Assembly: GCA_965214705.1 (NCBI GenBank)
Contig: CBDCCI010000001.1
Coordinates: forward strand, 96,001 to 160,000
DNA length: 64,000 nucleotides
DNA from: Alphaproteobacteria bacterium
GTDB lineage: Bacteria; Pseudomonadota; Alphaproteobacteria; UBA828
Direction: 5' to 3'
This document shows positions 1 through 64,000 of the stretch, in pieces; position 1 is the stretch's first letter, and every line of letters starts with the position of its first letter. The notes below the pieces were generated by a model, which was not told the DNA's origin, ran no database searches, and worked only from the letters and a program-made list of their open reading frames with translations. Position numbers and translations under genes: made by a program.

Positions 1-15
1 CCGTCATCGAACCGC

Positions 16-438
16 TCATGTGACCGTCCAGGGATTGATTAGGTCAATGCCCATATCTTCGAAGTCCCGGACGTTCCGCGTTGCGATCGCCATGCTGTGC
101 GACCGCGCGATCGCTGCAATTTGACCGTCTGACTGAGAGATAGGGCGCCCGGCGGCGCGGCGGGCCGCCGCGATCTCCGCATAAGCGTGCGCCGCGGCGC
201 TGTCGAAGGGCAGGACCCGACCACCCATCAGCCGGTCGAACGTGCGCTTGGCCGCGTCGGCAAGAATGCGCTTCCGTCGTCCCTCGGGAAGAAACGCAAT
301 GCCGGTCAGCACCTCGGCCTTTGTCACCGCCGTCACGAACAGTGCACGCGCAGGCTGCTCGTCAAGCCACGCTAGAACGTCCGCTCGCGGTCGATCACGC
401 ATTAACTCCGAAACGATGGGGGTGTCCAAAACGATCAT
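16..438 (-). CDS. vapC: PIN-domain toxin, VapC/FitB family
   Basis: MIVLDT..SELMR N-terminus, AE, D(GQIAAIA) and TRNVRDF acidic PIN motifs; ATG at 438 directly downstream of the antitoxin. Confidence 0.9.
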   Translation of the reverse strand: MIVLDTPIVSELMRDRPRADVLAWLDEQPARALFVTAVTKAEVLTGIAFLPEGRRKRILADAAKRTFDRLMGGRVLPFDSAAAHAYAEIAAARRAAGRPISQSDGQIAAIARSHSMAIATRNVRDFEDMGIDLINPWTVT

Positions 439-445
439 TGTTAAA

Positions 446-691
446 TCACGAGAATTTGGGCGGCTCCCGCATAGGCTCGCGCGGCGGCAACTCAAGCTCT
501 ATGCCTCCGAGGGGCTTGAAGAGCTCGTGAATTGCCGTTCCCAAGCCCTTGGCTGGCGACGGCTCCCGGTCGACCGCCTCGGCCAAAATCAGACGTGCTT
601 CCTCTTCCATCGAGCGGCTGTTGCCGGCTGCCCGCATGCGCAGACGAGTCTTCACGCCATCATCCAGATTGCGAATTGTAATGCTCGCCAA
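446..691 (-). CDS. FitA-like ribbon-helix-helix antitoxin
   Basis: (M)ASITIRNLDDGVKTRLRMRAA..SRSMEEEAR is the FitA/StbC-like pattern; TTG start with GGAGG RBS. Confidence 0.85.
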   Translation of the reverse strand: MASITIRNLDDGVKTRLRMRAAGNSRSMEEEARLILAEAVDREPSPAKGLGTAIHELFKPLGGIELELPPREPMREPPKFS

Positions 692-717
692 GTTCAAACC
701 CTCCGATATGCATTTAG

Positions 718-746
718 ACGCTACACTATGATTGCAATGCAATCAA
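718..746 (-). promoter_or_regulatory. Putative sigma70 promoter with overlapping palindromic TA operator
   Basis: Minus strand TTGATT-N17-TAGCGT; perfect inverted repeat TGATTGCA-A-TGCAATCA at 729-745. Confidence 0.65.
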
Positions 747-876
747 GCTGGTTTGCTCCTCCTTGTCGTCCTTCTTGTAATCCAGCCGCTGACCCGCTTT
801 GGCTTCATACCATGCATGCTTTCGGCGCGATCCGATATAGTCCCGCACTGAAGGCAGGCGAGAGCGAGAGGCGGCG

Positions 877-2322
877 ATGGCGGCGGCGGGGCAGCGATAC
901 GACGTCCTTTTCACGGGCGGCACGGTGATCGACGGCACGGGCGCGCCGCGCGTGCGCGCCGATGTCGCCGTCGCGGGCGACCGCATCGCTGCCGTGGGGG
1001 ATCTGGCAGGCGCAAAGGCCGCACGCACCATCGATGCGACCGGGCGCATAGTCTCGCCGGGCTTCATCGACGCCCACACCCACGACGACAACCTGCTGCT
1101 GGTGGACCCGGACGTGACGCCCAAGACCAGCCAGGGCGTCACCACGGTGATTGCCGGCAACTGCGGGGTGAGCCTTGCGCCCCTTACACCCGGCCGACCG
1201 GTGCCGCCGCCGCTCGACCTGCTCGGCCCGCCCGCCGACTTCCGCTACCCGCGCTTCGCCGACTATGTGGCGGCGCTGGACGAGACCCCGCCGGCCGCCA
1301 ATGCGGGCCTGCTGGTCGGCCATTCGGCGCTCCGCCTCGACACCATGGACGACGTCGACCGCCCGGCCACGACCGGCGAGATCGACGCCATGCGCGAACG
1401 GCTGGCCGAAGGGATGGAGGCCGGGGCGCTCGGCTTCAGCACCGGGCTCATCTACGGCCCCAACAAGGCAGCGACCACCGACGAGGTCGCGGCTGTGGCC
1501 GAGGTCGCGGGCGCTGCCGGCGGCCTCTACGTTACCCACATGCGCAACGAGCACGACGGCGTCGAGGAGGCGATGGAGGAGGCCTTCGAGATCGGCCGCC
1601 GCGCTGGTGCCGGTGTCGTCATCTCCCACCACAAGTGCGCCGGGCGGCAGAATTTCGGGCGGAGCCGCGACACGCTCGCGCTGATCGAGAAGACCCGCGA
1701 GAGCCAGGCGGTCGGCCTCGACGTCTACCCCTACACCGCAGGCTCCACGGTGCTGCTGGCGGACATGGTGGAGAAAGCGGAGCGCGTAATCGTCACCTGG
1801 TCCGAGCCGCATCCGGAGTATGCGGGCCAGGACCTCGAAGAGGTGGCCGCCGCGCTCGGCCTCGATCCGGTGGCCGCCGTGCCGAAGCTGCAACCGGCGG
1901 GCGGTATCTACTTCATGATGGACGAGGCGGACGTCCGCCGCATCATCGCCTACGAGCACAGCATGATCGGCTCCGACGGCCTGCCCCACGACCGCCACCC
2001 GCACCCCAGGCTCTGGGGCACCTTCCCGCGCGTGCTCGGCCACTACGCACGCGAGCTCGGCCTGCTCGCTCTGGAGGATGCGGTGCGCCGCATGACCGGG
2101 CTCACCGCCGCCCAGTTCGGCCTCACCGATCGCGGCGAGGTGCGCGCCGGCGCGTTTGCCGATCTCGTGATGTTTGACGCGGAGACCATCGCGGACCGGG
2201 CGACCTTCGAGGCGCCGACCCGGCCCGCCGCCGGCATCGACATCGTCATGGTGAACGGCACCATCGTGCGCGAGGCGGGCCAGACCACCGGCGAGCGGCC
2301 AGGCCGGGCATTGCGGCGGTAG
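877..2322 (+). CDS. N-acyl-D-amino-acid deacylase (D-aminoacylase, amidohydrolase family)
   Basis: PGFIDAHTHDD, GVTTVIAGNCG, THMRNE, SHHK, IGSDG, HPHPRLWGTFPRVLG motifs. Confidence 0.9.
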   Translation: MAAAGQRYDVLFTGGTVIDGTGAPRVRADVAVAGDRIAAVGDLAGAKAARTIDATGRIVSPGFIDAHTHDDNLLLVDPDVTPKTSQGVTTVIAGNCGVSLAPLTPGRPVPPPLDLLGPPADFRYPRFADYVAALDETPPAANAGLLVGHSALRLDTMDDVDRPATTGEIDAMRERLAEGMEAGALGFSTGLIYGPNKAATTDEVAAVAEVAGAAGGLYVTHMRNEHDGVEEAMEEAFEIGRRAGAGVVISHHKCAGRQNFGRSRDTLALIEKTRESQAVGLDVYPYTAGSTVLLADMVEKAERVIVTWSEPHPEYAGQDLEEVAAALGLDPVAAVPKLQPAGGIYFMMDEADVRRIIAYEHSMIGSDGLPHDRHPHPRLWGTFPRVLGHYARELGLLALEDAVRRMTGLTAAQFGLTDRGEVRAGAFADLVMFDAETIADRATFEAPTRPAAGIDIVMVNGTIVREAGQTTGERPGRALRR

Positions 2323-2342
2323 GTGGCGCCTGCGCCGGGCGT

Positions 2343-2921
2343 TTAGATTGCGTGGCGGCCAAGCCGGTCGCGTAGCTCCTTAACGTTCCGCTTCACGCCC
2401 TGCATGTGGGGGTTGTGGATCAGCGCCTGCTCGAACGCGTCGAGCGCCTCCTCCTCGTTGCCGAGCCTGAGCTGGCAAAGACCCAAACCAGAGAGAGCGC
2501 CGAAGTGGCGCGGCTCGCGCTTGAGAGTCTCAGCGATGTCGGCGATCGAGCCCTCGTAGTCGCCTATCAGGTAGCGCAGCGTCGCGCGGCGGTTCCAGCC
2601 TTCGGAAAGGTCGGGCCGGAGTTCGATGACTCCGTTAAGGATTGCGTACGACCGATTGTACTGGCCCGTGGAGAGCGCGATATCACCGGCACGAAGCATG
2701 CGATCCATCTTTTCGGAGCCGGTGTCGAACCAGCGCGCCCAGATCTGCGCCTCGATCTGGCGGACCAGCTGCGGGCTCTGTGCGGCCTTGAGGTCGCGGA
2801 AGAGGCCGTCCAGCGCTGGGTCGTTCTGATCCGCCAAGGCAGTCCCCGTAGCGCCGAGCGCCAGCAGCAGCGCGAGTGCCAGCGCAGGCAGGCATCGCAG
2901 GCAGCGTCTCCAGGGCACCAT
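2343..2921 (-). CDS. Exported tetratricopeptide-repeat protein
   Basis: Signal peptide ending ALA-DQ; TPR pattern EGWNRRATLRYLIGDYEGSIADI..EPRHFGALSGLG. Confidence 0.8.
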   Translation of the reverse strand: MVPWRRCLRCLPALALALLLALGATGTALADQNDPALDGLFRDLKAAQSPQLVRQIEAQIWARWFDTGSEKMDRMLRAGDIALSTGQYNRSYAILNGVIELRPDLSEGWNRRATLRYLIGDYEGSIADIAETLKREPRHFGALSGLGLCQLRLGNEEEALDAFEQALIHNPHMQGVKRNVKELRDRLGRHAI

Positions 2922-2986
2922 GCGCCAGCGTAAACCCGCAGCGCCTGACGCGCCAAGCAACTTATCGTTATTCGCTCCAATCCAGG

Positions 2987-4189
2987 CTACGCCGCACCGA
3001 CCTCCTGCCGCACCAGCGGCCGGTCGCGGATCGGCCAGTGTAGCACCGCCGCCGCCACGCCCAACGCCACCGCAGCCATCCACACCGCGTCGTAGGAGCC
3101 GGTCGTGTCGTACACGTAGCCGCCGAGCCAGGCGCCGAGGAAGGAGCCGAGCTGGTGGCTGAAGAACACGATGCCGAAGAGCGCGCCCAGGTAGCGGGGT
3201 CCGAAGATTTGAGCGACAAGGCCGCTGGTGAGCGGCACGGTGCCAAGCCAGAGCAGGCCCATCAGCGCGGAGAACACGAGAACGCTCGCCTCGGTTACCG
3301 GCGCCACGAGGAAGATTCCGAGGACCGCCGCGCGGCCAAGGTAGAAAAGCGAGAGCACGTACTTCTTGCGGTGCCGGTCGCCGAGCCAGCCGGCGGCGAA
3401 GGTGCCGACGATGTTACCGAGCCCGATCACCGCGATCGCCGTTGCTCCCACCATCGGCGCAAGCCCCGCGTCGGTGATGAAGGGCGGCAGGTGGGTCGCG
3501 ATGAAGTATACGTGGAAGCCGCAGACGAAGAAGCCGCCGCAGAGCAGCCAGAAGCCGCTGTGGGCGCGGGCCTCGGCAAGCGCTTCGCTCAGCGTCTGGG
3601 CGCTGCCCTCGGGCGGCCTGTGGCTGCCGCGCATGCCCACGAGACACGGCACCATCATCGCCGCGATCCCGCAGTAGGCAATCAGCGCCATGGACCAGCC
3701 GACGCCGTCGATCAAGGCGCCGCCGACCGGGGCTAGTGCGAACTGTCCGAAGGAGCCGCCGGCTGCCGCGATGCCGAGCGCCATGCTGCGCCGCTCCGGC
3801 GGCACGGCGCGCCCCACCGGGCCAAGCACCACCGCGAACCCGGTGGCGCTGATGCCGAGGGCGACGAGCACGCCCTGGCTCAGGTGCAGCCCAAGCGCGC
3901 CGTCGGCCCAGGCCATCCACAGCAGGCCTGCGACGTAGATCACGGTCCCGAGCAGGACGACCGGCACCGCCCCGTGGCGGTCGGCGAGCGCGCCGAAGAT
4001 GGGCTGGCTGATGCCCCAGACGAGGCCCTGGATCGCGATAGCCATCGCAAAGGTCTCGCGGGAAATGCCGATGTCGAGGCTCATCGGCGTGAGGAAGAGA
4101 CCGAAGCTGCTGCGGAGCCCGTTGCTGATGGTCAGCACCAGGGCCGCGCAGAGGACGAGCGCGACTACGCCTGCGGTGGGCCTGCTCAT
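2987..4189 (-). CDS. MFS transporter
   Basis: About 12 hydrophobic segments; GALADRHG and GWLGDRHRKK motif-A loops. Confidence 0.9.
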   Translation of the reverse strand: MSRPTAGVVALVLCAALVLTISNGLRSSFGLFLTPMSLDIGISRETFAMAIAIQGLVWGISQPIFGALADRHGAVPVVLLGTVIYVAGLLWMAWADGALGLHLSQGVLVALGISATGFAVVLGPVGRAVPPERRSMALGIAAAGGSFGQFALAPVGGALIDGVGWSMALIAYCGIAAMMVPCLVGMRGSHRPPEGSAQTLSEALAEARAHSGFWLLCGGFFVCGFHVYFIATHLPPFITDAGLAPMVGATAIAVIGLGNIVGTFAAGWLGDRHRKKYVLSLFYLGRAAVLGIFLVAPVTEASVLVFSALMGLLWLGTVPLTSGLVAQIFGPRYLGALFGIVFFSHQLGSFLGAWLGGYVYDTTGSYDAVWMAAVALGVAAAVLHWPIRDRPLVRQEVGAA

Positions 4190-4243
4190 GTGCGAGCCCT
4201 GCCGGCCGATCGGGCCAAGCCGCGAATCAACACCATCGCTGAC

Positions 4244-5593
4244 TCAGCCGTGGCGCGCGAGCGCGCGTTCCAGGATCGCGACGGCGCGGTCGATCTGCGT
4301 CTCGCTGGTGCAGAAGGGCGGCACGAAGCGGAGCACGTTGCGATGCTGGCCGCGTACCGAGAACAGCAGCCCCTCGCCCAGGCTTTCGCGGTAAATCTCC
4401 TGTGCCTCTTCGCTCGCGGGCTCCTTGGTTGCGCGGTCGCGCACCAGCTCCACGCCCTGCAGGCAGCCCTTGCCGCGCACGTCTCCGATCATGGGGAAGC
4501 GCTGCTGCAGGCTTTCCATGCGCGCCTGCCAGTAGGTGCCGATGGCCCGCGCCTTGGCGGGCAGATCCTCGATCAGGATTTCGTCCAGGCTGGCGAGGCC
4601 CGCCGTGCAGGCGATGGGATCGGAAGAATGCGAGTGGCCGAAGGTGAGCCCGCCCGCAAGCGCGCGCTCGGCGATCGCGTCCGTCGTCACCATGGCGCTG
4701 ATGGGGAGGCCGCCGCCGAAGTGCTTTGACAGCGTCATGATGTCCGGCACCACGCCGTGCTGCTGGTAGGCGTAGAGGGTGCCGAGCTTTCCGAGCCCGG
4801 TCTGCGCCTCGTCCAGGATCAACAGCGCACCGCGCGCCTCCAGCCCCGCCTTCAGCGCCTCGAGGTAGCCGGGCGGCATCTCGATCACCCCGCCCGCGCT
4901 GATCAGCGGCTCGGCGATGACGGCCGCGAGATTGTTCGGGCATTCGCGGTCGAGCAGGTCGAAGGCGATGGCGAGCAGCGGCGCCCACCAGTCATCGCCG
5001 TCGGCGCCCACCGGTGAGCGGTAGGCGTAAGGCGCGGGAATCGCATGCACGTCCGGGATGGAGGGGCCGTTGCCGGCGGTGGTCGCAGCGAAGCTGATGG
5101 CGCGGGTGACGTCGGTGTAGCCGTGGAAGGCCAGATGCAGCGCGCCGACGCCGCTGCGCCCGGTCGCACGCCGGGCGAAGAGCACCGCCGCCTCGTTGGA
5201 ATCGGCGCCGGACTGGATGAAGAGCGAGCGGCTGAGCGGCGCATCGAAGGTCTCGGCAAGCCGGGCGGCAAGCCGCAATTGCGGCTCGTTGAAATAGACA
5301 GAGCTCGCGTGGGTCAGCGTGCCCAGACCCTCCCGCACCGCCTGGGTCACGCGCGGGTTGTTGTGGCCGATCGCGGAGCACATCTGGCCCGAGTTGAAGT
5401 CGAGATAAGCTTGGCCCTCGGAATCGAAGATCTCCGCACCGTCAGCGCGGACGAAGACCGGCCCGTCCGCCGCCGGAACCACGTCCGAGAGCAGCTCGCC
5501 CTGGATCAGATGACGCGCGCCGGCAGCGCGCAGCGCCGCGATGTCCACCGTTGCCTCCCTTGCGGAATCGTCGGGCGCGATCCTAGCTTGCAA
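4244..5593 (-). CDS. Class-III PLP aminotransferase, 2,2-dialkylglycine decarboxylase-like
   Basis: DFNSGQMCSAIGH, EPLISAGG, LILDEAQTGLGK, PLP lysine in TLSKHFGGG; start position uncertain. Confidence 0.8.
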   Translation of the reverse strand: MQARIAPDDSAREATVDIAALRAAGARHLIQGELLSDVVPAADGPVFVRADGAEIFDSEGQAYLDFNSGQMCSAIGHNNPRVTQAVREGLGTLTHASSVYFNEPQLRLAARLAETFDAPLSRSLFIQSGADSNEAAVLFARRATGRSGVGALHLAFHGYTDVTRAISFAATTAGNGPSIPDVHAIPAPYAYRSPVGADGDDWWAPLLAIAFDLLDRECPNNLAAVIAEPLISAGGVIEMPPGYLEALKAGLEARGALLILDEAQTGLGKLGTLYAYQQHGVVPDIMTLSKHFGGGLPISAMVTTDAIAERALAGGLTFGHSHSSDPIACTAGLASLDEILIEDLPAKARAIGTYWQARMESLQQRFPMIGDVRGKGCLQGVELVRDRATKEPASEEAQEIYRESLGEGLLFSVRGQHRNVLRFVPPFCTSETQIDRAVAILERALARHG

Positions 5594-5605
5594 GCCCTAC
5601 CTGGG

Positions 5606-6364
5606 TCACGTCGGCGAGCGCTCGGCCCAGCCAGCGAAGATGCGCTCCAGCACCACGACAACGTAGAAGAGCAGAATGCCAAGGGCCGCGAGCGCAATGA
5701 GCACGGCAAACATCAGGGGATAGTCCGCGCTTATCTTGCCGCTGTCGAATAGATGGCCGAGGCCGCGTCCATGCGGTTCCACGATCTCCATCAGGTTCGT
5801 GCCGATGAAGGCGAGCGTGACCGCAACCTTGAGGGCCCCGAAGAACTCCGGGAGCGTCTTGGGAAGCGCAATCTTCCAGAAGATCGTGAATCGGGACGCG
5901 CCGAGCGCGGCGAGGATGTCACGGTATTCCGGCTCGAGAGTGGAAAGCCCGATCGAGACGGAAACGGCGATGGGAAAGAAGGAAATCAGGAACGCGATCA
6001 GGATCGTGTTCATGTCGTGCGCGCCGACGAACAGCAGCGCGATGATGGGGACGACGGTCGCCTTGGGTATGGCGTTGAAGCCGACGAGCAGCGGGTAAAG
6101 CGCATCCCGCATGGTCCGGTTCAACCCCATGATCATGCCGAGTAGCACGCCGACGGCCACGGACAGAAGGAGCCCCGCCACGGTTCGCCACAGCGTGTCC
6201 CATCCGTACTCGAGGAAGAGCCAGCGGAACTTCCAGAAGGCAGGTCCAAGATCCGAGGGTGAAGCCATCTTGTAGTTGGGCCAGTCGTTCACCCAAACCA
6301 CGGCCTCCCAGAGCAGGGCGAACACGATGATCGCGATAACCGGCGCAAAAAGGCGCCAGTTCAT
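5606..6364 (-). CDS. NitT/TauT-type ABC transporter permease
   Basis: Hydrophobic; ALGASRFTIFWKIALP EAA-like loop; start overlaps the ATPase stop. Confidence 0.85.
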   Translation of the reverse strand: MNWRLFAPVIAIIVFALLWEAVVWVNDWPNYKMASPSDLGPAFWKFRWLFLEYGWDTLWRTVAGLLLSVAVGVLLGMIMGLNRTMRDALYPLLVGFNAIPKATVVPIIALLFVGAHDMNTILIAFLISFFPIAVSVSIGLSTLEPEYRDILAALGASRFTIFWKIALPKTLPEFFGALKVAVTLAFIGTNLMEIVEPHGRGLGHLFDSGKISADYPLMFAVLIALAALGILLFYVVVVLERIFAGWAERSPT

Positions 6365-7230
6365 TCGCCCTCCTCCCGTGGGGCTCTGCCCTGCGCGATC
6401 TGTATCTGGTCCCGAAGTTCTCCCAGCATTTCTGTCCCCTCCGGGGTGTAGAGGAGGCCGAGATCCCGTTCGCCCTTCCACGGGACATCCATCGTGTATT
6501 GCGTGAATGCTGGACGGCCTGAAAGCACGATCACCTGATCCGCCAGAAAGATCGATTCCCGTAGATCGTGCGTGATCATGACGCCGGTGAACGGCTCCTC
6601 CGACTTCACCTTCTGCATCGTCTGCCAGAGGTCTTCGCGCGTGAACGCATCCAGCGCCCCGAACGGCTCATCGAGGATCAGCACTTCCGGCTTGTGCACG
6701 ATTGAACGGCACAGCGAGGCGCGCTGGCGCATGCCGCCCGAAAGCTCACTCGGTCGCTTGCGCTCAAATCCCTCGAGGCCGACGAGGGTCAGAAGCTCCA
6801 GCGCGCGCGCCTCTTTCTCCCGCTTGGGCATGCGCGGGGCCACGAGCTCAAGCGGCAGCGTCACGTTCCGCAGTACGGAACGCCATTCAAGCAGGACAGG
6901 GTTCTGGAACGCCATGCCGACCGAGGACTTCGGGCCCGTGACCCGCTCCCCGTGCAGCCAGACTTCGCCCGCATTCGGCTCCAGCAAACCGGCGATCAGG
7001 CGCGTGAGTGTTGACTTGCCGCAACCGGACGGGCCGACCACGGCCACGAAGCCTCCCTCGGGAACCTGCATGTCGACGCCGTCGAGGACGGGCAGCCGTC
7101 CGTCCTTCGTCTCATAGGTAAGCTTGACGTCTCTTATGTCGATCAGGGCATCCGTGGGAGGCTGCCCGCCGACAGGCCGACCTTCCTCTGACCCCTGCGT
7201 TTGGCCGCCGGCCGGAGAGGTTTTATTCAC
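6361..7230 (-). CDS. NitT/TauT-type ABC transporter ATP-binding protein
   Basis: GPSGCGKS Walker A, LSGGMRQR signature, LILDEPFGALD. Confidence 0.9.
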   Translation of the reverse strand: MNKTSPAGGQTQGSEEGRPVGGQPPTDALIDIRDVKLTYETKDGRLPVLDGVDMQVPEGGFVAVVGPSGCGKSTLTRLIAGLLEPNAGEVWLHGERVTGPKSSVGMAFQNPVLLEWRSVLRNVTLPLELVAPRMPKREKEARALELLTLVGLEGFERKRPSELSGGMRQRASLCRSIVHKPEVLILDEPFGALDAFTREDLWQTMQKVKSEEPFTGVMITHDLRESIFLADQVIVLSGRPAFTQYTMDVPWKGERDLGLLYTPEGTEMLGELRDQIQIAQGRAPREEGE

Positions 7231-7280
7231 CGAAACCGACTCCCCGGCCGGCGTATGTAGAAAACTCTGCCGCGGTCAGA

Positions 7281-8291
7281 CTACTGGAGCATTCTCATTT
7301 CAGCCGCGGGCAGATAGGCATCCGTGAAATAGAGCGAAGCGTCCGGCTCGTTCTGGAACTCGTACGTCTCCGCGATCTGCATCAGCGCCTTCTCCATGCG
7401 CACAGCATCGATGCCGCCGATTCCGTTGGCGCTCGTGTAGTCCGTCAGCACGTTGGCGTCGATGGAAAGCTGAAGCCGACGAGTCTCGAGCGCCGCATCG
7501 GCGGCGGGGTTCCGCTCGATCAGCGACTCGATGGCCTTGGCCGGATTGGCGATGGCATCCTTCCACCCTTTCGCCACCGCGGTGATGAACCCCGTGACGT
7601 TGTCGGCGTTGTCGGCCGCATAATCGGTGTTCACAATGACCGCGTTGCCGTAGAGCGCGAGACCGTAATCCGCCATCAGGATGGTCGAAATGTCGTCCTC
7701 CGGCACGCCGAGGCGGACGAGATTCAGGAAGGACGAGAAGGAATAGCCTGTCACGGCATCCACGTTGCCTTCTGCAAGCATCGGCTCGCGGGTCGGGAAG
7801 CCGACGGGCTCGACGGTGATTTTGCCCATATCGAGGTCGTTGGCGGTGGCAAAGGCCGGGAATTGGGCCCAGGCACCATCCGGCGGAGGTGCTCCAAGCA
7901 CCCGTCCCTCGAGATCCTTCGGTACGCTGACGCCGAGGCTCTTGCGACCGACGACGGCGAACGGCGGCTTGTCATAGATCATCATGACCGCGATGACCGG
8001 TGCACCGGGATTCTGGTCCAGGAACTTGACCAGAGAGTTGATGTCCGCGAAGCCGACCGGGAAGGCACCGGTGGCGACCTTGGGAATGGCATCCAGTGAG
8101 CCCTGGCCGGCGGAAATCTCGACGTTGAGGCCAGCGGCTTCAAAATGGCCATTGTCGATGGCCGCGAAATACGGCCCAGAGGGACCTTCGAACTTCCAGT
8201 CAAGCGCGAAGGGCATGTCCTCCTGGGCGCTAACAGGCCCTGCCACAGCCAGGGTGGCGGCGGCCAGAATTGCGAGAGCAAATTTTCTCAT
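7281..8291 (-). CDS. NMT1/THI5-like ABC substrate-binding protein
   Basis: Signal peptide MRKFALAILAAA; LDWKFEG..GHFEAAGLNV pattern; AGGAGG RBS. Confidence 0.85.
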   Translation of the reverse strand: MRKFALAILAAATLAVAGPVSAQEDMPFALDWKFEGPSGPYFAAIDNGHFEAAGLNVEISAGQGSLDAIPKVATGAFPVGFADINSLVKFLDQNPGAPVIAVMMIYDKPPFAVVGRKSLGVSVPKDLEGRVLGAPPPDGAWAQFPAFATANDLDMGKITVEPVGFPTREPMLAEGNVDAVTGYSFSSFLNLVRLGVPEDDISTILMADYGLALYGNAVIVNTDYAADNADNVTGFITAVAKGWKDAIANPAKAIESLIERNPAADAALETRRLQLSIDANVLTDYTSANGIGGIDAVRMEKALMQIAETYEFQNEPDASLYFTDAYLPAAEMRMLQ

Positions 8292-8468
8292 GGAATACGA
8301 CCTCCTCCTTTTCGGATTGCTTGGCACCCTACTGGAATCCAATGCCGCCGAAAACCAGGGACGGCTTTCTGCAACGGGCGGAGGCACGGCTTTGGCCGCA
8401 GCATCCTGAACGGAGTGGGCGCTCGCCGCGGGCCGTAGCCCGTACCATGGTCCGGAGTGCCGATAGGT

Positions 8469-9011
8469 TCAGCCCCGGACGGGAAGCGCCACGACAGGCG
8501 GCACGCGGAGACACGTGCGTTTACCCACGCCGGCAAGGATCGTCAGCAAGTCGCCCGCTGCCACGGCAACGCAGCCTGCGGTGGGCGCGTAGTCCGGCTG
8601 GGCGACGTGCAGGAATACCGCACTACCGAGCCCCGGAACCACGGGCGCATCGTTGTGGCCGAGGATGACGATCAGGTCGTACACATGATCCGCCCGCCAG
8701 AGCTCCTCATGGCGGGCCTCGTGCGGCTGGCGCAGCGGCCGGTTGTAGAGTGGGTGGCCGGGGTCGTCGCACCAGCCGTCCCGCGGGCTCAACGGCGTGA
8801 TGGGGAGCGCTGTGCGCGGCGGCGCCATGCGGTCGGGTCGATAGAAGACCCGGCGGAGGGGAAAACGGCCGGCGGGGGTCGCGCCGTCGCCCTCGCGCTT
8901 GTTCGAGCGAACCCCGCCCCAGCCGATAGCGCAGGCGAACTGGCGCCCGCGCCAGCGGAGACCGTTCGGCGGATAGACGACAAGATCGTCGTTGGGCGCG
9001 CGGCTGCTCAC
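8469..9011 (-). CDS. L,D-transpeptidase (YkuD-like) family protein
   Basis: [31 protein letters not shown] His/Cys motif; GTG start overlaps the rnhB stop. Confidence 0.8.
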
Positions 9012-9646
9012 GGTGCGGTTTCCAGGAGTTCGCGGATCGGACGAAAGGAGCGCCGATGGTGCTTGCAAGGCCCCAGCCGCGCGAGCGCCGCCTGGTGCTC
9101 GGCAGTGCCGTAGCCGGCGTTCCGCTCCCAGCCGTAGCCCGGATAGTCCGCCGCGAGGCGCGCCATCAGCCGGTCTCTCGTCACCTTGGCGACGATGGAG
9201 GCCGCTGCGATCGAGAGACTCTTGCGGTCACCGCCCACCACCGTCCTCACCGAGCAAGGCAGATGCGGCGCGCGGTTGCCGTCCACCAGCGCCAGATCGG
9301 GGGCATCGACGAGGCGGGCGACGGCACGGCGCATGGCGAGCAGCGTGGCCTGGAGGATGTTCATGCTATCGACCTCGGCGACCGAAGCGACCCCGACGGC
9401 GGCATCGGCGCAGGCCAGAATCGCCGGCTGCAGCGCTGCGCGCCGCTCCGCCGAGAGCAGCTTGGAATCGGTGATTGCAACCCGAAGCTTCGGCGGCGGG
9501 TCACCCCCTCGGAACACCACCGCCGCCGCGACCACCGGCCCGGCCCACGGGCCGCGGCCGGCCTCGTCGATGCCGGCCACGCGCCCGCCGGCTGCTTGTT
9601 CCAGCGAAAAATCAGGCTGCTCCTGCTGCTTGCGCCTCACTGCCAT
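9008..9646 (-). CDS. rnhB: Ribonuclease HII
   Basis: [48 protein letters not shown]. Confidence 0.95.
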
Positions 9647-9684
9647 GAAGCCGTTCTAGCACGCCTGGCGTGCGCGCCGGCGGC

Positions 9685-10749
9685 TCAGAACAGCTCGAGT
9701 TGCGCCGGGTCGCGGGAGGGCGGGTGGAAGCGCTCGATGTCGAGGTCGGGCCCGCGCCGAGCCAGTCCGAGGCGCTTCGTCGCCGCAGCGAAGCGCGCGG
9801 CCAGCAGGTCGGCGTAAGGGCCGGCGCCGGTCATGCGCGAGCCGAAGTTGGGATCGTTGAGACGGCCTGCGCGCATCCCTTGCAACAGGGAGACCACGCG
9901 CTTGGCCTTGTTGGGCGCGTGGACCGAAAGCCATTCCAGGAAGAGCTCCCGGACTTCTAGCGACAACCGCAGGAGGACGTAGCCGGCGCGGTCTGCACCG
10001 GCCTCGTTGGCGGCTTCGAGGATCGATTCCATCTCGTGGTCGGTGAGGCCGGGGATGATGGGCGCCACCATCACCCCCACGGGCACCCCCGCTTCGCTGA
10101 GCGTGCGCATTGCCCCCAACCGCTTTGTGGGCGTCGATGCGCGCGGTTCCATGGTGCGGGTGAGGTCGCGGTCGAGCGTCGTGACCGAGAGCGCGACCGT
10201 GGCCAGGCGCCTCTGTGCCATGCGGGCAAGGATGTCCGCATCGCGCGTGACCAGCGCAGACTTGGTGACGATCCCGACGGGATGCTCGTACCGGTCCAGC
10301 ACCTCGAGCACACCCCGCGTAAGAGCGAGACGCCGCTCGGTCGGCTGGTAGGGATCGGTGTTGGTGCCCATCGCAATCATCCGGCACTCGTAGCCCGGTC
10401 CGGCCAGTTCGCGCTCCAGCTGGGCCGGCGCGTCGTGCTTGGCGAAGATGCGGCTCTCGAAGTCCTGGCCGGGCGAGAGTCCGAGAAAGGCGTGCGTGGG
10501 GCGGGCGTAGCAATAGACGCAGCCGTGCTCGCAGCCGCGATAGACGTTGATGGAGCGGTCGAAGCCGAGATCGGGGGAGTTGTTGCGGGTGATCACCGTG
10601 CGGCTGGCATCGGGCCGCACCTCCGTGCGAAGGGGCCGCGGTTCCTCGTCGATGGTGTCCCAACCGTCGTCGAACGCCTCCCGTTCGTGCCGCTCGTAGC
10701 GCCCGCTTCGGTTGCTCGCCGCCCCCCGCCCCTTGCGCACGTCCCTCAT
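9685..10749 (-). CDS. PA0069/Rv2578c-family radical SAM protein (SplB-like, putative DNA repair)
   Basis: KGRGAASN N-terminus, YRGCEHGCVYCYARPTH CxxxCxxC, GTNTDPYQP, C-terminal QLELF clamp-binding-like motif. Confidence 0.9.
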   Translation of the reverse strand: MRDVRKGRGAASNRSGRYERHEREAFDDGWDTIDEEPRPLRTEVRPDASRTVITRNNSPDLGFDRSINVYRGCEHGCVYCYARPTHAFLGLSPGQDFESRIFAKHDAPAQLERELAGPGYECRMIAMGTNTDPYQPTERRLALTRGVLEVLDRYEHPVGIVTKSALVTRDADILARMAQRRLATVALSVTTLDRDLTRTMEPRASTPTKRLGAMRTLSEAGVPVGVMVAPIIPGLTDHEMESILEAANEAGADRAGYVLLRLSLEVRELFLEWLSVHAPNKAKRVVSLLQGMRAGRLNDPNFGSRMTGAGPYADLLAARFAAATKRLGLARRGPDLDIERFHPPSRDPAQLELF

Positions 10750-10773
10750 CGCCACAGCATAGGTGGCGCATAA

Positions 10774-10788
10774 GAACAATACAAGAAC
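10774..10788. promoter_or_regulatory. Alphaproteobacterial LexA (SOS) box
   Basis: GAAC-AATACAA-GAAC (GTTC-N7-GTTC on minus), 24 nt upstream of the radical SAM ATG. Confidence 0.8.
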
Positions 10789-10814
10789 ATTCGCAGGTGC
10801 GCCGCTATGTGGCG

Positions 10815-11663
10815 TTACGAGCGAATCCCGCGCAGCCGCTCGCTCCGCCGCCGCAATAGCTCCACCATCGTCAACAAAATGATCGACACGACCACCAGGA
10901 GCGTGGCGACCGCCAGGATGGTCGGGCGGATCTCCTCGCGAATCCCTGAGAACATCTTCCAGGGGATCGTTCGCTGTTCCACCGAGCCCACGAACAGCAC
11001 CACCACCACCTCGTCGAAAGAGGTGATGAACGCGAGCAAAGCGCCCGATATGACGCCGGGCAGGATGAGCGGCACGATCACAACGAAGAAGGTACGGGTC
11101 GGGCTCGACCCGAGGCTTGCGGCCGCACGGGTCAGCGAGTGGTCGAAGCCCACCAACGTCGCCGTCACCGTGATGATGACGAACGGGATGCCCAACGCCG
11201 CATGGGCAAGAATGACGCCGACGTGCGTCGAGGCGAGTCCGATCCGCGCATAAAAGAAATACATGCCCGCGGCCGAGATGATGAGCGGCACGATCATCGG
11301 CGATATCAACAGCGCCATGATGGTTTTTCTGAAGGGCATTTCGGGTCTGCTTAACCCGAGCGCCGCCAGGGTGCCGAGGAATGTGGATATCAGCGTGGCA
11401 AATACCGCGATGAGGAAGCTGTTCTGTACCGCTCTTTGCCATGAGTCCTCGGTAAAAAACTCTTGGTACCACTTCGTGCTGTAGCCTGCTGGATCGAAGG
11501 CGAGCATTTCGGGCGTGAAAGTAAAATAAGGAAGCTCGTTGAAGCTGAGCGGAATAATGACGAAAATCGGACCGACCAAGAAAATGAAAATCAGCACGCA
11601 CAGCGTCCGGAACGTATAGTACCAAGCGCGTTCCGAGTGTGTGGCGTGCAGCGGCGGCGGCAT
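10815..11663 (-). CDS. Polyamine-type ABC permease (PotC-like)
   Basis: SPMIVPLII, AAASLGSSP EAA loop, FITSFDEVVV. Confidence 0.88.
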   Translation of the reverse strand: MPPPLHATHSERAWYYTFRTLCVLIFIFLVGPIFVIIPLSFNELPYFTFTPEMLAFDPAGYSTKWYQEFFTEDSWQRAVQNSFLIAVFATLISTFLGTLAALGLSRPEMPFRKTIMALLISPMIVPLIISAAGMYFFYARIGLASTHVGVILAHAALGIPFVIITVTATLVGFDHSLTRAAASLGSSPTRTFFVVIVPLILPGVISGALLAFITSFDEVVVVLFVGSVEQRTIPWKMFSGIREEIRPTILAVATLLVVVSIILLTMVELLRRRSERLRGIRS

Positions 11664-11668
11664 GTGCG

Positions 11669-12931
11669 CTATCCGAGCTTCATGTTGGCCACGCCCACGA
11701 TCCTGTCATAGAGGAAGTAAAGCAGCAGGACGAGCGCCAACAGAATCACGCCTAGAGCTGCGGCCAGACCCCAGTTCAGAGTCTCGCTGATGTGAAGGGC
11801 GATAATGTTCGAGATGAACGTGCCGGTTCGCCCTCCGACAAGAGCCGGCGTGATGTAATAGCCGATCGAAAGAATGAAAACCAGAATGCAGCCCGCGCCG
11901 ATTCCCGGCACGGTATTGGGCATATAGACCTTGATAAAGCCAGTGAACGGCGATGCCCCGAGCGAGCGTGCGGCCCGCATATACGAAGAGGGAATCGTTT
12001 TCATGACGGAATAGAGGGGCAGAATCATGAAGGGTAAGAGAATATGCGTCATCGCCACGAACGTACCGATCTTGTTGTGAATCATCTGCAAACGACCGTC
12101 TTCGGAAATAATTCCCAGGAAGACCATCAGGTCGTTCAACACGCCCTCGGACTGCAGCAGCGCGATCCACGCGGTCGTCCTGACCAACAGAGAGGTCCAG
12201 AATGGCAACAAGACGAGAATCAGCAGGAGATTGCTATGGCGTGGCGGTAACGTCGCCAGGAGGAAGGCAATCGGATAACCGAGTAGCAAGCAGAATATCG
12301 TGATGAGCGCACTCATCCACAACGTGCGATAAAATAGGAACAAGTATATTCGTCGTTCTTCTGCCTTCCAGGAAATTTTGCCCTTGTAGTCAACCCGAAG
12401 GTCGACAGCCGACAAGAAGTAGCTTTCGGTTACGTTGCTCGATTCCTGATAAATCAGTTGCCAGGTTGCAAGGTCTGCCCAGCGTTGATCAATTGCTATA
12501 ACCTGGTCCTTGAAGGGGGCCTCGGTTATACGTTTGGCTCGTCGTCCCGATTTCCGGAACAAGCTCATCACTCCGGACTTTTCGTAATTCAAGCGCCGTC
12601 CGGCACGGCCTAACGTCTTATCCTTGAATGACTCCTGAATATCCAGCACCAGGGCTTCGTACACGAATTCCGGCGGCAACTCCTCGCTCCCCGGATCCCA
12701 GCTTTGAATGGCCAGCGTTGTACGGGGAAGAACGGATGAAACGATTTGGTTGTCGACGCTTCTAAACAACATGTCGATGACGGGAAAAACGAATGTAATC
12801 ATCAAGAACGCCAGAATAGGGACGACCAACAGGAATGTGCGAATGCGCCTGCGAGCCATCGCCCGCCGTAGGCTCGTCTTCAATGGCACGCCATCGGCGG
12901 TTCGCAGGGTGTTATCGGCGACCGTCGACAT
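11669..12931 (-). CDS. Polyamine-type ABC permease (PotB-like) with large periplasmic insert
   Basis: LLPFWTSLLVRT, LLPFMILPLY, AARSLGASP, GYYITPALVGG. Confidence 0.88.
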   Translation of the reverse strand: MSTVADNTLRTADGVPLKTSLRRAMARRRIRTFLLVVPILAFLMITFVFPVIDMLFRSVDNQIVSSVLPRTTLAIQSWDPGSEELPPEFVYEALVLDIQESFKDKTLGRAGRRLNYEKSGVMSLFRKSGRRAKRITEAPFKDQVIAIDQRWADLATWQLIYQESSNVTESYFLSAVDLRVDYKGKISWKAEERRIYLFLFYRTLWMSALITIFCLLLGYPIAFLLATLPPRHSNLLLILVLLPFWTSLLVRTTAWIALLQSEGVLNDLMVFLGIISEDGRLQMIHNKIGTFVAMTHILLPFMILPLYSVMKTIPSSYMRAARSLGASPFTGFIKVYMPNTVPGIGAGCILVFILSIGYYITPALVGGRTGTFISNIIALHISETLNWGLAAALGVILLALVLLLYFLYDRIVGVANMKLG

Positions 12932-12972
12932 GCGCGCTGGCCTACGTCTCGCTCAGGTGCCTTGAAGTAAAG

Positions 12973-13003
12973 GGGGCAGGACGCAACGATGCGCCCCGCC
13001 CCT
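12973..13003 (-). terminator. GC-rich stem-loop downstream of the binding-protein gene (terminator or mRNA stabiliser)
   Basis: Imperfect inverted repeat GGGGC..GCGCA-TCGT-TGCGT..GCCCC on minus, followed by a short T run. Confidence 0.4.
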
Positions 13004-13014
13004 CCTAAGCTCTG

Positions 13015-14118
13015 CTACTTGGCGAGCCAGGTGTTGAACACCTCGTCGAGCTCCGCCCGGTGGTCGGCCCACCAGACGTAGTCGAAGTCGAAGAGGGTCT
13101 CGGCGTTGTTGGGATCGGTCGGCATGTGGGGCTTCATGTCGATGCCGAGATCGGCATGGTTGCCCACGAGCGGCGCCGACGAGTAGCGCGCCGGACCGTA
13201 GGAGATGAACTTCGCCTGGTCCGCCAGACGCTGCGTATCGGTGGCGAAGTAGAGATACGCCTTCACCGCATCGAGATCCTTGACGCCGACCGGCACGACC
13301 CAGCCGTCGAGATCGAAAATCTGCCGGTCCCACAGCATGGCGATGGGCTGGTTCTTCTCCGCGATGGCCGAGAAGAGGCGGCCGTTGTAGGCCGAGGCAA
13401 TGACGACCTCGCCGTCCGCCAGCAGCTGCGGCGGTTGGGCTCCCTTGGTCCACCAGACCACCTGATCCTTGATGGTATCGAGCTTTGCCAAGGCACGGCT
13501 CACGCCCTCGGACGTGCTGAGCATGCCGTAGACATCTGCAGGTGCCACGCCATCGGCGAGCAGCGCCCATTCGAGATTGTTGATGGGCCGCCTCTCCAGC
13601 GAGCGCTTGCCGGGGAACTTCTCCAGGTCGAACACGTCGGCAATGGTGGACGGCTGCTCACCCTCGAAGACATCGGTGCGATAGCCGAAGGTCGTGGAAT
13701 AGACGATCTGCGGGATGAAGCAGTTGGTCCCGCCCGGTGACAGCGTGCCGGCGAAGAAATCCTCCGACGCAGGGGTCCCGTCCGGCGCGGGAGCCAGCCA
13801 CGTGTCGGGATCGATTTCCATGATCAGGCCTTCGTCGCACGCGGTAATCGCATCGGCTGCGACCATGTCGACGATGTCCCAAGTGACGTTGTTCGACTCC
13901 ACCTGTGCCCGAACCTTGGCCAGCCCTTCGGCGGCGTTGTCGTCATTGATGATGTTGATGTCGGGGTTCGCGGCCATGTAGGGGTCGTGATAGGCCTTCT
14001 GCTGGCTCGCCGTATAGGCGCCGCCCCACGACACGATCGTGAGGTCAAGTGCCTGGGCACTGCCAACCGCCAACGCGACGCCGGCGGCAACGACAGTCGT
14101 ACTCAATAGCCATCTCAT
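13015..14118 (-). CDS. Polyamine-type ABC substrate-binding protein (PotD/PotF-like)
   Basis: Signal peptide; LTIVSWGGAYTASQ, WDIVD, FPGKRSL, QLLADGEV. Confidence 0.88.
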   Translation of the reverse strand: MRWLLSTTVVAAGVALAVGSAQALDLTIVSWGGAYTASQQKAYHDPYMAANPDINIINDDNAAEGLAKVRAQVESNNVTWDIVDMVAADAITACDEGLIMEIDPDTWLAPAPDGTPASEDFFAGTLSPGGTNCFIPQIVYSTTFGYRTDVFEGEQPSTIADVFDLEKFPGKRSLERRPINNLEWALLADGVAPADVYGMLSTSEGVSRALAKLDTIKDQVVWWTKGAQPPQLLADGEVVIASAYNGRLFSAIAEKNQPIAMLWDRQIFDLDGWVVPVGVKDLDAVKAYLYFATDTQRLADQAKFISYGPARYSSAPLVGNHADLGIDMKPHMPTDPNNAETLFDFDYVWWADHRAELDEVFNTWLAK

Positions 14119-14202
14119 CTCGCTTACTCCCCTCTCGTTTGCCGGACACACCGGCGGGTTCTCAAGTCTCGCATCGGCAACACCGATACGTCTTGATCTG
14201 CT

Positions 14203-15125
14203 CTAACCGGGCTCGGCTGCGTCAACCGGAGCGTCCAGCGCCCGGCAATCTTCTGCAGCCCAGCCCAGGTTGACGTCCGTTCCCTCCCGCAACGCTGCAT
14301 GCCGATCTGTGTTGGGAATCTTCACAACGAACTCGTCAGCTCCCGCGACCGACAGGCGCGCACGGATATGATCTCCCAGATAGATCAACTCCTCGACGCG
14401 ACCGACAATCGAGTTATCCGCCTCTCCGTCTTCGCATGCGACGATAACGCGCTCAGGACGGAGCGAAAGGGTCGTGCGTGCGCCCGCTCCCTCGACCTTC
14501 ACATTGAGGGCTCGAATGGTGCCACCACCATCCAAATTCACCTGGCAATGGTTCCCTTCAACGGAATTCACCTTGCCGCACAAACGATTGTTCTCGCCGA
14601 TAAACTGCGCAACGAAGGCGTTCTCCGGTTGCTCGTACAGCGCGCTAGGACTTGCTAATTGCTGAATTACACCATCATTAAAGACCGCAATCCGATTGGA
14701 CATGGTCAATGCTTCGGACTGATCGTGCGTGACGTAGACGATCGTGACGCCGAGCTCTTCGTGAAGATGCTTGATTTCGTACTGCATCTCCTCCCGCAGA
14801 TTCTTGTCCAAGGCGCCGAGAGGCTCATCCATAAGCACCAAGTCAGGCTCGAATACCAATGCCCGTGCCACCGCCACGCGTTGCTGCTGGCCGCCCGAGA
14901 GTTGACCGGGCCGGCGGCCACCGAAGTCCGGCAGGCGAACCATGTCCAGCGCGCGCTTGACTTTCGCCTCGACCTCCGATCTCGGAATCCTTCGAACTTT
15001 CAGAGGAAACGCCAGGTTCTCCGTGACTGTCATGTGCGGAAACAGCGCGTAATCCTGGAAGACCATGCCGATATTTCGTCGATGCGGCGCAACTTTATTG
15101 ATCGGACGGTCGTTCAAATAAATTT
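14203..15125 (-). pseudogene. 3' part of PotA-like ABC ATPase interrupted by IS66 element
   Basis: IYLNDRPINKVAPHRRNIGMVFQDYALFPH, LSGGQQQR, DEPLGALD; Walker A lies on the other side of the IS. Confidence 0.9.
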
Positions 15126-15221
15126 GTAACTGCCCAGGTCTGATTCCGCCGAGCACTCACGCGTGATGGACTGATGCCTCTGGCCTGGTGCCGCTGACGT
15201 GGAGCGGAGCGGCGGGGGATT

Positions 15222-16763
15222 TCAGAAGCGCAGTACCGGGATTAGCTGCATGGGATCGGGGTGCGCCAGGGTTTCGAGGACATTCCAGCGCTGTTTTCGA
15301 GCGGTGGCGATGACGGACCGCAGGTTGGCGAAGTCGCAGGCACCTTGCATCGAGCGGAAGCCGCCTGAGATTTTCTGACGCAGCTTGCCCATTCGCAGAT
15401 CGCGCTCCGCCTCATTGTTCGAGAACGGGGTTCGCGGGTCGGTGAGGAAGCGCAGGCAGCCCTCCTTGTACTTCTGGAGCCGGAGCGCGAGGTTGTGACC
15501 GATGCGGCGCTTTTGTCGTCCGCGCTTTCCGGTCTGGAGCGGCGGCATCTCTTCGTGAGCGGCGATGGCACGTTCGAGGATGCGGTCCCAGGCTCGCGAG
15601 ATGCGGGCGACCAGCGATGCGGGCACGTCGCGATCATTCTTGCGGGCGAAGCGGGCGGCTCTGTTGGCACGGGAGAGCAGCTGGTGCATGCTCGTTGCCC
15701 AGTCTTCCTTCTCGATCTCGATCAGGGCCTGGAGCTCACGCAGGTGATGGGCGTTGCAGGCCCCGTGGCGCACGCCCTCGAGAGCGAAGTAGGTGGCATA
15801 GTCGTCATGGATGACGATGCCGTTGAGCTTCTCGTCGAAATGGCCGCGCCCGCTGGCGACGCGCAGGATGGTCAGCAACGGGGTGCACAGCACGTGGAGC
15901 CAATGGGTCCGGGCGGCGATGCGGATGCCGGTCTCGTCGAGGTGTTTGACCGGGGCTTCGGTGCGGATGATCTCTGCGACACGATCGAGGAAGCCCTCGA
16001 AGCGCCGGGCGGTGCGCCTGCCCATGGCGGCGATGGTGGCCGTTGAGATCTTGACCGCGAAGAGATCGCTCATGACCTCGGCGACGCGCTTCTCCGGAAT
16101 GAACTGAGCGTGCAGCAGGTAGGTCACCCACGCGGTGATGCGCGGCCCGTACTGGACCGGGGCGCTCACGCCGTTCGGGAAGGCGGCTGTTGTCATGGTG
16201 CCGCAGGCGGCGCAGAGGCAGCGATGGCCGCGATGCTCGGTGGCCTCGAGGGGCTGCGGCTCGGGCACATCGAAGACCTGCCGGCAGACGGGGGCTCCGT
16301 GACGGTCGGCGTCCGACAGCGGCGCGCCGCAGCCCTCACAGGCGGACGGATCATGATCCACGACGTGGTCCGGGTTCTCGGTCCGCTCCAGGGTGGTTCC
16401 CTTGTGGCCCGGCTGACCGCCGCTGGGCCTGTCGGATTTGCCGCGCCGGCTCCGGGTGCGCTTCTCCTGGTCTGCGCTCTTCTTCTTCAGGCCGTCGCTG
16501 GCCGGCGGCCTGGAGCTGGTGGTGCTGTCGAGCGCGGCGCTGCGCTCAAGTTCGGCGATCCGCTCGCGCAAGCGGGCGTTCTCCCGCTCCAGCGCGTCGT
16601 TCTCCTTGACCAGCGCCGCGCTCAGGCGAAGCAGCCCCTGGCCCCATTCCCGGATGGCTTTGACGGCGGTCATCGCGAAGGATTGTGGGGTGAAAAGGTC
16701 CTGCAGGCACGCGAAAGCCTCGTCGTGAGCGGCGAGGTCCGCGTGCCAGCGCGACACTGTCAC
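15222..16763 (-). CDS. IS66-family DDE transposase (TnpC-like)
   Basis: Coiled coil, SSRPPASD, GGQPGHKG, CEGC/CAAC zinc finger, HLDETG, HDD, CNAHHLREL, FSNNEAERDLR. Confidence 0.92.
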   Translation of the reverse strand: MTVSRWHADLAAHDEAFACLQDLFTPQSFAMTAVKAIREWGQGLLRLSAALVKENDALERENARLRERIAELERSAALDSTTSSRPPASDGLKKKSADQEKRTRSRRGKSDRPSGGQPGHKGTTLERTENPDHVVDHDPSACEGCGAPLSDADRHGAPVCRQVFDVPEPQPLEATEHRGHRCLCAACGTMTTAAFPNGVSAPVQYGPRITAWVTYLLHAQFIPEKRVAEVMSDLFAVKISTATIAAMGRRTARRFEGFLDRVAEIIRTEAPVKHLDETGIRIAARTHWLHVLCTPLLTILRVASGRGHFDEKLNGIVIHDDYATYFALEGVRHGACNAHHLRELQALIEIEKEDWATSMHQLLSRANRAARFARKNDRDVPASLVARISRAWDRILERAIAAHEEMPPLQTGKRGRQKRRIGHNLALRLQKYKEGCLRFLTDPRTPFSNNEAERDLRMGKLRQKISGGFRSMQGACDFANLRSVIATARKQRWNVLETLAHPDPMQLIPVLRF

Positions 16764-17429
16764 AAACCCTCGTCAGCCTCGACGGCCATGATCGCGGCCA
16801 GCACCGCCAGGCGTTCGCCCGCCGGCATGGCCTCGTAGCGCCGGCCCCAGTTGGCCGCCTTGCGCTTGATGCGCTGGCGGTCGGTGAAGTTGCGGCCCGC
16901 GTAGCTCGCCCAGTGCACCCGGTCGGGCGCGAAGTTGAACCACACCGCCTCGGTCCGCACCTGGGCCTGGGTCGTCACCTGCAGCGCCAGCCGGCGCCAG
17001 CCCGCCAGCAACTCGTCATAGAGCGCAGACGGGTGGCCCGAGACCATCACCTGGCAGGGCAGACCCTTGAGCAGTTCGAGGAGCGCGACGTGGTCGGCCT
17101 CCTCGTACTCGAAGCGGTAGCGCTGCGACGAACGCCGGGTCGCGTGCAGATAGGGCGGATCGCTGTAGACCAGCTCCGGGCCCAGGAACGGGAACGAGGC
17201 CAGGAAGGAGTGGGCGCAGCCGTGCACCAACTCCACCGGGTAGCCACAGTCGAAGGACTCAAGCGCCCGCTCGTCGCGGTCAATCCCGATCGAGCGCACG
17301 GCCGCAGGCTTGCGCTTCATCAGCGCCCCGCCCCCCCAAGTGGCTCTCGATATAGACAGAGTGCGGGGGCATCAGCGCAATCAGCGCCTGGCTCAGACCG
17401 GTCGTCGCCTTCGATCCGAAATACCCCAC
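16760..17429 (-). pseudogene. Dam/D12-like DNA adenine methyltransferase with a +1 frameshift in a G7 run
   Basis: GAGGAG RBS, GTG start, MGYFGSKA..MPPHSVYIESHLGG then a frame change to GALMKRKP..IGID..YSDPPY; length 670 nt = 3n+1. Confidence 0.85.
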
Positions 17430-17581
17430 CGGCTGCTCCTCTCATGCGAGAGAGCAACCCATAGGCGAGCGTGCCTATACAGTCAAGGGCAGATCATCGA
17501 CGCGCCGACGGACAAACGGCACCGGCGGCGACCAACATCAGCACGCACTCAGATCTGGCGGCGGGGTACCTGGGTAGTTAC

Positions 17582-17794
17582 ATAAATTTCTCCATGAGTA
17601 GCCGGCTCAAAGCCAGCCAACATCATCAAGCACGTTGTCTTGCCAGATCCCGAGGGACCCAACATCGTCAGGAACTCACCGGTCTTGATGCTTAGATTGA
17701 GGTCCTTGACGACCAGGATCTCGCCGTCGTAGCTCTTCTGCACGCGGTCGAAGACCACGATATCCGGGGTATCGGTCGTCATCAAAACACCCAT
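17582..17794 (-). pseudogene. 5' part of PotA-like ABC ATPase
   Basis: [16 protein letters not shown] Walker A; ends at GEIY, which rejoins LNDRP in frame when the IS and one TSD copy are removed. Confidence 0.9.
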
Positions 17795-18386
17795 CCCCGT
17801 CTAGACAAACGCCCGTTCGAACCTGAAACAGGGCCGCGTTCTTCCAACACGGGATTCAAAATTATGGACTTCAGAAATTCAAGCCTTACTCCCTCTCTAT
17901 TCTGTAGCCTTTGAGAATATCTTGGCATCGTCGTGGCTATAGAGTGCATTTCATCGAAGCCACGGACAGCCTACTTTAAGGTACCGAACATTGGCGTACA
18001 AACGCAGCTCGCAGGATCGCTGACAATCGCTGAACGCCACGTCATGCTTGTTCGAACCGACGCCTTTTCGTTGCAAATCAGCAGGATACAGAACACTCAT
18101 CATACCCTGTTCGGCTTCCTCCTCAGCAACGCCGCCCGTAGCGGCTCAAGCCACGGTTCCAGGACTCAATGTTCGCGAAAGAGCGCATATCAAGCATCAT
18201 AGTCAGTTCGGTTGACGAAGAGTTGCCGCTGACTATCGGATGTCGATTCAGCCTCTCAAACCTCCCCAATTTATTGTCAAGCACCATATCGAGGCACTTG
18301 GTGGCTCTTGAATTGACCGATCCACGGGCAATCCTGTGGTCAGGGAATTGGCTTGTCAACGGTATTTTGGGTGTTGTCACGGACAC

Positions 18387-18415
18387 TTGAGGCGTTGATT
18401 GGTCCGACCAAGAAT
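18387..18415 (+). promoter_or_regulatory. Putative promoter with GntR/FadR-type operator in the spacer
   Basis: TTGAGG-N17-AAGAAT; palindrome TTGGTC-C-GACCAA at 18399-18411 resembles PdhR/LldR-type boxes. Confidence 0.55.
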
Positions 18416-18725
18416 TATTCGGCTCAGCGGTTCGATAAAGGGCGGTCGCGGCGAGCCTGGTGACCGCAGGACGGTACGCAGACACGAAGGAACGCGCCGG
18501 GTACCGCCGGTGTACGCCAGGGGCCGGTTTCGCCTTCGGTACCCTGCCTTTCCGTCCGACCCGAACCGGTACGCGGGATTGTTTGGCATGCCCAAACCAG
18601 TCATCATGCCTCCACCCGCTGGGCCTCGTCCCGCCTGCCGGCGTCATCCTGCGGATGCGCTGCGGCCGGTCGGCGAAGGCGTGCGGTCCGCGGGTGCGCG
18701 CAAATCCATGCAGGGAGGCATCGCC

Positions 18726-19931
18726 ATGCGGACGAGCAAACATCTCTACTTCCACCTTTCGCGACGCAACTTCATCAAGTGCGCGGCCGCGGGTACGGCC
18801 ATCGTCGGCGCGCCCGCCATTCTCAAGGGGCTCACCCGCAAGGCGATTGCCCAGGACGAAAACACCATCCGGCTCCTGATCACCGGCCCCACCCTCATCC
18901 CCGGCGACTGGAGCGCGTTCGAGAGGGAAACCGGCTTCAAGATGGAAGACACCGTGATCAAGGACGATCCCGGCATCTTCCTGACCGAAATTCTGGTGAA
19001 CGACGGCGGCGACCGCTTCGACATCATCGCCGCGCTCACGGGCGCCGAGCAGGACTTGATCGACGGCGAGGCGATCAAGCCGATCGAGACCTCGGCAGTC
19101 CCGAACTGGGGCGGCATTCCCGAGAGCATCACGCAAATGCCCTATCTCCAGCGCGACCTCGCGCCGGAAGGAGGCTACGTGTGGGGCGTTCCGCTGGCGA
19201 TGAACGCGGACAGCTTCGGCTATCTGCCCGAGAAGCTGAACGAGCCGCGCCCGCCGGAGGAAGCCTCCTGGTCGCTGGTCTACGAGAGCGAGAAGACCCT
19301 GGGCCGGTCCTCCACCGGCGACAACTACATCTACCTGTGGGAGGCGCTGGCTTATCTCAAGAATACGGGGCAGCTGGAGGTCGGTGACCTCCTCGATCCG
19401 TCACCGGAGGAGGCTGCGGCGACTGCGGACTTCCTGATCGAGCGCAAGCAGGCCGGGCAGTTCCGCAACTTCTGGAAGATCTTCGACGACCAGGTCTCCG
19501 ACATGAAGAACGGCGAGGTCGACGCCATCCGCTGCTGGGAGCCTGCGGTGCGCGAGGCCAACAAGGCTGGCGGCGACTGGGTCTATGCCAACGCCACGGA
19601 GTTCTACACCAAGTGGATGCACGCCTGTTACATCCCGACCCAGGTCCACGACCGCGGCAACCTCGAGCAGGTCCACGCGGCGCTCAACTGGATCCTGAGC
19701 GGCAGCTACGCCGCCGGGATCACGCCGTTGCGCGGCTACGTCACGGGTCGGCCCGATCTCGCCCCGCAGTACGCCGAAGAGAACGGCATGGGGCCTGAGG
19801 TGGGCGTTGCGATCGACGAGGCCTTGGCCAAGGTCAAGTTCAAGTTCGCCAAGGAGGACTTTTGGTTCAGCGCGGTGCCGTCGAACCTGCAGGAAATGCA
19901 GGCGCAGATGGACCGCGTGCTCAACGCCTAA
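18726..19931 (+). CDS. Tat-exported ABC substrate-binding protein (PotD/PotF-like)
   Basis: SRRNFIK twin-arginine signal; GGAGG RBS; first gene of an ABC operon. Confidence 0.8.
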   Translation: MRTSKHLYFHLSRRNFIKCAAAGTAIVGAPAILKGLTRKAIAQDENTIRLLITGPTLIPGDWSAFERETGFKMEDTVIKDDPGIFLTEILVNDGGDRFDIIAALTGAEQDLIDGEAIKPIETSAVPNWGGIPESITQMPYLQRDLAPEGGYVWGVPLAMNADSFGYLPEKLNEPRPPEEASWSLVYESEKTLGRSSTGDNYIYLWEALAYLKNTGQLEVGDLLDPSPEEAAATADFLIERKQAGQFRNFWKIFDDQVSDMKNGEVDAIRCWEPAVREANKAGGDWVYANATEFYTKWMHACYIPTQVHDRGNLEQVHAALNWILSGSYAAGITPLRGYVTGRPDLAPQYAEENGMGPEVGVAIDEALAKVKFKFAKEDFWFSAVPSNLQEMQAQMDRVLNA

Positions 19932-20011
19932 CGTTCGGCGCGCATTCGGGCCGGGCCCGTCCCGCTCCACGAGAGGGCGGGGCGGGCCTCGCCCATTTTG
20001 CCTTAGCCAGG

Positions 20012-20929
20012 ATGGCCGCCACGCTCACCGCCAACGACGACGTCCTGCGCCGCCTGCTGCCGCGCTTGCCGGCAGGCGTCTGGTCGCTCTCGGGCTTCAC
20101 CGTCGTCTGGTTCGGCGGCATCGTCATCCCACTGCTCGCCATCATCCTGGTCTCGTTCTTCCAGGGCCGCGGGATCAGGATCAACCTCGACCCCACCTTC
20201 CTGCAATACGAGCGATTCTTCTCCTACGGCGGCAGCGATCTGCTTGCGCGTTCGGTGCGCATCGCGGCAACGATGACGTTCATCGAACTCATGATCGCGT
20301 TCCCCTTCGCGCTTTGGCTCGCGAAGGGCTGCAAGAACAACATGGTGCGCCTCCTCACCTTCACCGCGCTCACCGTGCCGTTCTTCCTGAGCCCAGCGGC
20401 GCGCGTCATCGTCTGGCGCTCGGTCTTCGGCATCAACGGTGTGGTGAATCAGGCGCTGCTCGCGACCGGCGCGGTGGACGAGCCCGTGACCTGGCTGATC
20501 TTCTCCGAGTTCGCCGTGCACTTCGGCTTCCTCGGCGCCTTCTTCCCTACCATGGTGTGGCCGATCTTTCTCTCCATCAGCCTGATCGATAACGACTTCC
20601 TTGAAGCCAGCAACGACCTCGGCGCCAATCGCTTCAGGACGCTCGTGCACGTCATCTTCCCGCTCGCGCTGCCGGGCGTCGTCGCCGGCATCGTCTTCAC
20701 CTTCATCCCGATGCTGGGCGACACGGTGGTGGCGCAGCACATGGGCGGCAACAACGTGCTGATGTTGAGCGCGCAAGTTCAGAGTCTGATCGGAGTCTCG
20801 AACTTCCTGGTCGCGGCGGCGCTCGCAGCGGTTGTGCTCGGCATCATGCTAGCCTTCCAGGTCCTGCTCTGGACTGCGCTTAAGCCAGTGGGCGGGCTCA
20901 ACGAAGTTTTCGCGAACCTGCGCCGATGA
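20012..20929 (+). CDS. ABC permease (PotB-like)
   Basis: Hydrophobic; EASNDLGANRF EAA loop. Confidence 0.85.
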   Translation: MAATLTANDDVLRRLLPRLPAGVWSLSGFTVVWFGGIVIPLLAIILVSFFQGRGIRINLDPTFLQYERFFSYGGSDLLARSVRIAATMTFIELMIAFPFALWLAKGCKNNMVRLLTFTALTVPFFLSPAARVIVWRSVFGINGVVNQALLATGAVDEPVTWLIFSEFAVHFGFLGAFFPTMVWPIFLSISLIDNDFLEASNDLGANRFRTLVHVIFPLALPGVVAGIVFTFIPMLGDTVVAQHMGGNNVLMLSAQVQSLIGVSNFLVAAALAAVVLGIMLAFQVLLWTALKPVGGLNEVFANLRR

Positions 20930-21828
20930 CGATGACCGCGCACGCCTCCGAAACGATTACCTATGCGCAGGTGCGCCCGCCGTTCTGGCGGCGTTTCATG
21001 GACGGCCTGCCGCGGGGCACCGGCCTCTTCTTCGGCTACGGGGTGCTCTTCATCCTCTATCTGCCGATCGTCTGGCTGATGATCCTCTCCATCAGCGGCG
21101 AGCCGCTCACGGGTATTCCCGGTGAGTGGACGCTCACCTGGTACGAGGACGTGATCTACGCCGACATCGCCCAGCGCGACGGCGAGGCCTACGGCAGCAA
21201 CTTCCGGGTCGGCAATCCGCTGCTGCTCTCGATCGGGCTTGCCTTCGCCACCTCGGCGGCGTGCGTGATCGGCGCACTGATCGTGGGGCCGGTGCTGCCC
21301 CGGGTGAAGCGGCGCGGGCCGCTGCTCATCGGCTTTCTCATGCCGCTGATGGTGCCGGGCATCGTCGCCGGCGTCGGGCTCTTCATGTGGTACCGGCTGG
21401 TGATCAACGTGAAGATGGGCGTGTGGTCGCTGGCGCTGGCCCATTTCGTCTGGGCCTTTCCTTTCGCACTGCTGGCGATGCTGGTGGTGGCTTCGCGCTT
21501 CGACACGCGGCTGATGGAGGCCGCCGAAGACCTTGGCGCGAGCCGCTGGCAGCGCTTCTGGCAGATCGAGGTGCCGATCCTGAAGCCCGGCATTTTCGCG
21601 GCAGGCTTCTTCGGCTTCCTGCTGTCGTTCAACGAGCTGCCCTTCAGCATCTTCATGCGTGCGGGACAGGACACACTGCCGCTCTATCTGTGGATACAAT
21701 CGGGCGCGCACAACACGACCGTGCCCCTGATCTATGCGATGAGTACGCTGGTGACGATCGTGAGCATCGGGTTGACCTTCCTCGCGATCAAGCTTGCCTT
21801 CGGAGGAGGCAAAGATGGCAAACAGTGA
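20926..21828 (+). CDS. ABC permease (PotC-like)
   Basis: EAAEDLGASRW, FLLSFNE; ATGA overlap with the upstream gene. Confidence 0.85.
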   Translation: MTMTAHASETITYAQVRPPFWRRFMDGLPRGTGLFFGYGVLFILYLPIVWLMILSISGEPLTGIPGEWTLTWYEDVIYADIAQRDGEAYGSNFRVGNPLLLSIGLAFATSAACVIGALIVGPVLPRVKRRGPLLIGFLMPLMVPGIVAGVGLFMWYRLVINVKMGVWSLALAHFVWAFPFALLAMLVVASRFDTRLMEAAEDLGASRWQRFWQIEVPILKPGIFAAGFFGFLLSFNELPFSIFMRAGQDTLPLYLWIQSGAHNTTVPLIYAMSTLVTIVSIGLTFLAIKLAFGGGKDGKQ

Positions 21829-22984
21829 CGTGACCGCGCCGCGCGCCGCCGTCGGCAATGGCGATCAGATCCTGCATGTGGAGCACGCGACCCACCGTTT
21901 CGGCGATGTGGTCGCGCTCGACGACGTGTCGATCACGGCGCGGCGGGGCGAGTTCCTCACCCTGCTGGGAGAAAGCGGTTCAGGCAAGACGACGCTGCTC
22001 AGAATCGTCGCCGGACTCGAGCGCCCGACCCGGATCGCGCGTATCGCCATCGACGGCGAGGATGTCTCCGCTATCCCGGCTTCGCGCCGCAACTGCACCA
22101 CCGTGTTCCAGCACTACGCGCTCTTCCCCCACATGTCGGTCGGGCAGAACGTCGAGTACGGGCTCCGCGTGCGCGGCATCGACAGGGATCAGCGCCGCAA
22201 GCGGGCGGAAGACGCCCTCGCCCTGGTCCGCCTGCTGGACAAGTACGGCCGCCGCGTCCACCAGCTTTCCGGCGGCGAGCGCCAGCGGGTGGCGCTGGCG
22301 CGCGCGCTGGTGACGCAGCCCGCGATCCTGCTGCTCGACGAGCCGCTCGGCGCGCTCGACGAGAAGCTGCGCGTCGACATGCAGGTGGAGCTCCTCGACC
22401 TCCACGAGAAGCTCGGCCTCACCTTCATATACGTCACCCACAGTCAGGAAGAGGCGCTCACCATGAGCGACCGGATCATCCTGATGCGGCGCGGGCGCAT
22501 CGTGCAGGAAGGGCCACCCACCGACCTCTTCGACCGGCCTGCGAGCCGCTTCGTCGCGGACTTCATGGGGGTGGAGAACCTGCTGGAAGGGACCATCGAG
22601 AGCGTGCGGAACGGCACGGCCAGCGTGCGCATCGGTGGACACGTGATCAGCGGCGCCTGGAGCGGCACCGGCTTGGCCGAGAGAGGCGCGCCCGCCTGCG
22701 TCGCTGTGCGGGCGGAGCGAATCAGGCTCGCACCGCGCGGTGCGACCGTCGACGAGCCCGGCGTCAACGCGCTGCCCTGCACCAGCGGGGCAACGATTTA
22801 CAAAGGCAAATATCTCGACCAGACGCTCGATACCGACATCGGCCCGGTCAAGGCGCGGATCTGGGATCGCGGCGTCGACGTCACCGATCTGGAGGCGCTC
22901 TGGTGGCGGGAATCGGAATGCGCCATCACCTCGGCCGAGAACGGGGCGGGCGCCGAAGCAGGCGAGGAGGCCGACGCCGCCTGA
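21815..22984 (+). CDS. ABC ATP-binding protein (PotA-like)
   Basis: GESGSGKT, VFQHYALFPH, LSGGERQR, LLDEPLGALD. Confidence 0.9.
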   Translation: MANSDVTAPRAAVGNGDQILHVEHATHRFGDVVALDDVSITARRGEFLTLLGESGSGKTTLLRIVAGLERPTRIARIAIDGEDVSAIPASRRNCTTVFQHYALFPHMSVGQNVEYGLRVRGIDRDQRRKRAEDALALVRLLDKYGRRVHQLSGGERQRVALARALVTQPAILLLDEPLGALDEKLRVDMQVELLDLHEKLGLTFIYVTHSQEEALTMSDRIILMRRGRIVQEGPPTDLFDRPASRFVADFMGVENLLEGTIESVRNGTASVRIGGHVISGAWSGTGLAERGAPACVAVRAERIRLAPRGATVDEPGVNALPCTSGATIYKGKYLDQTLDTDIGPVKARIWDRGVDVTDLEALWWRESECAITSAENGAGAEAGEEADAA

Positions 22985-22995
22985 CCGATCCCCGA

Positions 22996-23385
22996 TCAGG
23001 CCTCGGCGGCGGCCAGCGCCTCGATCTCGATCAGCCAGCGCTCATCCGCGAGGCCGGCGACGATCAATAGCGTCGAGGCCGCCTGGTGGCCTTGCAGGTG
23101 ACGGTCCCTGATCTCCCGGTAGGACCCGAGGTGGGCGCGGTCCACCAGCAGCGCCCGCACGATCACCAGATTCGCCATGGTCATGTCGGCGGCGGCGAGC
23201 AGAGCTGCGATGTTGCGCCAGACCTGATCGCTCTGCGCCTCGAAGCCGTCTGCGAGCGTGCCGTCCGGCGCGGCGCCCACCTGGCCTGAGATGTGGAGCC
23301 AGCGCTTGCCGGGCCCCACCTCCGCCGCCTGGCTGTAGAACGACGCGGGCGCCACGACCGTATCCGGATTGTGTAGCGTAATCAT
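22996..23385 (-). CDS. Rid (YjgF/YER057c/UK114) family protein
   Basis: YSQA, LHISGQVG, ASTLLIVAGL, LIEIEA; lacks the catalytic Arg of RidA. Confidence 0.85.
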   Translation of the reverse strand: MITLHNPDTVVAPASFYSQAAEVGPGKRWLHISGQVGAAPDGTLADGFEAQSDQVWRNIAALLAAADMTMANLVIVRALLVDRAHLGSYREIRDRHLQGHQAASTLLIVAGLADERWLIEIEALAAAEA

Positions 23386-23566
23386 TGGGTTCTCCTTGGT
23401 AGGCGCCGCAGCGGCGCGACGAGTGATAGTGCCACGGTGGATGAGGTCCGGAGAAGGCACAGCAAATTCGAAGGAAGAAGGGCAGCGCCGGTCATTCGCA
23501 GTTCACTGAACCTCCGTCTCCCGGTATCGTTCACTCGGAGGGCGCGTTGTTTGCAACGTCCATCAG

Positions 23567-23839
23567 GTGATGGAGATGAAAATCACGGCAGCCAACATCG
23601 AGTCGGCGCTGGGAACGCTGCGGAATCTTCCGACCCCGGTCAGCGGCTGGGAAGTGGAAACAGGAATCGATTCAACGGACAAGCCCGCCGTGTGGGTGTG
23701 GGGTTATCTCACGGACGAAGAGGTGGATTTCGAGACTCGATCCCGGCTGCGGGACATGGTGCGCGATCTCGTCCGCCGCGAAACCGAGTCTGCAATCTGG
23801 GTCTATGTTCGCTTCCGAGGGGCTTCGGAGGCAGCCTAA
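23567..23839 (+). CDS. Small acidic protein, putative antitoxin partner of the HEPN protein
   Basis: About 90 aa, GIDSTDKPAVWVW..VYVRFR; ends 5 nt before the HEPN gene; start may be 23570 or 23576. Confidence 0.6.
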   Translation: MMEMKITAANIESALGTLRNLPTPVSGWEVETGIDSTDKPAVWVWGYLTDEEVDFETRSRLRDMVRDLVRRETESAIWVYVRFRGASEAA

Positions 23840-23844
23840 GTCTC

Positions 23845-24354
23845 GTGAGCCTGCATGTTGATTTGTTGCGTCAAGCCCGACAGCTCGCCGTCAAGGAACC
23901 GCGGCGGCCGTTGCAAGCGAGCCTGCGCCGAGCGATTTCGGCGTCCTACTACGCCCTCTTTCATCTGCTGGTCGACGAAGCGACAAAGCGCATGCTTCGC
24001 GGCAGCGACCGGGTCGCTCTCCGACGCTGCCTAGCGCGAGCGTTCGGCCATGCCGCAATGAGACAAGTCGCCCAGCAGTTTTCCGATTGCAACGTGTCGC
24101 CAAAGCTCTCTCCCGCGTTGGGTGGCCAAGCGTTGCAACCGGAACTCGTCCGGGTTGCGGGCGCGCTCGTCGAACTTCAGGAGGCCCGCCACCAAGCGGA
24201 CTACGATCCGGGGCATCGCTTTACGCGCCGCGAGGCTCTCGACTTGATTGGCCAGGCAGAACAGGCGTTTTCGGACTGGTCCAGTGTCCGCAGGAGTGTT
24301 CAGGCGGATACCTTCCTGACGGGTCTTCTTGCCTTTGGAAACATGCGCGGCTGA
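23845..24354 (+). CDS. HEPN-domain protein (putative toxin)
   Basis: RRAISASYYALFH helix and ARHQADY (Rx4Y) motif typical of HEPN; GTG start. Confidence 0.75.
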   Translation: MSLHVDLLRQARQLAVKEPRRPLQASLRRAISASYYALFHLLVDEATKRMLRGSDRVALRRCLARAFGHAAMRQVAQQFSDCNVSPKLSPALGGQALQPELVRVAGALVELQEARHQADYDPGHRFTRREALDLIGQAEQAFSDWSSVRRSVQADTFLTGLLAFGNMRG

Positions 24355-24398
24355 CGGATTTGCGAGGGCCGCTCCTCATTTGGCGCGGACCGCCCCGT

Positions 24399-25592
24399 TC
24401 ACACCATCGCGATCGCGTAGATCTCGTGCAGGTAGCCTTCGAGGTAGAGGCCGGTGCAGCCGATCGGGGTCCAGGCCGGGCAGCGGCCAGATTGGAACAG
24501 CTCGCTGCCCACCGCCATCACGGTCTCCCAGGCTCTGGGATCCTTATGGAATGAGACGATTTCCACAATGTCGTCGAGGCCTGCGCCGTGCTTCTCCAGC
24601 ACGCCCCGTATCTGGCCGAAGCAGTAGTGCGCCTGGGAGGCGACATCGCCGCGGGCGATGATGTTCTGCTGCCCGTCCGAGGCGACCTGGCCGGAGATGC
24701 CGATGAGCCGCCCGTGCGCCTTGCGGCTTGCGCCGGAGATACGCTGGTCGTGCCAATGGATGCTCGGCAGGTTGTAGGCGACCCGGGGGCCTTCACTAAA
24801 GTCCGCGATGGCCCGGTAGCAACCGACCTGGCCCATCCGATGCAGGCCGGTCATGCCGATCGCGGTGTAGGACGTGGCCTCGCCGATGGGGAGCCCCTCG
24901 ACGGTCTCGTTGCACCAGGTATCGACGGCGGCGTCCATGCCGCGGGCATCGTGGTTGAAGCAGATCATGTCGACGATATCGTCGAGCGAGCTGCCCGCCG
25001 CCTGCATCACATCCTTGAGCCGATCGTAGCAGAAACGCGCCTGCGCCATGTGGTTGGCGGGCGCCACCACCGCGCCGCCATCGTCGGCCGCCACGATGCC
25101 GCTGGTGAAGAGGTAGTCGCCCTTGCGACAGGCGGCCGAAATGGGAAGGTTCGCCATCCAACCGAAGCCCGCCGGGATCACGCCCTGCTTCTCGCCGGCA
25201 CCCACGTGGGCGACCACCCGCACGACGACCTCGAGACCGGGATCGTGCGCGCCCACCATGCCGAGGGCAGTCCACGCCGGGTAGGGCGTGGAGAACACCT
25301 CGCGGCCCACGGCGAAGACGGCGTCCATTGTGCGCGGGTCCTTGTGGAAGGTCATCACGTCGAGCACGTCGTCGATGCCCGCGCCCGCCGCCTCCAACAC
25401 CGCGCTGGCCCTGGCGAAAGCGTTCCGTGTCTGGGCCTGAACGTCGCCCGCGTCCGTCACCCGGCCGTCGTCGGTCGCGCTCCCCTGGCCCGAGAGGAAC
25501 AAGAGGTCGCCGACCCGGACCGCTGCCGAAGCCGGCCGGCCACTCATCCAGGCTTCGCTCGCGGGCGTGAGGTAAGTGCGATCGTCGGCCAT
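24399..25592 (-). CDS. Protein of three tandem Rid (YjgH-like) domains
   Basis: Three repeats: LFLSGQG/LFTSGIV/IGISGQV, FHKDPR/FNHDAR/FHKDPR, PAWTALG/TSYTAIG/PAWTPIG. Confidence 0.85.
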   Translation of the reverse strand: MADDRTYLTPASEAWMSGRPASAAVRVGDLLFLSGQGSATDDGRVTDAGDVQAQTRNAFARASAVLEAAGAGIDDVLDVMTFHKDPRTMDAVFAVGREVFSTPYPAWTALGMVGAHDPGLEVVVRVVAHVGAGEKQGVIPAGFGWMANLPISAACRKGDYLFTSGIVAADDGGAVVAPANHMAQARFCYDRLKDVMQAAGSSLDDIVDMICFNHDARGMDAAVDTWCNETVEGLPIGEATSYTAIGMTGLHRMGQVGCYRAIADFSEGPRVAYNLPSIHWHDQRISGASRKAHGRLIGISGQVASDGQQNIIARGDVASQAHYCFGQIRGVLEKHGAGLDDIVEIVSFHKDPRAWETVMAVGSELFQSGRCPAWTPIGCTGLYLEGYLHEIYAIAMV

Positions 25593-25614
25593 CGGTGAAT
25601 ACTCCTCTCGGCGG

Positions 25615-27336
25615 TCAGGGGCGCCGGATGAACGGCAGCTCGATGAAAGAGGGGCGGGCCCCGTCGTGGAACACGGTCTGGTGCGCGGGCTGGAGGTCGA
25701 AGGCGTGCTCGCCGCCGATCGGCCCGCCGGTGTTGGGGTTGCGGTCGAAGGCCGGGTAGTTGCTGCTCGACACCTCGACCCGGACGCGATGCCCGGCGCG
25801 GAAGACGTGGCAGATCACGCCGACATCGATGGCGAATTCGTAGACACGGTGGGGCTCCAGCGGCACCTCGCGCTCCCGGCTCTCGCGGAAGCGGCCCCGG
25901 ATCACGCCCTCGAACAGGTTGATCGAACGCCCGTCGGGCTCCACGTCGCAGAGCTTCACCGTGAAGTCGGTGTCGGCGGCGCTGGTCGCGGCACTCAGCC
26001 GCGCGGTGACAGCGCCGGCGGCGAAGCAGGGCGCATCCAGCGGCACCGACGTATAGACCAGCACGTCGTTCCGATACTCCACCGGGCGCTGGTCCATCGG
26101 CCCCATGGGTGCGGTCTGCGGCAGGCAGCAGGAATGGCCGCCCATGCTCGGCACCGGATCGAACGGGTTGTAGATGAAGAAATCTGGCGCCTCGTCGCCC
26201 GGCGGCTCCCGGTCCAGCGTCCCGTCCCCGCTCAGCGAGTTGGCGCGGCCGCCGCTACGCAAGTACCAGCGCTCGGAGCCGGTGCCGGCGAGCGGCCAGG
26301 CGTCGGCATCGTGCCAGCGGTTCTCCCCCGTGATGAAGACGCGCACGGGCGGCAGCGCCTCCAGCGCGGAGCGGTCGTCCTTCAGCCAGGCGTCGAACCA
26401 GGCACGCTCGTAGACGCTGACGGTGTTCTTCGCCTCGTCGCCGAAGTCGATGGCGCCGACCTGCTGGGTCCACGGGATGTGATACCAGGGGCCGACGATC
26501 AAGCGGTGCTCGGTGCGGCCAGCGGCGCTCAGCGCCTCGTAGGCTGCGATGGTCTGGGGGATGAAGCTGTCGTACCAGCCGCTGACGTGGAGGCAGGGCA
26601 CGTCGATCTGCCCGAGCCGGGGCGCAAGCTCCCATTCCTGCCAATACGCGTCGTGGGCGGGGTGGTCTACGTAGTCCTTGAGGAAGGGCATGAGGTCCGG
26701 CGTCTCGAGGAAAGGGATGTCCCTGAGCCCGAGCGCCGCCGGCCAGCGGCCGCAGGCCGCCTGCGCCGCGCCGAGGGCACCGAGCACTTCCCTGTCGTTC
26801 CGCCTACGCGCTGCGTCGCCCGCGAGGATGAGCGCCCAGTCCATCACCGCTGCAAGCCCGAAGGTGCCGCCCACATGGGTGAAGCCCTCGTACATGCCGC
26901 CCGGATAGAAGCCAGGCACGGCGGCGGCGAGGTGCGGGGGCTTGAGCGCGGCGGCGAGCAGTTGATTCACGCCGGGAATGGAGAATCCGAAGCTCCCCAC
27001 CCGGCCGTTGCACCAGGACTGCGCCGCGCACCACTCGATTGTGTCGTAGCCGTCCTCGGCATCGAGACGGAGCGGGTAGAACTCGCCCTCCGAGGCGTAG
27101 CGTCCACGGGTGTCCTCGATCACCACGGCATAGCCGTGCCGCGCATAGACCGCAGGGTGGTCGTAGACGTAGGTTTGGGCGACGCGCTTGTCGTAGGGCT
27201 GGCGCTGGACCAGGGCTGGAACCGGCCCGCCCGAGGCCGGCCGGTAGATGTCGCACGCGAGATGCACGCCGTCCCGCATCCGCACCATGACATCGGTCTC
27301 GACCACGATGCCTGCGGCCTCGCGCGCGTCCATCAT
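25615..27336 (-). CDS. CocE/NonD-family serine hydrolase (cocaine esterase-like)
   Basis: MRDGVHLACDIYRP, RQPYDK, DTRGRYASEG, GFSIPG nucleophile, GWYD, GPWYH. Confidence 0.9.
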   Translation of the reverse strand: MMDAREAAGIVVETDVMVRMRDGVHLACDIYRPASGGPVPALVQRQPYDKRVAQTYVYDHPAVYARHGYAVVIEDTRGRYASEGEFYPLRLDAEDGYDTIEWCAAQSWCNGRVGSFGFSIPGVNQLLAAALKPPHLAAAVPGFYPGGMYEGFTHVGGTFGLAAVMDWALILAGDAARRRNDREVLGALGAAQAACGRWPAALGLRDIPFLETPDLMPFLKDYVDHPAHDAYWQEWELAPRLGQIDVPCLHVSGWYDSFIPQTIAAYEALSAAGRTEHRLIVGPWYHIPWTQQVGAIDFGDEAKNTVSVYERAWFDAWLKDDRSALEALPPVRVFITGENRWHDADAWPLAGTGSERWYLRSGGRANSLSGDGTLDREPPGDEAPDFFIYNPFDPVPSMGGHSCCLPQTAPMGPMDQRPVEYRNDVLVYTSVPLDAPCFAAGAVTARLSAATSAADTDFTVKLCDVEPDGRSINLFEGVIRGRFRESREREVPLEPHRVYEFAIDVGVICHVFRAGHRVRVEVSSSNYPAFDRNPNTGGPIGGEHAFDLQPAHQTVFHDGARPSFIELPFIRRP

Positions 27337-27484
27337 TTCACCCCTCCCTGCTGGCGCGGGAGCGTAGCCCATCTTGGGCTGCCGGTCGAAACGGGCCGCA
27401 ATTGACTCGTCCCGGCTGCGGGCGGCACACTCTAAAGACGAGGATCATCCGGTGATTTGCAATGCGAACAAGGGAGGGAGACAG

Positions 27485-28624
27485 GTGAGAATCAGGGCAA
27501 CGAAACGCCTCGCCCGCTGGGCGATTGCCGCCGGCGCGGGCATAGCACTCGCCGCCAGCGTGACCGCCGACAAGGCCGAGGCCAAGACCGAGGACGGCAA
27601 GTTCCTCGTCTATTACAGCATGAGCTATGTCGGCAACGCCTGGCAGACGGAGGCCAAGAACACCGTCATCGCCATGGCCAAGGCGCCGCAGTATCGCGAT
27701 CGGGTCGAGCTCCGGGTCCAGGCGTCCGGCCCCGACGCCCAAAAACAGATCCAGCAGATGAACGCGATGATCGCGGCCGGCGCGGACGCCATCGTGGCCT
27801 TCCCGATCTCGCCGACGGCGCTCAACAAGGTCATCAGGAACGCGTGCAACAAGGGCGTGGTCGTGGCCGTGATCAACGGCGTGACCGAGCCCTGCGCCTA
27901 TGTCGTGAAGATCGACGGCGTGGCGCTCGGCGACTACCGCACCCAGTACGTGATCGACCAGATGGGCGGCAAGGGCAACATCGTCGCGATCACCGGCGTG
28001 CCCGGCGTCTCCTACGGCGAGGATCACCACAAGGGCTTCAAGCAGGCCGTAGAACGGCACCCCGAGGTCAATGTGCTGGCCGAGCTCGTGGGCATGTGGA
28101 GCCACTCCGAAGCCCGCCTCAAGATGCGCGAGCTGCTGGCCACCAAGAGCTGGGCCGACATCGACGGCATCGTGGCGCAGACCGGCTGCTACACGGTCTC
28201 CCAGATGCAGGTGGAGGACGGCTGGTGGCCGGACAATCCGATCATCCCGTGCGCGGGCGAGTCAGCGAACGGCAATCGGCTGCAGATGCTGCCGGTCGAT
28301 TCCGGAATCGAAGGCGCGCTGGGCAAGAAGGGCCAGTCCATCGGCTCCGGCCTCTGGGCGGTTTCCTACACCTTCAAGACCGCCATGGAGGTGCTCGACG
28401 GCAACGAGGACGTGCCGCATCTCAGGTGGTACACCGGGGTCGAGGTCACGCAGGACAACGTGAAACTCTGCGAGAACGGCACGGCGGAGGAGTTCGCGGC
28501 GGGCTGCAACACCATCAAGCCCGGCATCGTCCCGCCTGACTATGCCATCGATTTCTGGTCGCCCCAGGTGCCCGAGCTCGGCTTCCGCGCGGCCACCGAA
28601 GGGATGCTGGACGACGAAACCTGA
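27485..28624 (+). CDS. Sugar-type (RbsB-like) ABC substrate-binding protein
   Basis: Signal peptide; SMSYVGNAWQ, QIQQMNAMIAAGADAIV; GGGAG RBS before GTG. Confidence 0.82.
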   Translation: MRIRATKRLARWAIAAGAGIALAASVTADKAEAKTEDGKFLVYYSMSYVGNAWQTEAKNTVIAMAKAPQYRDRVELRVQASGPDAQKQIQQMNAMIAAGADAIVAFPISPTALNKVIRNACNKGVVVAVINGVTEPCAYVVKIDGVALGDYRTQYVIDQMGGKGNIVAITGVPGVSYGEDHHKGFKQAVERHPEVNVLAELVGMWSHSEARLKMRELLATKSWADIDGIVAQTGCYTVSQMQVEDGWWPDNPIIPCAGESANGNRLQMLPVDSGIEGALGKKGQSIGSGLWAVSYTFKTAMEVLDGNEDVPHLRWYTGVEVTQDNVKLCENGTAEEFAAGCNTIKPGIVPPDYAIDFWSPQVPELGFRAATEGMLDDET

Positions 28625-28725
28625 GGGATCGGCGGCTCGTCCGCCATGATCCATGACGACTGCTGCGCCGGGGCCGGCCGCGAGTCTGGCAGAGCCCCGG
28701 CGCACATTTCTTCGCGCGGGCACGC

Positions 28726-30300
28726 ATGAACGATGCGGCGCCCGCCATCGCGGTCGACGGCCTCTCCAAACGGTTTGACGCGACCGTCGCCCTCGACGAC
28801 GTCACCTTCTCCATTCCGCAGGGCGAGATCCGCGCGCTGATCGGCGAGAACGGCGCCGGCAAGTCCACCCTCGTCAAGATTCTGGCCGGTCTGGTCCGGG
28901 AGGATACCGGCGACATCCACGTCTTCGGCGACGACGTGACCATCGGGCGCCCCTCCCGCGCGCACCGGCTCGGCATTCAGACGGCGTTTCAGGAAATGAC
29001 CCTGATCGACGATCTGACCGTTATCCAGAACATGCTGCTGCCCTACGAGCCGCTGGTGGCAGGCCAAATCGACCGGCGCGGCAGCAAGCGCGCCGTCGTG
29101 CAGCACTTCGCCCGTCTCGGCCTGGACGACGTGGACCCCAACGCGCTGGTGAGTGACCTCGCGCTTTCCACCCGCCAGAAGATCGAGATCGCGAAGGCGG
29201 TCGCGCGCGAGCCCCGGGTGCTGCTGCTGGACGAGCCAACCTCCACGTTATCGGCCTCCGACGTTGACTGGCTTGGGGACCTCATCGACAGCCTCAACGC
29301 AGAGGGCGTGACGATCGTCTTCATCTCGCACCGCATGGCCGAGGTGCGCCGCTTCTGTCAGAGCCTCACGGTGCTCCGCAACGGTAGGCACGTGGGCTCC
29401 TACGGGATCGACGAGGTGACGGACGACGAGGTGGTCAGCCTCGTGATCGGCCGCTCTCTCGGCGCGATCTATCCGGAACGCGAGAACTACCGCCAGGCCG
29501 GTGCTTCCGTGCCTGCCTTCTCCGGCGAGAGTCTCACCATCGGCGGCACGCTGGACGATCTCTCCTTCGAGCTCTGGCCGGGCGAGGTGCTGGGCATAGG
29601 CGCGCTACAGGGCATGGGCCAGCGCGAACTGTTCGAGGCGCTTTTCGGCGAGCGCGGCGTGGATAGCGGCACCATCGCCCTCGGCGGCCGGGCGCTCACG
29701 CTCGCCTCGCCCGCCGATGCGGTGCGCGCCGGCATCAGCATGGTGCCGGAGGACCGCAAGACCGAGGCGCTGTTTCTCAGGCTCACCGGCGGCGCCAATG
29801 CGTCGATCCCGATCATCGACCGCTTCGCTGCGGCGGGCTGGATCGACCGCAAGGCCGAGGCCGCCGCAGTGGACGAGGTGCTGAACGACCTGCAGGTTCA
29901 CCCGCGGGCGCTCTACAAGACCGTCTCATCCTTCTCCGGCGGCAATCAGCAGAAGATCGCCATCGCCAAGTGGCTGCTGGCGCAGAGCCAGGTGCTGCTC
30001 ACCTTCGACCCGACGCGGGGCGTCGATATCGGCACCAAGCACGAGATCTACGTGCTGATCCGCGCGCTGGCCAAGGCTGGCGCCGCCATCCTCTATTACA
30101 CGACCGAGATTCCGGAGCTTGTGAACATCTGCGACCGGGTGCTGGTCATGTACCGCGGGCGCATGGTCAAGGAGCTGATCGGCGAGGAGATCACCGAGCA
30201 GGCGATCATGGGCTACGCGCTAGGCGCCGAGGGTCCGGAGGACGCTGCCGAGGCCGCACAAAGGGCGCAGCCGGCCGCAGAGGCGGGAGCGGCCCCTTGA
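28726..30300 (+). CDS. Sugar-type ABC ATP-binding protein (two NBDs)
   Basis: GENGAGKST, LLLDEPTS, VPEDRK, FSGGNQQK, DPTRGVD. Confidence 0.9.
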   Translation: MNDAAPAIAVDGLSKRFDATVALDDVTFSIPQGEIRALIGENGAGKSTLVKILAGLVREDTGDIHVFGDDVTIGRPSRAHRLGIQTAFQEMTLIDDLTVIQNMLLPYEPLVAGQIDRRGSKRAVVQHFARLGLDDVDPNALVSDLALSTRQKIEIAKAVAREPRVLLLDEPTSTLSASDVDWLGDLIDSLNAEGVTIVFISHRMAEVRRFCQSLTVLRNGRHVGSYGIDEVTDDEVVSLVIGRSLGAIYPERENYRQAGASVPAFSGESLTIGGTLDDLSFELWPGEVLGIGALQGMGQRELFEALFGERGVDSGTIALGGRALTLASPADAVRAGISMVPEDRKTEALFLRLTGGANASIPIIDRFAAAGWIDRKAEAAAVDEVLNDLQVHPRALYKTVSSFSGGNQQKIAIAKWLLAQSQVLLTFDPTRGVDIGTKHEIYVLIRALAKAGAAILYYTTEIPELVNICDRVLVMYRGRMVKELIGEEITEQAIMGYALGAEGPEDAAEAAQRAQPAAEAGAAP

Positions 30301-32375
30301 GCGACGTCCCGCTCGCGCGGATGCCGCGGCTTTCCTGGCAGCAGGGGCTGGCGCGCAACCGGCGGCTGCTGGTCGCGGTCACGGCCTTCATCGGCATCTT
30401 CGTCTGCCTGGACGTGATCTCGCCGGGCCCGATCAGCTACTTCGAAATCAACTTCCTCTCGTCCAACACCGGGCCTTTGGCCTTCGCCGCCATGGGCCAG
30501 ACGGTGGTGTTCCTGATCGGCGGCTTCGACCTCTCCTGCGGCGCCGTGCTCTCGCTGGTCAACGTGATCATGGCGCTGCACACCACCGATTCCCTCTGGA
30601 GCCAGGTCCTGATGTGCTTCGCCGGCCTCGGCATCGGCGCGTCGGTCGGCGCCATCAACGGCTTCTTCATCGCCTACATGCGGCTGCAGCCGGTGGTGGT
30701 GACGCTGGCGGTGATGTTCATCATCCTCGGCCTCAACCTGCTGCTGATGCCGGATCCGGGCGGCTACATCCCCTACGGCCTCTCGATGGTCTTCACCGGC
30801 GACCTGATCCCTGACGGCTTCCCCGCCGCGCTGCTCGTCATCCTGCTGGCGCTGGGGCTCTGGGCGCTCATCAAGCGCTCGCGCTTCGGTACCGCGCTCT
30901 ACGCCGTCGGCAGCAACGAGGACGCCGCCTTCGCCAACGGCATCAACGTCGCGCGCACCAAGTTCCTCGGCTACACGCTGGCCGGCACCTTCTACGGCGC
31001 GGGCGGGGTCTTCCTCAGCGCGCAGACTAGCTCTGGCGACCCGCTGGTGGGGAGCGGCATGCTGCTCCTCATCTTCGCCGCGACGATCCTGGGCGGCACC
31101 CGGATCGGCGGCGGCGAGGGCGGCTGCCTCGGCACGGTGTTCGCGGCGTTCACGCTGATGCTGATCTCGAACGTGCTGATCGTGCTCAACTGGTCGCCGC
31201 ACGTCATGCCGATCACCGAGGCGGTGATCCTGCTGCTGGCGGTGATCGGCGCCTCGATCGGCCGCGACACGTCCCTCGCCGAATACTGGCGAGTCACCGG
31301 CCTCAAGCTATCCGGGCTCAGGCACAGGAGCCTGCCCTCCTTCCACGGCGGCGCGCGAGCCAATACAGGCAAGCTCAACACGAGCTGGACTCCGCGGGCG
31401 AGCGACGAGCTCTCCGGGCCGCAGCTCTGGCAATGGACCACCAAGAATTGGGACGTGCTCCGCCTGATGGTGCCGGCGTGGACCCTGCTGGTCGTGGTCT
31501 ACATCCTCGTGGTCGCGGTCATCGGCGGCGAGAGCGTGAGCGTCCACTACCTCAACTCGCTGCTCACGCTCGGGCTCTTCCTCGCCGTCCTTGGCCTCGG
31601 CCAGGGCGCGGTGGTGCTGACCGGCGGGCTCGATCTCTCGGTGCCGCACACGCTTGCGTTCACCGGTGTGGTGCTGGCCGCGCTCTGCAACGGGATGGAC
31701 GGGCCGGCCTACTGGGCGGTGCCGCTGGTGCTGGCGATCGGCATCGGCGTCGGCCTCTTCAACGGCATCGGCGTGGTGCTGTTCGGGATGCCGGCCATCG
31801 TCGTCACGCTGGCGACCAACGGCATCATGCAGGGCGCCGGCCTGCTTTTCACCGGCGGCATCCCCACCGGGCGCTCGCCGCCGGCGCTGGTGTGGTTCTT
31901 CACCGAGCGGCTCGCCGGGCTAGCGCCCGCCGCCTGGTTCCTTATCGGCTTCGCCGGCGTGGCCTACGTCGTGCTGCATCGCACCACCTTCGGGCGGCGC
32001 GTCTTCGCGGTCGGCAACAGCGCGCGGGTGGCGCGACTCTCCGGCGTTCGGGTCGACTGGACGGTGCTGGGCGTCTATGTGCTGAGCGGCTTCTGCTCGG
32101 CCCTTGCCGGCGTGCTGATGACGGGCTTCTCCACCGTCTCCTTCCTCAACATGGGCCAGCGCTTCTTATTGCCGGCGATCGCCGTCGTGCTGGTGGGTGG
32201 CACGCTCGCCATCGGCGGGCGCGGGCACTATCTCGGCATCTTCGGCGGCGCGCTGCTGCTGACGGCGGTGGGGACGCTGGTCTCGGGCTCCGAGCTTCAC
32301 TTCGCCTGGCGCGACATCATCTTCGGCATCGTCGTGCTCGGCGCCGTGCTGACGCTGCGCGAACGCAGCACCTAA
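30297..32375 (+). CDS. Fused double RbsC-type ABC permease
   Basis: Two copies of the GQ..V...GG.DLS, A.GSN/AVGNS and LGGT/VGGT motifs in one frame; TTG start overlaps the ATPase stop. Confidence 0.8.
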   Translation: MSDVPLARMPRLSWQQGLARNRRLLVAVTAFIGIFVCLDVISPGPISYFEINFLSSNTGPLAFAAMGQTVVFLIGGFDLSCGAVLSLVNVIMALHTTDSLWSQVLMCFAGLGIGASVGAINGFFIAYMRLQPVVVTLAVMFIILGLNLLLMPDPGGYIPYGLSMVFTGDLIPDGFPAALLVILLALGLWALIKRSRFGTALYAVGSNEDAAFANGINVARTKFLGYTLAGTFYGAGGVFLSAQTSSGDPLVGSGMLLLIFAATILGGTRIGGGEGGCLGTVFAAFTLMLISNVLIVLNWSPHVMPITEAVILLLAVIGASIGRDTSLAEYWRVTGLKLSGLRHRSLPSFHGGARANTGKLNTSWTPRASDELSGPQLWQWTTKNWDVLRLMVPAWTLLVVVYILVVAVIGGESVSVHYLNSLLTLGLFLAVLGLGQGAVVLTGGLDLSVPHTLAFTGVVLAALCNGMDGPAYWAVPLVLAIGIGVGLFNGIGVVLFGMPAIVVTLATNGIMQGAGLLFTGGIPTGRSPPALVWFFTERLAGLAPAAWFLIGFAGVAYVVLHRTTFGRRVFAVGNSARVARLSGVRVDWTVLGVYVLSGFCSALAGVLMTGFSTVSFLNMGQRFLLPAIAVVLVGGTLAIGGRGHYLGIFGGALLLTAVGTLVSGSELHFAWRDIIFGIVVLGAVLTLRERST

Positions 32376-32411
32376 CAACCCTCCGCAAGCAAGACAGGGG
32401 ATGTATCCGGG

Positions 32412-32915
32412 TTAGACCCGCTTGGGCGGGAACTCCCGGCCGAGCCACTCGGTGTAGAAGCCTTCGAGGTCCGGCTCGAAGCTGTGCACGATGGGATAGC
32501 CCGGCGGCACCGCCTCCACCTCCAGCAGCGAGCCGTCGAGGGGATCGTAGTATTCGCGGAGCTCCATCCACGCCGGGTCGGCGTGCATCCACTTGGGATA
32601 AATCTCCTGCATCTTCTCGTCGGTATCCCGCACGGCGATGCGCGCCTTCAGCTTCCAGTTCTCCCGGTAGTCGCCGAACTCGTGGCCGCTCATGCTCTTG
32701 GTGACGATGGACCCGTCGTCCTTGAGCACGATGAAGAGCTTGGGGCCGAGCGGCAGCAGCACCCGATCGTCCCAGGGCACTTGCTCCTGGAGGACAGCGA
32801 GGAAGGTGTCGAAGCGCTCCGCGTCCTTGAACGCGCTCATCATCTGCTTGAGCTGCGGCCAGGGCAGCGTGCCGCGGTAGAGCTCCTCGATCGTGGCCTT
32901 GTCGTAGGCGGTCAT
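32412..32915 (-). CDS. acxC: Acetone carboxylase gamma subunit-like
   Basis: KDAERF, QVPWDDRVLLPLGPKLFIV, GHEFGDYRENWKL, EPDLEGFYTEWLG. Confidence 0.85.
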   Translation of the reverse strand: MTAYDKATIEELYRGTLPWPQLKQMMSAFKDAERFDTFLAVLQEQVPWDDRVLLPLGPKLFIVLKDDGSIVTKSMSGHEFGDYRENWKLKARIAVRDTDEKMQEIYPKWMHADPAWMELREYYDPLDGSLLEVEAVPPGYPIVHSFEPDLEGFYTEWLGREFPPKRV

Positions 32916-32929
32916 GGCATTGCCCCCGC

Positions 32930-35170
32930 CTAACGAGTGTGGCCCAAGGCATCGCCGTTGGGCGGGGACCAATCCGCCGGCAGGCCCCAGAAATCCTTGT
33001 AGAGCGCCGCCCAGCTCTCGGAGAGCGCGATGCTCTCGCGATAGGCCTTTGCGACCGGCTCGATGAAGTCGAGGTCGGCCGCGCGGCCGCGCTGGCCCTC
33101 CATCCACTCCTCGACCGGCACGCTGTCTGCGAGGCGCTGCTTGCGCATGTCGGCACGGAGCGCAACGGTCGCGCTCGCGTCCAGCACCCAGCGACCGTCC
33201 TCGTCCTGCTCGGCGACGACGCCGTAGGTGGTCGGCGCGAAGCGGGGCAGCACGTCGCCCGAGTTCAGGTCGGCGACGACGGCCTCCGGCTCGCGGTCGA
33301 GCGGATCGCCCAACCCGTGACCGCCGTTGAGCACGCTCAGATAGAGGTCGTATTCGCTCTGGGATACCGGGAAGTGATGGCAGCGGCGGTCGATCAGGTG
33401 ATCGGCCTCCACGTTCGCCTTGATCTGGCTGTCCTCGGTATCCCTGTCCTCGACCGGATAGGGCAGGCCCTGGGCGATCCTCTCCTTCATGTCGGTGTTG
33501 GTGATCATGTGGCGGTAGCCGCTGGAGCCCGGATAGCCGCCGTAGAGGCCCGAGGTCTGGAAGACATGGCCGCTGTTGCAGTGGAAGAGGATCTGCCGCT
33601 CGGTGCCGTAGAGCATGCGCACGCATTCCCAGCCCGAGCCGCCGCGCTGCTTGCCGGGCCCGCCGGTGTTGGGGCGGATCCGGCGGCCGAAATAGAGCAG
33701 CGGCTCGGTCAGCTCCCAGGCCTCGACATCGCCCATGTCGCCTTCCGGATTCCACATCGCAGCGCCCGAGACCTCGCCGTCGTAGCCCCAGCGGGCGGAG
33801 ATGCCGCAGCTCGAATGCTCGAAATTGGACCAGCCGGCATCCTGGCCGTGGTGGTTGATGCCGCCGCCTTGCGTGATGTTGCCGGTGAAGGGATAGGCGG
33901 CCAGCACCTCCTCCAGATAACCGCGCGCGGTGAAGGCGCGGCTGAGCGCATGGATCAGCCCCGTGAAGCAGGGGATCAGGAAGATCCAGGAGAGCGTGTT
34001 GGAGACGCTCCTGTTGTCGGGATTGGACCAGGTGCCGTAGGGCGTGTTGAACGAGGTCGCGAGATAGGCGCCGTCGTTGACCTTGTCGTTGGGCACGAGC
34101 GTCTGCGAGAGCACGACCCAGAGCCCGCCCTGTAGCCCGGACGGCGTGCAGTTGAACGAGTGGTAGCCCCACTTGTTGGCGCCGTCGAGGTCGACGTGGA
34201 ACGAGGCGTCGCGGCCGATGGTGAGCGAGAGCGGGCAGTTCATCATCGAGTTGACGGCGGCGTAGTCCGGCATCAGCCCCTTGTCCTCCTCATGGGGCAC
34301 GTCCATGAAGGAGGGCACGCGGTAGATGCCGGGCACGGTCATCTGCGTGAGGTTGCGTTTGAAGGCGCGTCGCGCATCCTCGATCACCTCGCGCATGAAC
34401 AGCTTGTAGGTGTCGATGCCTTCTTCCGCGATGAGCCGCTCCACCGTCGCCCGGATGATCTGACAGCCGGCGATGCGGCACTTCTCGTCGAGCACCCAGT
34501 AGAAGGGCATCCGCACCGCGGTCTCGATGCGGTTCTCGTAGTCGCGGTTGAGCGTGTCGTTGGACCCCACCTTCATGCACGACAGAATCAGCCCGTCCTC
34601 GTAGCGGCTTACGGTGCCGATGGGCATGCTGGCCGGCTGCGGGGCGCCCACGTCCAGCTCGTGCACCACGCCGGCGGCCCAGCCCACGATCTCGCCCTCG
34701 TGGAAGAGGGGCAGGAAATTCATGACATCGGCGTTGTGGACGCCGCCAAGCTGAGGGTCGTTGTTGACGAAGATGTCGCCGGGCGCGATTCCGGGATTGG
34801 TCTCGTAGTCCGAGCGGATCATGTGCTTGATCGCCATCGACATCGTGTGGACGTGCGCCATGATCCCGGTGCTGAGCGTGATCGCGTCGCCTTCCGGCGT
34901 GTAGAGAGCGAAGCAGAGCTCGCCGACTTCGCGCACGATCGGGCTCGCCGAGATGTTCATCGCCGTCTCGCGCGCGCCCACCAAGCCGCCGCGCAGGCGC
35001 GAGAACATCTTCTCGTAGCGGATGGGCTCGGCAGCCTTGAGCGGGAGCTCGTCGAGGCCCCCGTAGTGGCCGGTCTCCGAGAAGATCCGTTCGCTCTCTT
35101 CCAGCATCCCGGCGAGCGAGGCACCGCCCCAACCGATCCCGTAGTCATGCTCCAGTGCGACGTCGCTCAC
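32930..35170 (-). CDS. acxB: Acetone carboxylase alpha subunit-like (hydantoinase B family)
   Basis: YEKMFSRLRGGLVGARETA..ISASPIV, GELCF, HNAD, HELD metal ligands; GGAGG RBS. Confidence 0.88.
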   Translation of the reverse strand: MSDVALEHDYGIGWGGASLAGMLEESERIFSETGHYGGLDELPLKAAEPIRYEKMFSRLRGGLVGARETAMNISASPIVREVGELCFALYTPEGDAITLSTGIMAHVHTMSMAIKHMIRSDYETNPGIAPGDIFVNNDPQLGGVHNADVMNFLPLFHEGEIVGWAAGVVHELDVGAPQPASMPIGTVSRYEDGLILSCMKVGSNDTLNRDYENRIETAVRMPFYWVLDEKCRIAGCQIIRATVERLIAEEGIDTYKLFMREVIEDARRAFKRNLTQMTVPGIYRVPSFMDVPHEEDKGLMPDYAAVNSMMNCPLSLTIGRDASFHVDLDGANKWGYHSFNCTPSGLQGGLWVVLSQTLVPNDKVNDGAYLATSFNTPYGTWSNPDNRSVSNTLSWIFLIPCFTGLIHALSRAFTARGYLEEVLAAYPFTGNITQGGGINHHGQDAGWSNFEHSSCGISARWGYDGEVSGAAMWNPEGDMGDVEAWELTEPLLYFGRRIRPNTGGPGKQRGGSGWECVRMLYGTERQILFHCNSGHVFQTSGLYGGYPGSSGYRHMITNTDMKERIAQGLPYPVEDRDTEDSQIKANVEADHLIDRRCHHFPVSQSEYDLYLSVLNGGHGLGDPLDREPEAVVADLNSGDVLPRFAPTTYGVVAEQDEDGRWVLDASATVALRADMRKQRLADSVPVEEWMEGQRGRAADLDFIEPVAKAYRESIALSESWAALYKDFWGLPADWSPPNGDALGHTR

Positions 35171-35205
35171 TTCAGCCTCCGCTGCTCTTCCGACCGGCCC
35201 GCGGC

Positions 35206-37362
35206 CTACCCCGCGTCGGTCGTCAGGTGAAAGATGCTGTGCCGGTCGAGCCGTGCCGTCCGGCCCGCCGGCACCAGCATGGTCGACGCCGGCGATTCGA
35301 CGATGGCCGGCCCTTCTATGACGTTGCCGGGCCTGAGCCGCTGCAGGTCGAGGATCTGCGCCGGCACCCACTGGCCGTCCGCATAGATGTTGCGCCCTGC
35401 CTTGAGCGCGGCGGCGGGCGGCGCCGGCCCTTCCTCCGCCTCGTCAGGCAGCTCCGGCTTCTCCACGGGCGTGGACCCGGTCATCACCACCGCCGTCACC
35501 ATGTATCCAAACTGCGGCGTGCGGGCGGCGAGGCCGTACATCTTGCCGTACTCCGCCTCGAAGCCGCTGCAGAGCCCGTCCAGCATCTCTTCCAGGTTCG
35601 ATCCGTAGCCGTCTTCCACCGGGACTTCGAGATCGTTCAACTGGCCATAGTAGAGCATCCTGGCCGCCGGCCGGTAGCTGACGGACTCCGGGCGCACGCC
35701 GCTCTTCTCGAACTCGGCGTTGACCTGCTCCTTCAGCTCGTCCCAGGCGGCGATGATTGCCTCAGCCACCGCGCGCCGCTTATCGGCGCCGTCGCCGGGG
35801 AGCAGCGCCATGTCCAGGGTCTTGTCGTAGCGGTAGGCGTATTCGCCGCAGGCGCAGCCGAATGCCGAGAAGCCGGGCGCCCAGGCTGGCACGAGGATGT
35901 CGTCGAAGGCGAGGCCCTGGCTGTAGCCGGCCACATGCAGCGGCCCGCCGCCGCCGTAGCAGAGCAGCGTGTAGCTCTCGGGCGTGTAGCCCTTGCCGAG
36001 GATCAGGCCGAGCAGGCTGTTCTTCAGCTGATCCTCGAACAGCTCCAGCACGCCGGCGGCAGCTTGGTACACGTCGATCCCGAGCGGCTCCGCAACCTGC
36101 GCGCGCACCGCGTCGATGGCGCGTTCCCGGCTCAGCGTGATGTCGCCCCCCAAAAAGTAATCGGGATTGAGATAGCCCAGAACGATGTTGCAATCGGTGA
36201 TGGTCACGGTCTCGACCCCGCCCTCCGGCCAGGAGACGCCGATCATGGCGCCGGCGCTGTCCGGCCCGATCTCGATACGGTTGGTGATCGGGTTGACGCG
36301 GACGTAGGAGCCGGTGCCCGAGCCCACGGAATCGATCCGCACCATCGGCATGTTGAGCAGGATGCGGCCGATGTCGGGCGCATGCTTGGTGGAGAACTCG
36401 CCGTCCGTGATCAGCGCGATATCGAAGGACGTGCCGCCGATATCGGTACACGCGATGTTGGGCACGCCGATCCGCTCGCTCAGGAACTTGCTCCCCACGA
36501 CCCCACCGATGGGCCCGCTGATCATGGTCCGTGCAAGCTCCCGCGCGTTGATCGAGATCGTGCCGCCGTGGCTCGCCATGATCCTGAGCTCGAACTGGCC
36601 GCCCGCCTGCCGGCAGACCTCCTGGACCACCTGCAGCGTCTCGCGCGAGGGCTCAGCCGCGTAGGCCTCCATGATGGTCGAGTTGAGGCGCGGAAAGTCC
36701 TGGCGCGTCGGATAAAGCTCGCTCGACAGGTAGATGGGCTTCTCTGCCACCCCACGCTCGGCCATGACTTCCTGGCCGATCTCACGCACCCGCCGCTCGT
36801 GGTCCTTGTTCTTGTAGGAGAACAGCAGGCAGACGACGATCGACGCAACGTCGTGGTCGATCAGGCTGTGCACGGCGTCGCGCACGTCGCCTTCGTAGAG
36901 CGGGATGATCTCCCTGCCAAAGAGGTCGACGCGCCCGCGCACACCCAGGATCCGCTCGCGCGGTACCAGCGGCTCGTTGTGATGGTGCGTGATGACGTGC
37001 AGGCGGTCGGAGAAGGGATAGCCGAGATAGGTCTGGATGGCGCGTTCGGTCCTGAGATAGTCCTCCATGCCACCGCTCACGATCACGCCGACCTCGCGCC
37101 CCTTGCGCTCCAGCAGGCGGTTCAGCATGGCGGTGCCGGAATAGATGCCGGTCTTGAGGTGAGGGAAGCTCCCGTCCAGCCCCAGGTCCCAGTAGTTCAG
37201 TGCGTCTTTCGCCGACTGGATGAAGCCGATCGATTCATCGTGCGGCGTGGTCTGCGCCTTGCCGACGACGAAGTTGCCGTCCTGATCGATCAGGAAGGTG
37301 TCCGTCATCGTCCCGCCCGCGTCGATGGCGAGGATCTGCGGGATCAGCGCTTTTTCGAGCAT
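35206..37362 (-). CDS. acxA: Acetone carboxylase beta subunit-like (hydantoinase A family)
   Basis: IDAGGTMTDTF, VVGKAQTTP.DES, YSGTAMLN, SGPIGG, DIGGTSFD, YGGGGPLH. Confidence 0.88.
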   Translation of the reverse strand: MLEKALIPQILAIDAGGTMTDTFLIDQDGNFVVGKAQTTPHDESIGFIQSAKDALNYWDLGLDGSFPHLKTGIYSGTAMLNRLLERKGREVGVIVSGGMEDYLRTERAIQTYLGYPFSDRLHVITHHHNEPLVPRERILGVRGRVDLFGREIIPLYEGDVRDAVHSLIDHDVASIVVCLLFSYKNKDHERRVREIGQEVMAERGVAEKPIYLSSELYPTRQDFPRLNSTIMEAYAAEPSRETLQVVQEVCRQAGGQFELRIMASHGGTISINARELARTMISGPIGGVVGSKFLSERIGVPNIACTDIGGTSFDIALITDGEFSTKHAPDIGRILLNMPMVRIDSVGSGTGSYVRVNPITNRIEIGPDSAGAMIGVSWPEGGVETVTITDCNIVLGYLNPDYFLGGDITLSRERAIDAVRAQVAEPLGIDVYQAAAGVLELFEDQLKNSLLGLILGKGYTPESYTLLCYGGGGPLHVAGYSQGLAFDDILVPAWAPGFSAFGCACGEYAYRYDKTLDMALLPGDGADKRRAVAEAIIAAWDELKEQVNAEFEKSGVRPESVSYRPAARMLYYGQLNDLEVPVEDGYGSNLEEMLDGLCSGFEAEYGKMYGLAARTPQFGYMVTAVVMTGSTPVEKPELPDEAEEGPAPPAAALKAGRNIYADGQWVPAQILDLQRLRPGNVIEGPAIVESPASTMLVPAGRTARLDRHSIFHLTTDAG

Positions 37363-37537
37363 CGCTTGCAAACCCGTAGCGGAAGCCGGGCGACACTATG
37401 CCGCACATTGCCGCCCGGTCGTAGGGGCATGAATACCGGCCTCGGCTTGCGGCACCCGGAGGGGGCGGGTAGCCTCTCGCCCGGTTGCCGAGCGCGGCCG
37501 CAAGCCGTGCCGCGCAGCGCCCACGAGCCCGGTGCCC

Positions 37538-38899
37538 ATGCAAAAGCTCCTGATTGCGAACCGGGGCGAGATCGCCTGCCGGATCATGCGAAGCGCGCGG
37601 TCGCTCGGCATCGCGACGGTCGCGGTCTATTCGGACGCCGACGCCGAGGCCCGCCACGTGGCCGAGGCCGACGAGGCGCTGCCCATCGGCCCGCCGGCGG
37701 CGAAGGAGAGCTACCTCGTCGCCGACAGGATCATCGTCGCCGCGCAAGAGAGCGGCGCCGATGCGATCCATCCGGGCTACGGCTTCCTCGCCGAGAACCC
37801 GGCCTTCGCCCGCGCGGTGGAGGACGCCGGCCTTGTCTGGGTGGGGCCGACGGCGGAGAGCATCGCCGCCATGGGCGACAAGGAGCGCGCCCGCACCATC
37901 GCCCGCGACGCGGGGCTCCCCATCGTCCCCGGCAGCGCGCGGCTCACGGCTGACGACCCCTCCGGCCTCGACGACGCCGCCCAGGCCGTGGGCTTCCCGC
38001 TTCTGGTGAAGGCGTCCGCCGGTGGCGGCGGCATCGGGATGCGCCAAGTGGACGATCCGGCCAAGCTCGCGGACGTGGTCGGCGCTACCCAGACCATGGC
38101 GGAGCGCGCGTTCGGCGACGGCACTGTTTACCTGGAGCGGCTGGTGCAGCGCCCGCGTCACGTCGAGATCCAGGTGTTTGGGCACGGCGACGGGCGCGGC
38201 TTCCACCTGATGGAGCGCGAATGCTCGGTGCAGCGGCGCTTCCAGAAGATCGTCGAGGAGGCGCCGTCCCCTGCGGTGGACTCAGGCCTCCGGGCGCGCA
38301 TGGCGGATGCGGCGCTGGCCCTGGTGGAGCGCGAGCGCTACCGCGGCGCCGGCACGGTCGAGTTCATCCTGGCACCGGACGGTGAGTTCTACTTTCTCGA
38401 AATGAACACGCGCATTCAGGTGGAGCACCCGGCGACGGAGATGATCACGGGGCTCGATCTGGTAGGGCTCCAGCTCCGGCTTGCGCAGGGCGAGGACCTG
38501 TCGGGGCTCGCCGCGCCGGTGGACGGGCCCGACGGCCACGCCATCGAGTGCCGCATCTACGCCGAGAACCCAGACAAGAACTTCCTCCCCTCGCCGGGGC
38601 TGCTCGAACGGTTCGCTCCGCCGCCCACAGGCGCAGGCATCCGCCTCGATACCGGCGTGACGGAAGGCGACCGCATCACGCCCTTCTACGACCCCATGAT
38701 CGCCAAGCTCGTCGCCCACGGCAGCGACCGCGGCGGCGCCATCGACAGGATGCTGACGGCGCTCGGCGAATTCCGTATAGAGGGTATCGTCACCAACATC
38801 GACCTTCTGCGCCGCGTGATCGACCATGATGCCTTCCGCGCCGGGAACACCCACACCGGCTTCGTGGACGAGCATCGGTCGGATTTGATGGGTGCCTGA
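37538..38899 (+). CDS. Biotin carboxylase subunit
   Basis: LIANRGEIA, HPGYGFLAEN, KASAGGGGIG, RECSVQRR, EMNTRIQVEH, YDPMIAKL; no biotinyl domain. Confidence 0.9.
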   Translation: MQKLLIANRGEIACRIMRSARSLGIATVAVYSDADAEARHVAEADEALPIGPPAAKESYLVADRIIVAAQESGADAIHPGYGFLAENPAFARAVEDAGLVWVGPTAESIAAMGDKERARTIARDAGLPIVPGSARLTADDPSGLDDAAQAVGFPLLVKASAGGGGIGMRQVDDPAKLADVVGATQTMAERAFGDGTVYLERLVQRPRHVEIQVFGHGDGRGFHLMERECSVQRRFQKIVEEAPSPAVDSGLRARMADAALALVERERYRGAGTVEFILAPDGEFYFLEMNTRIQVEHPATEMITGLDLVGLQLRLAQGEDLSGLAAPVDGPDGHAIECRIYAENPDKNFLPSPGLLERFAPPPTGAGIRLDTGVTEGDRITPFYDPMIAKLVAHGSDRGGAIDRMLTALGEFRIEGIVTNIDLLRRVIDHDAFRAGNTHTGFVDEHRSDLMGA

Positions 38900-38922
38900 A
38901 CGCCCGCTGAGAGAGCCGCGCC

Positions 38923-47615: not shown

Positions 47616-48155
47616 ATGAGCGTCTCGCCCGACCACGTCTTCACCGACCTGCCCAACAGCCTCATCGGCCAGACCCGGCAGATCTGCATTGTCACCCGCG
47701 ACCTCGACGCCTGCATTCGCAACTATGCGGACCGCATGGGGATCGGCCCCTGGTGGGTCCAGGAATACGGACCGCCCGACCTGACCGACAGATACTTTCG
47801 CGGCGGCCCCGGCCAGTTCTCCATGCGCCTCGCGCTGGCCTGGACCGGCGATCTCAACTGGGAAGTAATCGAGCCGCTGGAGGGGCCCAGCATCTACCAC
47901 GAGTTCCTTGAGGAGCACGGCGAGGGGCTGCAGCACGTGGGCTTCCTGTTGCAGGACACGGGCCTGGATATGGACGGCTGCATCGCCGACATGGAAGCGC
48001 GGGGATTCGCTCGGGTGATGAGCGGCGGCTGGCGCGGCGTGCGCTTCTGCTACTTCCAGACCGAGGACGCGCTCAAGACCACCCTGGAGCTGATATACCG
48101 CCCGGAAGGCTATCAGCGCCCGGATCCACTCTACTGGTACCCGGCACGGGACTAG
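47616..48155 (+). CDS. VOC/glyoxalase family protein (methylmalonyl-CoA epimerase-like fold)
   Basis: QICIVTRDLD, GIGPW, EVIEPLEGPSIY.EFL..HGEGLQHVGF. Confidence 0.8.
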   Translation: MSVSPDHVFTDLPNSLIGQTRQICIVTRDLDACIRNYADRMGIGPWWVQEYGPPDLTDRYFRGGPGQFSMRLALAWTGDLNWEVIEPLEGPSIYHEFLEEHGEGLQHVGFLLQDTGLDMDGCIADMEARGFARVMSGGWRGVRFCYFQTEDALKTTLELIYRPEGYQRPDPLYWYPARD

Positions 48156-48226
48156 CGTAACGTCCCGGCAATTCACGCGGTGCGGGCTTGGAGCGCCGCA
48201 GCACGGCTGCCGTGGAGTGGGATGCG

Positions 48227-48547
48227 ATGGCCAACTTGTACAGCGTCGATGTTTTCCACTGCGAGGAAACCGACGTGTTCGTTGCGACGAGCGAGGACAT
48301 ACCCGGTCTGACGCTCGAAGCGGATACGCTCGGCGGCATGCTTGAGGCCGTCATGGAGATGGTGCCGCAACTGCTCGAGCAAAATTTGGACGTGCCGCGA
48401 GACGCTGACGTGCAAGTGACGGTGCGGCTTCAGCAGGCAGGCCAACCAGCCGGGCAACCAGGGCACCATCAACGTTCTCGGTCGCAGGTTGGCGCACGGA
48501 CGCCCCGCTATGTCGTCGAGGAAACACTGATCCCGTCACACGTGTAG
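48227..48547 (+). CDS. HicB-like antitoxin (DUF1902-like)
   Basis: VFVATSEDIPGLTLEADT..V.EMVPQLLEQN partial RNase H fold pattern. Confidence 0.75.
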   Translation: MANLYSVDVFHCEETDVFVATSEDIPGLTLEADTLGGMLEAVMEMVPQLLEQNLDVPRDADVQVTVRLQQAGQPAGQPGHHQRSRSQVGARTPRYVVEETLIPSHV

Positions 48548-48560
48548 CACTGGTATCGCA

Positions 48561-48758
48561 GTGGCGACTTTCGAACGGAAGGTGAAAAGCCTTCTGAGAG
48601 CGGCCGGTTGGGTCAAAATCCGCCAAGGCAGGTCAAGCCACGAACAGTGGCAGAGTGCGGACCGCACCGGGCTGGTCATCACCGTCCCAAGCAAGATCAA
48701 GAGCCGGCATACAGCCAACCATATTCTGAAACAGGCGGGAATCGACGAGAAGCTATGA
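48561..48758 (+). CDS. hicA: HicA-family toxin
   Basis: LLRAAGW..RQGRSSHEQW..ITVP..SRHTANHILKQAG. Confidence 0.85.
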   Translation: MATFERKVKSLLRAAGWVKIRQGRSSHEQWQSADRTGLVITVPSKIKSRHTANHILKQAGIDEKL

Positions 48759-48780
48759 CAGGACGGCCGAGAGGGCGGCG

Positions 48781-49593
48781 TCAGGAATCCTGCCAGACGG
48801 GATCCCGCTTCTCGAGGAAGGCGGTGATGCCCTCGCGCGCGTCGTCCGCCTGGATGGTGCGGTAGATCACCTCGCCGGCGTAGTCGTAGGCATCGCCGCG
48901 GTCCATCTCTAGCTGGCGGTAGAAGGATCGCTTGCCCTGGGCGATGGCGTAGGCCGACTTCGACGCGATATGCCTCGCCACCTCTTCGACCCGCTCGTTC
49001 AGCTTGTCGGGCTCCACCACCTCGCTGACCAACCCCATGCGAAAGGCGGTCTCGGCATCCATCATCTTGCCGGTGAGCAGCATCTGCATCGCATGCTTGG
49101 GCGCGACGGCGCGGCTCACCGCCACCTGCGGCGAGTGGCACCAGAAGCCGATGTTTACGCCGGGGGTGGCGAACTTGGCCTCCGACGAGGCGTAGACCAG
49201 ATCGCAGCTCGCGACCAGCTCGCAGCCGGCGGCGGTGGCGATGCTGTGGACCTTGGCGATCACGGGCTGGGGCAGGCCGATCAAGCTCTGCATCATGCGC
49301 GAGCAGGTAGCGGTGGCTTCCCGCTTGGTCTCCGGCGCCTTCATGGCCTCGACGGATTCGTTGAGGTCGTGGCCGGTGCAGAAGAGCCGCCCCGCCGCAG
49401 CCAGGATCACCACCCGCACGGAACGGTCGTCCCTGATCTCGTCCAGGGTGTCCTGCAGCTCGTGCACCAGCCGGTGGGAGAGGCTGTTGCCCGACTTGGG
49501 CCGGTTCAGCGTGAGCGTCGTCACACCGTCATCGTCCTTGCGGCGCAGCGTGCGCGCGATCCCTTCCGGCAGTTCCACGATTTCGGTCGCCAT
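48781..49593 (-). CDS. Enoyl-CoA hydratase/isomerase (crotonase) family
   Basis: LTLNRP, FCTGHDL, ATAAGCELVASCD, FATPGVNIG, AFLEKRDP. Confidence 0.9.
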   Translation of the reverse strand: MATEIVELPEGIARTLRRKDDDGVTTLTLNRPKSGNSLSHRLVHELQDTLDEIRDDRSVRVVILAAAGRLFCTGHDLNESVEAMKAPETKREATATCSRMMQSLIGLPQPVIAKVHSIATAAGCELVASCDLVYASSEAKFATPGVNIGFWCHSPQVAVSRAVAPKHAMQMLLTGKMMDAETAFRMGLVSEVVEPDKLNERVEEVARHIASKSAYAIAQGKRSFYRQLEMDRGDAYDYAGEVIYRTIQADDAREGITAFLEKRDPVWQDS

Positions 49594-49764
49594 CGTTCCC
49601 TCCAGCTCTCGGGCTTGCGGGCGGCATTCTAGCACCGGGCCGCAGAATGCGAAGGCAGCCGGGCGGACGGCTTGCGGCGGCGCCCGTTGTGGCCTATGTC
49701 GTGGCCCGCTAGCGCCGTCGCGGCCGGGCTGGCACGCGTGCATCCGAGAGAAGCGGGAGACCCC

Positions 49765-50526
49765 ATGGCACAGCTTGAAGGGAAGGTCGCCGTCGTTACC
49801 GGCGGCGGGCGGGGCTTGGGCCGCGCCTATTGCGAGGCGCTGGCGCGCGAGGGTGCCGCGGTGGTCGCCGCCGACATTCGCGACACGGCCGAGACGGTGG
49901 ACGCCATCGGCAAGACCAACGGGCGTGTCACCGGCATCGCGCTCGACGCCGCCGACATGACGAGCTGCGAGACCATGGCCAAGCACGCGGTCGCCGAGTT
50001 CGGGCGCATCGACGTGCTCATCAACAATGCCGCGCTCTACGGCGACATCCAGGGCGGGCGCTTCGACAAGATCCCGCAGGACGAGTGGGACAAGACCATG
50101 GCGGTCAACGTGCGCGGCGTCTGGCAATGCACCAAGGCGTGCGTGCCGGCCATGCGCGAGGCGGGCGGCGGCTCCATCGTCAATATCGCCTCGCTGGCTG
50201 CGGTCTACGGCATGCCCTATGGCCTGCACTACGCGACCTCGAAGTCCGCGGTGATCGGCATGACCCGCGCGCTCGCCCGCGAGCTCGGGCGCGACTGGAT
50301 CAGGGTCAACGCCATCGCGCCGAGCGCGGTGCTGACCGAGGGGACGGACGAGTTCTTCGGAGAGAAGAAGGACAAGCTGCTCCAGGCCGTCGCCACCGGC
50401 CAGAGCCTGCAGAGGAACCTCGAGACCGACGATCTGGTGGGCACCGTGCTCTACCTCGCGTCCGACGCGAGCAAGCTGGTCACCGGCCAGACCCTGATGG
50501 TGGACGGCGGCACGGTGTTTCTTTAG
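49765..50526 (+). CDS. SDR-family oxidoreductase
   Basis: TGGGRGLG, INNAA, YATSK, VTGQTLMVDGG. Confidence 0.92.
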   Translation: MAQLEGKVAVVTGGGRGLGRAYCEALAREGAAVVAADIRDTAETVDAIGKTNGRVTGIALDAADMTSCETMAKHAVAEFGRIDVLINNAALYGDIQGGRFDKIPQDEWDKTMAVNVRGVWQCTKACVPAMREAGGGSIVNIASLAAVYGMPYGLHYATSKSAVIGMTRALARELGRDWIRVNAIAPSAVLTEGTDEFFGEKKDKLLQAVATGQSLQRNLETDDLVGTVLYLASDASKLVTGQTLMVDGGTVFL

Positions 50527-50553
50527 GCGCGGGTCGGGGACCTCTCGCCCTAG

Positions 50554-52200
50554 CCCGGATTTCTCACGAGCGTCCATTGTTGGGTTGTTTGGCGTTTGTC
50601 GTGGGTTTGGTTGGTAGCCTTGCGGTGTGGTCCGGGTAATGACGCAGGAGTGGCGGTGGCGCCGGGGGCGCGGTTGAGGCTGGAGCGGGTTTTTGGTTGT
50701 TGGCGGGAGGGTGGCAGCGGGCCTGAGGCTCGGCTCAGGTGCATAATCGGGCGTGAGCGCGTGCGAACTCGGGCGCGTGGGGTGCGCCTGAGGCCATGGC
50801 GATGCGGATGCGGCGGGTACTCAGGCGGACCTGGGCGCCGATCTTCAGCAGCTTGAGGCGGATCGAGCCGCAGGTAGCGCGGGCAAGGCGAGTTCCGGCG
50901 AGCGCGATGCGCCTGAGCGCTGCGAGCAGCACGTAGGCCATGGCGGCGAACCAGAGGCGGAGCTGGTTGGCGCGCATGGTCTGAGCCGAGGTGCGGTCTG
51001 AGAAGAGGTCGAGCTGGTACTCCTTGATGCGGTTCTCCATCTCGCCGCGGGCGCAGTAGAGGGTCTCGTAGAGTTCCCGCCGGTCGATGGCGGCCGCGCT
51101 CAGCGAGGTGACGACGAAGCGGGGGTTGGCGCGGCCCGGCATCCACTCCGCCTTGCCGACGACACGGCGCGGGCGCGACCAAGTCTTGCACGTGCGGTAG
51201 CGGAACTCGGTGAACAGCCGCGCCGGCTGGCCGCTCTCCCGCGAGCGGGCTTCGGCCAGGTCCAGGGCCGGTTGCAGGCGGTCCGTGAGCCGCGGGTTCC
51301 GGGCGAGCCCGAAGACATAGTCCACCCCGTTCGCCTCGCACCAGGCCATCAGCCCCTCGCGGGCGAAGCCTGAGTCTGCGCGCAGCACGATCTCCACTGC
51401 CGGCCAGCGGGCGCGGATGCGCGCGACGATGCGCGCCACCTCTTCGGCCGCGCCGGCGCTGGCGTCGATGTCGGCCCGCCTCAGCTTGGCGGCCAGCAGG
51501 TGATCGCCGCAGAAGATGTAGAGCGGCAGGTAGCAGTAGCAGTCGTAGTAGCCGTGGAAGAAGCGGCCTTCCTGATGGCCGTGCAGCGGGTCGTCGGTGG
51601 CGTCCAGATCGAGGACCAACCGCTCAGGGGCCTGCCCGTGGGCGTCGAGGAAGAGATCGACGAAGAGCGTCTCGATCGCCTCAGGCTCATGACCGATCCG
51701 GCGATAGCGATGGGCGCCCGAAGGCGCGTGCTCCAGCCGGTTCAGCGTCGACTTGCCCGCAAGCGGCGCACAGCCCGCACGCCCGGCCTCCAAACGCCCC
51801 AGCACCACCCCCAGCACGGGGTCGTGGCGCAGCGCGTCGTGGTCGATCAAGTCCTCGTAGCCCAGCGCGATCCCGAACACCCGCTGGCCCACCAGGGTGG
51901 CAACGTCGTGCACCACACGAGAGGCCGCGCGCCCGTCCGAGAAGCAGGCGGCGAAGCAATCCACCAGTCCGATCGCCCGGTCCGTGGCGCCCAGCAGCAG
52001 GGCGCCCGCGTCCGAGGTCATCACCCCGCCGCCGAAGTCGGCCACCACATCACGCCCGTTCAGGCGTGCAAACTGCATCGCGGGAGGACTACACTCTGCG
52101 GGCATCGGGGAACTCCTCTGCAGCCGGTGAAGTCTTTGTTGCAGAAGAGCTTTCGCACGTGCAGAGCCCCGATGCACACCATACTCGTGAGAAATCCGGG
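50554..52200 (-). mobile_element. IS1380-family insertion sequence, 1647 bp
   Basis: Perfect 17-bp IRs CCCGGATTTCTCACGAG / CTCGTGAGAAATCCGGG; CTAG on both flanks (50550-50553, 52201-52204). Confidence 0.92.
50735..52105 (-). CDS. IS1380-family DDE transposase
   Basis: F.GG.MTSDAGALLL, GYEDLIDHD, LDLDATDDPLHGHQEG, RADSGF, YCARGEMENRIKE. Confidence 0.93.
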   Translation of the reverse strand: MPAECSPPAMQFARLNGRDVVADFGGGVMTSDAGALLLGATDRAIGLVDCFAACFSDGRAASRVVHDVATLVGQRVFGIALGYEDLIDHDALRHDPVLGVVLGRLEAGRAGCAPLAGKSTLNRLEHAPSGAHRYRRIGHEPEAIETLFVDLFLDAHGQAPERLVLDLDATDDPLHGHQEGRFFHGYYDCYCYLPLYIFCGDHLLAAKLRRADIDASAGAAEEVARIVARIRARWPAVEIVLRADSGFAREGLMAWCEANGVDYVFGLARNPRLTDRLQPALDLAEARSRESGQPARLFTEFRYRTCKTWSRPRRVVGKAEWMPGRANPRFVVTSLSAAAIDRRELYETLYCARGEMENRIKEYQLDLFSDRTSAQTMRANQLRLWFAAMAYVLLAALRRIALAGTRLARATCGSIRLKLLKIGAQVRLSTRRIRIAMASGAPHAPEFARAHARLCT

Positions 52201-54021
52201 CTAGAACGCCGCCTCCAGCTCGTCGACGAAGCCGGCGATCACGTCGAGGCCGCGCGACCAAAACGCAGGGTCGCTCGCATCGAGGCCGAAGGGGGCCAGC
52301 AGCTCCCGGTGCCGGAGGCTGCCGCCGGCCCGCAGCATGTCCAGATACTTCTGCTCGAAGCCCTCAGGCTCGGCCCGATAGACCGCGTAGAGCGCATTCA
52401 CCAGGCACTCGCCGAAGGCGTAGGCGTAGACGTAGAACGGCGCGTGGATGAAGTGCGGGATGTAGGTCCAGTAGTGGCGGTACTCGTCGTGGAAGCGGAG
52501 CGCCGGACCCAGGCTCTCGCTCTGGACCGCGAGCCAGTGCTCGGAGAGTCGATCGGGCGTGAGCTCGCCTGAGCGGCGCTCCTCGTGCACGCGGCGCTCG
52601 AAGGCGCAGAAGGCGACCTGGCGCACCACGGTGTTCAGCATGTCCTCGACCTTGCCGACGAGCATGACCCGGCGGCGGACGGGGTCGCTCTCGCCGTCGA
52701 GCAGCGCGCGGAAGGTGAGCTGCTCGCCGAAGACCGAGGCGGTCTCGGCCAGCGTCAGCGGGGTCTCCGCCATCAAGAGGCCCTGCCCGCCCGCCAGCAC
52801 CTGATGCACCCCGTGGCCGAGCTCGTGGGCCAGAATCATCACGTCCCGCGTCTTGCCCTGGTAGTTGAGCAGCAGGTAGGGGTGCGCGCCCGGCACGGTG
52901 GGGTGGGCGAAGGCGCCGGGAGACTTGCCGTGGCGCACCGGAGCGTCGATCCAGTCATTGTCGAAGAAGCGCCAGCCGATGGCTGCCAATTCGGGCGAGA
53001 AGGCGCGGTAGGCCGCGAGCACGGCCTCCACCGCCTCATCCCAGCCGATCAGCCGATCGTCGTCCTCCGGGAGCGGCGCGGTGCGGTCCCAATAGTCGAG
53101 GCGGTCCCCGCCCATCCAGCGCGCCTTGAGCGCGCAATAGCGATGGGCGAGACGAGGCGCCGAGGCCTCGACGGCCGCAATCAGCGCGTCCACCACCTCG
53201 TCCTCCACCCGATTGCCGAGATTGCGCGCGGAGATCGGCCGCTCGAAGCCGCGCCACTGGTCCTCGATCTCCTTGTCCTTGGCCAGCGTGTTGGTGATGA
53301 GCGCGAAGGTGCGCACGTTCTCGCCGAGCACGGTGCCCAAAGCCTGCGCCGCCTCCTTGCGCACCTCCCGGTCCTTGTCCGAGAGCAGGTTGAGCGCATC
53401 TGCGCTGGTGAGCGCCTCGCCGCGCACGGGAAAGCGCAGCGCCGCCATGGTCTCGTCGAAGAGGCGCATCCAGGCCGCACGGCCAGCGACCTGCTTCTCG
53501 TGCAGCAGACGCTCCACCTCGTCCGAGAGCTGGAAGGGGCGGAACGCCCGCACGTCGCGCACCCAGGGCGCGTAGCGGGCGAGCGCCGGGGCCTGCAGCT
53601 TCTCCGTGAGTGCTGCGTCCTCGATCCGGTTGAGCTCGAGGGTGAGGAAGAGCAGCCGGCTGCTTGTGGCGGTGGTTTCTTCCCGGACGGTCTGGAAAAA
53701 CTGCGCCGTCTCGGCGTCGTCCATCGCCGTGCAGTAGACGAGGTAGGCGTAGCTCGTCAGCCGCTCCAGGGTCTCCTGGATCGCCTCGTAGCGCGCGATC
53801 AGGCCGCCCAAGGCCGCGCCATCGAGATCGGCGACGCGGCCCGCGAACTCCTCGTGCAGCAACTCGGCCGCCACAGCCGCCTGCGCCAGGTCGTGCTGGA
53901 GCTCGTCCGAGTCAGGCGCGGGGTAGAGGTCGGAGAGGTCCCACCCCGGCAGCGCCGCGTCGTCCCGCGCCTCTGCCGCGCTGTCGAGCCCTCGCGCCCT
54001 TCGCGCCGTCATTGCCGTCAC
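52201..54021 (-). CDS. M3-family oligoendopeptidase (PepF-like)
   Basis: WDLSDLY, GKSPGAF, LAHELGHGVH, LAETASVFGE, FYVYAYAFG. Confidence 0.92.
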   Translation of the reverse strand: MTAMTARRARGLDSAAEARDDAALPGWDLSDLYPAPDSDELQHDLAQAAVAAELLHEEFAGRVADLDGAALGGLIARYEAIQETLERLTSYAYLVYCTAMDDAETAQFFQTVREETTATSSRLLFLTLELNRIEDAALTEKLQAPALARYAPWVRDVRAFRPFQLSDEVERLLHEKQVAGRAAWMRLFDETMAALRFPVRGEALTSADALNLLSDKDREVRKEAAQALGTVLGENVRTFALITNTLAKDKEIEDQWRGFERPISARNLGNRVEDEVVDALIAAVEASAPRLAHRYCALKARWMGGDRLDYWDRTAPLPEDDDRLIGWDEAVEAVLAAYRAFSPELAAIGWRFFDNDWIDAPVRHGKSPGAFAHPTVPGAHPYLLLNYQGKTRDVMILAHELGHGVHQVLAGGQGLLMAETPLTLAETASVFGEQLTFRALLDGESDPVRRRVMLVGKVEDMLNTVVRQVAFCAFERRVHEERRSGELTPDRLSEHWLAVQSESLGPALRFHDEYRHYWTYIPHFIHAPFYVYAYAFGECLVNALYAVYRAEPEGFEQKYLDMLRAGGSLRHRELLAPFGLDASDPAFWSRGLDVIAGFVDELEAAF

Positions 54022-54818
54022 CGGCTTTGGTCGAAGGTGGGCTTGCGCCGCTCGCGGAAGGCCGCGAGCCCTTCGCGATGATCGGCGGAGACGTTGGTCA
54101 GCGTCTCGTAGGCGATCGAGGCGTCCATCATCCCATGCGCGAGCTGCTTGAGGCCGACGTTGATCGAGACCTTGGTGAGGCGGATCGCCTGGGTCGCCCC
54201 CCGCTCAAGCTTGCCCACCATCCGGGCGACGCGGGCATCCAGCTCGTCAAGTGGCACGGCTTCGTTCACGAGGCCCAGGGCCGCGGCCTCGGCGCCGTCG
54301 ATCAGCCGGCCGGTCATCAGGAACTCCTTGGCGCGCGGATAGCCGATGAGCTGAGGCCAGATGATCGCCCCACCGTCACCAGCGGAAAGCCCGATGTTGA
54401 CGTGCAGATCGCCGATCCGCGCGTCGTCGGCCGCGATGATGATGTCGCAAAAGAGCGCGACCGTGGCCCCGAGCCCCACCGCGTCGCCGTTCAGGCGGCA
54501 GATCACCGGCTTTTCCAGGTCGAGGAGGCCGAACACGATCTGCTTCGCCTCGACGGCGATGCCGTCGAAGATCGTCGGATCGTCGGCGGCGCTCTGGAGC
54601 CAGTCCATGTCGCCGCCGGCGCAGAAGGCGCGGCCCGCGCCGGTCAGCACGACGATGTCGGTCTCGCGGTCGGCGGCGATGTCGTAGAAGAGCCGCGCCA
54701 TCTCGGCGTGCATGGCCGCACTCACGGCGTTGAGCACGTCGGGCCGGTTGAGCGTGACGGTGAGCACGCGCCGCTCGCGCGCAAACGTCATCGTGGTGTA
54801 GCCGTCGTAGCCCGTCAT
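54018..54818 (-). CDS. Enoyl-CoA hydratase/isomerase family
   Basis: TLNRPDVLNA, AFCAGGD, GDAVGLGATVAL.CD, AFRERRKP. Confidence 0.9.
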   Translation of the reverse strand: MTGYDGYTTMTFARERRVLTVTLNRPDVLNAVSAAMHAEMARLFYDIAADRETDIVVLTGAGRAFCAGGDMDWLQSAADDPTIFDGIAVEAKQIVFGLLDLEKPVICRLNGDAVGLGATVALFCDIIIAADDARIGDLHVNIGLSAGDGGAIIWPQLIGYPRAKEFLMTGRLIDGAEAAALGLVNEAVPLDELDARVARMVGKLERGATQAIRLTKVSINVGLKQLAHGMMDASIAYETLTNVSADHREGLAAFRERRKPTFDQSR

Positions 54819-55089
54819 GCCCGTCTCCTGTGCTGCACGCCGGCGCGAGGGTGTCAGCACGTCGCTGTGAAAGCAATGCAACGTGCACTCCGGGACTTAA
54901 TCATTTCCCTCAATCGCCGGGCGCTCGCTCCGCTCGCTTGGCTCCGCGCCTGGCGGCGCGCGGCGCTAGCGCGCCGTCCGGGCCTGCGGCCCGGTTCCCG
55001 TCACGGCGAATTCCTCATCGGTTGCCGGGAACGTGCCCCAAACCATGGTGCGGTGCACAGGGAGGGGCGGCGCGGGGCAGCATCGCGGG

Positions 55090-55836
55090 ATGAGCCAGGA
55101 ACCATCCCGCGAGAACAGTCACGCCATGCAGAACGAACCCCCCAAGAGCACGACGGCCGCGGCATTCGGCCGCTCCTCCATCAAGCGCCTGCCGCCCAAG
55201 CTGCGCGAGGCCGTGGACGCGGCCATCGCGGACGGCGCCACCATCGACGAGATCACCGCCCGCATCCGGGCCGAAGGCGAGACATGCTCGCGCTCGGCCG
55301 TCGGCCGCTACGCCAAGAACATGCGCGACCTGATCCGCCAGCAGCAGGAGACCGACCGCACCATCAAGGCGTGGGTGGATGCGCTGGGCGAGCGGCCGGA
55401 GGGCCAGGCGGGGCTCATCCTGATCGAGACCCTGCGGACCATGGCGCTCGCCACCATGGCTCGTCTCAGCGCGCGGGAAGAGCCCGTGTCGACGGAGGAG
55501 CTCGCCCGCCTCGCCCTCACCCTCAAGCGCATCGAAGGCACCGACAAGCTCCGCAAAGACCGGGAGCGGGCGGCAAAGAAGGCGGCGAACGACGCAGACC
55601 GCGCCAAGCGCCAGGGCGGGCTCTCGCCGGAGGCGGTCGCCATCATCCGCGCGGAGGTAGAGGGCAGGCCCCCGCCACCCCCGCCTGCTCCCCGCACCGT
55701 CACGTCGGTGCCGGTGGACCCGTGGAACCCTGCCGAAGCCCGCCTATACCCATCGATCCCAGCTGATCCCAGCGAGTCCCGCTCGAATAATTCGTTCCCG
55801 TCTCATGGCATGTCAGAGGGAATGCCCGGCGGATAA
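55090..55836 (+). CDS. DUF3486 / Mu gp27-like phage protein, orphan
   Basis: GRSSIKRLPPKLRE, SRSAVGRY, GGLSPEAVAIIRAEV; start may be 55126. Confidence 0.75.
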   Translation: MSQEPSRENSHAMQNEPPKSTTAAAFGRSSIKRLPPKLREAVDAAIADGATIDEITARIRAEGETCSRSAVGRYAKNMRDLIRQQQETDRTIKAWVDALGERPEGQAGLILIETLRTMALATMARLSAREEPVSTEELARLALTLKRIEGTDKLRKDRERAAKKAANDADRAKRQGGLSPEAVAIIRAEVEGRPPPPPPAPRTVTSVPVDPWNPAEARLYPSIPADPSESRSNNSFPSHGMSEGMPGG

Positions 55837-55837
55837 A

Positions 55838-55864
55838 GATGCCCGGAACAAGTCGGGGCATGAC
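55838..55864. repeat. Alphaproteobacterial REP-like palindrome half
   Basis: GATGCCCGGAACAAGTCGGGGCATGAC hairpin between convergent genes. Confidence 0.55.
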
Positions 55865-55911
55865 GTTGTGAGAGAGGGAGGGGGGACGTAAGAGGCGGCG
55901 GCCGGCCGTGC

Positions 55912-56928
55912 CTAGTGCAAGAAGCAGGCGACCTGATGGCCGGGCTTGACTTCCTTCAGCACCGGGGTCCGCTCGGAGCACTCGGGCATCCGGTGCGGGC
56001 AGCGGGTGTGGAAGGGGCAGCCGGTGGGCGGGCTGATCGGGCTCGGCACGTCGCCTTCGAGCCCGCCGAGGGAATCCGCGCGGGGGCCGTCGGGGTTGGC
56101 CTCGGGGATCGCGCTGATCAGCGCCTGGGAATAGGGGTGCAGCGGCTCGCGGTAGAGGCTCTCGCTCTCCGCAATCTCCACGATGCGGCCGAGGTAGAGC
56201 ACGGCGGTGCGGTTGCAGAAGCGCTTCACCACCGAAAGGTCGTGGGAGATGAAGACGTAGGTGAGCTGGAAGCGCCCCTGCAGATCGATTAGCAGGCGCA
56301 GGATCTGGGCGCGGATGGAGACGTCGAGTGCGGAGACCGGCTCGTCGAGGATCAGCAGCTTGGGCTGGAGGATGAGCGCGCGCGCGATGGCGACGCGCTG
56401 GTTCTGCCCGCCGGAGAACTCGTGCGGCAGGCGGTCGTAATAGTCGCTGCTGAGGCCCACCACCTCCAGGAACTCGCGGGCGCGGTCGAAGCGGTCCACC
56501 TTGTCGCCGATGCCGTGGAAGCGGAGCGGCTCGGCGATCTGGTTGCCGACCGACATGCGCGGGTTGAGCGAGCTGAGCGGGTCCTGGAAGACGATCTGCA
56601 TCTCGCGGCGGAGCGCCAGCAGCTCCTTCTTGGAACACGCCAGCACGTCCACGTCGTCCAGCGTGACCGAGCCTGCGGTGGGCTCGATCAGCCGCAGGAC
56701 GAGGCGCGCGGTGGTGGACTTGCCGCAGCCGGACTCGCCGACGAGGCCGAGGGTCTCGCCCCGCATCACGTCGAAGTCGACGCCGTCGACCGCGCGCAGG
56801 ATCGGCGGTGCGTCGAACAGGCCCTTGGGGTCGAGCTTGAAGTGCTTGACCAGCCCCTCGACCGAGAGGAGGGGGCCTTCGCCGCCGTTTGCGCCGCGGC
56901 CGGCGCCGCCGGAGGTGATGTCGCTCAT
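55912..56928 (-). CDS. Dipeptide/oligopeptide ABC ATP-binding protein (DppF-like)
   Basis: [21 protein letters not shown]-terminal GCPFHTRCP. Confidence 0.9.
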
Positions 56929-57932
56929 GGCGCGGCTCCTGCGCCCGGCCCACCCGTCTCCTCCGCCTGGACTGCGTGGCACACGGCGGTGGACCCGGTC
57001 GCAGTCTCGACCCAGGGCGGGTCCTGGGTGCCGCAGATGTCCATCGCCTTCACGCAGCGGTCGCGGAAGGCGCAGCCCGGCGGCGGGTCGATGGGAATGG
57101 GCGGGAGGCCGGAGATCGAGCGCAGCTCGGACTCGCGCGAATCGTCGAGCTTGATGATCGAATCCAGCAGCCCCAGCGTGTACGGGTGCCGGGGGTTGCG
57201 GAAGATGGTCTTCACGTCGCCGTATTCGACCATCCGCCCGGAATACATCACCAGCACCTCGTCGGCCATGGCCGAGACCACGCCGAGATCGTGGGTGATG
57301 AGGATCATGGCGCTGCCGAGCTTCTTCTGGATATCCGAGAGCAGCCGCAGGATCTGCGCCTGGATGGTGACGTCGAGCGCGGTGGTCGGCTCGTCCGCGA
57401 TGAGGATGTCGGGCTCGCAGGCGATGGCGATGGCGATCAGCACGCGCTGGCGCATGCCGCCGGAGAACTGGTGCGGATAGTCAGAAAGCCGCCCCTCGGG
57501 CTCGGGGATGCCGACGAGGCGCATCAGCTCCACCGCGCGGGCGCGGGCCTCCTCCTTGCTCGCCCCGGTGTGCGCGATGATGGTCTCGACGATCTGCTCG
57601 CCGATGGTGAAGACCGGGTTGAGCGAGGTCATCGGGTCCTGAAAGATCATGCCGATGCGGTTGCCGCGCAGGTCCTCCATCTCGTGCTCGGTGAGCGCCA
57701 GCAGGTCCTGGTCGCGGAACGAGATGTCGCCGTCGACGATGCGCCCCGGCAGCTCGATCAGGCGCATGATCGACTGCGCCGTCACGCTCTTGCCGGAGCC
57801 GGACTCGCCCACGATGCAGAGCACGCGGCCGGCCTGCAGCTCGAAGGAGAGGCCGTCCACCGCCTTCAACGTGCCGGTGCGGAGCCGAAAGTGGGTCTTG
57901 AGACCGCGCACGCTGAGAACCGGCTCGCTCAC
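56925..57932 (-). CDS. Dipeptide/oligopeptide ABC ATP-binding protein (DppD-like)
   Basis: [30 protein letters not shown]. Confidence 0.9.
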
Positions 57933-57944
57933 GACGCCCTCTCC

Positions 57945-58871
57945 TCAGCGCACCCTGGCGCGCGGATCGAGCGCATCGCGCAGGCCGTCGCCGATGAAGG
58001 AGAAGGCGAGCGACACGATGACGATGACGAAGCCGGGGAAGGCGGTCGCGTGCGGCGCCCTCTTCAGCACCGCGCGGCCGTCGGAGACCATGGTGCCCCA
58101 GTCGGCGTCCGGCGGCTGGATGCCGAGGCCGAGGAAGGAGAGGCCGGAGCCCACCACCATCATCAGCCCGATCAGCGTGGTCGAGTAGACGATCACCGGC
58201 GCCAGCATGTTGGGCAGGATATAGCGGGTGAGGATGGTGGGAGTCGTGGCGCCGCCGGCGCGCGCGGCCTCGATATAGGGCTCCTGCTTGACCGAGACCG
58301 TGGTGGTTCGCACCAGGCGCGCGATGTAGGGCACGAGCGCCACGGTGATGGAGAGGATCAGCGTGGCGACGCCGGGGTCCAGGATGCCGGCGATGACGAT
58401 GGCGAGCAGTACCAGCGGAAAGGCGAAGAAGACATCGAGGATGCGCATCACCACCTGGTCAGCCCAGCCGCCGATGTAGCCGGCGAAGAGGCCGAGCACG
58501 ACGGCGATGAAGGTGGCCGCCACGGTCGGCACGACGCCGATGAGCAGCGACACCCGCCCCCCCCAGAAGAGGCGGGAGAGCATGTCGCGGCCGTCCATGT
58601 CGCCGCCAAGGAGGAGGCCGTCGGTCCCCGGCAGGCCGCCGCGGGTGCCGACCGCCTCGGTCGGGTCGTGCGGGCTGATGTAGGGCGCGAAGATCGCGAT
58701 CAACACCACGATGATCATGAAGATCAGCGCGCCCACCGCCGCCTTGTCCTTGGCATAGGCGTGCCAGGCGAGCGTCAGCGTCCGCCACATGATGTGGAGG
58801 TTCTCGCGCCGGAGCTCGGCCGCTGAGCGCTGCCGCATCGACTGGCCGTGGAGGCCCGGCGCGTCGGTCAT
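57945..58871 (-). CDS. Peptide ABC permease (DppC-like)
   Basis: GRDMLSRLFWGGRVSL, EAARAGGA, LSFLGLG, GDGLRDALDP. Confidence 0.9.
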   Translation of the reverse strand: MTDAPGLHGQSMRQRSAAELRRENLHIMWRTLTLAWHAYAKDKAAVGALIFMIIVVLIAIFAPYISPHDPTEAVGTRGGLPGTDGLLLGGDMDGRDMLSRLFWGGRVSLLIGVVPTVAATFIAVVLGLFAGYIGGWADQVVMRILDVFFAFPLVLLAIVIAGILDPGVATLILSITVALVPYIARLVRTTTVSVKQEPYIEAARAGGATTPTILTRYILPNMLAPVIVYSTTLIGLMMVVGSGLSFLGLGIQPPDADWGTMVSDGRAVLKRAPHATAFPGFVIVIVSLAFSFIGDGLRDALDPRARVR

Positions 58872-59836
58872 CGCGAGCGCACTCCCTCGGAGATGCGGAT
58901 CTTCGGGTCGGTGTACGCGTTGAACACGTCGACCGCGAGGTTCACCAGCACGAAGGCGACCCCGATGATCAGCGAGGCGCCCTGAATGGTGGGGATATCG
59001 CGCGCCTGGATCGCCTGCCAGAGCTGATAGCCGATGCCGGGCCAGGCGAAGATCACCTCGACGAAGAGCACGCCGCCCAGCAGGTAGCCGAGCTGCAGGC
59101 CGCAGATCGTGGCAATCGGCGGCAGCGCGTTGCGGAGTGCGTGCTTGCGCAGGATCACGCCGCGCCGGATGCCCTTGGCGCGGGCGACCTTGATGTAGTT
59201 CTGGCTCAGGATCTCCAGCATGGTCGCGCGCACGGTGCGCGCGATGATCGCCGCGGGCGCCGCGCCCGCGGCGATGGTTGGCAAGATCAGATGCAGGATC
59301 ACGTCGATCGGCCCGCCGCCGCCGACGATCTTGGTCATGCCGGTCGCCGGCAGCCAGCGCCAGGTCAGCGAGAACAACAGCACCAGCAGCAGCCCGAACC
59401 AGTAGGGCGGAATGCTGCCGAACATGAGGGTGCCGGCGATGGTAAATCGGTCGAAATAGCCGTAGGGCCTGGAGGCCGCGAAGATGCCGGCGAAGAGTCC
59501 GATGACGTAGGCCAGTGCCGCGCTGGTCAGCGCCAGGATCAGGGAGTTCGCGAACTTCGGGAAGATCAGCTCGGCGACCATGCGCCGGTTGGCGATGGAC
59601 TTGCCGAACTCGCCTTGGAGGATGTGGCTCAGCCACTTGCCGTACTGGACCGGAATAGGCTCGTTGAGGCCGAGGGATTCGCGGATCTGCTCGCGCGTCT
59701 CCTCGGTCGCGTAAGGCCCCGTCAGCGTCGTGGTGACGTCGCCCGGCGCGAGGTGGGCCAGGATGAAGACGAAGAACGACACCCCGAACATGATCGGGAC
59801 GATCGTGAGGAGGCGCATGACGATGAACCGCGTCAT
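58868..59836 (-). CDS. Peptide ABC permease (DppB-like)
   Basis: PGD, VQYGKWL, ARAKG, HALRNAL, EVIFAWPG.G. Confidence 0.9.
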   Translation of the reverse strand: MTRFIVMRLLTIVPIMFGVSFFVFILAHLAPGDVTTTLTGPYATEETREQIRESLGLNEPIPVQYGKWLSHILQGEFGKSIANRRMVAELIFPKFANSLILALTSAALAYVIGLFAGIFAASRPYGYFDRFTIAGTLMFGSIPPYWFGLLLVLLFSLTWRWLPATGMTKIVGGGGPIDVILHLILPTIAAGAAPAAIIARTVRATMLEILSQNYIKVARAKGIRRGVILRKHALRNALPPIATICGLQLGYLLGGVLFVEVIFAWPGIGYQLWQAIQARDIPTIQGASLIIGVAFVLVNLAVDVFNAYTDPKIRISEGVRSR

Positions 59837-59956
59837 GGCGCGGCGGCGCCTCCCATCGGCAAGCGAACAATCACGCTAACGGACTTACGGTCGCTGCGGC
59901 GCAGCCCCCCGCCACTAGAGCACCCTGCGACCCCAGTGGAATCAGGGCGGCCCGTA

Positions 59957-60067
59957 CCCACCTCCCCCTGTCCCCCTCCCCCGAGAGGACGGAGGGGGGA
60001 CGTAAGCGGCAACGCCAACTCTCTCTCTCCGCCCCTAGGGGCGGAGAGAGCCGGGGTGAGGTGGGGG
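59957..60067. repeat. GC-rich composite palindromic intergenic repeat (RIME/RPE-like)
   Basis: Hairpins including CTCTCTCCGCCCC-TA-GGGGCGGAGAGAG, followed by GGGGTGAGGTGGGG. Confidence 0.6.
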
Positions 60068-60201
60068 TTTCTTGGGCCGCACTTCATGCGAAGTGAGGGA
60101 CCGTGATGCAAAGGGTTACGATCCCGTCCGGTCGGATGTCGCACAAGCAGCCGGCCGCCGGGCGTTGCGCCCGGCGGCCCACTCGCTGCTATCCGCGATC
60201 C

Positions 60202-61806
60202 CTACTCCTCAACCCAGGGCAGGGTGTAGTCGTACCAGTTCTCCTGACCGTTCACGAAGCCCTTCACGTTGGGCGCCAGAACGATCGGATTGTGGTAGCT
60301 GAACACCGGCACGAAGGCGACGTCCTCTTCCATGATAATGCGGTTGGCCTCGCGATAGAGCTTCGTGGCCTCAGCCTGATCCTCGGTCTGGATCGCCTGC
60401 TGATAGAGCGCATCGACCGCCTCGTTGCAGTACCAGCCGCCATTGATGCCGTTCGGCGGGTGATGGTCGCAACGGGTGGCGTGTGCGGTCCAGTACGGCA
60501 CCGACCAGCCCCAGCCCATGCTGTTCATCGCCACGGTCTCGGGCATGCCCTGGAGCCACTTGCCGAGATAGGTCATCCACTCCAGCTTGTTCAGCTTGAG
60601 GTCGATGCCGACCTTCTTGAGGTCGCGCTGCATCCACTTCTCCCAAGCCTCGTTCCAGCCGTAGTCGAAGATCTCGAAGGTGAGCTCCAGCCCGCCGTCC
60701 CCGTAGCCGGCCTCGGCCAGCAGCGCCTTCGCGCCCTCGGGGTCGTAGGGATAGGGGTTGTAGTCGGGATCGTAGGCGAAGGTGCCGGCGGAGAGCATGC
60801 CGTGCTCGGCCTTGCCGGTGCCTCTCAGCACCTCGCGGGCCACGCCCTCACGGTCGATCGCCATGTTGATCGCCTTGCGCACGCGCACGTCCTGAAGCGC
60901 CGGGTGCTTCATGTTGAACGCGGCGTACCAGACCGAGGGCACGTTGGGCTGCAGCAGAAGCTGGAAGCCCTCGTCCACCAGGTTCTCGATCTCGTCCCAG
61001 GTGGGCTCGGTGACCATGTTGATCTCGCCGGCCCTGAGCGCCGCGATGCGCGTCGCAGGGTCGGTGATCTGGCGATAGACCATGTAGTCGAGCTTCGCCG
61101 GCTCGCCGTAATAGTCGTCGTTGCGCTCGAGCACGACCATCACGTCGATCTCACGCTCGACGAACTTGAACGGCCCGGTGCCGACCGGGTGGAGCGCGAT
61201 GTCCTGATCGCCGTGAATCTCCCACGCGGTCGGGCTGATCATCTCCGGCTGCCCACAGGAGGACTGGCCGATCTGCAGCCACTCGTAGTGCGGCTGGGTG
61301 AGAACGATCTCGAAGGTGTTCTCGTCGACCGCGCGAGTGGACTCGATCCAGCGCGCGTAGAAGTTCAGGTAGGCGTTGGCCACCTCGTTGTACTGCGGCG
61401 CGTCGGGGTTGGAGAAGCGGTCGTAGTTCCACTTCGCCACCTCGGCGTTGAAGGGCGTGCCGTCGTGGAACTTCACGCCCTTGCGCAGGTTGAAGGTGTA
61501 GGTCTTGCCGTCCTCGGAGACGGTCCAGGACTCGGCGAGCGCCGGCCGGAGCGTCGCCCAGCCCTTCTCCGGCTTGCCGAGCTCCAGCTCGACCAGGCCG
61601 TCGAAGATCATGTGGGTGGCGTTCTTGGTGAGCCAGCCGCAGGACTGCGGCGGATCGAACAGGCTCATCGCCGCCGGGATCGACCAGATCAGCGTGCCAC
61701 CGCTTTCGGCCTTGGCGGGTTTGGTATCGAGAGCGCCCAACGCCAACGCGGCGCCGGCCACCGTGGCGGCGCCTGCCAGGGCCACCGTTCGCAACGATCG
61801 AAGCAT
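60202..61806 (-). CDS. Peptide ABC substrate-binding protein (family 5, DppA-like)
   Basis: Signal peptide; LAESWTVSEDGKTYTFNLRKGVKFHDGTPFNAE, PVGTGPF, VRKAINMAIDRE. Confidence 0.9.
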   Translation of the reverse strand: MLRSLRTVALAGAATVAGAALALGALDTKPAKAESGGTLIWSIPAAMSLFDPPQSCGWLTKNATHMIFDGLVELELGKPEKGWATLRPALAESWTVSEDGKTYTFNLRKGVKFHDGTPFNAEVAKWNYDRFSNPDAPQYNEVANAYLNFYARWIESTRAVDENTFEIVLTQPHYEWLQIGQSSCGQPEMISPTAWEIHGDQDIALHPVGTGPFKFVEREIDVMVVLERNDDYYGEPAKLDYMVYRQITDPATRIAALRAGEINMVTEPTWDEIENLVDEGFQLLLQPNVPSVWYAAFNMKHPALQDVRVRKAINMAIDREGVAREVLRGTGKAEHGMLSAGTFAYDPDYNPYPYDPEGAKALLAEAGYGDGGLELTFEIFDYGWNEAWEKWMQRDLKKVGIDLKLNKLEWMTYLGKWLQGMPETVAMNSMGWGWSVPYWTAHATRCDHHPPNGINGGWYCNEAVDALYQQAIQTEDQAEATKLYREANRIIMEEDVAFVPVFSYHNPIVLAPNVKGFVNGQENWYDYTLPWVEE

Positions 61807-62009
61807 GTGTGTGTCTCCCTTGAATCGCTCATGCGCGCCGCTGGCCGGCTCGGTGGCCGCCCCAGGCCGCGGGCGCAGCGTACAACCCTCGGGCGCCCCG
61901 GCCAAATGGCGAAATTGCCCGTCGGACCCGCCCTTCCTTGCCGGCCGGCAGCGGGCGCGTATAGTCTGGCCAGGGCGGGACGAGGGCGCACCAGCACGGA
62001 GAGCGCGGC

Positions 62010-63425
62010 TTGCGCTACATCAGCACGCGGCAGACCGGTGGGCAGACAGTCTCGTTCGAACACGCCCTGCTCCAAGGTCTTGCGCGCGACGGCGGCCTCT
62101 ACATCCCTGAGCGCTGGCCGTCCCTCGACAACGATGCGCTCGCGGCACTCAGCGGCCGGCCCTATGCGGAGGTCGCCGCCGCCGTCATGGCGGAGTTCAC
62201 CGGGCGCGCCTTCTCACGCAAGCAGCTCAAGGCCATCGCGGCTAAGAGCTACGCCGATTTCGATCACCACGCGACGGCGCCGCTGGTGCAGCTCGGCCCC
62301 GACCAATGGCTGCTGGAGCTGTTCCACGGGCCGACGCTTGCCTTCAAGGACTTCGCGCTCCAGTTGGTCGCTCGCCTGCTCGACGCCGTGCTGGCGAAGC
62401 GCGGAGGCACGGCGACGATTCTGGTCGCTACCTCGGGCGACACGGGGGCTGCGACGATCGAGGCCTTCCGCGGCCGCGAGGCGCTCTCCGTGGTCGTGCT
62501 CCACCCGGCAGGCCGGGTCTCCGAGATGCAGCGCCGCCAGATGACCACGGCAGCCGAGCCCAACGTCCACAACGTCGCCGTCGCCGGCACCTTCGACGAC
62601 AGCCAGGCGCTGGTGAAGGCGCTCTTCGCCGACCTCGCACTTCGGGACGAAGTCGGGCTCGCAGCGGTCAATTCGATCAACTGGGCGCGTGTCGCGGCGC
62701 AGACCGCCTACTACGTCTATGCAGCGCTCGCCCTGGGCGCGCCAGGCCGCGCGGTCTCCTTCACCGTGCCCACGGGCAACTTCGGCAATGTCTATGCCGG
62801 GTATGCCGCCGGGCAGATGGGCGTCCCCATCGAACGCCTCATGGTCGCCACAAACCGGAACGACATTCTCGCCCGCTTCTTCGAGACCGGCCTCTACCGC
62901 AAGGGGACGGTCCACAGGACGCTGAGCCCCAGCATGGACATCCAAGTTGCGAGCAACTTCGAGCGTCTGCTGGCCGACCTCTCGGGCCGCGACGGCGACG
63001 CCGTGCGCGCGCTGATGGCTGAGCTTGCCGAGCACGGCGAATTCACCCTGCACGGCGCCCGGCTGGCGCAGGCCAAGGCTGCCTTCGCCGCCGCACGTGC
63101 CGACGACGATGCCTGTCTCGCGACCATTGCGGACGTGTGGCGCGAAAGCGGACGCATGATCGACCCGCACAGCGCGGCAGGCGTTCACGCCGCCCGCCGC
63201 CACGACGCCGGCGCAGGGCCGATGGTGAGCCTGGCGACCGCGCATGCCGCCAAGTTCCCCGACGCCATCGAGCGCGCCATCGGCGTGTCCCCAGTGCTCC
63301 CGCCGAGGCTCGCGGCGCTCGCGGCGAAACCCGAAAGGGTGACAGAGCTGCCCGTGGATGCCGCGTTGCTCACGCGCTTCATCCGCGACCGGGTCCACGC
63401 GCCGCAGCGGGAGCGCGTGGCGTGA
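62010..63425 (+). CDS. thrC: Threonine synthase
   Basis: RYISTR, GLARDGGLY, ELFHGPTLAFKD, ATSGDTG, VNSINWAR, VPTGNFG, SPSMDIQVASNFER. Confidence 0.95.
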   Translation: MRYISTRQTGGQTVSFEHALLQGLARDGGLYIPERWPSLDNDALAALSGRPYAEVAAAVMAEFTGRAFSRKQLKAIAAKSYADFDHHATAPLVQLGPDQWLLELFHGPTLAFKDFALQLVARLLDAVLAKRGGTATILVATSGDTGAATIEAFRGREALSVVVLHPAGRVSEMQRRQMTTAAEPNVHNVAVAGTFDDSQALVKALFADLALRDEVGLAAVNSINWARVAAQTAYYVYAALALGAPGRAVSFTVPTGNFGNVYAGYAAGQMGVPIERLMVATNRNDILARFFETGLYRKGTVHRTLSPSMDIQVASNFERLLADLSGRDGDAVRALMAELAEHGEFTLHGARLAQAKAAFAAARADDDACLATIADVWRESGRMIDPHSAAGVHAARRHDAGAGPMVSLATAHAAKFPDAIERAIGVSPVLPPRLAALAAKPERVTELPVDAALLTRFIRDRVHAPQRERVA

Positions 63426-64000
63426 GTGTGCAGATCACGCCGCTCACCAACGGACTCAGGGTGGTCAGCGATCCCGTCGACCACGTGGAGACGGCCTCGG
63501 TCGGGCTCTGGGTCGATGTCGGCGCGCGCTGCGAGACCGAAGAGACCAACGGGCTCTCGCATCTGCTGGAGCACATGGCCTTCAAGGGCACCGAGCGGCG
63601 CAGCGCCCGCGACATCGCCGAGGAGATCGAGGCGGTGGGCGGCCACCTCAACGCCTACACGTCCAGGGAGACCACGGCCTACTACGCCAAGGTGATGAAG
63701 GAGGACGTGCCGCTGGCGCTCGACCTGCTGGCGGACATCCTCCAGCACTCGACCTTCGATGAGGAGGAGCTGGAGCGCGAGCGTGCGGTGGTCATCCAGG
63801 AGATCGCGCAGGTCAACGACACGCCGGACGACCTCGTCTTCGACCGATTTCAGGAGACCGCTTATCCGGATCAGCCCATCGGCCGCACGATCCTGGGCCC
63901 GCCCGAGCGCGTGGGCTCCTATTCGCGCGATGCGCTCGCGGCCTATATGGGCGCGCATTACCGGGCGGCGCGCATGGTACTGGTGGGCTCAGGCCGGATC
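63422..64000 (+). CDS. M16 (pitrilysin-family) peptidase, runs off the window end
   Basis: GTG start overlapping the thrC stop; NGLSHLLEHMAFKGT HxxEH motif, NAYTSRETT. Confidence 0.9.
   Translation, partial: MSVQITPLTNGLRVVSDPVDHVETASVGLWVDVGARCETEETNGLSHLLEHMAFKGTERRSARDIAEEIEAVGGHLNAYTSRETTAYYAKVMKEDVPLALDLLADILQHSTFDEEELERERAVVIQEIAQVNDTPDDLVFDRFQETAYPDQPIGRTILGPPERVGSYSRDALAAYMGAHYRAARMVLVGSGRI

Follow-up and report, generated by a model that had tools for sequence, protein, structure and literature searches.

An IS66-family insertion sequence that carries a minimal Dam-like adenine methylase gene overlapping its transposase gene

The 64-kb stretch of alphaproteobacterial DNA analysed here (the window, 64,000 nucleotides) contains a copy of an IS66-family insertion sequence (IS), recently active and of the type without tnpA and tnpB, in which the transposase gene is preceded by a gene for a small DNA adenine methylase, here called mini-Dam. 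The methylase is an accessory of the IS, as shown by a sublineage that has continued to transpose with a broken methylase and by a sister IS that has none. We tentatively suggest that the methylase and its promoter form a self-regulated cassette that gates expression of the transposase. The features are collected in Table 1.

Table 1 Positions of the features of the insertion sequence and its target site within the window
Feature	Position	Strand	Remarks
Interrupted ABC-transporter ATPase, C-terminal part (ABC_tran + TOBE_2)	14203..15156	-	
Target-site duplication ATAAATTT, 8 bp, left copy	15118..15125	.	
Terminal inverted repeat GTAACTGCCCAGGT, transposase-side end	15126..15139	+	Same ends in 12/12 genomic copies and in relatives
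IS66-family DDE transposase, 513 aa, intact	15222..16763	-	Matches to PF03050, DUF6444, NF033517
GTGA, methylase stop overlapping transposase start	16760..16763	-	Probable translational coupling
Mini-Dam DNA adenine methylase gene, frameshifted pseudogene in the window copy	16760..17429	-	
G7 run (C7 on + strand) in motif-I Gly codons, frameshift site	17331..17337	-	In-frame length is G6
Predicted 5'-UTR hairpin pairing the GAGAGGAG ribosome-binding region	17431..17459	-	-20.5 kcal/mol, z -4.1
Putative cassette promoter: -35 TTGACT 17486-17481, 17-nt spacer, -10 TATGGG 17463-17458	17458..17486	-	
Interrupted ABC-transporter ATPase, N-terminal part	17549..17794	-	
Terminal inverted repeat, methylase-side end, GTAACTACCCAGGT read on the - strand	17568..17581	-	
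Target-site duplication ATAAATTT, 8 bp, right copy	17582..17589	.	

The IS occupies positions 15126-17581 (2456 bp) and has inserted into a gene for an ABC-transporter ATPase. It has 14-nt inverted ends, with 14 of 15 positions matching between them, and both ends are flanked by an 8-bp direct repeat. Contig C3 has a paralogue of the target gene without an insertion, in which ATAAATTT occurs once and which represents the empty site. Contigs assembled from public runs break or diverge at 17581/17582, the methylase-side boundary. An 8-bp duplication and ends starting with GTAA are typical of IS66. Only two open reading frames in the IS have family matches, both on the minus strand: the methylase-like frame and the transposase, which matches PF03050 (3.5e-39, 135.3 bits, cut-off 23.1), NF033517 (8.7e-85, 285.1 bits, cut-off 180) and DUF6444 (2.5e-10). 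An earlier note on this DNA, made from the sequence alone, had claimed that the sole other gene within the IS66 ends is an adenine methylase with GYFGSK, a motif-I-like E.HLGGG, IGID and DPPY, and that it occupies the tnpA/tnpB position. Both claims are confirmed: all four motifs are found, the second of them as ESHLGG, the IS contains no tnpA or tnpB open reading frames, and the methylase fills that upstream slot. The element is therefore placed with the tnpC-only organisation, and not with the canonical IS66 group.

The methylase belongs to the element and is not a neighbouring gene, as the note had also held. The methylase-transposase pair is kept in 79 of the 80 closest loci, the 80th being interrupted by an insert, and the identical 4-nt stop/start overlap is present in all 44 of the other unique elements examined. 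The overlap suggests that translation of the transposase is coupled to that of the methylase. In 26 pairwise comparisons among 8 elements, the methylase has a median dN/dS of 0.22, which indicates purifying selection; the transposase has 0.28.

The intact allele of the methylase, 222 residues long and present in seven other copies in the genome, one of them at C1:738243-738908, has the AdoMet motif HLGGG and the catalytic DPPY, and G32, D90, P91 and P92 are invariant among 44 aligned relatives. It matches phrog_56 (7.2e-21) and the PADLOC MTase_II model (2.5e-21), and scores below the cut-offs of TIGR00571 (8.1e-6, 25.7 bits, cut-off 114.85) and PF02086 (0.028, 14.6 bits, cut-off 22). The predicted structure (pLDDT 89.7) has as its top structural matches EcoDam (Z 16.8), DpnM (16.7), Mcbe1 (16.6) and T4 Dam (16.3), with non-Dam methylases at Z 14.0 or below. 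Residues 1-167 of the model cover residues 8-270 of Dam with 146 aligned, and GxG (32-34) and DPPY (90-93) are separated by no more than about 55 residues; the target-recognition domain of Dam, some 100 residues between the AdoMet-binding and catalytic halves, is missing from the model. The model also has an extra basic helical hairpin at the C-terminus (residues 181-220). As modelled, then, the enzyme is the catalytic core of Dam (D12-class, DPPY) minus the recognition domain, and for this reason GATC specificity is not to be assumed.

This bears directly on the mechanism that the earlier note proposed, in which a GATC (Dam-type) or GANTC (CcrM-type) mark at the ends controls binding of the transposase, by analogy with IS10 and IS50. 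The sites it pointed out are present, a GATC at 17552-17555, 27 nt from one end, and a GANTC (GATTC) at 15142-15146, 17 nt from the other, but such sites are no more frequent than chance: the genome-wide density predicts 17.9 GATC and 5.1 GANTC for the element, which contains 18 and 2, respectively. Neither end site is conserved among 13 representative elements, the enzyme is predicted to lack the domain with which Dam reads GATC, and the sister IS described below has the same ends without a methylase. Dam-type control of the ends is thus largely refuted and now scarcely credible. The methylase of the window copy is, besides, a frameshifted pseudogene.

The frameshift is due to one extra base in the G-run inside motif I, which leaves an N-terminal piece (17429 to 17283) and a remainder in a different frame, down to 16763. 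There are 12 full copies of the IS in the genome, each with its own perfect 8-bp duplication; five of them, including that of the window, share G7, and the other seven have G6. The five G7 copies have in common a further 10 substitutions and a second 1-nt indel relative to the seven intact ones, they differ from one another at a single site, and they lie in five separate insertion places. The G7 lineage has therefore transposed at least four more times after its methylase broke. Many copies per genome are also found in related metagenome-assembled genomes. The same genome contains a sister IS of about 1.66 kb, multicopy, with the same GTAACTGCCCAGGT ends and 8-bp duplications and a transposase 57-59% identical to that of the window element, but without a methylase. 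One genome thus offers a natural experiment, with intact copies, frameshifted copies and a methylase-less sister with identical ends.

Since the broken lineage kept transposing, the methylase counts as an accessory, outside the transposition machinery proper. One could suppose instead that it replaces TnpA/TnpB as an obligatory cofactor, needed at the ends during transposition, and both its place in the tnpA/tnpB slot and its conservation, at least as good as that of the transposase, are in keeping with this. The five frameshifted copies nevertheless transposed, although the seven intact copies could have supplied the protein in trans; the sister IS does without it, and the same methylase clade is paired with an unrelated ISKra4 transposase. 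We regard a cofactor role as very improbable. The two outcomes that the earlier note had named as refuting its idea, homologues that mostly lack the methylase, or a repaired enzyme that is inactive and has no effect on transposition, find a mixed answer here: the closest loci almost always keep the pair, yet the nearest sister IS lacks it, and broken copies have moved.

The G-run itself could be read differently, as a slippage tract by which the methylase, and with it the coupled output of transposase, is turned on and off, with G7 as the OFF state. The run has changed length three times independently, to G7 in the window lineage, to G5 in the fragment C2:676404-677181 and to an in-frame G13 at locus L070, as phase variation would have it, and most relatives keep G5-G6 at the motif-I Gly codons. 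However, five copies are all G7 and the other seven all G6, with no switching seen among copies; the run is interrupted in L091, the G13 may be a long-read assembly artefact, and GGG-GGC codons in a genome of 67% G+C would give G5-G6 anyway. Public runs contain both run lengths, as assembled contigs in which minority lengths cannot show, and in run X2 the depth of the G7 remainder is about 5.5 times that of the single-copy flank. Phase variation appears quite improbable.

Between the methylase-side end and the transposase lies what we call the cassette: a putative promoter with a dyad over its -10, a predicted hairpin over the ribosome-binding site, and the methylase. The dyad, ATAGGC-N6-GCCTAT at 17461-17478, is of a pattern (ATAG-N9-11-CTAT) that occurs once in the window, in this promoter, and at 19 sites in the genome outside the IS copies against about 55 expected from composition, so that there is no genome-wide enrichment. 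Of 41 transposase-linked loci, 38 have TTGAC followed by ATAG-N-CTAT at a fixed distance 5' of the methylase start; of 37 other loci, 7 do (shuffle control, 0.1/78). The window clade has the arrangement likewise, but with a weak -10 (TATGGG), and a sigma-70 consensus scan of 15000-17700 called no promoters. A homodimer prediction, which asked whether a dimer could read the dyad, gave a median score of 0.30 against a mark of 0.42.

The leader hairpin is predicted with 82.5% of cells paired in the window clade, a value reached by 15 of 500 shuffles; its covariation score within this clade is not significant and not above controls. RNAalifold on a MAFFT alignment of 22 leaders across clades predicted zero pairs, because the leader arms of different clades cannot be aligned with one another. 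The gammaproteobacterial clade gives no covariation signal, since its arms, TGATCC and GGATCA, hardly vary. An Rfam search of 15000-17700 found nothing relevant, the single match being a chance microRNA (E 0.23).

On the basis of this arrangement, we hypothesise that the cassette is self-regulated and gates expression of the transposase, an explanation that we consider plausible, if still somewhat short of probable. The transposase would be made only from the cassette transcript, by coupling to translation of the methylase, and the methylase would repress the promoter from which it is transcribed, either as a protein bound to the dyad or through methylation of an adenine in the dyad or -10, or in both ways. 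Entry into a cell without the methylase or its mark would then give a burst of methylase and transposase, after which both would be held low, and lower still as copies accumulate, because the methylase would act in trans. The evidence for autoregulation is the position of the dyad. Several observations weigh against gating, among them the weak -10, the negative promoter scan and the lack of covariation in the leader. In addition, the frameshift should lower translation of the coupled transposase, since translation of the upstream frame now ends 520 nt short of the transposase start codon, and yet the G7 lineage is the youngest and most uniform. It may be conjectured that the internal ATG at 17320 of the window-clade G7 copies, which has a G-rich stretch 5' of it, could restore coupling. 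Restraint is also hard to square with at least 12 copies here and with the high copy numbers of related genomes.

The cassette is not confined to this element. It precedes IS66 transposases only 22-31% identical to that of the window and one ISKra4 transposase, and some loci have no transposase; the methylase is the sole protein shared by all these contexts. Transposase-linked methylases, the ISKra4-linked one included, are united in a single clade, separate from the methylases of phages and plasmids (SH-aLRT 99, 18 vs 18 rows). There is a borderline hint of cassette exchange between elements: in an AU test, a tree that keeps the clade-ii methylases together is worse by 20.2 log-likelihood units (p-AU 0.045). 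A more far-reaching version of our hypothesis would see the cassette as a self-contained epigenetic switch, taken up by IS of at least two unrelated families, in which mini-Dam marks an adenine of its own promoter (dyad or -10). Unmarked incoming DNA would fire a burst, while marked resident copies would stay silent until replication or dilution; the element would carry its own counterpart of the host-Dam clock of IS10 and would sense its copy number through the methylase that all copies share. We consider this version unlikely.

The wider methylase family is a family of mobile DNA. It is found in 94 plasmid records of PLSDB, 79 of them conjugative and including IncP-1 upf31.0, in prophage-like surroundings alongside portal and terminase genes, and beside plasmid RPA or TraG genes. 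None of the 94 matching records covers 80% of the element, so the IS itself was not found in PLSDB. In a phylum-wide sample, only 2 of 400 other genomes have a near-full-length relative of the methylase. The earlier note had suggested, besides control of the ends, that the methylase might shield the element from restriction or rewrite the host methylome. The location of the family on mobile DNA would suit a passenger anti-restriction function, in which an orphan methylase of relaxed or no specificity pre-methylates the DNA of its carrier for transfer, has no role in the control of transposition, and is regulated to limit toxicity. The missing recognition domain and the dispensability of the methylase in cis (the G7 copies) would fit as well, and there is a precedent: according to PMC3299994, Hia5 and Hin1523 are Dam relatives with a divergent recognition region and minimal-specificity adenine methylation, located in Mu-like prophages that lack the gene for Mom, the product that shields Mu DNA from restriction. 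Against this stand the separate clade of the transposase-linked methylases and the constant overlap with the transposase start, which together suggest that the methylase is tied into the expression of the transposase and is more than a loose passenger; moreover, a chromosomal IS would gain little by protecting its resident host. An anti-restriction passenger is therefore a possible but somewhat doubtful explanation.

The usual picture of an IS is that of two ends enclosing a transposase, any control being borrowed from the host, as with Dam for IS10 and IS50. Here an IS66 lineage and at least one ISKra4 element carry their own minimal adenine methylase, with a conserved and apparently self-regulated promoter. 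If the methylase does gate expression of the transposase, transposition would be under an epigenetic control that the element itself encodes, workable in hosts without Dam. Mini-Dam could in itself be a compact adenine methylase, either non-specific or directed by the dyad. The literature covered (including PMC3925955, PMC6053426, PMC9296519 and PMC9330008; ISfinder, TnCentral and REBASE lay outside it) does not describe any IS66 or ISKra4 element that carries a methylase.

It is useful to compare the element with the systems closest to it. It shares with tnpC-only IS66 elements the IS66-type DDE transposase, the 8-bp duplication, the ends starting with GTAA and the absence of tnpA and tnpB; ISfinder presumably lists this single-transposase organisation as its 'ISBst12 group'. 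A true single-ORF example occurs in the same genome, namely the sister IS with its identical ends, whereas the window element has a second gene, a methylase with its own putative promoter and a stop that overlaps the transposase start. In IS10/Tn10 and IS50/Tn5, host Dam acts on GATC sites and regulates transposition. The likeness lies in the idea that transposition follows the methylation state of the DNA by way of adenine methylation at the transposase promoter; the window element differs in bringing its own enzyme and in having no conserved GATC, the candidate site being the dyad over the -10. Transporter IS (tIS), which PMC9330008 describes as IS derivatives carrying passenger genes, likewise have a non-transposase gene within the inverted repeats, as do all copies of the window element. 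Here, instead, the methylase is upstream of the transposase, probably coupled to it, and kept across widely divergent transposases.

Among methylases, EcoDam, T4 Dam and DpnM (D12-class, alpha-group N6-adenine) are alike in fold, in DPPY and in the GxG AdoMet motif, but mini-Dam is about 100 residues shorter, with its predicted C-terminal helical hairpin as an addition, and falls below the Pfam and TIGRFAM cut-offs. Hia5, Hin1523 and Nme1821, likened here by their description in PMC3299994, are also Dam-related orphans on mobile elements with an altered recognition region, and they show that Dam-related enzymes can lose sequence specificity; they differ in being 281 residues long, in retaining a divergent recognition region and in residing in prophages. 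Outside IS there are the orphan methylases of plasmids and prophages (such as IncP-1 upf31.0, annotated 'putative site-specific DNA-methyltransferase'), which belong to the same family at 42-58% identity and in some cases have the dyad promoter, but have no link to a transposase and form the sister group of the IS-borne clade.

The insertion sequence in the window is an IS66-family element with a Dam-like methylase gene (here called mini-Dam) on the 5' side of its transposase. The ends, transposase and methylase motifs described in the earlier note were all recovered in the sequence, and that description was accurate. The ABC-transporter gene split by the element has an uninterrupted paralogue, 92.6% identical, on contig C3 of the same genome (G000), where the octamer ATAAATTT is present once. 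The operon has a 4.3-kb paralogous copy there (window 10811-15125, G000:C3:383380-387694, 92.6% identical); BLAST similarity ends at the boundary of the element, and the C3 paralogue itself continues unbroken.

Features of the element and its insertion site (window positions)
Feature	Position	Strand	Details
Element ends	15126-17581		GTAACTGCCCAGGT and inverted partner, matching at 14/15 positions (inverted-repeat search)
Target duplication	15118-15125 and 17582-17589		direct ATAAATTT, read from sequence
Split ABC-transporter ATPase gene	17549-17794 (N-terminal 81 codons); 14203-15156 (remainder)		ABC_tran + TOBE_2
IS66 transposase		-	513 aa; PF03050 3.5e-39; NF033517 8.7e-85
Methylase frame		-	upstream of transposase; GYFGSK, ESHLGG, IGID, DPPY
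Stop/start overlap	16760-16763		GTGA; methylase-frame stop overlaps transposase GTG start
Promoter-like sequence	17486-17458		TTGACT, 17-nt spacer, TATGGG; between methylase-side end and start codon
Perfect dyad	17461-17478		ATAGGC-N6-GCCTAT; within spacer, overlaps -10
Predicted leader hairpin	17431-17459		the GAGAGGAG ribosome-binding region is base-paired in it; energy -20.5 kcal/mol (z -4.1)

The element is live and multicopy. The genome (7.92 Mb in 3 contigs, 67% G+C) contains 12 full-length copies, every one with its own perfect 8-bp duplication. Besides these there are fragments, an inverted pair at 82% identity and a copy split by an insert. The interrupted, thirteenth copy (G000:C1:2066576-2071152) has an insert of about 2.1 kb near codon 40 of the methylase gene. 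The inverted pair (C1:1549935-1552294, + strand, and C1:1553980-1556339, - strand) has about 1.7 kb between its members and may be a composite transposon; in both members the methylase is intact and the transposase frameshifted. Four copies (C2:50068-52544, C3:2219079-2221555, C3:2961265-2963741 and C3:2819842-2822350) have a 21-bp in-frame duplication (RRPGEEE repeat) in the N-terminal region of the transposase, which in one of them is broken by an additional 32-bp insertion. The window has two other repeats: one of about 1.66 kb (50546-52205; at least five copies elsewhere in the genome at 98-99% identity), probably a different insertion sequence, and one of about 0.9 kb (54894-55850; five copies elsewhere at 84-93% identity).

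The intact methylase allele falls under the curated cut-offs for the Dam family (PF02086 0.028, TIGR00571 8.1e-6), and matches methylase models from phage and defence libraries (phrog_56 7.2e-21, PADLOC MTase_II 2.5e-21). A structure predicted from 44 relatives is confident (pLDDT 89.7, pTM 0.83). Among 48,161 solved chains its top matches are EcoDam (Z 16.8), DpnM (16.7), Mcbe1 (16.6) and T4 Dam (16.3), with generic methylases at 14.0 or less, and Foldseek agrees with this Dam-type ranking. The recognition domain of Dam, about 100 residues, is absent as judged from the model, because residues 1-167 extend over Dam residues 8-270 although only 146 positions align, and GxG and DPPY are only about 55 residues apart. 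Residues 181-220 form an additional helix pair, rich in Arg and Lys. On this model, GATC specificity cannot be assumed. Hia5 and Hin1523, relatives of Dam whose recognition region has diverged, are nearly non-specific (PMC3299994), which offers a precedent rather than a test. Elsewhere the genome encodes a canonical D12 methylase and several N6_N4-family ones. It is worth adding that in one related database protein (P0126) the first 150 or so methylase residues are fused to an unrelated tail, which we take to resemble the C-terminus of an IS66 transposase; the protein is probably an internal-deletion derivative of a methylase-carrying IS66 element.

The methylase family is large but patchy. 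At E<=0.001, 6018 representatives match, 515 of them at E<=1e-30. A further 3768 clusters were counted at 90% identity, the best 120 of which are 71-96% identical to the query. Of 400 additional genomes sampled across the phylum, 2 have a near-full-length relative. The 80 closest loci (methylase 87-97% identical) all carry an IS66 transposase in the same orientation, directly downstream in 79; ranking by protein score biases this set to intact frames. Their source genomes, metagenome-assembled and labelled Alphaproteobacteria, Dehalococcoidia, Binatia and Tectimicrobiota, in many cases hold many copies. In a distant clade, 41 of 78 loci have a transposase directly downstream, 40 of the IS66 family and one ISKra4 (NF033572, 6.5e-103); the others have prophage-like or plasmid-like surroundings, except for 5 loci whose contigs are too short for a judgement.

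The 18 transposase-linked methylases among the 36 placed on a tree group as one clade (SH-aLRT 99), with the ISKra4-linked methylase nested inside. The linked transposases are much more diverged than their methylases: compared with the window element, clade ii has methylases 67-72% and transposases 30-31% identical, and a third group 54-63% and 22-25%. The nearest relatives of the window transposase outside its own clade lack a methylase. They belong to a single-ORF sister IS in the same genome (about 1.66 kb, several copies), with identical GTAACTGCCCAGGT ends and 8-bp duplications. At 56-59% identity, its transposase groups as sister to the window clade (support 98). In the methylase tree the window clade falls within clade ii (borderline p-AU 0.045 when clade ii is forced together). 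The unequal divergence, the methylase-less sister and this placement suggest that the cassette, comprising promoter with dyad, leader hairpin and methylase gene, was transferred between IS lineages, or else the sister lineage may have lost its methylase. Purifying selection acts on both genes in the window clade, with a median dN/dS of 0.22 (methylase) and 0.28 (transposase) (26 pairs, 8 elements). The methylase, with its stop overlapping the transposase start, is part of the element and is selected for, and it is dispensable in cis for transposition.

The 222-aa methylase frame is intact in 7 of the 12 full copies. In the window copy a single additional base in the run 17331-17337 disrupts it; the run is G7 in five copies including this one, and G6 in the seven intact copies. 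The five G7 copies have 10 common substitutions and a second single-base indel relative to all seven others, differ among themselves at one position, and occupy five different sites. The frameshift thus had a single origin, after which the G7 lineage transposed at least four more times. This success argues against the methylase being an obligatory cofactor of transposition, one of the weaker rival explanations. A phase-variable switch is another. Both run lengths are supported by assembled contigs of public sequencing runs, which may include the source sample of the genome, and the shorter form prevails (depth 804/858 in X1, 869/1112 in X2 and 63.6/63.6 in X5); the remainder in X2, 243, is about 5.5 times the unique-flank depth (44). 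These contigs break or diverge at 17581/17582. The run has also changed length independently, to G5 in a fragment (C2:676404-677181) and to an in-frame G13 in the motif-I codons of a relative (L070:4001-4672), adding three residues, which reflects true slippage or else an artefact of long-read assembly.

The earlier note had proposed, among other readings, a self-methylating transposon that controls its own ends. Such control by a Dam-type (GATC) or CcrM-type (GANTC) mark, a weaker rival, is unsupported, because GATC occurs 18 times in the element (17.9 expected at genome density) and GANTC twice (5.1 expected), neither the GATC at 17552 nor the GATTC at 15142 is conserved in the relatives compared, and identical ends occur on the sister IS, which carries no methylase.

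The dyad occurs once in the 64-kb window, and its pattern is kept in 13 representative relatives. In the distant clade, 38 of 41 transposase-linked loci and 7 of the remaining 37 have TTGAC and then ATAG-N-CTAT at 35-43 nt 5' of the start (shuffles, 0.1 of 78). Putative leader hairpins of differing sequence were seen by eye in other clades; in the window clade, covariation of the hairpin does not exceed controls. In a mainly gammaproteobacterial IS66 clade (L116, L129, L142, L149, L151, L158, L163, L171) the arms are near-invariant TGATCC/GGATCA, and therefore place two GATC immediately 3' of the -10; the corresponding arms in the window clade are CTCTC and GAGAG. In the 130 nt upstream of the methylase, some relatives (L097, L098, L101, L102, L110-L112 and L130) carry the dyad as CATAGNC-N6-8-GNCTATG in tandem, 2-5 times, and 6-bp palindromes (TGGCCA, CTGCAG, GGTACC and CAGCTG among them) often come after the repeats. 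They have no adjoining transposase (L110 lies beside a plasmid TraG gene), and the repeats could be operator or target arrays.

We propose that the cassette promoter drives both methylase and transposase, and that the dyad over the -10 would serve the cassette as its own regulatory site. Since the methylase is the sole protein common to all the dyad contexts, it is the most probable factor acting there, whether it binds the dyad, methylates it or does both. In a naive cell, a burst of methylase and transposase would then be followed by shut-off. The success of the frameshifted lineage is a difficulty for a model in which transposase translation is coupled to that of the methylase. The main rival is that the methylase is an anti-restriction passenger.

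A literature search, with ISfinder, TnCentral, REBASE and subscription papers outside its scope, found no published account of methylase-carrying IS66 or ISKra4 elements. The new points are the missing recognition domain, the frameshifted sublineage that nevertheless proliferated, a sister element whose ends are identical but which has no methylase, and the negative outcome for the GATC/GANTC idea. The parts are of known kinds, namely the IS66 family, transporter IS and the orphan Dam-like methylases of mobile elements; it is their combination, a Dam without its recognition domain, a dyad promoter and coupling to a transposase, common to divergent IS66 lineages and an ISKra4 element, that seems to be undescribed.
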